DNA of 64,000 nucleotides from Octopus vulgaris (taxonomy: Eukaryota). Location: the NCBI GenBank assembly GCA_951406725.2, contig OX597831.1, positions 58,714,001-58,778,000 on the forward strand. The letters run 5' to 3'. The notes beneath the pieces were generated by a model. It had not been told where the DNA came from, made no database searches, and saw only the letters and a list, made by a program, of their open reading frames with translations. Position numbers and translations under genes: made by a program. Positions within the stretch are counted from its first letter, which is position 1. Each line of letters starts with the position of its first letter. Positions 1 through 64,000 of this stretch are shown piece after piece.

Positions 1-140
1 CTTATTTCTACACCTGAGTGAACTGGAGCAACGTGAGGTAAAGTGTTTTGCTCAAGAACACAATGCGCAGCCCGGTCCGAGATTTGAGCTCACAACCTCA
101 CGATCGTAAGCTCGAAGCTCTAACCACTGAGCCATGTGCC
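1..140 (-). mobile_element. SINE family D, tRNA head and central domain, cut by window edge
   Basis: Minus strand reads GGCACATGGCTCAGTGGTTAGAGC (A box)...TGTTCTTGAGCAAAACACTTTA; homologous to 46050-46366. Confidence 0.8.
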
Positions 141-348
141 TTCACAGAATGTTATTAATGCTTACACATACATATGTATGTATGTACGTATTATGTATTT
201 GTGTATGCGATTACGTAACATGACAGCATCCATGATTATATTCACATATCTATCTACCTATTTATCTATCCATCTATTTATGTATCTACCTATCTATATA
301 CATACACAAACACACACATATACACTATATGTATATATATAAATATAC

Positions 349-671
<323 letters not shown>

Positions 672-1259
672 CCATGGATGGAATTTATATATATTTTAAT
701 GCATCGCTACGCGCGTTTCCACGAGTCACATGTTTCTTTCGATCACACTGTATTCCTGGGATAATTACAGTGCAGTCCATAATATCTATGGACATCGAGG
801 GGATCATATTGATGCGTTCCTTTCTTGAGGCGATATGGTATTTACGTTACCATTATTGATCAATGAAAAGTTTGATTGAGGTATGTGGGCAGTTCGGTGT
901 GTATTTGTCGGGGCGGAGAAGAAAGTGTTGGACTGAGAGAAAAGAAATGTAGTTAATTAGGGCAGGGATGTGTGTGAGGATATTAGACTTATTTTGATTT
1001 TTGGATATGCAGATGATAGAAATAAACGTAGATATAAATAGTGAACAGACGGTAAAGAGAGTTAAAACGAAATACAGTAACAAACAAAGGTTACGAACGG
1101 GTCTTTTATGAAATATTTACCGTATTCTTAAAGTCATTTTCACTTTAAAATATTTTTTAAATATACGAAATGATTTTTGTAATTGTATTCACTGGTAAAT
1201 AATTTTAAAAAACATAAAAGTATTTATCTGCTTAAAGAAAGCTAAAATATGAATACTGT

Positions 1260-1656
1260 TTTACTCTTTTACTCTTTTACTTGTTTCATACATTTGACTG
1301 CGGCCATGCTTGAGCACCGCCTTTAGTCGAGCAAATCGACCCCGGGATTTATTCTTTGTAAGCCCAGTACTTATTTTATCGGTCTCTTTTGCCGAACCGC
1401 TAAGTGACAGGGACGTAAACACACCAGCATCGGTTGTCAAGCAATGCTAGGGGGACAAACATAGACACACAAACATACACACATACATATACATATATAC
1501 GACAGGATTCTTTCAGTTTCCGTCTACCAAATCCACTCACAAGGCTTTGGTCAGCCCGAGGCTATAGTAGAAGACACTTACCCAAGATGCCACGCTGTGG
1601 GACTGAACCCGGAACCATGTGGTTGGTAAGCAATTTACTTACTACACAGCCACTCC
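1260..1656 (-). mobile_element. SINE family A (tRNA-like head, CORE-like CTTGGG(C/T)AAGT, internal CA/TA tract, (GTAAAAGA)n tail)
   Basis: Reverse complement of the copy at 5756-6157 over its full length. Confidence 0.9.
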
Positions 1657-3067
1657 TTATTATACAAACAACTTATATTTTTGAAATCAAATTCACATAA
1701 AAATATTTCTTAAGGATTAAAATATTGTGTTTAACAAAATCGAAAATACAAATACGGTAAAAAATCAAATTGTATTTTTTCGTTATCAAGTCACTGTATC
1801 TAATCAAAAAGTAAGAGTTACTTCCCTCTCAGGATTAAGTTAATTTCGGAAACCTTTCGCATTATTTGGGTATTTATATGCCGAAAACCCCTAATGTATC
1901 CACAAACACTGACTCGATTTATGTGAAAGTTGCTTCATTCCGTTCGGATTTGCATCTGAGGGGTTCTTTATTCAGAGTATTTTCCCACTTTGCGCCAGTT
2001 TCGCTGAGGAACATTGCAAGCAAAATTCAATCTGATATTTAATGTATTATAGATATAAAATAAAGGATGTGTGTGTGTGTGTCTGTGTGTAGTACGTTTG
2101 CATTTCTACAGTTTCTAACCGATTTTCACCAAACTTTAAACACACATTACTTATGTGTCATAGATGGTCATGCACTCTAACATTTTTCTCAGAGCTCCCA
2201 CGTAATGCGACCAACCGACCGTAGAAGAAAGTTTTTCACACGGGTTTTTCTCCAAAATACTGCAGTTTTCAACCGATTCTGTCCCTATGACGTCTGCAGT
2301 TTTCAAGCGATCCCCTACCATTTCTCTCTATTTATCTCTTTTTCTTTTCCCCCTTTCACAGACACCTGTTTCTTTCAAACTCTCACTCACTCACTCACTC
2401 ACCAACTCTCTCTCTCTCTCTGAAAATTGACTTCTGTGTATTTCAGTTTTGTCGTGTGTAAACATCTTTGACTTCACGCTCTTTGTACGTTGTCACTACA
2501 ACATTACTTTAAATTTTCTGCACTCCGTCTATTTAAATACATTATTTACATTTCTCCCTCCATCGAAAGCAGTTGTGTAATATTGCTTCACTTTTATTCT
2601 TTCACCTTTGTGTGTGTGCTTGGGCGTTCGATGTGTATGAGATAGCAAAGGACATTTCAAAGCACGACGACGACGGTGTCTCATATATGAGTGTATGTGT
2701 CTCTCGGTGTATGTGTGTGCATGAGTCTGTATGTCTCTATGACTGCGTGTTTCCACGTTAGGTACCTTATTAAACACACAAACATCTACACCGATATACA
2801 TATGTGACGGCTGACATGCGTAAATGTATGTCTGCATGTGTCTCTCTTACAATATGTATGTGTGCGTATCATCACCTTTTTTATATGTGTGTGTATGTGT
2901 CTCTGAGTGTGTGTGTGTCTCTGAGCGTCCGTTACCTACGTTAATAAACATACACATACATCTGCACAAACTGCTATTAAACACACACATACATCTACAA
3001 AATTGTTGACAAAAAAGCAATTTCTTGGAAGGTCCAAGTTATATAAAATTACGTTATACAAAATTGA

Positions 3068-3298
3068 AGGCGGCGAGCTGGCAGAACAGTTAGCACGCCG
3101 GGCGAAATGCGTAGCCGTATTTTGTTTGCCGTTGCGTTCTGATTTCAAATTCCGCCGAGGTCGACTTTGCCTTACATCCTTTCGGGGTCGATAAATTAAG
3201 TATCAGTTACGCACTGGGGTCGATGTAATCAACTTAATTCGTTTGTCTGCCCTTGTTTGTTCCCTCTATGTTTAGTCCCTTGTGGGTAATAAAGAAAC
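3068..3298 (+). mobile_element. SINE family B (GGCGGCGAGCTGGCAGAA head, Deu/Nin-like central domain, AATAAAGAAA tail)
   Basis: GCCTTACATCCTTTCGGGGTCGATAAATTAAGTA resembles the Deu/Nin SINE domain; matches 26292-26516 and 40682-41070. Confidence 0.88.
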
Positions 3299-3585
3299 AT
3301 ATATAAAATTACACATCTGCAGTTCCATTAACAGTTGATAATCATCGCAGCAGTTGCAAGGTTGCATGGTATTAATAATTATTTTAGGTAAATTTATACT
3401 GCACACAACAATATAGGCATGCTACATATATACAACTGCTCACAGAAATAGAGATAAATGTATATTTTTGCTATGTACATAAAGTTTTGTTTAAAATATT
3501 GAAAAAGAATACGCCACCAAAGGAAACACGTAATCTCAGGATTAAGTATGAGATTTCATGGTCGATTATAAAATATGCAACACAC

Positions 3586-3748
3586 AGGCGCAGGAGTGGC
3601 TATGTGGTAAGTAGCTTGCTAACCAGCCACATGGTTCCGGGTTCAGTACCACTGCGTGGCATCTTGGGCAAGTGTCTTCTACTATAGCCTCGGGCCGACC
3701 AAAGCCTTGTGAGTAGATTTGGTAGACGGAAACTGAAAGAGGCCTGCC

Positions 3749-3750
<2 letters not shown>
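3586..3750 (+). mobile_element. SINE family A, 5' half (3' half at 4689-4881)
   Basis: Head matches 5756-5915 and ends in (TA)n. Confidence 0.88.
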
Positions 3751-3814
<64 letters not shown>

Positions 3815-3817
<3 letters not shown>

Positions 3818-4326
3818 GGTATGTAGAAAAATACAACATGGACAAGAACGTATAACTCTTAGAAGACGATACAATAAACACGGACAGGACATTCGAAACC
3901 CTCAGTCTTCAGTCAAGAACCGGATCATCGTAGTAATTTCGGCTGATTAATCTTGAGATTACTAGATCACAGCCAGCCCTCCAAGAAAAACTAAGCAACG
4001 AGCATTAGAAAAACTAAGCTGGAAGCGTAGATTTCCTGGAAGAAGGATCGAATGCATACGAACACCAGGACAGCAAAAGGGACAGATATAAAAAACAATA
4101 ATGGAATACAGAAACATGAAATACAGAAGCATTAACGGTGAAAACAACAAGTGTCTTACGACTGATAACAAGCAAACAAATTTTTTCTCTGGCGCATTGG
4201 AAGGAGCCTTTATAGCGGCGGACGAAAAACAACGATGTTAACGTGACGATGGTCAGAAGCTGAAAGGCAGATTTCAGCCAGCAGTCACGTGACAGAGAAG
4301 AGAGAAAAGAAAGAAAGAGAAGCAAA

Positions 4327-4360
<34 letters not shown>

Positions 4361-4670
4361 GGACAAACGCAACAAAGAGAGAGAAGAGAGAGAAAGAAGG
4401 AATCAGAGAGGAGAAGGGATGGGTGTCGAAGATTGACCTGTGAGTGCAGAGCGAGACAAAGAATTAGGAAGGTAGTGGAAGATTAGACCAAAGAATCAGA
4501 GGAAAGAGAAGAGAAAAAGAGGATGAGTAGAGAGAAAAGAGAGGAGAGAGAAGAGAGAGAGAAGGGGACAGATCAAGTAAAAATGAGAGAGAGAGAGAGA
4601 CAAACAGAGAGTCGTACCAATTATTAAGAATATGTGCTCACATTAAAGTTAAGAGGGTACGGGGCGCCTG
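3815..4670 (-). mobile_element. Non-coding insert, probably PLE-derived, with GA-rich tract, inside the (TA)n of a family A SINE
   Basis: Bounded by TA runs between the two SINE halves; carries the permuted HHR at 3902-3964; similar layout to 53730-54450. Confidence 0.55.
3902..3964 (-). ncRNA. Non-circularly permuted hammerhead ribozyme candidate 1
   Basis: Minus strand: UAGUAA-UC-UCAAGA uuaa UCAG-cc-GAAA-UUACUA cgaugauccggu UCUUGA-CUGAAGA-CUGA. Stems III (6 bp), I (6 bp) and II (4 bp, two unpaired C) pair. Confidence 0.7.
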
Positions 4671-4688
4671 GAATATATATATATATAT

Positions 4689-4881
4689 GTGTGTGTGTTT
4701 GTGTGTCTGTGTTTGTCCCCCTAGCATGACAACCGATGCTGGTGTGTTTACGTCCCCGTCACTTAGCGGTTCAGCAAAAGAGACCGATAGAATAAGTCCC
4801 AGGGTCGATTTGCTCGACTAAAGGCGGTGCTCCTGCATGGCCGCAGTCAATTGACTGAAACAAGTAAAAGAGTAAAAGAGT
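4689..4881 (+). mobile_element. SINE family A, 3' half
   Basis: Matches 5940-6157, including the GACTGAAACAAGTAAAAGAGTAAAAG tail. Confidence 0.88.
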
Positions 4882-5109
4882 ACACATCTAGAACCTGTGG
4901 CTCATTCTCTGAAGAATCTCTATCCCTCTTGCTTACTAGGGAAGAAGCCATTAATTAATTAACTGAATGCATTACACGTTGTTTATATGCCATAAAAGTC
5001 ACCTTCAAATATTACCACCTTGTAAACACAGCATCGAACTGCCATATTCCACTTTGAACAGTGAACATCATGCTATATTACATACGTTGCTATTTGCCCG
5101 TCGACAGGA

Positions 5110-5732
5110 GTGTGGGCATTTGTGTATGTGCTGTTTATTGGGCTGTGCCTGCATGTGTGTCTGAGTAGTGTTTTGAGTGTGTGCATGTAAGCACAAACTT
5201 GTTTCTATATGCCTGTGTATGTGTATAAGTGCTGAGTGGAAGTCTCTAGTGTGTACTGGTGTGTACATGAACATATCAGTGTACAAATATGTGTGTATGT
5301 ATAAATATGTGGGTGTATAAGTGTAGTTGCCTGCAGACATGTGTGACTATGGGTATTAATGTACATATGGATGTGTATGTTCTGTGATGGGCATGTGTGT
5401 GTGTGTGAATCAGTGAGCATTACGTGCAGGTGTGTGTGAGGCTTGTGCGAGTTTGTATGGGGCTGTATCTGTGTGAGTGCATGCGTGTGCTGTATGGAGG
5501 TAGTGTTGATATGATCTCTGTATGTGTCTGGGTGGGTGAATTTTTTTGTCCTGAGGGATGAATCCGTGCGTGTAGGTGTGTATTAGGTGTGTGCATGTGT
5601 GATTGACCGACATACATATGAGTGTGGGGAATCTGTGAACATTATGTAAAGATGGGAGTGTGCACGTCTGTGTGCGTGTGTATGTTGCAGTACCTGTGTG
5701 AGTGTGTGTGCTCTATGTGTGTATATATATAT
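5110..5732. repeat. Degenerate TG-rich low-complexity tract
   Basis: Interrupted (TG)n; source of the His/Thr-rich ORFs. Confidence 0.8.
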
Positions 5733-5755
5733 AGACGTACTACATATAAACAACT

Positions 5756-6157
5756 GGAGCAGGAATGGCTGTGTGGTAGGTAGCTTGCTTACCAACCACA
5801 TGGTTCCGGGTTCTGTCCTACTGCGTGGCACCTTGGGCAAGTGTCTTCTACTATAGCCTAAGGTCGACCAAAGCCTTGTGAGTGGATTTGGTAGCCGGAA
5901 ACTGAAAGAATCCCTCGTATATATGTATATGTATATATGTGTGTGTTTGTCTGTGTTTGTTCCCCAAAACATCGCTTGACAACCGTTGTTGGTATGTTGA
6001 CGTCCCCGTAACTTAGCGGTTCGGCACAAGAGGCCGATAGAATAAATACTAGGCTCACAAAGAATAAGTACTAGTGTCGATTTGCTCGACTAAAGGCGGT
6101 GCTCCAGCATGGCCGCAGTCAAATGACTGAAAGAAGTAAAAGAGTAAAAGAGTAAAA
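5756..6157 (+). mobile_element. SINE family A, full length
   Basis: TGGCTGTGTGGTAGG...GGTTCCGGGTTC head, CACCTTGGGCAAGT core, TA/TG tract, repeated GTAAAAGA tail. Confidence 0.92.
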
Positions 6158-6934
6158 GGGAATATATATTAAAGATAATAAGAGAAGATGGAATGTAACG
6201 ACAAAGTCATTTATATTACCACAACAATTATTTCATCTTCAAGATACGACTCACAGTGTATAGAAGACTCCTGAGATAAGATAACTAGGTTTTAAGCCGG
6301 GAGATTTAAGATTTATTTTCGGTGGGCGCAAAAATAGCAGTAGATGAGGATGGCAATTTTTCGAAATAATATGTCTATATAACATGTCTGTCTGCTGTGG
6401 GAGTTTACGTACACCTATCAAAGATTTTAAAAATTGTAGTAATAATCCTGAAATCCGAAAATATATCACCAGTTCCCTTATTATTCTCAGTTCAGTAATT
6501 TCGGTTTCGCCTCATTATTACATTTCCATGTCGCAATATATGACTTTTGCAACGTTATTTTTCTATCTCTCCTTTACAACGGACATCTTCAATGCAGGCG
6601 AAATATTTATTATTAATCGAAGTAGTCGTAATCTATGAAGCTGGATGTATTATAAATCTGAATATGTGATTTTTATTGATCCCACGAGTCTTCCTGAGAA
6701 ACGCTTTGCCATTGGTTTCTTGGTTTAAATAATTTTTTTTATTTGTGGAGTCGATTTACTATGTTATGTTTCTGAAATATTGTTTACCTGGCACAGTGTA
6801 ATAAACAACGTAGATCCCAACGATTTTGAGCAGGGTGTTTAACAAAAGGAGACCAGTACATGCTAACGTGTTGAAAATGCAGAACAATGCATTTTCTATC
6901 TTCTCTCACTTCTTGCTGCTATGTCTTCAATAAC

Positions 6935-7205
<271 letters not shown>

Positions 7206-7598
7206 GGCAGTGTGAAGTTTCTATGACATTATAAAGAGAAATATATCATTACAGCTGTTTCGGGGATATAAAACATATCCCATCGTCAGAGACGATTTGA
7301 GGGTGTTAACTGGGAAATAGTATTTCCTTAACTCTCGTATCGTCTCTGGTGCTGTGATAACTGGTAAATCCCTGAAACAGCTGTAAGGCTATCTTTCGCT
7401 TAATAAATATCCTAGAAATTTCACGCTCCGTTGGCTTTGTTGTCTCATTTTATTTAACATATACAGGTTCACAAACGACCCGCATTAGAATCTTCACCCG
7501 GACAATTATCGAACCGGGTGTCTAATAGCGGTCTTTCCGTCTTTCCGTAGCAATAATATAGACTTACCTGCCTTTTGGAACTTCTGGATACCAAACCA

Positions 7599-7600
<2 letters not shown>
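7206..7600. mobile_element. Fold-back element, probably PLE-derived, with an HHR-like motif on each arm
   Basis: 7212-7296 is an inverted copy of 7340-7425; the left arm recurs at 9272-9363. Confidence 0.7.
7246..7293 (-). ncRNA. Minimal type I hammerhead, stem I damaged
   Basis: GUCU-CUGACGA-U-GGGAUAU(GUUUU)AUAUCCC-C-GAAA-CAGCUG-UA-AUGA. Confidence 0.6.
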
Positions 7601-7602
<2 letters not shown>

Positions 7603-7671
<69 letters not shown>

Positions 7672-7858
7672 CGTATATATATACACATATAGATATATGT
7701 ATATATATATATATACATATATATACACATATATTTATGTATGCATCAATATATATATATATGTATATATATATGTATGTATATATATATACACACATAT
7801 AGATACATGCATTTATATATATATATACATATATATACACATATTTATATATGCATGC

Positions 7859-7909
<51 letters not shown>

Positions 7910-8001
7910 TTTATGTATGCATGCATATGTGTATGTATGTATATATACATACATATACATACACATATATTTATGTATGTATGCATATATATATATGTAT
8001 G

Positions 8002-8060
<59 letters not shown>

Positions 8061-8110
8061 GTAAACATATATATATATACATATATATATATATAAATAT
8101 ATATATATGT

Positions 8111-8147
<37 letters not shown>

Positions 8148-8152
8148 TATAT
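7603..8152. repeat. Long degenerate (TA)n/(TATG)n microsatellite
   Basis: Direct reading. Confidence 0.97.
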
Positions 8153-8596
8153 GGCAGGTGTTAGGGATCCGAATAAACTATACAATAAATGGTCTATGGA
8201 ATGTTATGCTTCAGCGTTTTACATTATGAGAAGTTATTTTAGAGGATGATTAATAGTTCCTCAAGGCTATTATGCATGTAAAAGAAAAGGAATTGTTACA
8301 TGGCCGATTAGAAATTGAAATTGTACAATATCGAAAATTGTACAAGATGGAAAAAAATGAGATGAAAAGTATTTATCTGTCAGTAGAAATTCGCGAATAA
8401 TCTCAAACAGAAAACATTTCCTTTATTTTATGTGACTATATATTTGTTTCAGAAAATTCTCTTGATATTTATTCCATTGACGTGTTCGCTGTTTCTATAA
8501 TCAGTAAAAAAAGAAACAAACTAATTACTGTTTGAAACATTTCCGTTGATGAGTGAATAACCCTCATGATAAGATTAATGTATTTTTCCATATACT

Positions 8597-9014
8597 CCTT
8601 ACTCTCTTTTATTCTTTTACTTATTTCAGTCATTTGACTGTGGCCATGCTGGAGCACCACCTTTAGTCGAGCAAATCGACCTCAGGACTTAATTTTTTGT
8701 AAGCGTAGTACTTATTCTATCGGTCTCTTTTGCCGAACCGCTAAGTGACGCGGACGTAAACACACCAGCATCGGTTGTCAAGCGATGTTGGGAGGACAAA
8801 CACAGACACACAAACACATATACACACACATACTTATACATACATATATACGACGGGCTTCTTTCTGGTTCCGTCTACCAAATCCACTCACAATGCTTTG
8901 GTCGGCCCGAGACTATAGTAGAAGACACTTGCCCGAGGTGCCACGTAGTGGGACTGAACCGTGAACCATGTGGTTGGTAAGCAAGCTACTTACCACACAG
9001 CCACTCCTACGCCT
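8597..9014 (-). mobile_element. SINE family A, full length
   Basis: Reverse complement of 5756-6157. Confidence 0.92.
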
Positions 9015-9312
9015 ACGTATTTATGTTTATACTCGAAAAAGTACTATTTCATATCTATGAAATAGTCACAAGTTAAACAATTTTCGTTTATAAATTTTGA
9101 AGACGAGCCATCACTTGGGTTTGGAAGAAAGTAATAGACAAAAGTATGGAAGGTTCTAACAAGAACCTGTGTACTGAATTAATTTTACCAGCTGTTACCT
9201 AATTTACATAGAAATCAGTTGTGAAATCATCACACACTTTTAGTTTTATATATATATATATATATATGTATAGGCAGTGTGAAGTTTCTAGGACATTATA
9301 AAGAGAAAGATA

Positions 9313-9360
9313 GCCTTACAGCTGTTTCGGGGATATAAAATATATCCCATCATCAGAGAC
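9313..9360 (-). ncRNA. Minimal type I hammerhead ribozyme, intact core
   Basis: GUCU-CUGAUGA-U-GGGAUAU(AUUUU)AUAUCCC-C-GAAA-CAGCUG-UA-AGGC; stem I GUCU/AGGC, palindromic stem III CAGCUG, GUA cleavage triplet. Confidence 0.8.
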
Positions 9361-12300
9361 GATATATTTTTATCGCTTAGAGTGAACTTGATTTACATTT
9401 AATAATTGTTTCCATTTTGTTGGATCAGCTCAGCATAAATTTGCCGTTACAAACGCAACCCAAAGCTAATCACTTTTTATGAATCATGTGTACTTGGTCA
9501 TTTTGAATGACATATGATGAATGTCGATAGCCTAGTAGTTCAGTGTGGAAAGAAATATAAAGTAAAAATACGTCATTTATTCCTTAAGTTAAAATAAGAT
9601 GGTACACATTTATGAAATGGTAGCTTATCAGGGAACGTAGAAAGGTTATCTTTCTCTGTTGTGTGTTATAGAATTTCGCTATGTCTTATGTTTACGCTGA
9701 GGTAATGAAATGAAATAATAAATCATAGCAACCATCTCCGTGCAATACATTTAAATTTTCAAACATGAAACATGCTCGATGCTTTACAGTGATGGGCTAT
9801 TGTCAGATCTAACAAAGAAAAATAGTTACTGAGCTTAACTTGTCCGTCCGTCTTAATCATTCCCTCAATAGATTACATCTGCAGGGAATGCATTCAATTT
9901 CAGATAACTTCCTTGAACATACAGAAGATTTATCCGTATCAAAAATTACAGCATTACAATTTCGTTTCCTGCGAAAATTGAAAGATTAATCCAGGAGGAA
10001 ACACGTTAAATGAATATAAATGAAAACAGAAAATCCAAAATGTATACCTAAGTTTTAAAGTTTCAGTGTCGTAGATTTTACTTCATTTAGATATTGTTAA
10101 AAGCATTGCATTTTCTATTTCTGGACATGAAGTAAGCTGAATATAACTTAACTTCAGTTATATTATAATATATGTAGAAGAGATTTTATGAGACGTGGAA
10201 TGATTATCAGATAATGGGTAAGATATTCTACACAGGAAATCTCACGTTCTCTTATTTTCTATAGCAACCCTTAATATATGTTATTAATCAGTTGACATGG
10301 ATGATATTTGTCTTTTGTGAAGTCCATAGAAAAAATTTGGTTTATCGTATGCGTATTGTTATTCTTATCATTGCCCTGTCATGAGCCGCTGGATAATGTT
10401 AACTGTAATCATACTCTATGTATATAATAAGATATCTTTGTTAATCCTATGTGACTTGGTAAAGTAGAAATTATATCAGTTTTTATTTGTATAGTAAATG
10501 ATAAGTAACAGCTGACCGATTTCAACTAGGATGAATTTATTTACATTTATGTATATTTTCACCGACTGTGAAGTGTTCAACATTATTCTATCAACCTAAC
10601 ATATATGTAAGAAAGGGGCTATATTAAACTGAAGAGTAGAAATAAGTTGCAGTAATATACTACATGTAATTCCAAGTTTGTAACCTTGACAGCAATATAA
10701 ATGTAAATTAATCGTAGCACACCAGGAGTACAACCATAATTTGCCTCCAATTGCAGGTATGCACGTACTAACATCTTTATCAGAAATATTAAATATCACT
10801 TAAATTCCATTTATTAAAAACTTATCAGGTCAGTACCTAAAGCAGTGTTTATATTTTAAATAAGATGAATTTCCTCTACTTTTTCTCAGTTCCACACCAT
10901 TGCAACTTACATCATTTACTTATTTGAAGCGTCTGATATGAGAAAGTGCCAAGCTTATATTACCAACCCTGAAATGAAAAGGACCATCCATCATAAACTC
11001 AACATACATCTTGAGGATTTTCTATGGGTAAGCTGGAAACAGTCATAAAATCGTTGAAGAGCTGAAAGGCAGTTAGTTTGGAGAAAATCCCAGCTCATGA
11101 TTTTCTTTGTCTATTATATAATGCTACTGTGGTAAGGCAATCCATTCGATATTTTCTGAACACTTCCAAAATTCAAAGACGCGCGGACATTAAATGACTC
11201 CGAAATTGCCTTTGAGAAATTGACGGTAAAACTGCTTTTAGATTCATAGATAAATTACTTCTGAAAGAATACATAAGTTGCTTCTGTTTCTTGATTCAGC
11301 TATTTTGCAGATCATATGGCTAACCTCAAACTGTACAAACGGACGTGGGAATTGCTCAGAGTATATACGCCGACAGCTTATGGAAATATTCTTAGAAGAG
11401 AGTTGGTTAGATGTTGCAAATTATATCTGTGCGAAATTTTGTTAACGTTGGATGCACTTCACTAATAATTCTAATTAGTATCAACACTTTTCATGTATAG
11501 AACTGCCAAGTAGTGAGGGAATGTTGTTTCACTCAACATAATTACAACCACACATTTCAAAATATTGTTCAACTCGATAACATAACAATATGTAAAGAGA
11601 AGCCTAAAATAAATATTATTGTGTGTAATTTCATTTCCTTGGGAAAAAACGTCTGTTTCGCACGTTGTATAATTACTTCAAATGAAATATTTTTCTAAGC
11701 AATAATTTTTTTTTTCAATAAGTTTGGTTTTAATCAATAAGCTTTGTTTAAGCATATGCTTATACAATATCCTTAGTGTTTTATTCTTTTTTTTAAGCGA
11801 TAAAGAGAATAAGTTTAAAACAAACTACTATAGTCTATTGATCTTCGACTTGAAAAGGTTGTAACCCCATGCAAAATGTCAGTTACCTCAGAGTAGGAGT
11901 AATATCTATAACTTGGATTTTACATAAATTCAGCTAGAAAAAAAAAAACAAACTATTCCCATAGTTTTAGAGGAAGGATAGGAAGTGTTTCAAATTCAAC
12001 TGCGAATATTCGTAACCTTATACCAGTTCAGTTTGTAAAGTAACTGTACATCCCTCCAGTTACAAAAGGAACACTAAACATTGACCCCACCCGCTTCCAT
12101 ACAGAGTCAATGCAATGCAGATTACGAGACAAACGACCAGGGAATGTATCTCTCACTTTGTTTCGTCTCCATTTCGGAAACGCTATTTCTTTTACACAAT
12201 TTAAAGCCTTTGAAAAAGATATGAGACATCTTGTCTTAAACTCTGTTACTGTATCTTAAATAAACATATTATTGGTTAAATATTGATATTTGTCATTCAT

Positions 12301-12394
12301 GTATTTATATCATAGTATCCGTTTTTATCATTGTTAATGCAAGTTAACGAGGTGATCTGGCAGATTCATTAGCGCGTGTATATATATATCACGT

Positions 12395-12778
12395 GATGTT
12401 GCTACACATCACTGGTCACAATGCGTTTCGCATTGTTTTAGTCTTCAAATGACGCCACCCCGCTGGCTAACCGAGCAGGCCAAGAGAAGAAAGAGTGAGA
12501 GAAAGTTGTGGCGAAAGAGTACAGCAGAGATCGCCACCACCCCTACCAGAACCGCGTGGAACTTTAGGTGTTTTCGCTCAATAAACACTCACAACGTCCG
12601 GTCTAGGAATCGAAACCGCGATCCTACATCCTATTTCTGTATTACCCACAAGGGGCTAAACATAGAGGGCACAAAGAGGGACAGACATAGGTATTAAGTC
12701 GATTACATCGACCCCAGTGCGTAACTGATCCTACAACCACAGTCCGCTGCCATAACCACTGGGCCATTGCGCCTCCAC
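12395..12778 (-). mobile_element. SINE family C (tRNA-derived head GTGGAGGCGCAATGGCCCAGTGGTTA), interrupted by a family B fragment
   Basis: Matches 37880-38192; insert 12629-12726 is flanked by GATCCTACA repeats. Confidence 0.88.
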
Positions 12779-12793
12779 ACACACATTCACACA

Positions 12794-12862
<69 letters not shown>

Positions 12863-14854
12863 GCATACATACATACATACATACATATATATATTTTGAT
12901 TGAGAACATTCTGATTCTTTTGAATAAATGCATTGCTAGAGACATTTCAATGTAGAGAAGAAAAAGTTAATTAAGATTTAACCTCAAGTACACACAATGC
13001 ACGATTATACAAGATTTATTATTGTTATATTAAGTGGCGAATACAGAAATGTGGCGGTCGAGTCTGTAATACAAACTGTCTATTCACTTTCGGTTTCTAC
13101 CATTTAAAAAAAGTTTTGTTTAAATTAAATGATAAATTACATCACCCATAAATTTTCCCTGTGATAAACCCCAAATATTGTCTGCGTAAATAATATTTAC
13201 AGCATTGTTATATCATTAAAACTGTATTTTTTGTGATAAAATATCAATAATAATTATAAAATAAAGCATTAAAGATTTTATGATTATTTTGACTAGACAT
13301 TTCTGTTAGATTCTGATATTATGTCAATCAAGTAACCTCTTGAAATATCAATATAAAAATCTTAATTGAAAGAGAAGTGTTAACAAATGAAAATAATAGA
13401 ATAAGAGAAGTAACAAACGATAATAAATTTATAAATATACAAAAAAGAATTATTGTAATAGTAATTTTTTTCCAGAAAAGTGTGTTATTTAGAGATAAAT
13501 CTGAGGCCGAATATTACGCATATAACTCTCTGTTTTATTTTATTCAATTCCGATTTTTAAATCCTCCTAAATCACACAGAACAGACTGCATTTTACGTAA
13601 GGATGTAAATTCCCAACCTAAGCGAGGATTTGAGAATCTTGTTATTTATATCAAAACAGCAAATGCCGAAAATTAACACTATATACCTAAATGAACTTTT
13701 AAATGGAATGCAGTAGGGTGCTAAACAATCAAGCAATTGTATGTTTCGCATTTTTACGCTATTCATACTTCCAGTCTATAGATCTTTAATTTAGGCCCAT
13801 ATCTTGTATAACAGTTGTGAGCTACAGTGCTTGTAATACTGTTGAATGATGAGTTGTTCTTCATTATGCCCTACTGAATCCAGTCACACTTGTCACACGT
13901 TGGCAAACAGGACCACAAGGTGTTACCTTGTGGTCCTATTTGCCATTTGCACGCAAAAATTTAAAACAATTGTTTATCATTCAATGAAATGGAGTAAAAG
14001 ATAGCAGCTTACTGAAACTTAAGTAAACGACTAGAGCTAAAGTGATTTTCTTTTTGTTTCCAATTTTGCGGTATAGATAATGTGTATATTATCTCGGTAC
14101 TCTTATTTTAAATACATTCACTGAATAAACTACGGCAATTTTTTATTAATGAAATTCCTGAGTTATCTTACGTAAAGCTAATAATTTTTAGGTCCGAAAA
14201 GACGCATCTGTCCATTCCCTATAATTGATAATATCTCTACTGACTTGTGATTAAATTATACTTGCTAATATAATCAGGTCGAAATTATTAATTGCCATTC
14301 AACATTCTTAGTTTATTGAAGTAAACAACAGTGCTTGTGGAAAGACGCCGATAATAGAGGTAGGAACATGGGCGTTTCATACGAGTAGTATGGGGGGAGA
14401 AACAGAGAGAAATAGAAAGAAAGAGGAATTGAAAGAGAAAGAGAAGAAGCAAGCGAAAACAAGAGTGAGATGAATGGAAGAGATGGGTTGTGAAGGAAGT
14501 TGAAGTATAAGAAAGGATTTAATGGATTAAGAAGAAATATCTAGGTAGAGGCACAATGTCCATTTAAATTTGTAGATAATATAGCACCAATTTCCAATTT
14601 CGATAGAATACGAAACATCTTTCCCTCCGTCCCCTTGATAACAGAGACCCATGGTTTCGAGAATTCGCATATTAATAAGGAAGCGATGCAATGGCCTGTA
14701 CTGTTGCTGTGTATGGTTGTGTCCTGACATAGGTATATACAATAATCTCTCGACTATCGTGGGTGTTACGTTCCAAAACCTCTTTCAGAAACAATTAAAA
14801 TCTAAAAAGATATAAATTCAGAAACCCGTGATATACTGAGGGCGCGATAGGTGA

Positions 14855-14898
<44 letters not shown>

Positions 14899-15462
14899 TC
14901 CAAAGCACACATATACGTACATCCATATATATATATATATATACAGAGAGAGGGAGAGAGAGAGGGTGAGAGAGAGAGAGCGAGAGAGAGAGAGAGCGAG
15001 AGAGAGAGAGCGAGAGAGAGAGAGTGTGTATGTGTGTGTGCTTAGCTTACCTGGTCGTAACCTGTGGTATATCTCCGCTGGATCTACTTCAGGAGTTCCG
15101 CAGTATTAGTTGAGCTAATAATAATCGATGAAGAAAAACGAAAGATGGATTTGGTATTAGTGTTTATTTAGTACGGCGATGATTTCAACCCCTCCTCCGA
15201 TTGTTCTTTATGGGTTGGATGTTATGCATCGAATTGTGTTGCATCGATCAGTGCAGCCTGGGTCACATCAGGTGCATGCATATATAAAGTGGTGTTCCGT
15301 TAAATATACTGATTTCTCGCAGTCATGTTGATCTCTTCCCGCTGTACCAGCGAATGAAGTTAGATACAGTTTTCTTTATAGTGAAATCGCTATAACAAAA
15401 TAATCGTAAACAAAAATATACACTATAAAAAAACATATAACAAAAATAGAGAGGATAAGACA

Positions 15463-18400
15463 TGTTGAGGAAGATTAGAGTGGATTAAGTTTAAAGTGAG
15501 GGACACCACACTTGTGTTGTGGTGAAATCCTGACACCTCAGTGGGATAGCAAGCAAACTATACTAAACCTTATAAAAGGCGCTTACGTACTGATAGTGCG
15601 ACGTACAGTGTGCTGTTTTTCTCTTCGGTTAAATCATTTTTGATCCCTGTTAGACGTTAGACGCCTTGTTACATATTTGCTGCAGGTCTCCCGTAAAGGT
15701 GAACCTCTTTGTTGAATTGCTGAATTACTGTTGCTGCTTTTTGCCTGCGGGCGTGTAATTTTGTATTTGTTTTCTTCCCCATTGATGGGTGAAGTGGAGA
15801 AAAAAAGGAAGAATGGAGTGCGAACCAGTTCCAGCACAGGCCAGCAGTTATGCTTCAGCCACTGCAAGAGGTTTAACTACTGACGCATTAGAGGTTCCAG
15901 AAGGGAAAATTGAGCCAATGAAACTAAAAGAATACAATTTAATTGAGAAGGAAGGAACGAGTTTGAGGTCGACCCCGCCGGAAGATTAAATAGTCAGCGT
16001 AACAAAGCGAACAGTGGTCTACAGAGCAGTCCACTTCAAACAAAATAAAAGAAAGAAAGAACCACATTGGAAGCCATAGAAGAGCGTTTAGAAGGGAAAA
16101 AACTTACAACATTCTACACGTGAGGGACAAAATACGACACAGTAGAGGTGAGGTTCGCTAACGAACAGGAAGCGATAAATCACTCCACTGTGGCGTTAAA
16201 GACGCAAGAGTGTGTACTTCTGCCAAAATTGGTGTGTTAAACGAGTGGCTAGAGTAAGGATAGGCAGAGTAATCCCCCGGAGATTATAGAGGCGCGGCTG
16301 GTGGCACTCATTGTGCATAATGTGGTGGAAGATGCGGAAATGTTAAAAGTAACGAGGACGAAAAAAGTAAACTGTGGGGTTATGTCTTTGAAAGGAACAT
16401 ACAAGACAGTCTACAGGACTTACACGAAATAGCGGAAGAAGTGATATTGCCGGACGACGTGAGATTAAGAGTAGTGGTAGAGGGAAGGCCACCAACCTGT
16501 TATCAATGTGAAGAGAGAGGACACATGAGAGCAAGGTGTACCCAGAAAGACAATAAAAGTGAAGAGGAACAACAGCAGAAGAGGGCCGAACAGGAACAGA
16601 CTGCTGAATTGGCGGTACTAGAAGTTGAGTAGGACACGGAAGAAGCGGAAGATGCATTCACGGTGGTGAACATAAAAAAGAGAAACAAACGCGATAACTC
16701 ACCGCCAAAGAGTCCGTAAAAGAAAAACAGGAGGAATAAATGGATATGATAGAGCTGGTGGCAAAGAAGTACACCAGCATCACCAACAAACGTACAAAAA
16801 AGGGAGGAAGAAATGGACGCTAGAGAGTGCTTGCAGCAAGGATGTGAAATAGAATTACCAAGACAAAAAAGGGAAGCTTGCCCGGACAACCCAGGTGTGC
16901 ATCAGAAAGGAGCAGTCGAGAAGCTGAAGAAGAACAAGTGGTATATGCTGACATACGCAAGAAGTACGGCCATAGAGAGGAGAATTACAAAATTCAAATT
17001 AGTATTAAAGGCAACATTACCAGCGGAGCTGTATACAGAAAATGTAAAAGGAATTGTGATAGACTGAAAGAGGTACGGATTTGTTCGGAAACAGCATAGA
17101 CCCATTGGGAATAGCGGTGGAATTTGATGAACTAATGCCTGTTGTGGAGTACAAAGATTTCGAACCATTCAAGAACTTCTAAAAAGACGTTAAAAGGCTA
17201 AAAGGAAAACATGAGAGACAAAAAGAAGGGAAAAATGATATAAAAGCGTTAAATTAAAACATTTAAATGATACTGCTTGCGAGTGGGGTGCATGCAACCA
17301 TTTCATCTTCATTAATTATTGTTCATCTTTCATTCATTCGTTTTATGATTTTTGTCCCGGCTATGGTGTTCTGTCTGTCATGGCCTGGGTGCCAAATAAA
17401 AGAAATTGTACAGTGTGTTGTGGGCATTTGTAAAGACAGCCGTAGAAATCGTTGAGGCGAGATATAAGTTTGCTATGTGTTTGTTACCGATTTAGTTTTC
17501 TAGTGTGATAACACTGTTGCAGTTTAGTCTATATCAAAACTCAAGAATATAATAGTGGCGACGAGACATTCAAAACACACTGTGGACGTTCTTTGCATGA
17601 AATATCTATTAGCTTCCGTGGTACAGTTACACCGGCAACTACAACAACAACAACAGGAACAACAGCAACAGTTGCAACGGCAATTACAACTGCAACAAGA
17701 AGAACAGAAACAACAACAACAACAGCAAAATCAAAGGTTGTTGAAATTATTGTTGCAGTCAAAAAACACTTCAGGTTCGTTTTCGGCAGACGGGGTTACT
17801 AATTCAATTGAAGAATTTACTTATAATCATCCAGAAGAAAGGATTACGTTTTCGGCATACTGCTGAAGGTATGAAAGAATCTTCAAAGACGAATGTAGGA
17901 AATGGACGGACGAAATGAAGGTACGACTTCATTTCAGGAAATTATCACTCGCAGAACATGAAAAGCATAGTAATTATATTCTGGCGAGAAATTTGTTCCG
18001 AGGAAACAATTATTCTGTTATCTAAAGTATTCAGTGAAAGAGGTTCACTATTTAATATTCGCTGAGAGAGTTTGAATTTTTTTTAAAAAGTGAAGATTTC
18101 GTCACGTATGCCGAATTCGTAAATAGAGAATGTGAAAAATCTAAACTAAACGAAATAATCCCGGACATGTTCAAATGTCAAATATTTGTACAAGGATTAA
18201 CTACAAGCAAAAATGCAGAGATAAGGACTTAGATATTAACAAAGCTAGAACAAGATTCGAAACTAAAGCTAGAGGCAGTGCCTGAAGAATGTTAAAGGAT
18301 TATATGCTTACACAAGGACGCAGAAAAAATTGCAAAAGATTATTCAAATATAGATGCGTGTCCACCTGTAACAGATAAGAAAAAAGAAAAGTAACGGTCA

Positions 18401-18520
18401 AGACCCAAACCATGCTATGAGTGTCTGGAGAAATACATTTTAAAAGAAACTGTACTTTTAAAAATCTAGAATGCTTTGGATATGGAAAATCGGACATAAG
18501 AATTTACATTGTTAGGTGAA
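15463..18520 (+). mobile_element. Decayed Ty3/Gypsy (Mag-like) LTR retrotransposon: interrupted 5' LTR, PBS, gag pseudogene
   Basis: PBS-like TGGCGACGAG at 17556-17565; gag-like translation with stops and frameshifts (poly-Q, SIEEFTY...ITFSAY, EDFVTYAEFVNRECEK, FKCQIFVQGL); TATAAAA at ~15571. LTR start is uncertain (15463 or 15515). Confidence 0.75.
15617..17407 (+). mobile_element. ORF1-only LINE-like insert (L1/Tx1-type gag-like ORF1, pseudogenised)
   Basis: RLRVVVEGRPPTCYQCEERGHMRARC (CCHC knuckle) at ~16460-16540; ends AATAAAAGAAA; flanked by GTACAGTGTG(C/T)TGT at 15603-15616 and 17408-17421. Confidence 0.72.
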
Positions 18521-18727
18521 ACAAAAAAGGTCGAACGAAACATATTCGAGAAAATAAGTATTGTTAACACTAATGCAAAAAACAAATGCTGTCTCCATAA
18601 AAATAAATGTGAATACAACGCTACAGTTGGACATTTAACGATGATAGATAGAGAAAAATAGGAAAGCCTACATTGAAAAGACCTTCGAAAATTTCACAAA
18701 TTCATACATGGAAGGAAATTCAGGATG

Positions 18728-19010
18728 TTTTCGGTTTGAACGGCAGTTTGTTCTAGCGGTGTCATATGAAATTGTCACCCATAATTATGACCCTACTATC
18801 GATCTATTGCATTTCAATCTGTTTTAGGGTTCGGGTTAGTTAGGGTTAGGGTTAGGGGTGGGGGAAGGGTATTTTTTTCTTGAGAAATGTAAATAAACCC
18901 AATCTGTTTCTTATACGAGGGACACATTCATATGGCACAGAATGTTTTCACCTCAAGACGTCATTGATTGGTTGAAATTGCAGAAATTGAAGAAAGAAAA
19001 CAACAAATAT
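18728..19010 (+). mobile_element. TTAGGG-containing TIR element, truncated copy
   Basis: Starts TTTTCGGTTTGAACGGCAG; internal (TTAGGG)n; matches 34040-34420. Confidence 0.8.
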
Positions 19011-19845
19011 CTAAGCATAGTGACCGCCGTGCTAACGACTCTGCCGGCTCGCCGCCTTATTAGCCTCGCCATATTAAATGTGAATTTATTGCAATTGCCT
19101 TACTGGTTTTTGCTCAGGTGTAGTACTAGAGTAATTGTGATGCAAGCTATCGATTCCATTTCAGTTGTGATTAGTGATGCGTTGTTTATATAATAAAATA
19201 ATGAATTACAGCACACGAATTTTGTTTTTGAACAATCTGAAATATTATGTCTGTATAAATAAATTTGTTGCATTGTTATATCATTAACACGTTGTGCTAT
19301 TGATAACACTACGATAATAATTACGAAGGAAAATATTGAAGATTTTTGCGATTGCTTTGACTAGACATTTTTGTTAGATTCTGCTATTATGTCAGTTGAG
19401 TATCCTCTTGAATTATCGATTCCAAATGATAACCTAAACATAAAAGTTAGAAAACAAACGTAAAAAATATACAACAAAAGAAACACAATAGTAAATATTT
19501 AGAAAAAACTATTTGATAAACTGAACGAGGATATTGAGCATATGTGCTTTTATGTGCGGTTTTTTTAGTTACATTAAAATTGCACAGCAAAACGATTTAA
19601 TTCATATACAATTTACCACTGGTGAAATGATATGATGTAGTAGAACCATTACAAATGCCTAAAGAAAAAATTGTAATATATGTAGAAATTTGGCCAGATA
19701 CGACATTGTTCGGTTATATATATATATATATATATATATAGATTTAACTGGGCTCTATTAGAGCCTCACTGAGTCTCTGTTAGAGCGCTGATTAGTTGTG
19801 TATATGATGAGAGACGTAAGATGGAAGATTCGAGAGCTTTTATAA

Positions 19846-20414
19846 ATCGATCCTGCACGGGTGGGGTACTTAGCAACTAGTCCAGGAGCATCCGAAGGTG
19901 CAGATGTGCCATTTCGGGTGATAAAGAGATACAACTCATTAAAATAACACCTTAAAATATAACTCGTTAAAAATGACCTTAAAATAACAGTTCCGCAATG
20001 TATCGTCTCACTTCTGGCGGAGAAAAGCAGCAAATTAATGGATATAGGTTCATTTATATAGAAAATCAATAATGAAAACGCAGATGTTTAAATGAGCAAG
20101 TACATGTGCGTTATACAAGCAAAGTTAGGGCGTTTAAAGATTCTTGAACGGTTATATTTAGTACTTTTTTCGCTGTATTGCGTATTGGTTTCTGTTTTGC
20201 ATCTGCCTTTCTTTATTAATGATCTTCTATATAAATGAAGCGTTATCCTTTAATTTGCTGATTTTCTTCGTAAGAACTGAGAAGTTACATTGCGGATCCG
20301 TTATGTTAAGGTGTTATTTTAACGAGTTATATCGGTTTATCATCCGAAGAAACACATCTGCAGAGTCGGATTCTCCACTATTGTTTGTTAAGTATTCAAC
20401 CCGTGAGGGATCGA
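19846..20414. repeat. Diverged ~230 bp inverted repeat followed by an HHR 3' half
   Basis: 19846-20086 is the reverse complement of 20200-20414, giving the mirrored MIFYINE ORFs; GAAACGATTGTA at ~20428. Confidence 0.8.
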
Positions 20415-20527
20415 TGCTAGATGTGCCGAAACGATTGTAGTGATTAATAAAAAACACTCGTATCTTTCATATTCCGACTCTCATTAACCATATACATAAC
20501 GAACCATTCGTTTTATTATCTAATATC

Positions 20528-20528
<1 letters not shown>

Positions 20529-20592
<64 letters not shown>

Positions 20593-20829
20593 TTAATAAT
20601 AATAATAATAACAATGACGATGATAATAATAATAATGATAATGATAATAATGATGATGACGATGATGATGATGATACTAATAATAATAATAATAATGATG
20701 ATGATAATAATATTAATAATAATAATAATGATGATGATAACAATAATAATAATAATAATAATAACGATAATAATGATGATGACGATGATAACAATAATAA
20801 TAATAATGATAATAATGATGATGACGATG

Positions 20830-20881
<52 letters not shown>

Positions 20882-20889
20882 GAAGAAGA
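20529..20889. repeat. (TAA)n/(TGA)n microsatellite, 5' flank of the Dong element
   Basis: Direct reading. Confidence 0.97.
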
Positions 20890-21455
20890 AGAAATAAGCT
20901 CCGGGCTGAAAGAAATAAGCTCCGGGCTGAATAACAACATGGATGTTCCCTGGGAGCCTCTCTCCAAAAAACGAATTTAATCCAACAACATCGTTACAAT
21001 GGAAGAAAGGTTCCACAAAATATCTTTTCCAAATTTTCTTTTAAGGCAAAGTAACTAAAAAGTCCGAACTATTATTGCCATATATAGTATGGTTTTCTTT
21101 CTTTTATGCACAATATTTCCATGTGACATGCATAAGAAATAGAAGCGAACATCAGAGCTCTTGAAAGACAGTAAGTACATAAATTGATTAATTAATTAAT
21201 TAATTAAATAAGTATACATGCAACTGTTTATGCATACACGTACACATTTTAATTATAAAGTATACATGCAACTGTTTGTGCATACATGTACACATTTTAA
21301 TTATAAAGCATAAATAATGCATACACGCGCTCACACGTACACACAGAAAGAAAAACCACGTTACGCGGACGAAAACAAAACAAAAAGCGATTTTTCACGA
21401 ACAAACGCAAAAAAGAGAAAATTGGTCACTGAATTTAGAAAGTCACTACACAGTT

Positions 21456-24308
21456 ATGCCCGGAAACATGACTACCAAAAGAAATAGAGGCGAATTTCGA
21501 TCTGTAAGTCTTATGCGAGTTCGATATGAACAATATATTAATTCGGAGAATTCAGAAGCGGTGTTTTGTCAAAAAATTGACCCTGTCACCGTCACAGAAG
21601 CGGCGTCTTGTCAAAAAGTTGACTCTGAAAAAATTGACCCCTCTGATGTCGCCGTCAATCATTTAATGAAAACAAGCCAAAAATCATGCCGGATCGGTCA
21701 TCGCCCGGGACAACAAGGACCGCGTTACCCAGTAGGGAACCAGACTGGGGTCGAAAAGTTTGCTGCTGGAACAAACTCTCAAAAAGACGATCTACCAGGT
21801 GACCAGAACCAGAATACTTCTAACTCTGGACTTGTAGTGACACCACCAAAAACACCACCTAAAGCAAAACGTATAAAATGGACCAGAGAGGACTATAGAG
21901 ATGTGTTGAAAGCTTTTTATACAGCCCAACTAAACCCAAACAATAACCTCAGTGTACAAACATACATCTCATGGAGAAATTCAGTAGGCAATGACGTACG
22001 TAGATATATAGACGCAAATAAATTAAGTAATGTACGCAGAGATATAATTAAAAACAAAAGACTAACTGACGCTGAAATTGACAAAATTAGGACACTAATA
22101 GCTCATGGTAGACCAAAAGAAAACAGCAACAATGTAGACGAAATAGGTAATAGTAGCACAGAAGCCAGTGTACAAGCGGCAAATCAACTTCCCAATGGGG
22201 AAGTTAAACAAAGAATAGCGAAGACGAGAGATTTGAAAAAAGAGGAGAACGTAGACCTTCCTCAAGAAAACCAAAATAGATATGACATAGAATTTGAGGT
22301 GAATAATAGAGAAAAGATTATGGAAGCAAAAGTGGACATTATGAGAGAACTCGGCAAGATTGAGCTCACTGACATGGTTAATAGAGAACCACTACCAAAG
22401 TTTTCAAATGGCACAAGAAATAACAACACAATAATGACATATAACGTTGCCCTAGGACAGATCTTAAGAAATAAGGGGAATGATTTGACAACCTTAAATA
22501 ATCTCATTTATTCCACTGCTAAAGTAGTAACTACCCAACTAGGTATTAAGATGACAAAGAAAAAGGCCAGGCATGTCAATGAACCTCCTAAGTGGAAAGT
22601 AGCGATACAAAAAGAGATTGAATCTCTGCGGGCGGATGTTTCAGTTCTCGATGAGCTTGCTAGAGGAGTGAATATTAAGCCGAGAAAAGCTAGAAAAATC
22701 AAGCAAAAATATAAAATCAAAGATCTCATAAACCTCCCTGCAACTAAGGAACTGTTGAAACAACGGATACAGTTGAAAGCTCAACGGCTTAGAAGGTATG
22801 ACAAAAGAAACAAATTTTATCGACAAAATAAATTTTTTAAGACAGATGCAAAGAAATTTTATAGGGAAATTGGCAAAAATAAAATACACATAGAAGATCC
22901 ACCTAAGATTGAGGAAGTGGAGGAGTTCTGGAAGAAGGTATGGAGCAACGAAAAAGAGTTTAATGCTGAGGCTGACTGGATAGAACGTGAGAAAGAGAGA
23001 CTGGATGAACTTGAAGAACAGAAATGGGAAGCAATAGGGATAGAGGAGCTAAGGTGTGTCCTTAGGAAGGCTCATAAATGGAAAACCCCAGGACTGGATC
23101 GGATCCCTAACTTCTGGCTGAATTGTTTGACAGAGGTACACGAACATCTCGCTGCATCTCTGTCTGATGTCATTCAGAACCCAGAGCAAATACCTGCTTG
23201 GCTGACTGAAGGAACCACCTACCTATTACCTAAAACCGAAGACACAAAAAACCCAAAGAATTACCGGCCAATAACATGTCTCAACACCACCTACAAAATC
23301 CTCACATCCATAATAACGGAGAGAATGTACGCTTTCCTTGAACAAAATTCTATCCTTCCACAAGCTCAAAAAGGTTGTAAAAGAAACTCTTATGGGTGCA
23401 AAGACCAATTGCTCATAAACAGAATGATTGTAGAGAATTGCCGGAGCAAAAACAAAAACCTGAGTATGGCATGGATAGACTACAGGAAAGCGTATGACAG
23501 TGTCCCACATAAATGGATACTCAAGGCCCTTGAGATATACAAGATCTCCCCTGTCGTCTCAAAATTCTTAGAGAATAGCATGACCATGTGGAACACACGT
23601 CTCTTTCTAAGCCATAGTAATGGGATGAGCCAGTCCAACAGCATCAACATCAAACGAGGCATCTTTCAAGGTGACTCCCTCTCTCCATTACTTTTTTGCA
23701 TGGCACTGATCCCACTCTCAAACGAATTGGATAGTGCCAGATATGGGTACAAAGTTTTTAGCAAGTTAATAAACCACCTTTTTTATATGGACGATCTAAA
23801 GCTGTTTGCCAAGAATGACCAAGAGCTAGAAGGGCTGCTAACAACTGTTAAAGAGTTTAGCAATGATATCGGAATGGATTTTGGCCTTGATAAGTGTGCT
23901 AAAGCAACTTTTGTAAGAGGCAAGCTCAGGCAAACAGCTTCTGTTAAATTAGATATTGACACTACCATCAAGGAACTTGACCCACAAGAAAGCTACAAAT
24001 ACCTAGGAATCAACGAAGGAGATGGTATACATCATGCTACTATGAAGGAAAAAATAAGAAAGGAGTACTATAGGAGAATAAGGCTTGTACTGAAGACTGA
24101 ACTCAACTCCAAAAATTGCATTGAGGCCATTAACACCCTGGCACTTCCAGTAGTCCAGTACAGTTTTAACATCATTAACTGGAACCTTACGGAACTCCAA
24201 CGCTTGGACAGGAAGACAAGAAAGTTACTGACATCCAGGAGCATGCACCACCCTAAGGCAGATGTAGACCGCTTGTACCTACCTAGAAGCAGCGGGGGAG
24301 AGGAATGA
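21456..24308 (+). CDS. R4/Dong polyprotein, N-terminal part with reverse transcriptase
   Basis: KTPGLDRI, NYRPITCL, WIDYRKAYDSVPH, GIFQGDSLSPLLF, HLFYMDDLKLF, YKYLG; ends LYLPRSSGG at the frameshift. Confidence 0.93.
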   Translation: MPGNMTTKRNRGEFRSVSLMRVRYEQYINSENSEAVFCQKIDPVTVTEAASCQKVDSEKIDPSDVAVNHLMKTSQKSCRIGHRPGQQGPRYPVGNQTGVEKFAAGTNSQKDDLPGDQNQNTSNSGLVVTPPKTPPKAKRIKWTREDYRDVLKAFYTAQLNPNNNLSVQTYISWRNSVGNDVRRYIDANKLSNVRRDIIKNKRLTDAEIDKIRTLIAHGRPKENSNNVDEIGNSSTEASVQAANQLPNGEVKQRIAKTRDLKKEENVDLPQENQNRYDIEFEVNNREKIMEAKVDIMRELGKIELTDMVNREPLPKFSNGTRNNNTIMTYNVALGQILRNKGNDLTTLNNLIYSTAKVVTTQLGIKMTKKKARHVNEPPKWKVAIQKEIESLRADVSVLDELARGVNIKPRKARKIKQKYKIKDLINLPATKELLKQRIQLKAQRLRRYDKRNKFYRQNKFFKTDAKKFYREIGKNKIHIEDPPKIEEVEEFWKKVWSNEKEFNAEADWIEREKERLDELEEQKWEAIGIEELRCVLRKAHKWKTPGLDRIPNFWLNCLTEVHEHLAASLSDVIQNPEQIPAWLTEGTTYLLPKTEDTKNPKNYRPITCLNTTYKILTSIITERMYAFLEQNSILPQAQKGCKRNSYGCKDQLLINRMIVENCRSKNKNLSMAWIDYRKAYDSVPHKWILKALEIYKISPVVSKFLENSMTMWNTRLFLSHSNGMSQSNSINIKRGIFQGDSLSPLLFCMALIPLSNELDSARYGYKVFSKLINHLFYMDDLKLFAKNDQELEGLLTTVKEFSNDIGMDFGLDKCAKATFVRGKLRQTASVKLDIDTTIKELDPQESYKYLGINEGDGIHHATMKEKIRKEYYRRIRLVLKTELNSKNCIEAINTLALPVVQYSFNIINWNLTELQRLDRKTRKLLTSRSMHHPKADVDRLYLPRSSGGEE

Positions 24309-25336
24309 TGCAATTGGAGCTGTGCTATAAGACCTCTACTGTAGGAATGAACAGGTACCTATCTAGTACAAACGACTGGATGCTGCGACTTGTGTGTGAA
24401 CACGAAAGCAGCAAAAAGCTGCATTCTATTGTCAAGGAAGCTTATAAGTTCGAAAGGGAACTAGGCATTAACCTTGAATCAGGTGAAGAGCCAGAAACCA
24501 CTGCTACCAAGCAAGCAAAGCGAATCAGGCAGACTGCAAAAAAGAATGGGCAGAATCAAATTGAGAGGCGGTGGAGCCAGAAGCCCCTGCATGGACAATA
24601 CATTCTCCGAAGCCAAAATGCTGATGTAGACCAAGCAACAACCCATCAGTGGCTGAAGAGTTCTGGATTGAAAGCAGAGACTGAAGGCTTCATAATGGCA
24701 GCACAAGATCAAAGCTTGTTTACCAGAAATTACCAGGCTAACGTTCTCCGAAACGGTACTGACCCTAAATGCAGATTCTGTGACACATTTGACGAAACAA
24801 TAGACCATCTCGTTTCGGGATGTCCTGTGCTGACACCAAACGAATACAAAAATCGCCACGATAGGGTAGGACAGTATATACATTGGAAGATATGTAAACA
24901 CTACAAATCCGACACTCCTGCTAACTGGTATGAACACCATCCTCAGCCAGTTGTTGAAGGTAAAGATGTCACCATCCTCTGGGATTTTCCAGTCAACACT
25001 GACAGAACGATCAAGGCTAATCGACCAGACATAATTGTTAAAGACAGGGAAGAAAATACCTGCAGACTAATAGAAGTAAGCGTCCCCACTGATAAAAATG
25101 TATCTGTCAAGGAATTTGACAAACTTAGTAAATATAAGGACCTGGAAATCAAAATACAGAGGATGTGGAATCTTAAAACAAAAACTGTTCCTGTTATTGT
25201 AGGTGCCCTAGGTATGATAAAAAAGGGATGTCAGAAACACCTAGACAATATCCCTGGAAAACCATGTCTCAAGGAAATCCAAAAGATTGTGCTAACAAGT
25301 ACTGCCCACATCCTTAGAAAAACCCTATCAATGTAA
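24305..25336 (+). CDS. R4/Dong polyprotein, C-terminal part: CCHC finger and restriction-like endonuclease (frameshifted continuation)
   Basis: CRFCDTFDETIDHLVSGC, RHD, RPDII...LIEVSVP, KLSKY motifs. Confidence 0.9.
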   Translation: MMQLELCYKTSTVGMNRYLSSTNDWMLRLVCEHESSKKLHSIVKEAYKFERELGINLESGEEPETTATKQAKRIRQTAKKNGQNQIERRWSQKPLHGQYILRSQNADVDQATTHQWLKSSGLKAETEGFIMAAQDQSLFTRNYQANVLRNGTDPKCRFCDTFDETIDHLVSGCPVLTPNEYKNRHDRVGQYIHWKICKHYKSDTPANWYEHHPQPVVEGKDVTILWDFPVNTDRTIKANRPDIIVKDREENTCRLIEVSVPTDKNVSVKEFDKLSKYKDLEIKIQRMWNLKTKTVPVIVGALGMIKKGCQKHLDNIPGKPCLKEIQKIVLTSTAHILRKTLSM

Positions 25337-25419
25337 ATGTTTGTGTTTGTATTACATGGAGATATTTCTCTACTTCCCCTCCCCAAGCTTTCAGCTATAT
25401 TTCAACAACTCTTAACCTT

Positions 25420-25456
25420 CACTTGCCCTAGGGCGCTGGGTGTGCCCCGGCAGGTG
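25420..25456 (+). other. 3' UTR stem-loop of the Dong element
   Basis: CACTTGCC/GGCAGGTG outer stem and GGGCGC/GTGCCC inner stem, ~35 nt before the TAA junction. Confidence 0.55.
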
Positions 25457-26162
25457 ATTGCATCAAACATGCAGATTAAAAGTAAATGACAATAATAATA
25501 ATAATATATTTCTCTCTATATATATATCACATTATTTAGATACGTTATTGTATATTCTGCCGCCCCTCCATAATTTCAGGCACAAGTCCTGAACGTTTGG
25601 GGGTGGTCATAGTCGATCACATCATCTTCAGTGCTCGACCGGTAGTTAGTGATTCGTACCGGTTAGGATCGATAAAAGGATCATCGAAATTTGAACTCAG
25701 AGCCTAAAGTGTCGGAAAGAATGCCACTAGATATTTTCTCCGGTGCAGTATCAATTCTAAAAATAATTACATCTTCCAATGTACAATATAAATTCTAGCG
25801 AGAAATGTCACTTGAAACAGAAATGAATTTAACTTTAGAATATAATGAATGACGATGCATTTCTTTATTTTCTAAAACTTGCGTTAAGACTTTGAATAAC
25901 TATTCTGGAAACAGAAAATTTAGTTTCACAAAGGATGCTTAAAATACTTTTGCCATACAAAGATATCGAAGACTGTGTTTTTGCCAAGAAGCATCAAATG
26001 GTATAAAGGCAGTCAACTTCAACAGTCATAAAATGACGAATGTAAACTCGGCGGTGTGTATGGAATAGTTCATTGTTTTATTTTCGATATTTGCTTCGTA
26101 AACTAACTTGCAAAATACAATATGATATTGCACAGGTATAAATCAACGCGTGTATGTGTGTG

Positions 26163-26203
<41 letters not shown>

Positions 26204-26291
26204 ATTTATGTGTGTGTTTTGTTTATGCGTTAGTTTAAATGTGAGGTTATGAATGTATGTCTCTATAAAGTAGCTGAGATATAATTATACG

Positions 26292-26516
26292 TGAGCTGGC
26301 AGAAACGTTAGCACGCCGGGCGAAATGCGTTGCCGTATTTCGTCTGTCGCTACCTTCCAAGTTCAAATTCCGCCGAGGTTGACTTTGCCTTTCATCCTTT
26401 CGGGGTCGATAAATTAAGTACCAGTTACGCAGTGGGGTCGATGTAATCGACTTAATCCCTTTGTCTGTCCTTGTTTGTCCCCTCTGTGTTTAGCCCGTTG
26501 TGAGTAGCAAAGAAAT
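26292..26516 (+). mobile_element. SINE family B
   Basis: Matches 3068-3298. Confidence 0.9.
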
Positions 26517-27594
26517 ATATACGTGACATAATTACACAGATAAAAAGTAACACACGCACACACACACGCACACACACACACACATACGCATGCGCGCGCG
26601 CAAGAACAGACACATACATACTGATACATACAAGATGTGTATATATATATAGGTATAATTATACTCATATATATGTATGCATGTATACACAAACATATAT
26701 AGAGGTGTGTGTATGTTTATATGCATACACGCACGTGAACACACACATATTTATATTTTTACAGTATTAAATAGAAAAAAAAACTTTACTTCAGGCATGT
26801 GACACATCATGGATATTATTGAATATGTAACAATCATGGTGAGATGCCGGCACCTTAGTTTCTTCCTAATAGGGAATCTGCCAGCATTTTTCGATCGGTA
26901 CGATGCATGGCGGCAATTCAAGATAGCTGTCGAACAAAACCAGTCTTCTTGGCTTAAATCCATCCTTCAGGCCGACTGAACAAATGCAAGTTATCGGCAA
27001 GTTTCTCTTAGCGTAATTTATATTATAACTATGTTGGACCGAGATCAGTAACATGATCCATACGATTTCTGTGATATTTATAAATTGCCCAGAATTTAAA
27101 TTCAATATTTAATAATTTATAAATTAATTGCTTTGTAAAATTAAAACGTTTTTATTTTTTAACCAATCAATGGATTACAATCAAGGACAGCGTACATGAA
27201 TTAAAGTTCAACGATTGTTATATTTTATACATTTCAAGAATGTTGATATGGGGTGATACTTACTTTGGGAATGATTAAAGAAGTAGGTGTCTATCTTATT
27301 AATAAGCCTTGATAGTTAAATGTATGATTCAGTAGTAAGAACGAAATTCAAGTTGTCTCAAGCTTAGAATGGTGTACTATTCAGAATGGTGCTCTGTACA
27401 ATTTAAAGAAAATACATACATGTGTTTGTGTGTAGGTATGTGTATCCCATGATTCTCTGAAACTTCCGATAATACGAACAGAAAAAGTAATTAAACGGTA
27501 GCAGTAACTTCGAGACTATAATCTCGATAGATTTACAAGCATTTTATATTGGGAACATTGTTTTTGTTAACAGAATTACTATATAAAATCTGTC

Positions 27595-27673
27595 TTTCTG
27601 TCTATCTATCTATCTATCTATCTATCTAACTACCTCTCTCTCTATATATACACACACACACACACATACACAT

Positions 27674-27765
<92 letters not shown>

Positions 27766-27811
27766 CACCTACCTTATCTACCTGTCTGTCTATCTCTCCA
27801 TCTATCCATCC

Positions 27812-27880
<69 letters not shown>
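27595..27880. repeat. Compound (TCTA)n/(CA)n/(TA)n microsatellite
   Basis: Direct reading. Confidence 0.96.
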
Positions 27881-28469
27881 GAGTTTGGCATTTAAGGAAC
27901 CAGATTGGTAATGGAAGATTTAAGTGAAAATGAAATTAAATATTTTTTATACAAAGAGTATACAACGGGTAGGAGTAGGCAACACGGTACTGATGGAGAT
28001 AGAAATTAGTTTGGAATTTAGAAAGTGTGGAGTATATAAGCTGAAGTATTTCGGTAAGTTTTATTTTTTCCTGTCATTCAGCTGTTCTTGAATTGATCAG
28101 AAGATATGTTGCTATCATAATTTGCAATATATTTAAAAAGTTCCTCCTGATTAGGAACTAGAAGAATATTCATGTCTCCATGACATTATAAGTAGAAGTT
28201 ATATTTCTTCTAAGCTGTAAGTGAATGTCATTTCATACACACAGGCATTTCAACTATTGATAAAATCTACAAAGTTTTATCTACATCAGCCTCTGGGGAC
28301 GATGCTTATCACATCCAGAATGTTCAATGAATTTATTGATGAATTCTGCAAAAAGTGTCGACATTTGCTGGAATTATTTAGTATAACAACAGCTGAATGA
28401 TCGGTATTCTGCAAACATATATTAGCCAATGTGCGTAAATAAAATTAAATATTTAACGTGTAAATAAGT

Positions 28470-28625
28470 TGGCGTAGGAGTAGCTGTGTGGTAAGCAGCT
28501 TGCTTACCAACCACATGGTTCCGGGTTTAGTCCTACCTTGGACAAGTTTCTTCTGCTATAGCCTTGAATCGGCCAAAGTCTTTTGAGTGGACTTGGTAGA
28601 GGGAAAGTGAAAGAAACCCATCATG

Positions 28626-28691
<66 letters not shown>

Positions 28692-28885
28692 TATGTATGT
28701 ATATGTTTGTGTGTCTGTGCTTATCCCTACAACATCGCTGGGCAGCCGGTGCACGCGTGTTTACATCCCAAGAATGCAGCGCGGTTTGGCAAAAGAGGCG
28801 GCTATAATAAGTCGATTCGCCTAACTAAAGGTGTTACCCCAGCATGGCCGCAGGCAAATGACTGAAACAAATAAAAGAATAAATA
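28470..28885 (+). mobile_element. SINE family A, diverged
   Basis: Head, TA tract and tail are recognisable. Confidence 0.85.
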
Positions 28886-28983
28886 ATAGAAGTACCATAT
28901 ATTCGTACGACTTGTAAAAGTAAGCAAGTGAAATCTTGATATAGGAACTAACGAAACAGACACCCCCTCCTTATATATATATA

Positions 28984-29575
28984 TATTATTAGTGAATTGA
29001 AGAAATGGAGTTGAACGAAGATTGAACAGAATTCCTTTTCTTGCATTCTACACATGTTTCAAAAGCCACAATTTTCCAAATTCTGATAAAATAAGGATAC
29101 CATATTGAAGCATGTATGTGTGTACTGGCCTATGTGTGCGCGGCCGTATGTTGGTAAAAGGCGCTACATAATGGTCACTGCTGAAAAATTCGTCAGGCGG
29201 CAGAAAATATTTTTTGTGTTCGTGTGTTCGTCTAGGCCTGCTTGTCAAAAAATTAACGTCGTCAAAGAATCCTAAGGGTATATAAAATTCCTGCGTTTAC
29301 TTCCAAAACAAACCATCATTCGCCAATTTGGAAAATTGTGGCTTTTGAAACATGTGTAGAATGCAATAAAAGGAATTCTGTTCAATCTTCGTTCAACTCC
29401 ATTTCTTCAATTCACTAATAATATTAAAATTCAATTATCCGCACCAACGCACGGTTGCAACACCAAATGGTTTTATCTCCAATCGTGCTTTCTTCTGCTG
29501 TGATTTTTGCTACCAAGGTATCGGTTAAACTTTTGAGTAATCTGCAACAAGATTATTCATCTTTCTATTTTACCA

Positions 29576-29580
<5 letters not shown>
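28984..29580. mobile_element. Fold-back element, probably PLE-derived, in (TA)n
   Basis: 28984-29082 is a near-perfect inverted copy of 29325-29423; arms include GAAACATGTGTA, an HHR-like 3' half. Confidence 0.7.
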
Positions 29581-29642
<62 letters not shown>

Positions 29643-30178
29643 TAAATGTGTGTGAGTGTGATTATTTTAAAATTCTATCTTTAGCATATTGCTAGAGTTT
29701 TTCTATGTCCTTAATGATACTTACATATATACTAGCTGGACCCATGAATACTTCGCGGAAAATAACAAAATGTAAGCATATGTAAATTGTGTGCTGGTGA
29801 CATGGGAAACGTTTCTATATTGTGACATTTGCAGGATATAGAAATATGTGTAAAAACTGTAACTATATAATCCAACCAGAATATCTCAGTTACCCACACG
29901 TAAACAGAATTAATTACTACGTACATGTTAAAAAAAAACCTTCTTGGTTTAGTGCTACAGAACGTTATACTGGTATTCTTATATCCTTTTACTTGTTTCA
30001 GTCATTTGACGGTGGCCGTGCTGGAGCACTACCATTTAGTCTAAGAAATAAACTCCAGGGAATCTTGGTGCTTATTCTATGAGTTTCTTCTGCCGAAGAG
30101 CTAAGTTACTAAGTTACAGATATATATAACCTTATTCTAAAAATCAATAAAGTACAATAAATAGTAAATAGTAGTAAA

Positions 30179-30282
30179 AAACTACGCGTGTTTCGTGGCT
30201 ATATTTCCAAATAGATGATAATGAAATAATCAATTCGATTTAAAATTAATTCTATTTCAAAATATAGTCACTTATCAGGTCT
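30179..30282 (-). ncRNA. Type I hammerhead with long stem II and G8->A core change (probably inactive)
   Basis: AGAC-CUGAUAA-GUGACUAUAUUU...AAAUAUAGCCAC-GAAA-CACGCG-UA-GUUU. Confidence 0.65.
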
Positions 30283-30391
30283 AAAATAATAAATAAATAA
30301 AAAAAAAAAAATAGAATAAATGTACTTATTATAACTTATACTAGTCACTTATACTAATGACTATACGTTTTAATAGAATTAATTTTAAAAT

Positions 30392-30750
30392 TTAGCTTGC
30401 TTCCCAACCACATGGTTCCGGGTTCAGTTCCACTGCATGGCCCCTTGTGCAAGTATCTTCTGCTATAGCCTCAGATCGACCAGAGCCTTGGGAATGGATT
30501 TAGTAAGCGGGGACTGAAAGAAGCCCGTCGTGTATGTGTGTGTGTGTGTGTTTGTGTCTATGTTTGTCCCTCTAACATCGCTTGACATGCGATGCTGGTG
30601 TCTTTCCGTCCCCGTAACTTAGCGGTTCGGTAATATAGGCCGATAGAATAAGTACTAGGCTTGCAAAAAATAATTTCTGGGGTCAATTTGCCCCCGACTA
30701 AAGGCTGTGCTCCAGTATAAGTGCAGTAAAATGACTGAAACCAAAGAATA
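30392..30750 (+). mobile_element. SINE family A, diverged (a minus-strand tail fragment lies at ~29975-30115)
   Basis: Homology to 5756-6157. Confidence 0.85.
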
Positions 30751-31175
30751 TGTTAACAAAATTTATGTTGAAAGAATTTGTATACCCTTAGTTTATATTA
30801 TGATGCATTCTTGAAGCAGTTAAAATGGTGGTGGGAATGGCAAAATCTCGATGATATAAAGTGATTTGGTTCATTCTACCTGGGTGGTACTGTAGAATTG
30901 CATATCACATACTTGGTGCAATTCTCTCTCGTATATATCCCCAGTTTCTTCTCACGTTTCGTCCTCTTTCTTCTCCTTATAACAATTAACTATTTACGTT
31001 TCCCTAGCCTTCAACCTCCAAATTTTCATTGCTAACTCATCACGATTTTTGATTTTATATAACTTTTATTCTGCTACGCATGTAAACATCTGTGTGTCTG
31101 TCTGTCGATTTGTCTATCCGTCGTCCATCCGTCTGTTAGACAGTTAGTCTATCCGTTTGTCTGTCGTCTTGATTT

Positions 31176-31176
<1 letters not shown>

Positions 31177-31249
<73 letters not shown>

Positions 31250-31385
31250 GATCTATCTATCTATCTATCTATCTATCTGTCTCTCTCTCTGTCTAACTAT
31301 CTGTCTGTCTGTCTATCTATCTATCTGTCTATCTATCTGTCTGTCTGTCTGTCTATCTATCTGTCCGCCTGCCTCTGCCTGTCTG

Positions 31386-31444
<59 letters not shown>

Positions 31445-31490
31445 GTGTATCTCTCTATCTGTCTGTCTATCTCTATGTCTGCCTGCCCGC

Positions 31491-31581
<91 letters not shown>

Positions 31582-31590
31582 CTATCTATC
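31177..31590. repeat. (CTAT)n/(CTGT)n microsatellite
   Basis: Direct reading. Confidence 0.97.
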
Positions 31591-32769
31591 TTATTGATTT
31601 TTAAATATGTGGTATGCAAAATTTGAACGGATGTTCAAGCAAGGTAATGTGTTTAATAAAACTCTACTTTTTGTTATTTATTCCTGAATTTTCACCATAA
31701 AAACGACCCTTTATCAAAAGAAGAGTTAGCGGTAAATTGACAAATACAGAGGGCGAACACAATGAACAAAATGAAATAGACGGACACAAAGACATATCGA
31801 CCGCTTCTGTCCAAACTTCGATGTCGATTGAGAGAGTTCAATAGCTGGGTACAACAGTAGCAGTAACAAGTAGAAGCTTCCTGTCAAGCAGACAATTTAA
31901 TGAATTAAAGTAAATTTCGCTTCTTTTCTTAATTGAATAAAACTTTTACACATTATTTCCTCCCCCTGTCTATTCAACGTTTTCACAATCACGTTTTAGA
32001 CGGAAAATTAAGGAAGAACTTAATAATAAAACAGTTTTTATTACATTCATTATTTAACTTAAATTCGTCCAATTTCACTTGTCACACTGATTCAAATTTT
32101 AGATCAAAACTAACCGTTATACCCCAGAGTTTGTCTTCGGGGTCTGTTCAAATAAATCATTTCTATACATAGATACATGTATACACACAATAATACAAAG
32201 AGAGCGGAACACGTGCGCACAAACAGACAAAAACACACCACACACAACAAAGATAAAAGACATTTATTATATTCATTGTGAAACACTTTAAAACCATGTT
32301 CCTATACATGTTGTGTCTGCATCAATGTAAGGGTCATGTCAAGAAGCCAATGAGACTATGTTATTAAGCATTAATGAAATACTTTACAGGAACAGCGAAT
32401 ATGTTCGGTTATGTTTGTTACAATTATTTCAAAGCCAGAATTAAATCTTGTATAAAATCAATAGACTTATTGTTGTTTTGGCTGTTTAGCTCAATAGCAT
32501 ACATGTAAAAGTCATTTTAGTTGTTATGAAAAAATTGGTGCAGTAGGTATAGACAGGGAATTCGTTCAGTTTATAGAGCGTTGCAGAAATTGTTCTATCC
32601 CCGTGCATCAGTTCAGATCCCGTGGGAGTTAATTGTTGGGATCCTTGCTTCCGAGATGGGTAAATAAATTGCCATAAAAGCCAACGAAATTGTTGGAGAC
32701 CTGGACAACATTTGTTAAGATCGTAGGATATATGTTTGTTCCAAATTGTGATATAACGTCAGCAGTTTC

Positions 32770-32950
32770 AGGAAAGGGGATAAGTCATTTACATCGCACC
32801 CAGTGCTAGCTCGTACTTATTTCATCGACCCCGAAGGATAAAATGCAAAGTCAACCTTGAGAGCGTTTGAAATCAAAACGTTCAGACGAACAAAATGCTA
32901 CTACGTAATTTGCCCGGTGTGATAACGCTTGTGTCAACTCGCCGCCTTAC
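32770..32950 (-). mobile_element. SINE family B, diverged (another decayed minus copy at ~25560-25760)
   Basis: CTCGCCGCCTTA head end and ATCGACCCCGAAGGAT central domain in reverse. Confidence 0.75.
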
Positions 32951-33109
32951 CGTAGGATATATACGTATATATTTAATGGTAAAGCGACCACGTGGAAATT
33001 AAATGAAATTCAAATGAAACACCTGCTGTCTTGACCATGATTAGATCCTATCGAGTATAGTATTTAGCAGTGTGTTTCTACTCATGACCATTCCGTCTGT
33101 TGTGGGATA

Positions 33110-33908
33110 TTTTCCTTTTGAACGGCACTTTGTAACATAATTTCTAGGTAACTAAAAAGTTTTAAACTACGTATACTGGTAGAATGTTTATAAAACATCA
33201 TTTTCTCTTGGCTTTATTGAGAAAATTCTATCGTTTGTAAGATATTTCGCCTGAAATTTCGAGCATTTCGGCAATTTTAATCACTCAATTACCTCCATTT
33301 AGGTAAATAACATTCTGTGCATAATGAATACGTCCCTCCTTTAAGAAACAGATTGGGTTTATTTACATTTGTGAAGAAAAAAAGATACCCTTCCCCAACC
33401 CCTAACCCTAAACCTAACCCTAACCCTAACCCTAACTCTAACCCTAAATCTAAAATAGATTGAACTAGAAAAAAATCCCATTTTCCGTAGCGGTGTCGTA
33501 TGAAATGTCACCCATAATTATAACCCTAGTATCGATCTATTGCATTTCAATCTATTTTAGATTTAGGGTTAGAGTTAGGGTTAGGTAGGGTTAGTTAGTG
33601 TTAGTTAGGGTTAGGGATGGAGGAATGGTATCTTTTTTTCTTCTCAAATGTAAATTAACCCAATCTGTTTCTTAAACGAGGGACATATTCATACAGCAAG
33701 GAATGATGTTTACGTTAATGTAGGTAATCGATTGGTTAAAATTGCCGAAATGCTCGAAATTTCAGACGAACTATCTTACAAACTATAGAATTTTCTCAAT
33801 AAAGCCAAGAGAAAATGATGTTTTATAAACACTTTCTACCAGTATACGAAGTTTAAAACATTTTAGTTACATAGAAATTATGTTACAAAGTGCCGTTCAA
33901 AAGGAAAA
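33110..33908. mobile_element. Head-to-head (palindromic) dimer of the TTAGGG-containing TIR element
   Basis: Ends TTTTCCTTTTGAACGGCAC and GTGCCGTTCAAAAGGAAAA; ~350 bp arms with (CCCTAA)n left and (TTAGGG)n right. Confidence 0.85.
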
Positions 33909-33934
33909 GACGCCTGTTGTGTTCTATGGGCGTC

Positions 33935-34035
33935 TCTCTATCGTAAAACGGGAAGGAAGAGCTATTTTCATCATACTTGTGGCTATGGCGCAAGAATGTA
34001 TCTGGTGGACGCGTCTGAAAGGATTAGAAGCAAAG
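33935..34035 (+). pseudogene. L1/Tx1-like ORF2 C-terminal fragment
   Basis: KREGRAIFIILVAMAQECIWWTRLKGL; homologous to 35325-35405. Confidence 0.55.
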
Positions 34036-34038
34036 GGT

Positions 34039-34425
34039 ATTTTCGGTTTGAACGGCAGGTTTTTCTAGCGGTGTCATGAAATTGTCACTCATAATTATGA
34101 TCCTACTATCGATCTATTGCATTTCAATCTGATTTAAGGTTAGGGTTAGTTAGGGTTAGGGTTAGGGTTAGGGGTGGGGGGGGGAGGGTATCTTTTTTCT
34201 TCAGAAATGTAAATAAACCCAATCTGTTTCTTAAACGAAGGACATATTCATACGGCACAGAATGTTTTCATCTGAAATAGACGTCATGATTGGTTGAAAT
34301 TGCAGAAATTGGAGAAAAAAAACAAAACAAATATCTTACAAACTATAGATCTTTCTCAATAAAGCCAAGAGAAAAAGATGTTTTATAATCACATTCTACC
34401 AGTATACGAAGTTTTAAAGTGTTTA
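34039..34425 (+). mobile_element. TTAGGG-containing TIR element monomer, 3' end truncated
   Basis: Same start and body as 18728 and the right arm of 33110-33908. Confidence 0.82.
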
Positions 34426-34921
34426 TCCGAGACAAACACATTCTAGTATATTCTAGTATAGATGGAAGGAAATACAACTGATCAAATTACAATATATAGG
34501 GGTACTATTCTCGTTTCGTTCGGGTGACATGAGCTGGATAAGCAAATATTTAACGAAAATAGGAAGAGATGAAAATTAGGGGTAAAGGTAGAATTGCACA
34601 ATCTGGTTTCCAATGTGTGCAATACATAGACAAGCGCGCGCGCACACACACACATACACACACACACAAGCATACATATACACATGCACTCACATAGACA
34701 CAAAAATATACACAAGCATATGTCGAAAGTAAAAGAATTTTAATAACATCTTCGTTCAACTCCATTTATTTATTTATTTATAATATAGAAATTACTGCAC
34801 ATTAGCCCGGTGTTTCTACCATTGAATAGGTCGCTTCATCCGTGTTGCTTGCGTATATATTGCTACCCTGGTAACTGTTTATTGAATGTTAACGGTAAAC
34901 AAAGGATAATTCATTCATGCA

Positions 34922-35246
<325 letters not shown>

Positions 35247-35247
<1 letters not shown>

Positions 35248-35793
35248 AACGACTGCTGTCACGTGTGGGACGAGTCGGTTTATCAGCCAAGTCTATCGTC
35301 AATATCCTCACGCCCCCTTCCTTCAAACGGGAAGGAAGAGCTATTTTAGTCATAATTGTGGCTATGGCGAAGAATATATCTGGTCGATGCGTCTGAAAGG
35401 ATTAGAGAGAAACACTTTCCTCTCTGGTCAATCTCTCATCAACTTCTGGTCAATCTCTCATCAACTTCCTCAAGTAAAGGAAAGTGAGAGTAGAGAGGCA
35501 AGGTTTGTCTAGCGAATGTTTCAAAAACTTATTGGTGGATGTAGCAAGGATGGCACGTATGAATGAACGACCCACATTGAGTATGATTCTATGAACCCGG
35601 AAAAATTTAAAACAGAAGGTTACTTACTTGCAAATAAATGTGTTAACATGTGACATTATTGACCGAGGTTACCGTGGTCTTTTCCGTAGGCTTTTCTTTC
35701 CTCGGATAAACCTTATGTTTCCCATTTACACTTGACATCATGACATTTCTATGATAACGGTCTCTATTGATCGTTTTTATTTATTTATTTATT

Positions 35794-35863
<70 letters not shown>

Positions 35864-35992
35864 TTTCATTTTTACGAACCCTTTTGATCGAAAACCTACC
35901 CCACTTTTTCCTTTTTTTTCTCCCCCAAAAGTAAGGCTTTACTTTGTAATTTGTCCTGTCTGTGTTCAGCTCTGTGTGGCTAATAAAGAAAC
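35247..35992 (+). mobile_element. 3' fragment of an L1/Tx1-like LINE between (CTAT)n arrays
   Basis: Decayed ORF2 C-terminus, then a 3' UTR ending CTGTGTTCAGCTCTGTGTGGCTAATAAAGAAA. Confidence 0.6.
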
Positions 35993-35993
35993 A

Positions 35994-36097
<104 letters not shown>

Positions 36098-36607
36098 ATT
36101 GTGTGGTTGTGTGTGCGTGTGTGTGAGCGATTGTGTATGGGTGCATATAATTATCAACAAAGAGGATGAAGTGAGACAGATTACAATTGGTTCATCTATA
36201 TTAAATTTCATGAATACTCGCTTCAAATTTTGGTACAAGGCCAGCAACTTCGAGGGAGTGGCCAAATAGACTGCATCAATTAGATCGTGAATAAGAATAC
36301 AAAATGCAGTAATATATGCAATTATTTATTCATGAGATTTCATTGACACGTATCAAAATTCAATTCTTCAGAGTTATGCACAGATTTTATATGCTGTAGA
36401 TGCTTGGATTTATCAATAATTCATAGCAATATCCAGTCTACCGTGTTTATATAGCTGCATTTGTAAAGAAAACAAAACAAATAAATTCCTGCTTTGAATT
36501 AATCGGTCAAGAAGAGTGATGGATCCAAAAAGAAGAAAATTAAAAGCAGAAAGTAAAACTAACATTTACACACACATACACACACATATATATGTATGTA
36601 TAGACCA

Positions 36608-36912
36608 TGTGGAGGTACATGGCCTAGTGGTTAGAGCAGCGGACTCGCGGTTGAGGGATCGGGGGTTCGAATCTCAGACCCGGCGATGTGTGTGTTTATG
36701 AGCGAAAAAAAACCTAAGCTCCACGCAGCTCCGGCAGAAGGTAATGGCGAACTTCTGCTGACTCTTTCGCCACAACTTTCTCTCACTCTTTCCTTCTGCA
36801 TATTGCAGCTCACCTGTAGTGGGCGGGCGTCCCGTCCAGGTGGGGAACATCTACGCCAAGTAAACCGGGAAACCGGCCCTTGAGACAGGCATGGCTTCAG
36901 AAGGAACAAACA
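36608..36912 (+). mobile_element. SINE family C with tail type 2
   Basis: TGGCCTAGTGGTTAGAGC (A box), GGTTCGAATCT (B box); tail differs from other C copies. Confidence 0.85.
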
Positions 36913-36954
36913 ATATATATATATATATTATATATATATATATGTATATTGAGT

Positions 36955-37285
36955 TGAGGCGCAATGGCCCACTGGTTAGGGCCATCGCGGTTTCGATTCC
37001 CAGACCGGGCGTTGTGAGTGTTTATTGAGCGAAAACACCTAAAGCTCCACGAGGCTCCGGCAGGGGATGGTGGTGATCCCTGCTGTACTCTTTCACCACA
37101 ACTTTCTCTCACCCTTACTTCCTGTTTCTGTTGTACCTGTATTTCAAAGGGCCGGCCTTGTCACTCTCTGTGTCACACTGAATATCCCCGAGAACTACGT
37201 TAAGGGTACACGTGTCTGTGGAGTGCTCAGCCACTTACACGTTAATTTCACGATCAAGCTGTTCCGTTGATTCGTTACCGACGGA
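36955..37285 (+). mobile_element. Chimeric SINE: family C head with family D tail
   Basis: 37130-37275 is the reverse complement of the D tail at 46085-46230. Confidence 0.85.
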
Positions 37286-37879
37286 GTGCTTCCATATATA
37301 TATATTATATACATTATATAGAGGGTATTATTACACATAGATGCCTCACGCTGGGAGGGAATATTAAAGTTAAAAGTACTAAAGTAAATAAACACGTCGT
37401 ACCGTAGTACCCTCTATATAATATAAATAAATAAATTTAAAAGAAACAATTCATGTTTTTCTTTCTCTTATGACCTTTTCCACGCTATCTACTTGATACA
37501 TTCTTTTGAATAATTTATCCTATTTTTAAATTATATATATATATATATACAATAAATTAAAAACTTTCTGTCTCAAATGTTATTTAATTACAATGGTCTT
37601 CATTAAGATGATTTAGTATTCTTGAGGCATATTTATTCTATCAACTAATTAGATGCGAACTTACTCTTTTATACACAGAGATGAAAAACATAAAAATAAT
37701 TCTCCATACTTACATTCATTCCAATAGCTTACCTCATAATTTCAAAGACAGAACATTCTGTTATAAATAAAGAAACACAACAACTAAATGTATATATACT
37801 GGTTCACTAGTGGACACTATCTGAAAGATACCAAACTGTAAATGTTCGTTTCAAGAAATTCCGGCCAGTCACACAATAT

Positions 37880-38192
37880 ATCACCGTGATCACCGTGACC
37901 GACCAGGCTATCAGATGTTGCTACACATGGCTGGTCACAATGCACTTCGCATTGTTTTAGCCTTCAAATGATGCCACCCCGCTGGCTAAGCGAGCAGGCC
38001 AACAGAAGAAAAAGTGAGAGTAGGTTGTGGCGAAAGAGTACAGTAGGGATAGCCAACACCCCTGCCGGAGCCTCGTGGAGCTTTAGGTGTTTTCGCTCAA
38101 TAAATACTCACAACGCCCGGTCTGAGAATCGAAACGGCGGTCCTACAACCGCGAGTCCACTGCCCTAACCACAAGGCCATTGCGCCTCCACC
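37880..38192 (-). mobile_element. SINE family C with tail type 1
   Basis: Matches 12395-12778. Confidence 0.88.
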
Positions 38193-39490
38193 ACACGATA
38201 TATTTTTTTGATATATTGCAGTGGATATCTGTTTAGAAATCCATCCAAAAGTGGGTTTCGAGTAGTAACTAGAATAATTGGTAATTTTCTAATGAATATT
38301 TCGTTTTGTGTTTTTGAAAGTACTTTCAAACTTACACCTCATAAGTTCAGAATCTTTATTAATCATTGATTTTTAACATAATGGAATATATAAAATAACT
38401 TCTAAACAAAGATTTCACAACTTATACTTCCTGCAATACGGGTATGCAGACCTTACCATGGACCTGAAAATGGCCCATTCTTCTTTCTTATAATTGTTGA
38501 AACTCAGTTTGTATTCGTGGATTTTAAAGAGTGTGTTTGATAAAACAATTTCCGGTTGACTGTCTGTCGGCGTACTTTCATCAATTGAAATAGCTCTCAC
38601 AATGAGATAGGAAATATCATCAGCTTTATCGTCAAAACTTATCAATGAAAGCAAGAAATAAACGCCATAGTATGAATTGATCACGACAGAAATGCTTGTT
38701 AATAGTAGGAAGAGAGATTGATGTTAGGTAAGTAGACTGTTTTTCTTTTTATTAGTCCTCCTTTAGGAAATACAGTTTCAAAAATAGTTGAAGATGTAAT
38801 TGTTACTTCTTAGAATTAATTTAAAAGTTTACGGCTTTGTGTTAACGATAGTCCTTGATGAGGCAATCTAAATTATAGATATTGAAAAGCTTTCGATTGA
38901 CTTCTATTACAGTTTTTTTTTAGATCTCTATAGTAGGTAGCCTTAAGTAGATATTATTTATGGACAAAGCAACACAAGGAAAAATATTCAATGTAATTAT
39001 TTAAAGCAGCCTAATGAATGGTGTATCGTGTATTCGTTCACTGTTATTGGATGGAAGATGTATTTGGCTGTATATCAAGTCATACCTCTAGGGAACATTC
39101 ATTTATCTATAGAAAACACTGTACGTAACAGAGCTTGGAGAAATATATAAAACTTTTATGTCTATTGTTGTTGTCGCTGCAGCAAAAGTACTCTACACAG
39201 AAGTAAGAATTTTGCGAAATGTATTTCATTCCAAACTTTCAATATTTGAAACAACGCAAACTATCCATATAAAATAGGTCGCTAAACAATGCAAATATTT
39301 CTCCTAGGAAACCCATGGATGGTGGGTAAATGTGGTACATACAAACGCACACACACCAAATTATATATACACATATTCATACGTTTATGTATATATATGT
39401 ATATGTATGTATATATATATATATGTATATATATGTATATATATATATATATGTACATTATATGTATATATATATGTATATATATATGTA

Positions 39491-39543
<53 letters not shown>

Positions 39544-39745
39544 ATGTATATATATTTATATATGTATGTGTGTGAGCATGTATGAGCGTGCAAGCCTGAG
39601 TGTGAGTGTAGTCGTCTTCACAATTATTCTGACAATAATAGTAGATACAAAAAACTATTCTTATAAATCACATGATTTTAAGTTTACGAACGATATTCGT
39701 ACATATATACGTATACACACATACAAGCACACACACACACACAAA

Positions 39746-39783
<38 letters not shown>

Positions 39784-40681
39784 ATGCACATATATTTTAC
39801 TGATATACATGTACACAGATACATGCAAGCACAAACGTATACAGACAAAATTCACACACAATACACACATAATTTATAGATGCATATGCACGCTCAGTTT
39901 CTCACAATTTGGTAGATGTAGTCCTTTATATCAGAAATTATAGTGTTGCACATAAAATAGTTTTAAAACAATTCAATTTTGAACAATGGCGTTAACACCA
40001 ATATCAATAATTTGACCATAGCAATTCTCATTGTCAGAGAAATATTTTACATTCATAATAGAGTAACCAAAAATCTATACTTTCTACGTTTGTAATATTT
40101 TCTTATATTGAAGTCTGCTTATGAAATATTATTGTTTTGGTAAGATAACAAAGTTAAACCTTTAGGTAACATTGCATATCTAGATTTGACTGTCTATTGT
40201 TCTGAATAGAAAGCAACTAATTTTCTTTCCGTAGCGCAGTCACTATTGTAGTTACAAATATAATTGGAGTTTTATGGTTGCTTATGTATGAGATACTTTA
40301 ACAATTCTGTTAATAAGCAGAATACAGTGAATATTGTGAAAATAGTATAGACAATATACTGCGAGAAAGTGAAACAACTATTTATGTAATATCTTAAATG
40401 ACTCTGAGGCGAGAGCGAAACTATAGAATCAATTTCTATTAGAATAGTCCTGTGAAGAGAATAAGGATGTTTTTTTCATTGCAAATATGAACACGATGTA
40501 AAAAAAATATTGTAAAATTAATAACAGACTATTCTACATTTTTCTTTGACATTCGCTGCTATATCAAGCAGATGAATGATCCGTTGTGAATTCCTGATGT
40601 ATTAATTTCCAGCAACAGTGATAAAGTACGTGTATAGGAACCGTTTCATGCGACTAATAATGTTTAAATTGCCTTCCCCTA

Positions 40682-41070
40682 AGGCGGCGAGCTGGCAGAA
40701 ACGTTAGCACACCGGGCAGTATGCGTAGCCGTATTTCGTCTGCCGTTACGTACTGAGTTCAAATTCCGCCGAGGTCGACTTTGACTTTCATCCTTTTCGG
40801 GGTCGATTAAATAAGTGCCAGTTACACACTGGAGTAGATACAATCGACTAAATCCGTTTGTCTGTCCTTGCTCGTCCCCTCTGTGTTTAGCCCCTTGTGG
40901 GTAGTAAAGAAATAGGTATTTCGTCTGTCTTAACGTTCTGAGTTCAAATTCTGCTGAGGTCGACTTTGCATTTCATCCTTTCGGGGTCGATACATTAAGT
41001 ACCAGTTGCATACTAGGGTTGATCTAATCGACTGACCCCTCCCCAAAAAATTCGGGCCTAAAGTAGAAAA
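40682..41070 (+). mobile_element. SINE family B with a tandem partial second unit
   Basis: GTATTTCGTCTG...GGGGTCGAT occurs at ~40731 and again at ~40916. Confidence 0.88.
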
Positions 41071-41553
41071 GAAAGGAAAGGAATATTTAAATATCCTTCC
41101 ATGAAATATGACGTATGCATATTTAATATACTTCAATTAATCTATTTATGACAAAAATCGCATTATAATTATAGCGTGCAGAGCAATTTCTTTTGGTTTT
41201 ATTTTAAAATACTTTGCTATCCCGAAGAAAATTTTATTAAAATATTTTTATTTGTAAACATTTCTATAAGTCTATAATATTATATAATTCTAAGTATAAT
41301 CTATTAATTTCACTCTTATACATTTCAAAATTATCACTTTATTTTAACTGAGAGTGAAGACAATTTAATGAAGACCTGTCAGTATTGTAAGAGGCAGGAA
41401 CAACGATAATATACCGTTCTATTTGTAGGGTCCACAAACGTTTACTTAGTGCATCTGAAAGCAATGTACTTTAATTTGCTGCATTACATATCAATGCCAG
41501 ATAGTTATTGCATTTCTTTTATAAAATATAATACCTTTTCGTAGCTAAACCCA

Positions 41554-42793
41554 CAGAATGTCCCAAAATTAAGGCAAAAGAAGTTTCGAGCTTTAAAAAA
41601 TATCAATAAATGTCATTAGATATGAAAATTATACACCATTATAAAAGCATAGATTGTCTTATTTTTGTTTCAGTCTAAATAAATTCAGATTTATAAATTC
41701 GATGATGGCTATAAACTGAAGTAGAACTATAACCCTCAACACAGAAGGGCGAAAGTAATACAGTTAGAGTAAAAGAGCTTAAAATTAAGCGCACAACAGT
41801 CTGGGAAATTTTCAAGAAATTTCAAGAGACTGTTTCTACGGCTGATCGATTTTGACGTAGCCGAAAAAGAAGTGTGCAGTCCCGTCAGCTTATCAAAAGT
41901 ACCAGAGAAAAGAGACGACAAAATGCTCGTCATTCTGTCAGAAAACTGTTTGCCATAAAAAAAAGCCAAACATCGATGTAATGTATCGAGTGCTGAAGGC
42001 GGATCACAGGACACAACCTTAAAAGTTGATCCACCATCATCAGCTCATGCAAGTCATGAGACTGGAGAGAAGTCGTCTTATCCTGCATCAGATTGCTAAA
42101 GGCACGCTGTCCAACACGGTGTTCATTGATGAAAATAAATTTGACATCGAACAGATAGCAAACCATCAGAATGACCTACTTTAGAGTATATCTGGCTCAG
42201 TCGAGGGTAGATTCAGTTATAGTCAGTTATGATTTGGGCAGCTGGAAGGTCTCCTCTCGTTTTTGTGCTATCGGGAGTTAAATTTAACAATCAGCGGTAA
42301 TTAGATCGAAGTTGTGGAAGCTGAATCGCTTTCATGGGCCTTTCATGGGCGCCTTGAAACCTTCAACAGGACACGCTACCATCCCACAGACAGACACAGG
42401 AATGCATTCAGAGACACAGCCCGTCATTCATACGCAAGGATGTATGGCCCTCACGAAGCATTGGAATTTTGAACGCATTGGAAATTTCTGTTTCATCCAT
42501 TCTAGAGATGAGTGTGTTGAGTACGCCTTGTGTTTCGCTCGACGCTCTGAAGGAAAAAGCACGCTAGGAATGGGCTTCGATTCCGTCAGAACAGCTGCGT
42601 GCCACGTGTGGAGCCTCTTCACATAGACTTGAGGCTGTGATTCGAAACAGATGTGGTCATATTGAATAAATGTGGTAGTGTCCTAACTGTGTTTCCTTTA
42701 CCATTGCTTTGCAACGCTCAGAATCCAAATATGACAATATTTTGTTTTCTCAATATTGAAAAATGTTGGTTGCATTAATTTTGGGACACCATG
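41554..42793 (+). mobile_element. Decayed Tc1/mariner superfamily transposon (maT/DD37D-like)
   Basis: TIRs TGTCCCAAAATTAA / TTAATTTTGGGACA with TA on the right; broken transposase motifs VFIDENKFDIEQIANHQND, VMIWA, SPLVFV, QQD, WPS. Confidence 0.75.
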
Positions 42794-43222
42794 TATTATA
42801 TTTAGAACTATTTAAAGTAGGCATTCATTATTTCACTTTGGATTTTACATGCAAAGCGAAAAACATTAGCAATAACAATCAATAATATAACGCTCATGCA
42901 ACAACGCAAGCTTCGATATCACAGCTATTTAATTAATCTGATATCATATATGGCTAATTCCCCTGTGCATAAATATGTAAGTGTATACATGTGCATGCTC
43001 ATATATGTGTCTATATATGTTTGAGCGTATATCTGTATGAATGTGTTTGTATATATATATATATATATACACATACATATATATGTGTGTATATATGTAT
43101 ATATATACATATATATGTGTGTATATATGTATATATATATATATGTGTATATATGTTATATTATTATTTAATTGAACGCCATACATTCATTTCCAAGTAT
43201 ATATCCATACATACATACATAT

Positions 43223-43283
<61 letters not shown>

Positions 43284-43419
43284 CATACATGTATATATAT
43301 ACCGCACACACACATACACACACTTACAGTTGGTGAGGTCCTGTACCCATATATGCATACATATATAAATATATATGTATGTATGTATGTTTGTATGTAT
43401 GTATGTATATATATATATA

Positions 43420-43728
43420 TAAATAATATTAATTAGAGACAAAACCACTATTTTGCAAATCAAACAAAGAAAGACTTAATACATGAATAGAAGATCTGAA
43501 ATCCACCTGATGAATGTCCTTAGAAGAGACACGAAACAATTGTAGTGGCGAATTTAATTTTATTTAATTTATATTAAATTTTTTTATGTATTGGATTAAG
43601 TCTTTCTTTGTTTGATTTGCAAAATAGAGGTTTTGTCTCTAATTAATATTATATAATATTTTACTATAAAATTGGATTCAATCCTAAATCTGATTTTCCC
43701 TGTAATTTTGGATTTATTCCCTAATATT

Positions 43729-43735
<7 letters not shown>
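43420..43735 (+). mobile_element. Fold-back element, probably PLE-derived, with central hammerhead
   Basis: 43428-43480 is inverted at 43596-43650; flanked by (TA)n. Confidence 0.75.
43503..43548 (+). ncRNA. Minimal type I hammerhead ribozyme
   Basis: CCAC-CUGAUGA-A-UGUC(CUUAGAAGA)GACA-C-GAAA-CAAUUG-UA-GUGG. Confidence 0.82.
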
Positions 43736-43764
<29 letters not shown>

Positions 43765-43867
43765 TCAGCAACAATTTAGATTCAAATGAATATGGCACTT
43801 AATTTAGATGCACCAGAAGTTTGTATGGTGTTACCCATAAACATATGCAAGGTGATTATAATCACCT

Positions 43868-45474
43868 TTTTATTAAAAGCTGTAAATATTACAGCAGATT
43901 TATGGTGCCGAGTAATCTTCAGCTAATTTTATATAGGTTTTCCAATAATATAAAGTTCTCAAATCAATTAATGACATCTTAGGGAAGGTAAATATACAGA
44001 TAAAGATGTTGATATGAATCTTAGGAACATGAGGTAGTGTAGTTTAGATGCCAACTGACCAAAACCTTGTTTACAACTGACTGTTGTAAGAAAATGTCTT
44101 TAGTTATAAGGATAGGGGTAAGGGCAGGTCAAGAATTCAAGTTAGTTGAAGAAAAGAAGAGGAAAGTACAGGAGATGTAAAAGAACAGATTGTCACTAGA
44201 ACAAAGGGTCAATTTATTTATGTGGTGACAAAAAATTTAGGTCAGTGTAGATTATCATTAAATTCTTAGGAACATATGAGGTAGTAGGTCAGCTACTAAC
44301 TAACCAAACCCTACTTTCAACTGAAAGCCATCAGAATTTTTAGTAGGAATTTAGGTAAGGAGATGTGAAAGACTACTGTAAAAGGGGTTTAAATTAGTTG
44401 CAGAAAAAAATGAAGGATTTAAAATACATGAAGGGATTTCAGGTTGTCACTAGAACAAAAAGCTATTTATTTTTGTGGTGAGAAAAAATCTAGGCCAACG
44501 TACAGAGGTCAATTAAATTCTTTCACAAAGGGAAGGGAACAAAAACTCATCTAATTTATAGTAGATATCGTATTTTATAACTGGGGGAATGGTATTAATG
44601 TTAAAATTAGAATAGATTTGGGGAAAGATGCAATTTCAAGATTATAGTGATGTTAATCTAGTTGACTATAAAGTAAATTAAAGGTTAGTATAGTATATCT
44701 CATATTATTATTATATTAAAAAGTTACAGTTAGAAAAAATAGGAAAACTTAAATTTCTATTTAAAGTATTTAAAAGTTCTAATTGTGGAATGTATGCACG
44801 ATGTACCTAACTCTAGACGATTATTTAGTAGATTTTTGTTACTTCGATACTTTAAAATTTCATAGGTTTCCATAGAACAGAGTTGACAGCCTACTCTACT
44901 ATTTCTATAAGGTTTTGCCCTCCTAAATATATACTATTTTAGGTTGTATCCTATATTATTTGTTTTAAGTTCCCAACATTTTGCTAGATGGTGCATACGA
45001 AAAGAGGAGAGATGATTGTTAAGACGTCGTTTAAAATCCACAGAACAACCGAGATAAAAAAAAGCTAACGTTAGAAGTTATTATAGTGCATTTATAAATT
45101 ACGTTTTGGACCGAACAACGACCAGATGCCGAACAATTTGATCTAATCCTACAATTACAACTGGGGGGATAATATTCAGATTTGGAATTATTTAAGGATA
45201 GTTCCCTCACATTACTGTTATTTAAAATATTATTAGTAATATTATTAGTATTATTTTCATTATTAGTGGTCATATTGATATCCAAAATAGGGTTACTATT
45301 TATTGATCTAACATACCAATACCTATACTACCTACACTACTGGTATTGCTATTATCATTATTTATATTTATTTCAATGTTGTTATTATTGTTATTATTAT
45401 TATTGCTATCATCATTTTTAGTATAATTTTTATTTTCCATATTAGTACCATTATTATTATTTTTATTAATATTA

Positions 45475-45551
<77 letters not shown>

Positions 45552-45923
45552 GTTATAATGATTATTATTGTGAATTTCTATTGTTGATGCTGTTATTACA
45601 ATTATTATTACTATCCATGTTGATACTATTCATTCTACTCCTGGCTAACTTAATGTTTTTTACTATTAAGTCTAGCTATGGTAGACATAAACTACACTAC
45701 CTCATGTTCCTAAGATTCATATCTACATCTTTATCTGTATATGTACCTTCCCTAAGATGTTGTTAATTGATTTGAGAACTTTATATTATTGGAAAACCTA
45801 TATAAAATTAGCTGAAGATTACTCGGCATCATAAATCTGGTGTAATATTTACAGCTTTTAATAAAATGTTGTAGTATGAAACAATTGTACTAAATTACCG
45901 GATTCATTCTTGTTGCTTATTTT

Positions 45924-45925
<2 letters not shown>
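43868..45925 (-). mobile_element. 5'-truncated Penelope-like element (Naiad-like GIY-YIG remnant) with inverted pLTR copy
   Basis: Minus strand ~45200-44830: CNCRIRSNC...GRC...VIYKC, YLG...FKRRLNNH..SF, WELK, PY...CQLC; 43868-44048 is inverted at 45688-45866; two ~245 bp tandem units at 44020-44520. Confidence 0.8.
45808..45893 (+). ncRNA. Type I hammerhead with extended stem II in the PLE pLTR
   Basis: UUAG-CUGAAGA-U-UACU.CGGCAU...AUGUUG.U.AGUA-U-GAAA-CAAUUG-UA-CUAA. Confidence 0.72.
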
Positions 45926-45972
<47 letters not shown>

Positions 45973-46049
45973 CTGACGAAGAAATAATTCTAATAACACG
46001 TTACATTGCTTCGTAACTTTTAACTAATCAACAGTATTATATTTAAAGG

Positions 46050-46366
46050 GCTCCGCCGGTTACGACGACGAGGGTCCCAGCTGATACGATCAACGGAACA
46101 GCTTGCTCGTGAAATTAACGTGCAAATGGCTGAGCATTCCACAGACACGTGTACCCTTAACGTAGTTCTCGGGGATAATCAGCGTGACACAGAGAGTGAC
46201 AAGGCTGACCCTTTGAAATACAAGTACAACTCATTTTTGCCAGCTGAGAGGACTGGAGCAACGTGAAATAAAGTGTCTTGCTCAAGGACACAACGCGTCG
46301 CCGGGAATCGAACTCACAACCTTACGATCATGAGCCGAATGCCCTAACCACTAAGCCACGCGCCCT
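46050..46366 (-). mobile_element. SINE family D, full length
   Basis: GGCGCGTGGCTTAGTGGTTAGG...GAGTTCGATTCCC head; TGTGTCCTTGAGCAAGACACTTTA central domain. Confidence 0.9.
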
Positions 46367-46529
46367 CACGGTATTATATTTAATAATAAATAAATTACAC
46401 TCCTCGTTTTATCATTTATTGTGCTATATCTTATATATTTTACAGAATGTTAAATTACGGACCTTTTATCATGCGAACTCCTGGTTTACATAAATCCATA
46501 TATTGTGATTTAAATATACATATTTATTT

Positions 46530-46822
46530 TTATTATTTTTATTTGTTGCAGTCATTTGACTGCGTCCATACTTGGGTGCCACCTGAAAGTGTTTTTTGTC
46601 GGAGAAATGGACTCCAGGGCTTATTCTCTGTAAGTCTAGTTCGCATTACATCTATATGTTTGCTAAGGGGCAAAGTTACGGGGATATAAACAAGTTAGCA
46701 TTGGCTGTCAAGCGATCATTGGGAGACAGCACAAACATACGCATATATATACGACGGGCTTCTTTCAGCTTCCGTCTACGAAATCCATTCAAAAAGTATT
46801 GGTCGGCCCGAGGCTATAGCAG
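46530..46822 (-). mobile_element. SINE family A, diverged and partial
   Basis: Homology to 8597-8925. Confidence 0.8.
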
Positions 46823-47436
46823 TTGATAAGTACCATGGACACACACACACATACACACACACACACACACACATACACACATACTTAGATATATATACAG
46901 TCAACACCAGGTTAAAGCTTATGTATACATAATTTATAATCCGGTGTTGACTATATTGTCATTTTTGCGATGTACAATGAAAGATAGGAACAGTACATCA
47001 CGGTCAAAACTTAACGCTGATGATCACACCTTGTAGGTATGATTATAAGTTAAGAGGTTAATGGACTAAGTAAGGCTTCTAATCAAATCTACACAGGAAA
47101 CAGCAATAAATAAAAAAAACATCTATCTTTAAAGAAAATATTAAAATGCCACTTAAGAGTGTTTCGAAGAGTAGTTGGTTTTGCTTTACACCTTTTAGAC
47201 ACCCACTCACGAACACAAACATTTATATTCTAGCTCTGCTCATGGGGCTGTTGGTTATCCTCTCAGTATATATATAAATGTACTTTTCACGCAACCATAA
47301 GACTTTGAACCCCTATTTCTAGCAATAAATGGGATTTTAGCACCCACAGTTACAATTGTTTTCTATATGGCTTTCTATTCGCCTAGCTGTTGACATAAAT
47401 TTTAAGAAAACGCTTTTGTAAATGTATGCATGTATA

Positions 47437-47489
<53 letters not shown>

Positions 47490-47567
47490 ATATATATATG
47501 TATATACATACATACATATATATATATAAATATATATATACGTACATACATACATATATATATGTTA

Positions 47568-47598
<31 letters not shown>

Positions 47599-49779
47599 CT
47601 TATATATATTTATCTATGTATTATATATCTAGATGCCTATATATATATGTTTGTATGTATGTATGTACATATAAAGATGTAAATGTGTATGGCTGCGGGT
47701 TCGTTCGTATCTTTGAATGGACAAATAAGCCAAACAAAAAGCAGGGAAAATATACACATGATGTGTTTTCACGACATTTTATCAATCACCTCGCTCTCTT
47801 TCCGATGCTGCTTTGTTTCTCTACATAACTGTTCCCGGATGAATATTGATATCAGAAATTTATTCAGCGATATTCATGGCTATTATATGCAAAGATGATT
47901 GCTTAATGCTTAACAAACTAAATTAATAAAAATGAAGTAAATACAGTGCTGGCGGGTGAATAAATCTTTGATAGTACACTTCAAAGGAACCAAATAGCAA
48001 TACATAACGAAATTAATATTTCTATATTTTAATGATTGCTTTCGTTTTGTGAGAGATAGAAATTAAGTATACCCTATACTCGATGAAATGTTCAGTGAAA
48101 ATTAATTTAATACATATAGAATTGGAGAGTTGTGTATATTGTAATTTTTATTACTTTGGAAAGAAAATAATTAAATAGTGATTCAATTCTGTATAGCTCG
48201 TTACCAGAAATAACTCAACATAAATGACTTAATTCGAATAATATTTAGATTAATGCTATCTTTCCTAGTTCTTTTCTTGTTTTGTATATCACAACACTGA
48301 TGTATCGGCTAATATTATCTGATTATAGCCTTAGAATAATATTGTGAACATTGATACATCTAATGTACATAAAGAAATAAACCACGGAAACTTAGAATGC
48401 TGCTCAATTAATATACAAATGGAACGTAAAATAAACGAAATATTTTTCCCAGATGTTTGACATCTTTGTGAAATCATGTTTAGCTGAAGCGATAAACGTT
48501 GATGTTAACATATCCATGGCTATGAGAATTTACCCTTACTGGTCTAGTCATACAAGCAAAAGTATTCTAACACATTCAGCAATACTTAAACAACATACTC
48601 CTTGACAGACGTAAAACGATGTAAAGAATACAGAAAAAAATTAAATTGATAATGATCACGAATCTTTTCAGAAGAAATATTGACATCTATAATTCATTAT
48701 CTTCGAGAGCGCAATACACTTTTAAAAGATTTTGCTGAATGGATAGACACATTTGAAAGAAGTCCTTTAGAAAAATATGGATTATGATCCAGCGCAAATA
48801 CCCCGCTACATTATCGCACAAGTTGTAAGATATAGCACGCAAAGTTTTATCATAAAACATCGTATCATCTTAAAAGACACACTTTACAATGGAGTCCTAG
48901 ATACACAAGGATACCTTGAATGTGGACTTGTTTAAAGTCATTGAATCACGTAGAGATAAACACTAATAAACATATTAAGCTGAAATAGATATCCTGAATA
49001 ATTTACGATACATCAAGATGGCAGGATGAAGTTTGGGGAAGATTTAACTAACGTTTCTAATCGGTCGATGAACACACTGACTCCCTCACGAAAACTTGTT
49101 AGTGTGATAATACATTTGTATCATGCCTGTAGTCATTTTAGCGCATGCATACGCACTGCAATGAGACTATATCAGAAATGATTAGATCAACGAAAGGTAT
49201 TGATTGGAATAATATTAAATAATAAAAATACCTTTAAGGTTAGTAATTATTTTATATAATTCCCTCTATATATCACCTTCTTGTCTTTACATCTTTTTAT
49301 ATCTCCTCATACGCTTACAACCCGTATGATTTGTTTTTATTATGTTGGTTTTTTTATGTGATTATATATTTAAAATAAGTTTATCAGTTATAGAACCAAT
49401 AATCTCATTTTTCCCCTTTGATCTCTGCTTTTCAGTCAATACAGAATGTGTACTTCTTTCTCGGATGAACTCTGAATGTAATTTAGGTTCATTGTTTGAA
49501 TGGTTGTATCATGACCACCTTAAAATTTGCTAGGATAAAGTATTATGAAGCTTCTATTTTATATAAAAGTAATCTATTTTTAGTGTTTAAATTGGTTTAA
49601 ATATCCTGATTATCTTACTTGATCCTTATATCTCTTTCTGGATTTTAAAAATTTTACCTTTTATTATACAAATATGATGATATAATTTTTGCTATACTTT
49701 GATTATATTTTGTGTGCCTGTACCCAAGTATCCATTTAGAGGCTTCGATGGAGCTTAAACATGAGTCCACTGTATCTTA

Positions 49780-50280
49780 TAGCTGAGGCGGATGTAAGTT
49801 AATGAAATTCATAAGGAAACCATATTTCTCCATTGTCAACTCATTTTCTGATACATCGACATCGATGGCTATTTCTTGATCATGCATTTACTGTTTCTTA
49901 TAGAATTTCATCATGGTGTTCTTTAAAGCGGTTTCTTTATGCTAGCGCCTGGTGCATGTGCAACCACATTTTTCACCCGATTGCTGTTTTCTGGATCTTG
50001 GTCAGATATTGTCCACCCACTCCACCTTTCTTTGGTGCACTTCCTTGCTGCCAATGTAGTGGTGGGTGGTCTTCACTGTTCGTACCTGGTGAGCCGGAAC
50101 CTTTAGTCATAATCATCCAGGTAATTATCCAGGTTAATCTGAGTGGAAAGACCAATTTTTTCGTTTTCACTTCGCAGAACTATGCATTGCTCTCACTGTG
50201 TAACATGATTTTTGTCCTTGAGTACCAACTCTTATTTCCTATTTGCTTACCGCTAGACAGGATGAAATATGACTAATATT
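49780..50280 (-). pseudogene. Possible heavily decayed PLE/GIY-YIG remnant
   Basis: Only NRFKEHH (~49915-49935) is recognisable. Confidence 0.3.
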
Positions 50281-51488
50281 TCCTTCAAACTTTGCTTTTA
50301 CTATATTTATCCAAACCTCAAAGAATCACCCTCGACACATGACTATGACGCTCCCCCGTTACTCCTGATCATGATCAAAGATGGAGATATTGTCAGCTAC
50401 TGTGAGACATGCTCAAGGTAAGGCAACTGACAAGAAAATATGTGGTATTTAGCAGAATATTTGCTATAATGATATTTCTGCTTTAGCAACTCAATGCTGA
50501 ATCTGTCTGAAATGTAATGGAAAATAGGTCAGTTTCAAAACTTTGGTGTCCAAAAATAGTTGTAATCTCGTTTGAGTTATAGATAGAAGTAAATATGAAA
50601 TAACACTTACTGAACAAATACAAAGAAAACAAATGCTACACAGTGTTATATTATATGTTATATTATATTATATTAATTTCGTTTCTGACTAATATGTTTA
50701 TATTAACTTAAATATTTTGATGCTAGGACTTCAAAATAACGTTACCTACATATGAGTTCAAGCATAAAAAGCTGTTCAGGTGTGCTATGTCACCCGTTAT
50801 GCTTGCTGTTTATAAAATAAAACTAATGTGGTTTAAAAAAACAACATTGTGACATAATACAATAATACTTTCTATAACTACACAACATAATTTAAAATTC
50901 ATCGACAACAGGATATTAATAAGGGACATGTCATTCTAAACTAATTTTAGGGTTTTTACGCATTTAATCGTTACTTTCAATTGTTATAAGACAGGTGCAG
51001 GCATTGATTAACAAGTTGTAATACGTACAATCATGAGATTAATAATAAATGAGCTAAATAAACATTGAAAATGTTAAAATGTACTTATAAATCTCCTTGT
51101 TATTTCTTTGGTGTGTATTTGTGGATGCAACAGCGAAAGTCACGCGTGCGCTATACGAACGGGTGAGGACATTAAGTTTTTGAAAACATAATCACTTTCT
51201 CACAATTGTAGATGAAACCAGTCTACGTCATATGATATAGCTACAAAAAGAAGTGTAATGATTGTAGTTACATATGTATAGATGCGTAGGGGTTTTAGCC
51301 TGTGAGAATCACTTTATAGATATTCTTATGTTCATATATTACAGAGCGAATTTTCAAGTACTATTGACAGTTGTATTTGATATAGATATGCATAGCTCGG
51401 GGTTTCAATATTTTACAAGAAGGAATTTTGTATGTTTGAGTAGCTTTCAGTGTTAGTGTTTCCTCGAGTATTATATATATACATATAC

Positions 51489-51542
<54 letters not shown>

Positions 51543-52299
51543 GTTTGTATGTATGTATGTTATAAGATCTTCCAGTAAATATATTTACATTTACATATAT
51601 GCATACATATATGCATGCATGCATTCATTCACACATGCATACATACATGCATAAACACATGCACTCATATAAATACAGACATATGTATATATATTTATAT
51701 ACATATATTTATATATATATATATATAAATGTGTGTGTGTGTGTTTGTGTGTCTGTGTATGCATGCATGTGTGTAAAATATATGTATATTAACATGCAGA
51801 AATTGTGCATGATGCAGTCATTTTACAGATTCTAACTGCATATAAGAAGAAATGATTAAAGCTTTGGGACAAGTAGATTGCTTAGAGACGATTGCACCTG
51901 ACATGATTTTCCTGGTACTAAAGAAAGCGGAGGATGGCGTGATCAACAGTTCAGAATGATGACGAATATTTTCGTGTAATAGTACTTACGTATGAAATAT
52001 CTATATCTGTATGTGTATAGTTGAAACTATCTACATTGCATGTTTGAAATACGTTGCCCTTCTAAAGCGTACGTCGCGTCTCATACATACATGCATACAT
52101 ACATACACATATACATACATGCTTACATACATATTACTGGGACCCTGGGATATGCAGCACACTGCCTAAATATCCTACTTGAGAAATTAGGATTCTCAAA
52201 ACCAGAAAGGAGAAAGCAAATTTGAAGACTACAGATCCAATACATCACTGGAACTATAAAAATCTGTAACACTTTGCAAGACTATCATTTAAATATATA

Positions 52300-53700
52300 C
52301 AGTGGGGGAAAATAAATATTCGTACATGTCAAAATTCTTTATTTATCTAATTTCTAATGAACATAATGGGGATATATCAATACTATGTTTGCATACACAT
52401 GCATAAAATAAGAATATGCAAAAGAAACTAATAAATTATAGTTACTAAGGAATTTATATACAACTAGCAGTATCGCCCGGCGTTGCTCAGGTTTGTAAGG
52501 GAAATAACTATAAAGCATTTTTAGAGAGTTATAGCCAAAAAATAGAAAAAAAATGATGGTAAATTTTTTTGAGAGTTAAAACAGGTGGAGTTGCGTCCCC
52601 TAGACGGTCTGTGGTTTGGGTTTCTCATTCTCGACCCCATGTCGAATTTATCGATTTTTTTCAGAACTGGGGGAACTTTTCAAAATTTTCGCTGCGTTAG
52701 TTTTGAATTATGACATTGGGCTATGTGTGTGTCAAGTTTCATCAGAATCGGTTGAAAGCCGTGGTCAGAGTGAGGGTACGAGAAAACAGAAACACGCACA
52801 GACAAACTGCCGTTTATATAGAGAGAGATAGCAGTATCGCCCGGCGTTGCTCAGGTTTGTAAGGGAAATAACTATAAAGCATTTTTAGAGAGTTATAGCC
52901 AAAAAATAGCAAAAAATGGAAAAAAAATGATGGTAAATTTTTTTGAGAGTTAAAACAGGTGGAGTTGCGTCCCCTAGACGGTCTGTGGTTTGGGTTTCTC
53001 ATTCTCGACCCCATGTCGAATTTATCGATTTTTTTTCAGAACTGGGGGAACTTTTCAAAATTTTCGCTGCGTTAGTTTTGAATTATGACATTGGGCTATG
53101 TGTGTGTCAAGTTTCATCAGAATCGGTTGAAAGCCGTGGTCAGAGTGAGGGTACGAGAAAACAGACACACAGAAACATGCACAGACAAACTGCCGTTTAT
53201 ATAGAGAGAGATTATAAATATTTAGGGGTGAAAAAAGTATTCGTACAGAACATAAACAACTGGTAATTCTGACTTAATACTTCATAGCATAACCATTATT
53301 CAGTTCCACTTCAACCAATCTCTTCTTGTAGTTCTTAATCAATGACTCACATGTTTCTTTAGGAATTTTTTCCCATTCTTCTTGACAAATTTTCTTCAAA
53401 TCTGGAATGCACGTTGTGGCTCTTGAATGAATTTTAATTTTCAAATTACGCCAGAAATTTTCGACGTGGTTCAAGTCAGGTGACTGGCTTGGCCAATCTA
53501 ATAATTTTATATTGTGATCGACAATCCATTTTTGGTAGACGTCGCCGTGTGCTTAGGTTCGTTATCCTGTTGCAAAACCCACCTTCACAAAGCTGGAGCT
53601 TTTCTATAGAGTTCCGTAAATTATTGTGCAAAATATTTTGGTACATCTCTGCATTCATTCTACCATTTGCCGAGAAACACCCCAACACCATAATGTTCCA
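52300..53700 (-). mobile_element. Tc1 (DD34E-type) transposon remnant, 3' part, with IR-DR-like end
   Basis: TA|CAGTGGGG terminus; TATTCGTACA repeated at ~52317 and ~53238; GCFSANG, QQDNEPKH, PDLNHVENFW, EEWEKIP, GYAMKY*. Confidence 0.85.
52464..53211 (-). mobile_element. Non-autonomous Helitron, tandem dimer (52464-52828 and 52829-53211)
   Basis: Minus strand: A|TC start, subterminal hairpin CCTGAGCAACGCCGGG, CTAG|T end; the two units are almost identical. Confidence 0.82.
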
Positions 53701-53729
53701 CTTTATATATATATCTATACTACATCACT

Positions 53730-54450
53730 AAACGTAAACATGAAATACGAAGAAAATCTTAAGTATGCGAATAACGAGAGAAAGAAATGGAAAAACAAGA
53801 CACGTAACGTAAAGAGCAACTCTTCATCAGTTGTCGGCTGTCTATCTACTCCTCATTTCGAGCAATTAACGACAAAATGAGGCTTCGACAGGCAGTTGCT
53901 CCCGCGAATCAAAATTAAATTTGGGATTTGCGGAGCGTAAAATTTGGTAGCAAAAACAGGACAGTGGAGACATGCAACAAACCAAAGGAAAACAAACATG
54001 GCGTGGGGGGGGGGGGCGTTAGGCCAGACGAGTTAAGATAGCGAACGCTGGAGGAATGTTGTCTTTGACAAGAGAAAAGATACAAGAGGAGGCAGATAAG
54101 AATGCGTCTGGTCTGTAAGTCAGAGTGAAAGAAAAGAAAGACGATCACGTGAAGAAAAGAAAGATGGACGATGGTCATATGTGAGCAATAAGAGAGATAG
54201 TAAAAGAGAATGAAGGAGAGAGAGACAGCCAGATAGGAAACGGTGAAGGGGAGAAAAAAGAATTAGAGAAAGGAAGAGAGAGGAAACGAAGGGGTGAGAG
54301 AAGAAAACGGTACAGTCGTATGAGGAGTAGATGGACAGCTGACAACTGATGAAGGGTTGTTCTTTATGTTACTTGTCTTATTTTCCATTTGGTTCTCTCA
54401 TTGTTCGTATAACAAATTTTTGTCTTCGTATTTCATGTTTACGTTTTGTG
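53730..54450. mobile_element. Fold-back element, probably PLE-derived, with GA-rich core
   Basis: 53730-53856 is inverted at 54320-54446; flanked by TA-rich repeats. Confidence 0.7.
53819..53882 (-). ncRNA. Non-circularly permuted hammerhead ribozyme candidate 2
   Basis: Minus strand: CCUCA-UU-UUGUCG uuaauu GCUC-GAAA-UGAGG aguagauagacagc CGACAA-CUGAUGA-A-GAGU. Stems III (5 bp), I (6 bp) and II (4 bp) pair. Confidence 0.78.
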
Positions 54451-54569
54451 ATGTCCTGTACCCATATATGCATTTATATACATATTTATGTATGTACATA
54501 TGTCTATGTGTATATGCACATATATATATAATTTTTATTATATTATGTATATATATATATACATATATA

Positions 54570-54927
54570 TAACGGGCTTCTTTCAGTTTCCGTCCCCCAC
54601 ATCCAGTCACGAGGCTTTGATAGGCTCGAGGCTGTAGTAGAAGATTATTGACCAGGGCGCCACGCAATGGGCTGAACCTGGAATTATCTGGTTGGAAAGG
54701 AAGCTTCTTACGCCACAGTCACGTGTGGCCTATAAAATATTTTGTGTACTGTTGGAATGACAATGGTACGCCGTCGGTTACAACGACGAGGGTTCCAGTT
54801 GATCCGATCAATGGAACAGCCTGCTAGTGAAATTAACGTGCAAGTGGATGAGCACTCCACGTACATGCGTACTCTTTGAATTACGAGTACAACTCATTTG
54901 CCAGCTGAGTGAACTGGAGCAACGTGA
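54570..54927 (-). mobile_element. Adjacent SINE fragments: family A head (54570-54725) and family D tail (54766-54927)
   Basis: Homology to the full-length copies. Confidence 0.8.
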
Positions 54928-55214
54928 GAGTATCTCGTTCTATATTTACATATATATACTTTCATGAATTTGCTTTGCAAGATTCCTGATTTGAAACCGT
55001 TCGTTGAGACAAGTATTTTTATATTTTAATGAACGTCATTTTTATTCTTTTTTCTTGCGAAATTAACACACGCACTATATATTCGTTCTTCACTCGTTTA
55101 TTCCTGTTCTTATTTTATCTCATCTCAATTATCTGGAAATCTTTTGACACACATCTGAGACCTCTTCAGCGACGCTTCCATCCACCTGTATCTTCCTGTT
55201 CTGTTTAGTCCATA

Positions 55215-55715
55215 TACATGAGTGATGGCTCGTAGACTGACTAACATACTTTCACGGAATGTGAGCAACAGAGGTTTATTTTTCAACTTGGTTCTCCTTA
55301 TGATCCACACATTTCTTCCATCAGTGTTGCAGTGCTTGCATCCCATTGATGAGGGAGCTTTAAAACTGTTGGTCAAACTAAGTCATGAACAGTAGACATG
55401 ATGTCATTATCACCGCGATACTGGTTCCCAGCGAAATGTGTTATTATTCTGGGCAACATATGATAGTCAAATGGGGCTGAAATGGGAGAATAGGTAGGTT
55501 ACCTTTATACATTATCTTTATACACCAACAATGGGCAGTATTATACGAATTTGCTGAGGCAGTTACGAAAGACTTCTATCATCAATCACCCAAGAAAACT
55601 GACGAAAAGGTCTTGTTTCCTGAGGACAATGCTCCAGCACCCTAGTCCTTGGTTTCAGTGGATGCTATACGTGAATATGGCTTTGAAATTCTTGATCATC
55701 CTCCCTATTCTCTCT
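55215..55715. mobile_element. Rearranged mariner remnant
   Basis: Minus ~55270-55350 MQALQH*WKKCVDHKENQVEK* (mariner C-terminus); plus ~55530-55712 GQYYTNLLRQLR, FPEDNAPAP, FEILDHPPYS. Confidence 0.7.
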
Positions 55716-56472
55716 CTATCACATCGATATTACCTGTAATGATGCACGTTGTACTACACGTCAAATGTTGAAGTGATCGCTGAGCAACGTTAACTGAAAT
55801 GTCTTTTCTAAAGAATACAACGCAGCTACCCGTCCAGGAATCAATGTTACTATTTCCCGATCGTGAGTGTAACACTAACAACTAGGCCATGCGCTCATGG
55901 ATAATATAGGCTTTTTGCTTTTTGAGCCAAAAAATTAACTAACTAACAAACTAACTACCTATAATAAACAAAAAAAAAAACAAACAAAAAAAACAAAGCG
56001 ATGATAACTATTGAACCACTGTTGGTGTCTTTGTAAATCTAGATTATTTCGGGCGTTTAGACGAAAAGAAACATTAAACATTGTATAAGCGGTGGAATTT
56101 AAATTGAATAGTTAGATGACAATAGTTAATATCCATATAAACAAATGTGTAACTTATGGAAGAGATCAATAATGAATCGAAGACGAACGGAGGGAAAAGA
56201 CTGATAGGGACTTAAATCGGTACATTTCTATTTTCCTGAAGATTTAGAAGTTCTTATGTAAAGCAAAATTAAATATCAAAACAACATGGTGAGTTTCCTT
56301 ACACTAGAACTGCTCATCTTCACGTCTGACTATTTTAAATACTCTAAGAACAAATGAGAGCAAAGTACACGAAAATGGAAGTTTGTCAAGATCATCGATT
56401 CTCCTAACAAACACTAGGTGGAGATTCCTCATCGGTGAATAACAAGCAGGTTACCGTCGTTTGCTTTTCTGC

Positions 56473-56509
<37 letters not shown>

Positions 56510-56511
<2 letters not shown>

Positions 56512-56840
56512 TCTATATTTAGGAATGGTAATTTTGCCAGTTTAGTCAATAAAAATACACGCACTATATATTTGGTGTTAATTTGCTTCAGCGTTATTTC
56601 TGTTTTACATTAATCTTAATGATATTTCGGCCAGGGTTCTTTCGTCACACTTCTGTGACTTCATCAGTGGTCCTTTGCTTTCTTCTTTCTTATTTGTGTG
56701 TCTCTCCTTACTAACGGTCAGCCATTTTGACCATTACCACCAAATATATAGTGCGTGTGTTTTTATTGGCTAAATTCGCAAAATGACAATTCCTAAATAC
56801 AACAGTTGATTTCACATCACGAATCTTGCAAAACAAATAT
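56510..56840. mobile_element. Fold-back element with decayed minimal HHR (56631-56670, minus strand)
   Basis: 56516-56577 is inverted at 56738-56799; CCA-CUGAUGA-A-GUCAC(AGAAGU)GUGAC-GAAA-GAAC-CC-UGG lacks the U of NUH; related decayed copy at ~55133-55172. Confidence 0.65.
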
Positions 56841-56865
56841 GTATATATATATATATATATATATA

Positions 56866-57360
56866 GTCAGATCTCGACTACTGGGGTAGACTAGAGAAGC
56901 TGAAAATGTATTCACTCCAACGACGCTGTGAACGCTACGTTATCTGTATGATGTGGAAAATGTTCCATCAGCACTGTCCGAATTTTGCTGGCATCACCTT
57001 CAAAATACATCCAAGGCTTGGACCACTTGCCATCGGTCCACAACACAAATCTAAATCACATCTCATAACAACAATACGGCACAATTACTTCACCTCAATT
57101 GGACCCGCTCTCTTCAATATTACACCAGAACACGTCAAAACAGAAACTGACCACACAACCTCAAGAAGTCTTTGGACAAATTCCTTCAAACAGTCCCGGA
57201 CAAATCACCCACACCCGGATATGTCTCCGCAAACAATAACTCTCTGCTCGAATGGGCCTTGGTGCCCAAATCCTGAATTGAAAGACTTCGCCAAGTGGTG
57301 CTATTGTTAGACATGGCCTGAGCCAATACTGGCCAAAACCTTTCTAAGTTATTCTAAGTT
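56866..57360 (+). pseudogene. 3' fragment of a CR1-group LINE (post-RT C-terminus and 3' tail)
   Basis: DYWGRLEKLKMYSLQRRCERY...WK, FTSIGPALFN, KKSLDKFLQTVPD...PGY; tail TTCTAAGTTA x2. Confidence 0.75.
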
Positions 57361-57398
57361 ATATATATATGAATGTATATATGCATCTATCTATCTCT

Positions 57399-57471
<73 letters not shown>

Positions 57472-57515
57472 AATCTCTCTTCTCCCTCAGTCTATCTGTT
57501 TCTCTCTCTCTCTCT

Positions 57516-57558
<43 letters not shown>

Positions 57559-57914
57559 AATATATAATACACAGGTATGTTTTGCTTAATTAAAAAACAA
57601 TCAATATGTCTGAAGATATTGTATTCCATAAACTCGCTAACATATAAATATGTATGCACTTGCCCATAAGCTTTTCTAACACCTTTTCTAATATGCTGTT
57701 GCATATATGTATACACGGTAGAATGATGGGAATATTAACATCACGTTCAGCTGTCGTAGGATTTTCTAGACACCAATTTTTTTGTTTCATACATATGCAT
57801 GAATACGTTCGTCATCAGGTATCTCTACATAACTATGCCGACAGCAATATGACACCAGCTCGAGCAATGCCATCCATATACTTTTCTATGGCCGTATTTT
57901 TCCTCAGGAGAAAA

Positions 57915-58125
57915 TCATCATCATCATCATCATTACTATTGCTATAACTATTATTATTACTATTACTATTACTATTATTATTACTATTACTATTGTTATT
58001 ACTATTATTATTAATATTATTACTATTACTATTATTATTACTATTACTATTATTATTACTATTATTATTAATATTATTATTATTACTATTATTATTATTA
58101 TTATTACTATTATTATTATTATTAC

Positions 58126-58167
<42 letters not shown>

Positions 58168-58300
58168 TATTATTACTATTATTATTATTATTATTATTAC
58201 TATTATTATTACTATTATTATTATTACTATTATTATTATTACTATTATTATTATTACTATTATTATTATTATCATTATTATTATTATTATTAACATTATT
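57915..58300. repeat. (ATT)n/(ACT)n microsatellite
   Basis: Direct reading; explains the poly-L/I ORFs. Confidence 0.97.
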
Positions 58301-59002
58301 ACGCTGTTGAACATATTATCTTCCTATTCGTAGGGTCAGCTAACTTGTTAGCAATAAATGCGATTTAACTCTGACATTCTTATGCATCGTAACGGAAACA
58401 CTATTGTTGTGTTGTCATTCTGTTTTTGGCGTAATCTGAATAGGAATTTTCAAGAGATGTATGTCAATGCTGTCTAGGAAAAGGAAAGCATATTTCTACA
58501 TTGCATTTTAATATGAAATTATTAAATAGGAGCCTCTAGTTATGCTGTTGGAGAGCAAAATATTCTCTGCAATTTTAACTTGTCTCAAACAAGTTTTTTC
58601 TTTCTTCTTGAATTTCCATTGTAAATGTATTCCTAGAACCGGGTATTCTTGAATGTTGCTGCTGCTATTGTGCACGAACCTTCAGATACACACACACATA
58701 CGCACAGATGCATATACGTCTTATTTCTTTTCATCATTTTTACCTTGCCCCATAACCATTAAGAAAAGAATTTTCAATAGTGCTGATGATTTGTTTTTCC
58801 GCTGAGAAAAAAGAAGGATGTCAGTTTATTAAATATAAATTGCACACTCACTACAGTATATATTTGAGCCAGTACTTACTACACAGGCTCCTTGTTACAG
58901 CCCTCTTAGGAAATATATTAGTATCAACATAGCATTAAACCGGATACAAATATATTTTCTAAAACGTAATACATACATATGCATACATATATACATATAT
59001 AA

Positions 59003-59106
<104 letters not shown>

Positions 59107-59288
59107 GTATAGGGAAAAGAAAAAATTCTCATGCCAAAATATGCCGAAAATAGACACAACGTCAATAACCATGTAATTTATCACTACAAGCACGCATTTC
59201 GAAGAAAGCCGACAGAAATTTCTAAAAAATCCCGTTATTACCATATCGGACTCAATTTCAGAGTTAGTTCATGAGAACCTTCCCTTCG

Positions 59289-59319
<31 letters not shown>

Positions 59320-61353
59320 GTATATTCTACAAATTGTTTCGGAGTCTAGTTATTTCCAAAGACAAAAATGAAAAACGCTTCTTGAAATAAAAATTAGATT
59401 ATCTGTTAGGAATTACATATTGATTGTCATTGAAAATAATTAGAATTTATACTTGATCTATATCAACTTGGATTATGAATTAGAGATCATCTACGACTAC
59501 TTTTTTTTCATTCCCTTATACTTCATTTATTGTTTTTGCAAATACTGAATATACATTTCTTTTTATTTACATTCTTCGCTTGGACTTTACGGGCGGATTG
59601 GGATGGCTTTAGCGAGGTCCACATCCTAGTTTGGCGTACTACTGTTAAGCTATATTATTTCTTTTTTACGTTTGAACGTAGGCAGTGATATATGGTAGTT
59701 GATTTCATGTATCTTCTTTAGGCGAAAGGATTTATAAACGCAAGACAGGGTGCTACCAAAACGTTCGTCGAAAAGTCTTCTAAGTAAGTTATCAACAATA
59801 TCAGTCGGCAGTTAACGTGTAGGATTATATAAAGTATATGGACGATGAAGAGTTAACCGCTTTAAGTGGTAGAGAGGCTTAACATGGCCATTAGTTGTGC
59901 GGGATTCTTCAGCAGAGGTGAAACAGTTCCTGAGTGAGTGAGAACCTTAGGTTCCCATTCGATTGAGTTGCATATATTCTACTAGCAATCGCTTACGTCG
60001 GTCTCGTCGGTGTGGGAAATTCCGAAAAGAGAAGAATTATACGTTCACCATTCAATAACTTTTGGAATAAAAGTATATAGAATATTGTTAATCTGATTAG
60101 CTTTGAACAACGGAATTCCAGATAGGTTGTGCCGTGCACAATATAATTGTCCAAATGCATTGTTTGGGTGGTCTTTGGATTAACAAATCACAAAATATCA
60201 ATTGCAGAAAACCAATAATTGAACTATTCCCGTTCTGAGGATTTCTAAACCTTAACACCACTGGTATATTAAATACAAACATACTTGGATTCTTGGGATG
60301 TTCTAGCTTATAAAGATAAGTCCTCTATATTATCGATAATTTAACTATCATTCAGGTAATCTAAGAAATCAGATATTTATGTTATGAGACTAAAATTCCG
60401 TGATTAATAAGAAGAGATTTATTCCGTTGACATGAAGCGGAACTTTTATATTTCTCCAAGAGATTATTCTTAAATGTGACCACCAAAATTAATTGCGAAA
60501 TTGACGAGATCCTGTTCGCTCCTGTCGTGGTCTAGGAGGTTATTAGATTTATGCCAGTAATCTGTGATTCAAATTAGTAACTAACTACGGGCTTTCAACA
60601 TGGAGATAAAAGTGATTGAGGACCCATAAAATTAGCGAATATTCCACATTAATATAACATGAAGAGTGCTAGTTACCAAGGGTCACCCACCTCCTTGATA
60701 TATTCCATACTTACCAATGCATGCATCATGTCGATAATTGTGTATACGGAAAGACACTCACATGTGCATTCATTTGTGTGTGTATATACATAAAACAGTA
60801 TTTGTGAGTGTGCCTTTCATTGTCTGTGTGAGCGTGTTTCTGTTTGGTTCATATATATGTGTTTGTGTATGTATCTGTGTATATGTGTGTGTGTGTGTGT
60901 GTACATGCGCGTGTATGTATATGTGTATGAAGCGTATGTACATACGTATCCATACAGCTTTCGACAGGTTTGAAGTTATACGCATATATTTGTGTATGAT
61001 ATCGCAATGTAGATGTATGAAATCACGTGCATCGTTATGTCTATTGAGGATGAAATTGATTTGACGCGTTATGAAGATATTAGCTTCCGAATCTAGGCAG
61101 CATCTTCAATATTAGGCAATATGTAGTGCCATGAGTTATATTAGCACCACTAGCTTTATGACAGCAAAGGAAATGAAAATTGTTCGATAAACAGGACTGA
61201 AATATTTTAAAGTGGCCCTGATGCTTATAGCTGATTTTTACACTTCTTACCGAAGGATGTGAGTATGTATCATACGAATTTCGCAAGATATATGTCTTTA
61301 AACACACATTCGCTTCATATACACACATACATATACATGTATGTGCGTGCATA

Positions 61354-61389
<36 letters not shown>

Positions 61390-61433
61390 TATGTATGCAT
61401 GTATGTATGTATGTATGTATGTATATATGTATG

Positions 61434-61496
<63 letters not shown>

Positions 61497-61753
61497 ATAT
61501 ATATACACAAGCACAAAGGCTCAGTAGCGTATGAAAAGGCGTATACATATACACAGATAAGTAAATAGCATTATGCATATTTATGAATTTCTCTCTCTCC
61601 ACAGATACACACACAAACACATTTTCACACACACATATATACACATACATGAGTGTATGTGTGTGTGTGTGTGTGTTTGCGTGTATGTGCATAATAATAT
61701 ATATTCACATAAATATATACGCAATCACTCATGCAAATGCCCACACATACACG

Positions 61754-61789
<36 letters not shown>

Positions 61790-62050
61790 TACATACATGC
61801 ATATATATGTGTGTGTGTGTGCCAAGCAATGCCTTCCTATTAATTAGGCTGAAGCAACTTATCACGGTATTTATCTTGTGAAGTCATTGGATAACTAGAT
61901 ATAATTACCATTAGCTGTTAAATGATCATCTAGTCATTGATTATGGAAATATATATGAAAATAATTTACTAGTCTAGTGGCTGACAGGAAATGTATGTAT
62001 TTGGCTGAATACGTGATTTGAATCATTAGTTATGTATAACCTTTTAGAAT

Positions 62051-62102
<52 letters not shown>

Positions 62103-62703
62103 AATGTGTGTGCCTCTCTGAGTGTGTGTGTGTGTATGAGCGTATGTATGTATTATTAGGTATGTTAGATGTATTGAGTTTTTACCATGATCTTCAGAAA
62201 CGACGACACTGTTAATATCAATGTAGTTAACGTTCCGCTTTATCTACTGCCAGTAGCCGACTGTTATAGAGATACAGACCATGATTTAAGTACTTATAGG
62301 GAAGCGACATACTTACAAGAAAGGACCTACCGGTTAGTGTCTTTACTGGGGCGTTTCAAGTGAATGGCTAGATGTATGGGTGATGGGTGAAAAGAGGCAG
62401 AGGGACATAAGAGTCGAATGTTCCTGTTTGAAGATGCTACAAGAATAATGAATTCCATCCGGTAATGGGTAATGTTGTAGTAGCAGAACAGGAGTTGGAA
62501 ACTGCAGTTTTTGTGTGTGAAACTGTATGAATAAATAACCGTGTAGCCTTTCATTAGACTTAATCGAAAGCACTGAGTGTGTTGTAGTGTTTCCGTCCCA
62601 GATGTGGGGCGCAGTTTAAAACTGTTGGTGTAATATGAGATCTCCTTTGGATCAGAAAACTGTGAAGATGTATTTCCGGTTTTAAAGAGAAACACTATCA
62701 CTT

Positions 62704-62877
62704 CATTTTCTTTTTGTGCCTTATTATTTACTTTTTTTCTTATTTTTATTGTCCTAAAATTTTCGTTTGAAAAGGTTGCAAGACGCAACGAAAATTTTAG
62801 GACAATAGAAATAAGAAAAAAAGTGGAAATTTTACCGGTGAGTGTGTTAAATAGTAAGGCACAAAAAGAAAATGACT
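62704..62877. repeat. Inverted repeat at the end of a probable PLE-derived remnant (~62330-62960)
   Basis: TCATTTTCTTTTTGTGCCTTA...TTGTCCTAAAATTTTCGTT is inverted at 62787-62877; GAATCTTGCAAA tail motif is shared with 56821 and (reversed) ~54975. Confidence 0.65.
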
Positions 62878-64000
62878 CTCCCCAGACACAACAGAATATG
62901 CTTCAACACACGAACTCATATAAAGAATCTTGCAAACCAAATCCAAAAACAAAATACTACCATTTCCGTTGCACACTTAGTATGTTAAACATATGACTTC
63001 TCCAGAGCGTTGAATAGCATTTGGAGCATTTACAAAAGCGTTTGCGTGTTGCCTGTGTTTATTGTGTGCGCTGATGCTTTATGTGACCTGAGCAGTGATT
63101 ATTTCCTTGTTTAATGATGCAGTGATTGATTCATTATTATGGAATGCTTTATCGGGGATTTTTGCATGAGACTTGAGGCGAGTCGGTGTGAGATGATGTC
63201 TAGTTTGCATCTTGACAATGCTTAGGAGAAAGTCAGACAGGTATGAACTATGGTCTCCTTTTAATTAGCGTGGTGGATCTTCAAGCCGCTGCTATCATGC
63301 TGGCCATTCATTTATAAAAGAAAGAGCTTGGAGGTAATATTATAACTAAGAAAGACCATAATTGATAAACTGTATGTAAATTTGCTATATGATATACATT
63401 TCGATTCATGATCATTCACTTACCTAATATCAATCAAAATTTATGTGACATGATTCCATCTTTATAGTTGATAATACTTGTGAACTATGCAATGCTCTCA
63501 TTGTCTAGCGCTGCCCACAAATCGTAAGGCTAGGCTGCAGCGAACTAGGATCTTTGACCTTGAAATTAGTCACATTTAGTGACAAAACCAAACCACGAAC
63601 AATTTGTTGTCCGTCTGACTCCTTTTCTGTTCCGTCTTTTACTATCCCCGGTATGATAACGACCATTGGCAATGACTTTCAAGCAGATTTATGTCTGTTT
63701 CTGCTATTATGGCACGGATATCAAATAATTTTGATTCAGAGACGATGTAGAGAAGCCATTGTAACGTGACATCAGAGGATTTATTTTATGGCCAGGAGAC
63801 TTAGAGGAAACGTCTATTCGTTTGATACCAACACTATTACCGTGTCAGCATCACATGTTGATACCGTGAGTAAAATCGTCATCGAATTTATTTCCGGAAA
63901 AGCAAGTTGAATTTGAATCAACTAAGTCAAGATTTCTCAAGCAGTAAATTTTATGTCGCATGTCTGAAGTAGATTTTATATTCGTATACTATATTTTGTT

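What the first reader, a model, noticed from the sequence alone, without database searches (positions are those of the whole stretch)
3902..3964. Second, sequence-unrelated hammerhead with the same CBA order (copy 1)
Seen: minus strand UAGUAA-UC-UCAAGA / UUAA / UCAG-CC-GAAA-UUACUA / 12 nt / UCUUGA-CUGAAGA-CUGA. The stem sequences differ from copy 2, yet order, stem lengths, linker lengths and the UUAA in the short linker are preserved. That amounts to natural covariation between two families in one window. Stem II is imperfect (two unpaired C before GAAA; GGUU/AGCC is an alternative pairing), so this copy may be decayed or a variant. Both motifs sit in TA-embedded non-coding inserts, downstream on the minus strand of a long CU-rich tract.
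Basis: partly seen in the sequence, partly recalled or inferred. Interest (0 to 1): 0.85.

Follow-up and report, generated by a model that had tools for sequence, protein, structure and literature searches.

The report
Rewired hammerhead ribozyme in octopus retroelements
Thousands of copies of a short jumping element in this likely octopus genome carry all the parts of a hammerhead self-cutting RNA in a wiring not found in the papers searched, and many copies stop just at its predicted cut site, which suggests that the RNA likely cuts itself in the animal.

Summary
Cleavage block, GAAA block and CUGAAGA lie in the scrambled order on the minus strand (1 hit against 1 in 60 shuffles). Across nine families the strand before GAAA pairs with a strand UPSTREAM of the cleavage block (1 of 362,880 permutations), not with the strand after CUGANGA (chance level). 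So the 73-nt domain (3906-3978) is a hammerhead whose chain opens between A9 and G10.1, with a helix joining stems I and II, usually via a kink-turn-like loop. This is a further permutation of the SGC/CSG forms of Eckert 2023, which were not found in any named eukaryote. It sits near the fixed 3' end of a young, non-coding 866-nt element inserted in (TA)n in partial tandems, like Penelope-type pseudo-LTRs; 8,601 pattern matches against 85 controls. 5' ends of copies pile up 0-25 nt after the predicted cut (30 of 91) and drop before it (6 of 61). Published octopus Naiad consensus ends show the same wiring, and four other Naiad consensus ends, from the nematode block of the file, the CSG form (by eye). 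Cleavage is untested.

The parts
3906..3978 (-). Whole predicted ribozyme domain (73 nt): stem II 5' strand, interaction helix, cleavage block, GAAA block, stem I partner, CUGAAGA
3973..3978 (-).
   Evidence: covaries with 3941-3946 across families: 1 of 362,880; 3 of 6 pairs compensatory
3965..3972 (-). 5' strand of the helix that joins the distal ends of stems I and II (Eckert's interaction helix)
   Evidence: 9 of 362,880 permutations; 5 of 8 pairs compensatory
3957..3964 (-). Stem III 3' strand with U16.1 (3958) and C17 (3957); predicted cut between 3957 and 3956 after AUC
   Evidence: sequence; 5'-end pile-up
3951..3956 (-). Stem I 5' strand
   Evidence: (2 of 362,880)
3947..3950 (-). Short linker UUAA between stems I and II (1-5 nt in other families)
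3931..3946 (-). GAAA block: stem II 3' strand 3946-3941 (C11.1 at 3941), GAAA 3940-3937, stem III 5' strand 3937-3931
   Evidence: CGAAA invariant in alignments A1 and A2 (the rows were found with patterns that require it)
3920..3930 (-). 4-nt bulge (3930-3927; a kink-turn-like loop in most sister subfamilies) and 3' strand of the interaction helix (3926-3920)
   Evidence: GA/GA in 27 of 38 full-domain copies, UA/GA (this subfamily's form) in 9
3906..3918 (-). Stem I 3' strand (3918-3913) and CUGAAGA core (3912-3906); the chain leaves the domain after A9
   Evidence: sequence
3902..3905 (-).
3815..4678 (-). One full monomer of the non-coding element (unit 866 nt), CU-rich 5' half (about 4600-4300), fixed 3' end at 3815 followed by (TA)n
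3750..3814 (.). (TA)n target tract; it lies inside a SINE-like repeat (about 3590-3749 and 4679-4880) that the element interrupts
   Evidence: the uninterrupted repeat is seen in L183; the label SINE is recalled
53824..53901 (-). Family 2 copy of the same four-block fold (stem II 5' strand 53901-53896)
53716..54454 (.). Family 2 element (minus, about 53716-54330) with an inverted partial copy of its 3' end (plus, 54320-54454)

Best explanation
The stretch 3906-3978 is a conserved hammerhead fold, predicted to self-cleave, in a short non-coding element that is likely a non-autonomous Penelope-like retroelement, and its chain enters at stem II and leaves after A9, so that the CUGANGA block is split from stem II. 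[quoted passage not shown] Inferred fold: stem III is a hairpin whose loop carries the cut site, one strand of stem I, UUAA, one strand of stem II and GAA; the fourth helix continues stem III through a kink (a kink-turn-like loop in most subfamilies, a 4-nt bulge in this one) and brings the partner strands and CUGAAGA back onto that loop. Inferred life cycle: read-through transcripts of partial tandems are cut after AUC at 3957; unit-length RNA is re-ligated to a circle or stays uncut in part; the reverse transcriptase and GIY-YIG nuclease of an autonomous Penelope-like element nick (TA)n, prime at the AUAUAU next to the fixed 3' end and copy the RNA; copying stops at the cut end (short stubs) or runs on round the template (partial tandems).
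For: Upstream stem II: 14 of 18 representatives score 5 or more of 6, against 8% of 274 cross-family pairings; 1 of 362,880 permutations of 9 families; stems I and III 2 and 6 of 362,880. Interaction helix 9 of 362,880. On alignment A2 (19 rows) 15 of 25 pairs are compensatory, 91.6% of cells pair, slid controls reach at most 44.7%. The stem opens with G10.1-C11.1 in 18 of 19 rows. 8,601 pattern matches against 85 for the reversed pattern; 1,891 against 60 for a second pattern. 5' ends: 30 of 91 copies end 0 to +25 from the predicted cut, 6 of 61 in -26 to -1 (p 9e-4), 6 of 97 in +26 to +51 (p 2e-6). Fixed 3' end, 5' truncation, head-to-tail partial tandems, inverted 3' copies and (TA)n targets match Penelope-like elements as described in PMC8557442. 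Units within a locus differ by 0.25%, between loci by 1.06%. Type-SGC and CSG forms with the same four helices cleave in vitro, and PLE hammerheads tolerate an extra nucleotide between A9 and G10.1 (PMC10085705, PMC4209133).
Against: No cleavage assay; a full break between A9 and G10.1 has no tested precedent that I found, and Eckert 2023 assumed the block cannot be interrupted. The nested minimum-energy fold of this copy pairs the stem II strand with the stem I partner region in a rod, so the active fold has a competitor (the program cannot model pseudoknots). 54 of 100 copies extend more than 45 nt beyond the cut site, so many templates were uncut or re-ligated. This subfamily lacks the GA/GA loop. 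No autonomous element with this ribozyme and an open reading frame was found in the genome: 0 of 30 GIY-YIG loci had it downstream, the two young Neptune-like families do not carry it in their own 3' ends, and 0 of 8 Naiad-like 3' remnants had a reading frame beside them. Families are related and the representatives were chosen as intact-looking, so the permutation counts are not probabilities.
Confidence: 0.72

Rival explanations
1. Same fold, but it works only as a dimer: each RNA keeps its own stem III and interaction helix as one long hairpin, and its loop docks on the flanking strands of a second copy, so cutting happens only in tandem transcripts.
For: Linkers at the distal junction are very short (0, 1 and 4 nt), which strains a monomer; metazoan PLE hammerheads are proposed to act as dimers (PMC4209133); tandems are common; this subfamily lacks the kink-turn-like GA/GA.
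Against: Stem III here is long and not palindromic; GA/GA is kept in 27 of 38 copies and in the Naiad form; Eckert 2023 saw direct joins of the same two helices in some SGC ribozymes. Covariation cannot tell cis from trans.
Confidence: 0.25
2. Plain type-SGC hammerhead, with stem II made from the strand after CUGANGA.
For: This copy can form 4 Watson-Crick pairs there; family 1 keeps a second possible 4-bp partner at +5 and family 2 one at +1, so a switch between partners is possible in these families.
Against: Downstream partner at chance level across 9 families (250,472 of 362,880); 0 of 4 pairs compensatory; absent in family 3; needs a C-G first pair and a 2-nt bulge, or a 5-nt insertion.
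Confidence: 0.07
3. The fold is conserved but does not cut (for example a binding site for the element's enzyme or a kink-turn protein), and the 5'-end pile-up comes from a transcription start, from reverse-transcriptase stalling or from microhomology with (TA)n.
For: PLE pseudo-LTRs hold transcription starts (PMC8557442); several junctions lie in the AT-rich linker; min-HHRs of PLEs are weak in vitro (PMC4209133) and 8 of 9 retrozyme dimers did not cleave in a 2026 preprint (10.64898/2026.07.22.740005).
Against: The pile-up has its edge at the predicted nucleotide (ends at 0, 0, 2, 2, 2, 2, 3; three scored at -3 are at 0 by eye; none other until -12) and includes GC-rich positions; only 6 of 97 ends fall where the enzyme first meets the helices; the NUH triplet holds in 17 of 18 representatives.
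Confidence: 0.15

Closest known systems
Type-SGC and type-CSG non-circularly permuted hammerhead ribozymes (Eckert et al. 2023, PMC10085705)
   Same: Same core letters, three mutually crossing stems, a short linker from stem I to stem II, and a helix joining the distal ends of stems I and II.
   Different: There the CUGANGA block is whole and the chain opens between helices; here it opens between A9 and G10.1, and stem III and the interaction helix are joined at both strands, mostly by a kink-turn-like loop. SGC forms were only in metatranscriptomes, CSG in metagenomes, none in a named eukaryote; here thousands of copies lie in an animal genome.
Hammerheads in pseudo-LTRs of Penelope-like elements (Cervera and de la Pena 2014, PMC4209133)
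   Same: Position near the 3' end of a partial-tandem element, G10.1-C11.1, a tolerant A9/10.1 junction, proposed cleavage, circularisation and more-than-unit reverse transcription.
   Different: Those are type I with a minimal palindromic stem III; this one has a 5-7 bp stem III and a pseudoknotted order.
Naiad Penelope-like elements (Craig et al. 2021, PMC8557442)
   Same: (TA)n targets, tandem and inverted structure; the printed Naiad_Ovul and Naiad_Obim 3' ends show this four-block fold by eye, and the same 3' end is in this genome (L197, L204, L207).
   Different: Naiads were reported to lack canonical hammerheads (only 'core' or 'half core' flags); cephalopod Naiads are old, while family 1 is young and non-coding, so its present helper is not identified.
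Non-LTR retrozymes of animals (PMC7229834, search listing only; 10.64898/2026.07.22.740005)
   Same: Non-coding tandem units with one hammerhead each, argued to derive from PLE pseudo-LTRs.
   Different: Defined with a type I hammerhead; circular RNA is shown for them and not for this element.

Membership tests
Hammerhead ribozyme | Core letters CUGANGA, GAAA, NUH | tested here: met
   (NUH in 17 of 18 representatives)
Hammerhead ribozyme | Stems I, II, III abutting the core, with covariation | tested here: met
Hammerhead ribozyme | Site-specific self-cleavage after H17 | not testable with these tools
   only indirect support: 5'-end pile-up
Hammerhead types I, II, III (Rfam models) | Nested three-way junction in a circular block order | tested here: not met
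   three crossing stems; no Rfam hammerhead match at E up to 10
Type-SGC hammerhead (Eckert 2023) | Cleavage block, GAAA block, CUGANGA in that order | tested here: met
Type-SGC hammerhead (Eckert 2023) | Stem II strand directly after CUGANGA (block C uninterrupted) | tested here: not met
Type-SGC hammerhead (Eckert 2023) | Helix joining distal ends of stems I and II | tested here: met
Kink-turn (consensus recalled) | 3-nt bulge followed by tandem G-A/A-G between two helices | tested here: inconclusive
   27 of 38 family-1 copies fit; this copy's subfamily (9 of 38) has UA in place of GA; no structure test
Non-autonomous Penelope-like element | Fixed 3' end, 5' truncation, partial tandems and inverted copies, microsatellite target, no coding capacity | tested here: met
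Non-autonomous Penelope-like element | Sequence tie to an autonomous element with RT and GIY-YIG | tested here: inconclusive
   same ribozyme form as published Naiad ends, but no direct partner of family 1 found
Non-LTR retrozyme | Type I hammerhead in each tandem unit | tested here: not met
   one hammerhead per unit, but not type I
Non-LTR retrozyme | Unit-length circular RNA | not testable with these tools
   only assembled contigs were offered

The most novel reading that the evidence does not exclude
A seventh natural hammerhead wiring: an active ribozyme whose chain opens inside the catalytic core (A9/G10.1) and folds back through a kink-turn, amplified to thousands of copies in an animal genome with a genomic footprint of cleavage; and, more widely, the 'missing' hammerheads of many Naiad retroelements are non-circularly permuted forms (four-block in octopus, CSG in nematodes), which gives this rare RNA class its first known biological role.
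Probability: 0.65. Interest if true: 0.92.

Novelty: new variant of a known kind. Interest (0 to 1): 0.86.

Why it matters
Non-circular permutations of natural RNA were known from one paper and from sequences of unknown hosts, with six orders taken to be all that is possible. This one breaks a block held to be indivisible, lies in an animal genome in thousands of copies across at least nine families with natural covariation, and may be gated by a kink-turn and its binding proteins. It offers an answer to why Naiad elements seemed to lack ribozymes, and the sharp edge of 5' truncations gives a way to test the long-proposed role of Penelope-type hammerheads (cut, circularise, reverse-transcribe) from genome data. 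A 73-nt transcript makes the decisive test cheap.

Tried and rejected
A closing helix between the 5' and 3' flanks (a fourth arm at A9/G10.1): looked plausible by eye, not supported by covariation (276,244 of 362,880 permutations as low). Decay of this copy: rejected; it differs from the commonest family sequence at one site of the domain (3971, still a G-U pair). Rfam: whole-window scan showed only the best 150 of 248 rows, none a ribozyme; local scan no hammerhead; 3' region of the 781-aa element no ribozyme family. Autonomous partner: not found; a recalled Pfam accession was not in the library. Sequencing runs: no RNA holder listed; the 4 runs laid were contigs with RNA only guessed and cannot show ends. 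Collection scans of viral, metagenome and prokaryote contigs were not run, because a 15-letter pattern would be swamped by chance. No structure or complex prediction was run. Literature: no paper for 'type-SGC' beyond Eckert 2023, none joining non-circular hammerheads to Penelope elements in their main text, one unrelated paper for kink-turn, none for the phrase 'between A9 and G10.1'; the library lacks most subscription papers, and the supplements of Eckert 2023 and of the 2026 preprint were not seen.

Full report
OBSERVATION. On the minus strand the window reads: stem III strand and AUC (3964-3957), a 6-nt stem I strand, UUAA, six letters, GAAA, the stem III partner, 12 nt, the stem I partner and CUGAAGA. 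A descriptor that allows every block order found this one site in 64 kb, against 1 match of that order in 60 shuffles. A looser scan added the second site at 53819-53882. Rfam has no hammerhead match here. In the naming of Eckert et al. 2023 (PMC10085705; parts 1-5 of 8 of the text read, passages; supplements not seen) the order is S-G-C, a non-circular permutation that cleaves in vitro, was found only in metatranscriptomes, and has a helix joining the far ends of stems I and II.

THE ELEMENT. The genome G000 has 2.8 Gb in 227 contigs; from this and from the near identity, by eye, of L197 to the printed Naiad_Ovul 3' end I infer an octopus. The motif lies about 90 nt from the 3' end of an 866-nt non-coding unit (3815-4678). 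The 40 best of 1,804 candidates are 96-100% identical. In the 30 loci fetched the 3' end is fixed (28 of 30 at the same base, 2 five bases short) and followed by (TA)n, 5' ends vary, and units join head to tail at one junction that begins with ACAUAUAU. Family 2 is older (40 best of 4,063 candidates at 80-86%, apart from itself) and some copies carry an inverted 3' piece. These are the marks of Penelope-like pseudo-LTRs as described in Craig et al. 2021 (PMC8557442; passages). Units within a locus differ at 11 of 4,388 sites, between loci at 1,599 of 151,225 (16 pairs, 26 loci after dropping 4 duplicates; one variant shared by both units of L012 is seen in no other locus). This fits copying of one template more than once, but does not tell a circle from a tandem source.

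STEM II IS UPSTREAM. The two C before GAAA are in the commonest family sequence (35 copies), so they are not decay. A pattern for linker, GAAA and CUGANGA gave 8,601 matches against 85 for the reversed control, a second one 1,891 against 60; they hold many families. I chose 18 intact-looking representatives, leaving out truncated and decayed copies. In 14 of 18 a strand 22-28 nt upstream of the cut pairs with the six letters before GAAA at a score of 5 or more of 6, against 8% of 274 cross-family pairings and 3 of 18 for the downstream window. With one representative for each of 9 families, 1 of 362,880 permutations reached the upstream score, 250,472 the downstream score, 2 the stem I score and 6 the stem III score. 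The cut position was chosen among five linker lengths to fit stems I and III, which favours those two stems a little. The stem opens with G-C in 18 of 19 rows, the conserved G10.1-C11.1.

THE FOURTH HELIX AND THE KINK. Directly after the stem II strand begins a helix whose partner ends one base before the stem I partner (9 of 362,880 permutations; one of the nine rows was cut two bases off register). It is Eckert's interaction helix. Between it and stem III, 27 of 38 full-domain family-1 copies have GA opposite a 3-nt bulge and GA, the kink-turn consensus as I recall it; 9, including this copy's subfamily, have UA, which extends stem III and leaves a 4-nt bulge. A helix between the two flanks, which would close the gap at A9/G10.1, is not supported (276,244 of 362,880). 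The result is the CSG circle with all three linkers closed (0, 4 and 1 nt) and the chain opened between A9 and G10.1. Eckert 2023 assumed that this block cannot be interrupted. Cervera and de la Pena 2014 (PMC4209133; parts 1-2 of 4 read) report a conserved extra nucleotide at just this junction in PLE hammerheads, so it is a tolerant place. Against easy folding: the nested minimum-energy structure of this copy is a rod that ties up the stem II strand.

A FOOTPRINT OF CUTTING. I took the first 100 of 8,451 matches to an anchor 59 nt downstream of the predicted cut (all on contig C1; a few are tandem twins) and mapped where each copy stops matching the family (a first method was confused by TA runs and dropped). 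9 end at +26 to +59, 30 at 0 to +25, 6 at -26 to -1, 1 at -45 to -27, and 54 further upstream. As hazards: 30 of 91 against 6 of 61 (Fisher p 9e-4) and 6 of 97 for +26 to +51 (p 2e-6). Three of the six upstream ends (scored -3) are at 0 by eye, and the other three are at -12. A pile-up whose edge is the predicted nucleotide is what reverse transcription off a cut 5' end, with some trimming, would leave. Stalling at helices would be expected further 3'. A transcription start or microhomology with (TA)n are not excluded. More than half of the copies pass the site, so uncut or re-ligated templates are also used.

NAIADS. Craig 2021 found no canonical hammerhead in Naiads but flagged 8 'half cores' with the second half 35-50 nt away on either side, among them Naiad_Ovul. 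Read by eye in the supplement, the 3' ends of Naiad_Ovul and Naiad_Obim have the same four-block order, a 6-bp upstream stem II and a kink-turn-like loop; the same end is in this genome (L197, L204, L207). Four consensus ends from the nematode part of the file (Naiad_Hpol, and those printed just before Naiad_Hpol, Naiad-3_Nbra and Naiad-1_Nbra) read as complete type-CSG hammerheads with unrelated stems. In the roughly ten other ends seen, in part or whole, I could not read such a fold. These readings were not run through a program.

THE HELPER. Not found. The genome holds young elements with RT and C-terminal GIY-YIG and a Neptune-type CxxxxCxxC linker: a 781-aa family (RVT_1 and GIY-YIG) with no CUGANGA in its 3' region (7 of 7 loci), and a family of 17,701 candidates at 98-100% protein identity (RVT_1) whose printed 3' ends hold a minimal type I hammerhead-like motif (4 of 4 printed). 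Both end in (TA)n, so either could move family 1 in trans (inference). None of 30 GIY-YIG loci had the permuted motif downstream, and 8 of 8 Naiad-like remnants had no reading frame beside them, in line with the statement that cephalopod Naiads are old. A 2026 preprint (10.64898/2026.07.22.740005; parts 1-3 of 5 read; supplements closed) argues that animal retrozymes are non-autonomous PLE derivatives, but searched only type I hammerheads.

NOVELTY AND VERDICT. It works like a type-SGC/CSG hammerhead and like a PLE pseudo-LTR ribozyme, but fails one defining feature of each (block C whole; type I). My searches (passages of PMC13725137) found no report of this wiring, of a non-circular hammerhead in an animal genome, or of one in a retroelement; most subscription journals are not held. 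Earlier notes of this scan report twister folds in other Naiads and a CSG hammerhead in another genome; they are unchecked leads. Structure about 0.9, self-cleavage about 0.75, whole mechanism 0.72. New variant of a known kind; interest 0.86.

Noticed in passing
PMC8557442 supplement, Naiad consensus 3' ends: Four consensus ends from the nematode part read by eye as complete type-CSG hammerheads (CUGANGA block in the loop of a long helix, then cut site, 2-5 nt linker, GAAA block), with unrelated stems.
   Followed up: partly
L151, L153, L155, L160 (about 650-900 nt after the GIY-YIG region): Very young Neptune-like element (17,701 candidates) ends in a minimal type I hammerhead-like motif with U at position 3 and a palindromic ACGU stem III, after a long CU-rich tract.
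   Followed up: partly
L141-L145, L147, L148: Young Neptune-like family with an intact 781-aa frame; its 1-kb 3' region has no CUGANGA and no Rfam ribozyme, but repeated units with CCAAT-like and TGACGT-like motifs.
   Followed up: partly
L160, about 670-1210 nt after the GIY-YIG region: A short relative of family 1 (about 540 nt) is inserted in the (TA)n tail of a Neptune-like copy.
   Followed up: no
L217, L219, L259: Three copies have their 5' end at -12 from the cut site, beside the GA of the kink-turn-like loop; a possible second stop point.
   Followed up: no
window 21318-25336 (+): Near-intact non-LTR retrotransposon in two overlapping frames (996 and 349 aa), with RT motifs and what looks like a restriction-enzyme-like endonuclease (label recalled).
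   Followed up: no
window 18824-18855, 33400-33616, 34134-34173: Interstitial TTAGGG / CCCTAA arrays, some in opposite orientation.
   Followed up: no
window about 53250-53700 (-): Decayed Tc1/mariner-like transposase remnant beside the family 2 element (by eye, label recalled).
   Followed up: no
window 52465-53212: Two tandem copies of a 375-nt repeat, 95% alike.
   Followed up: no
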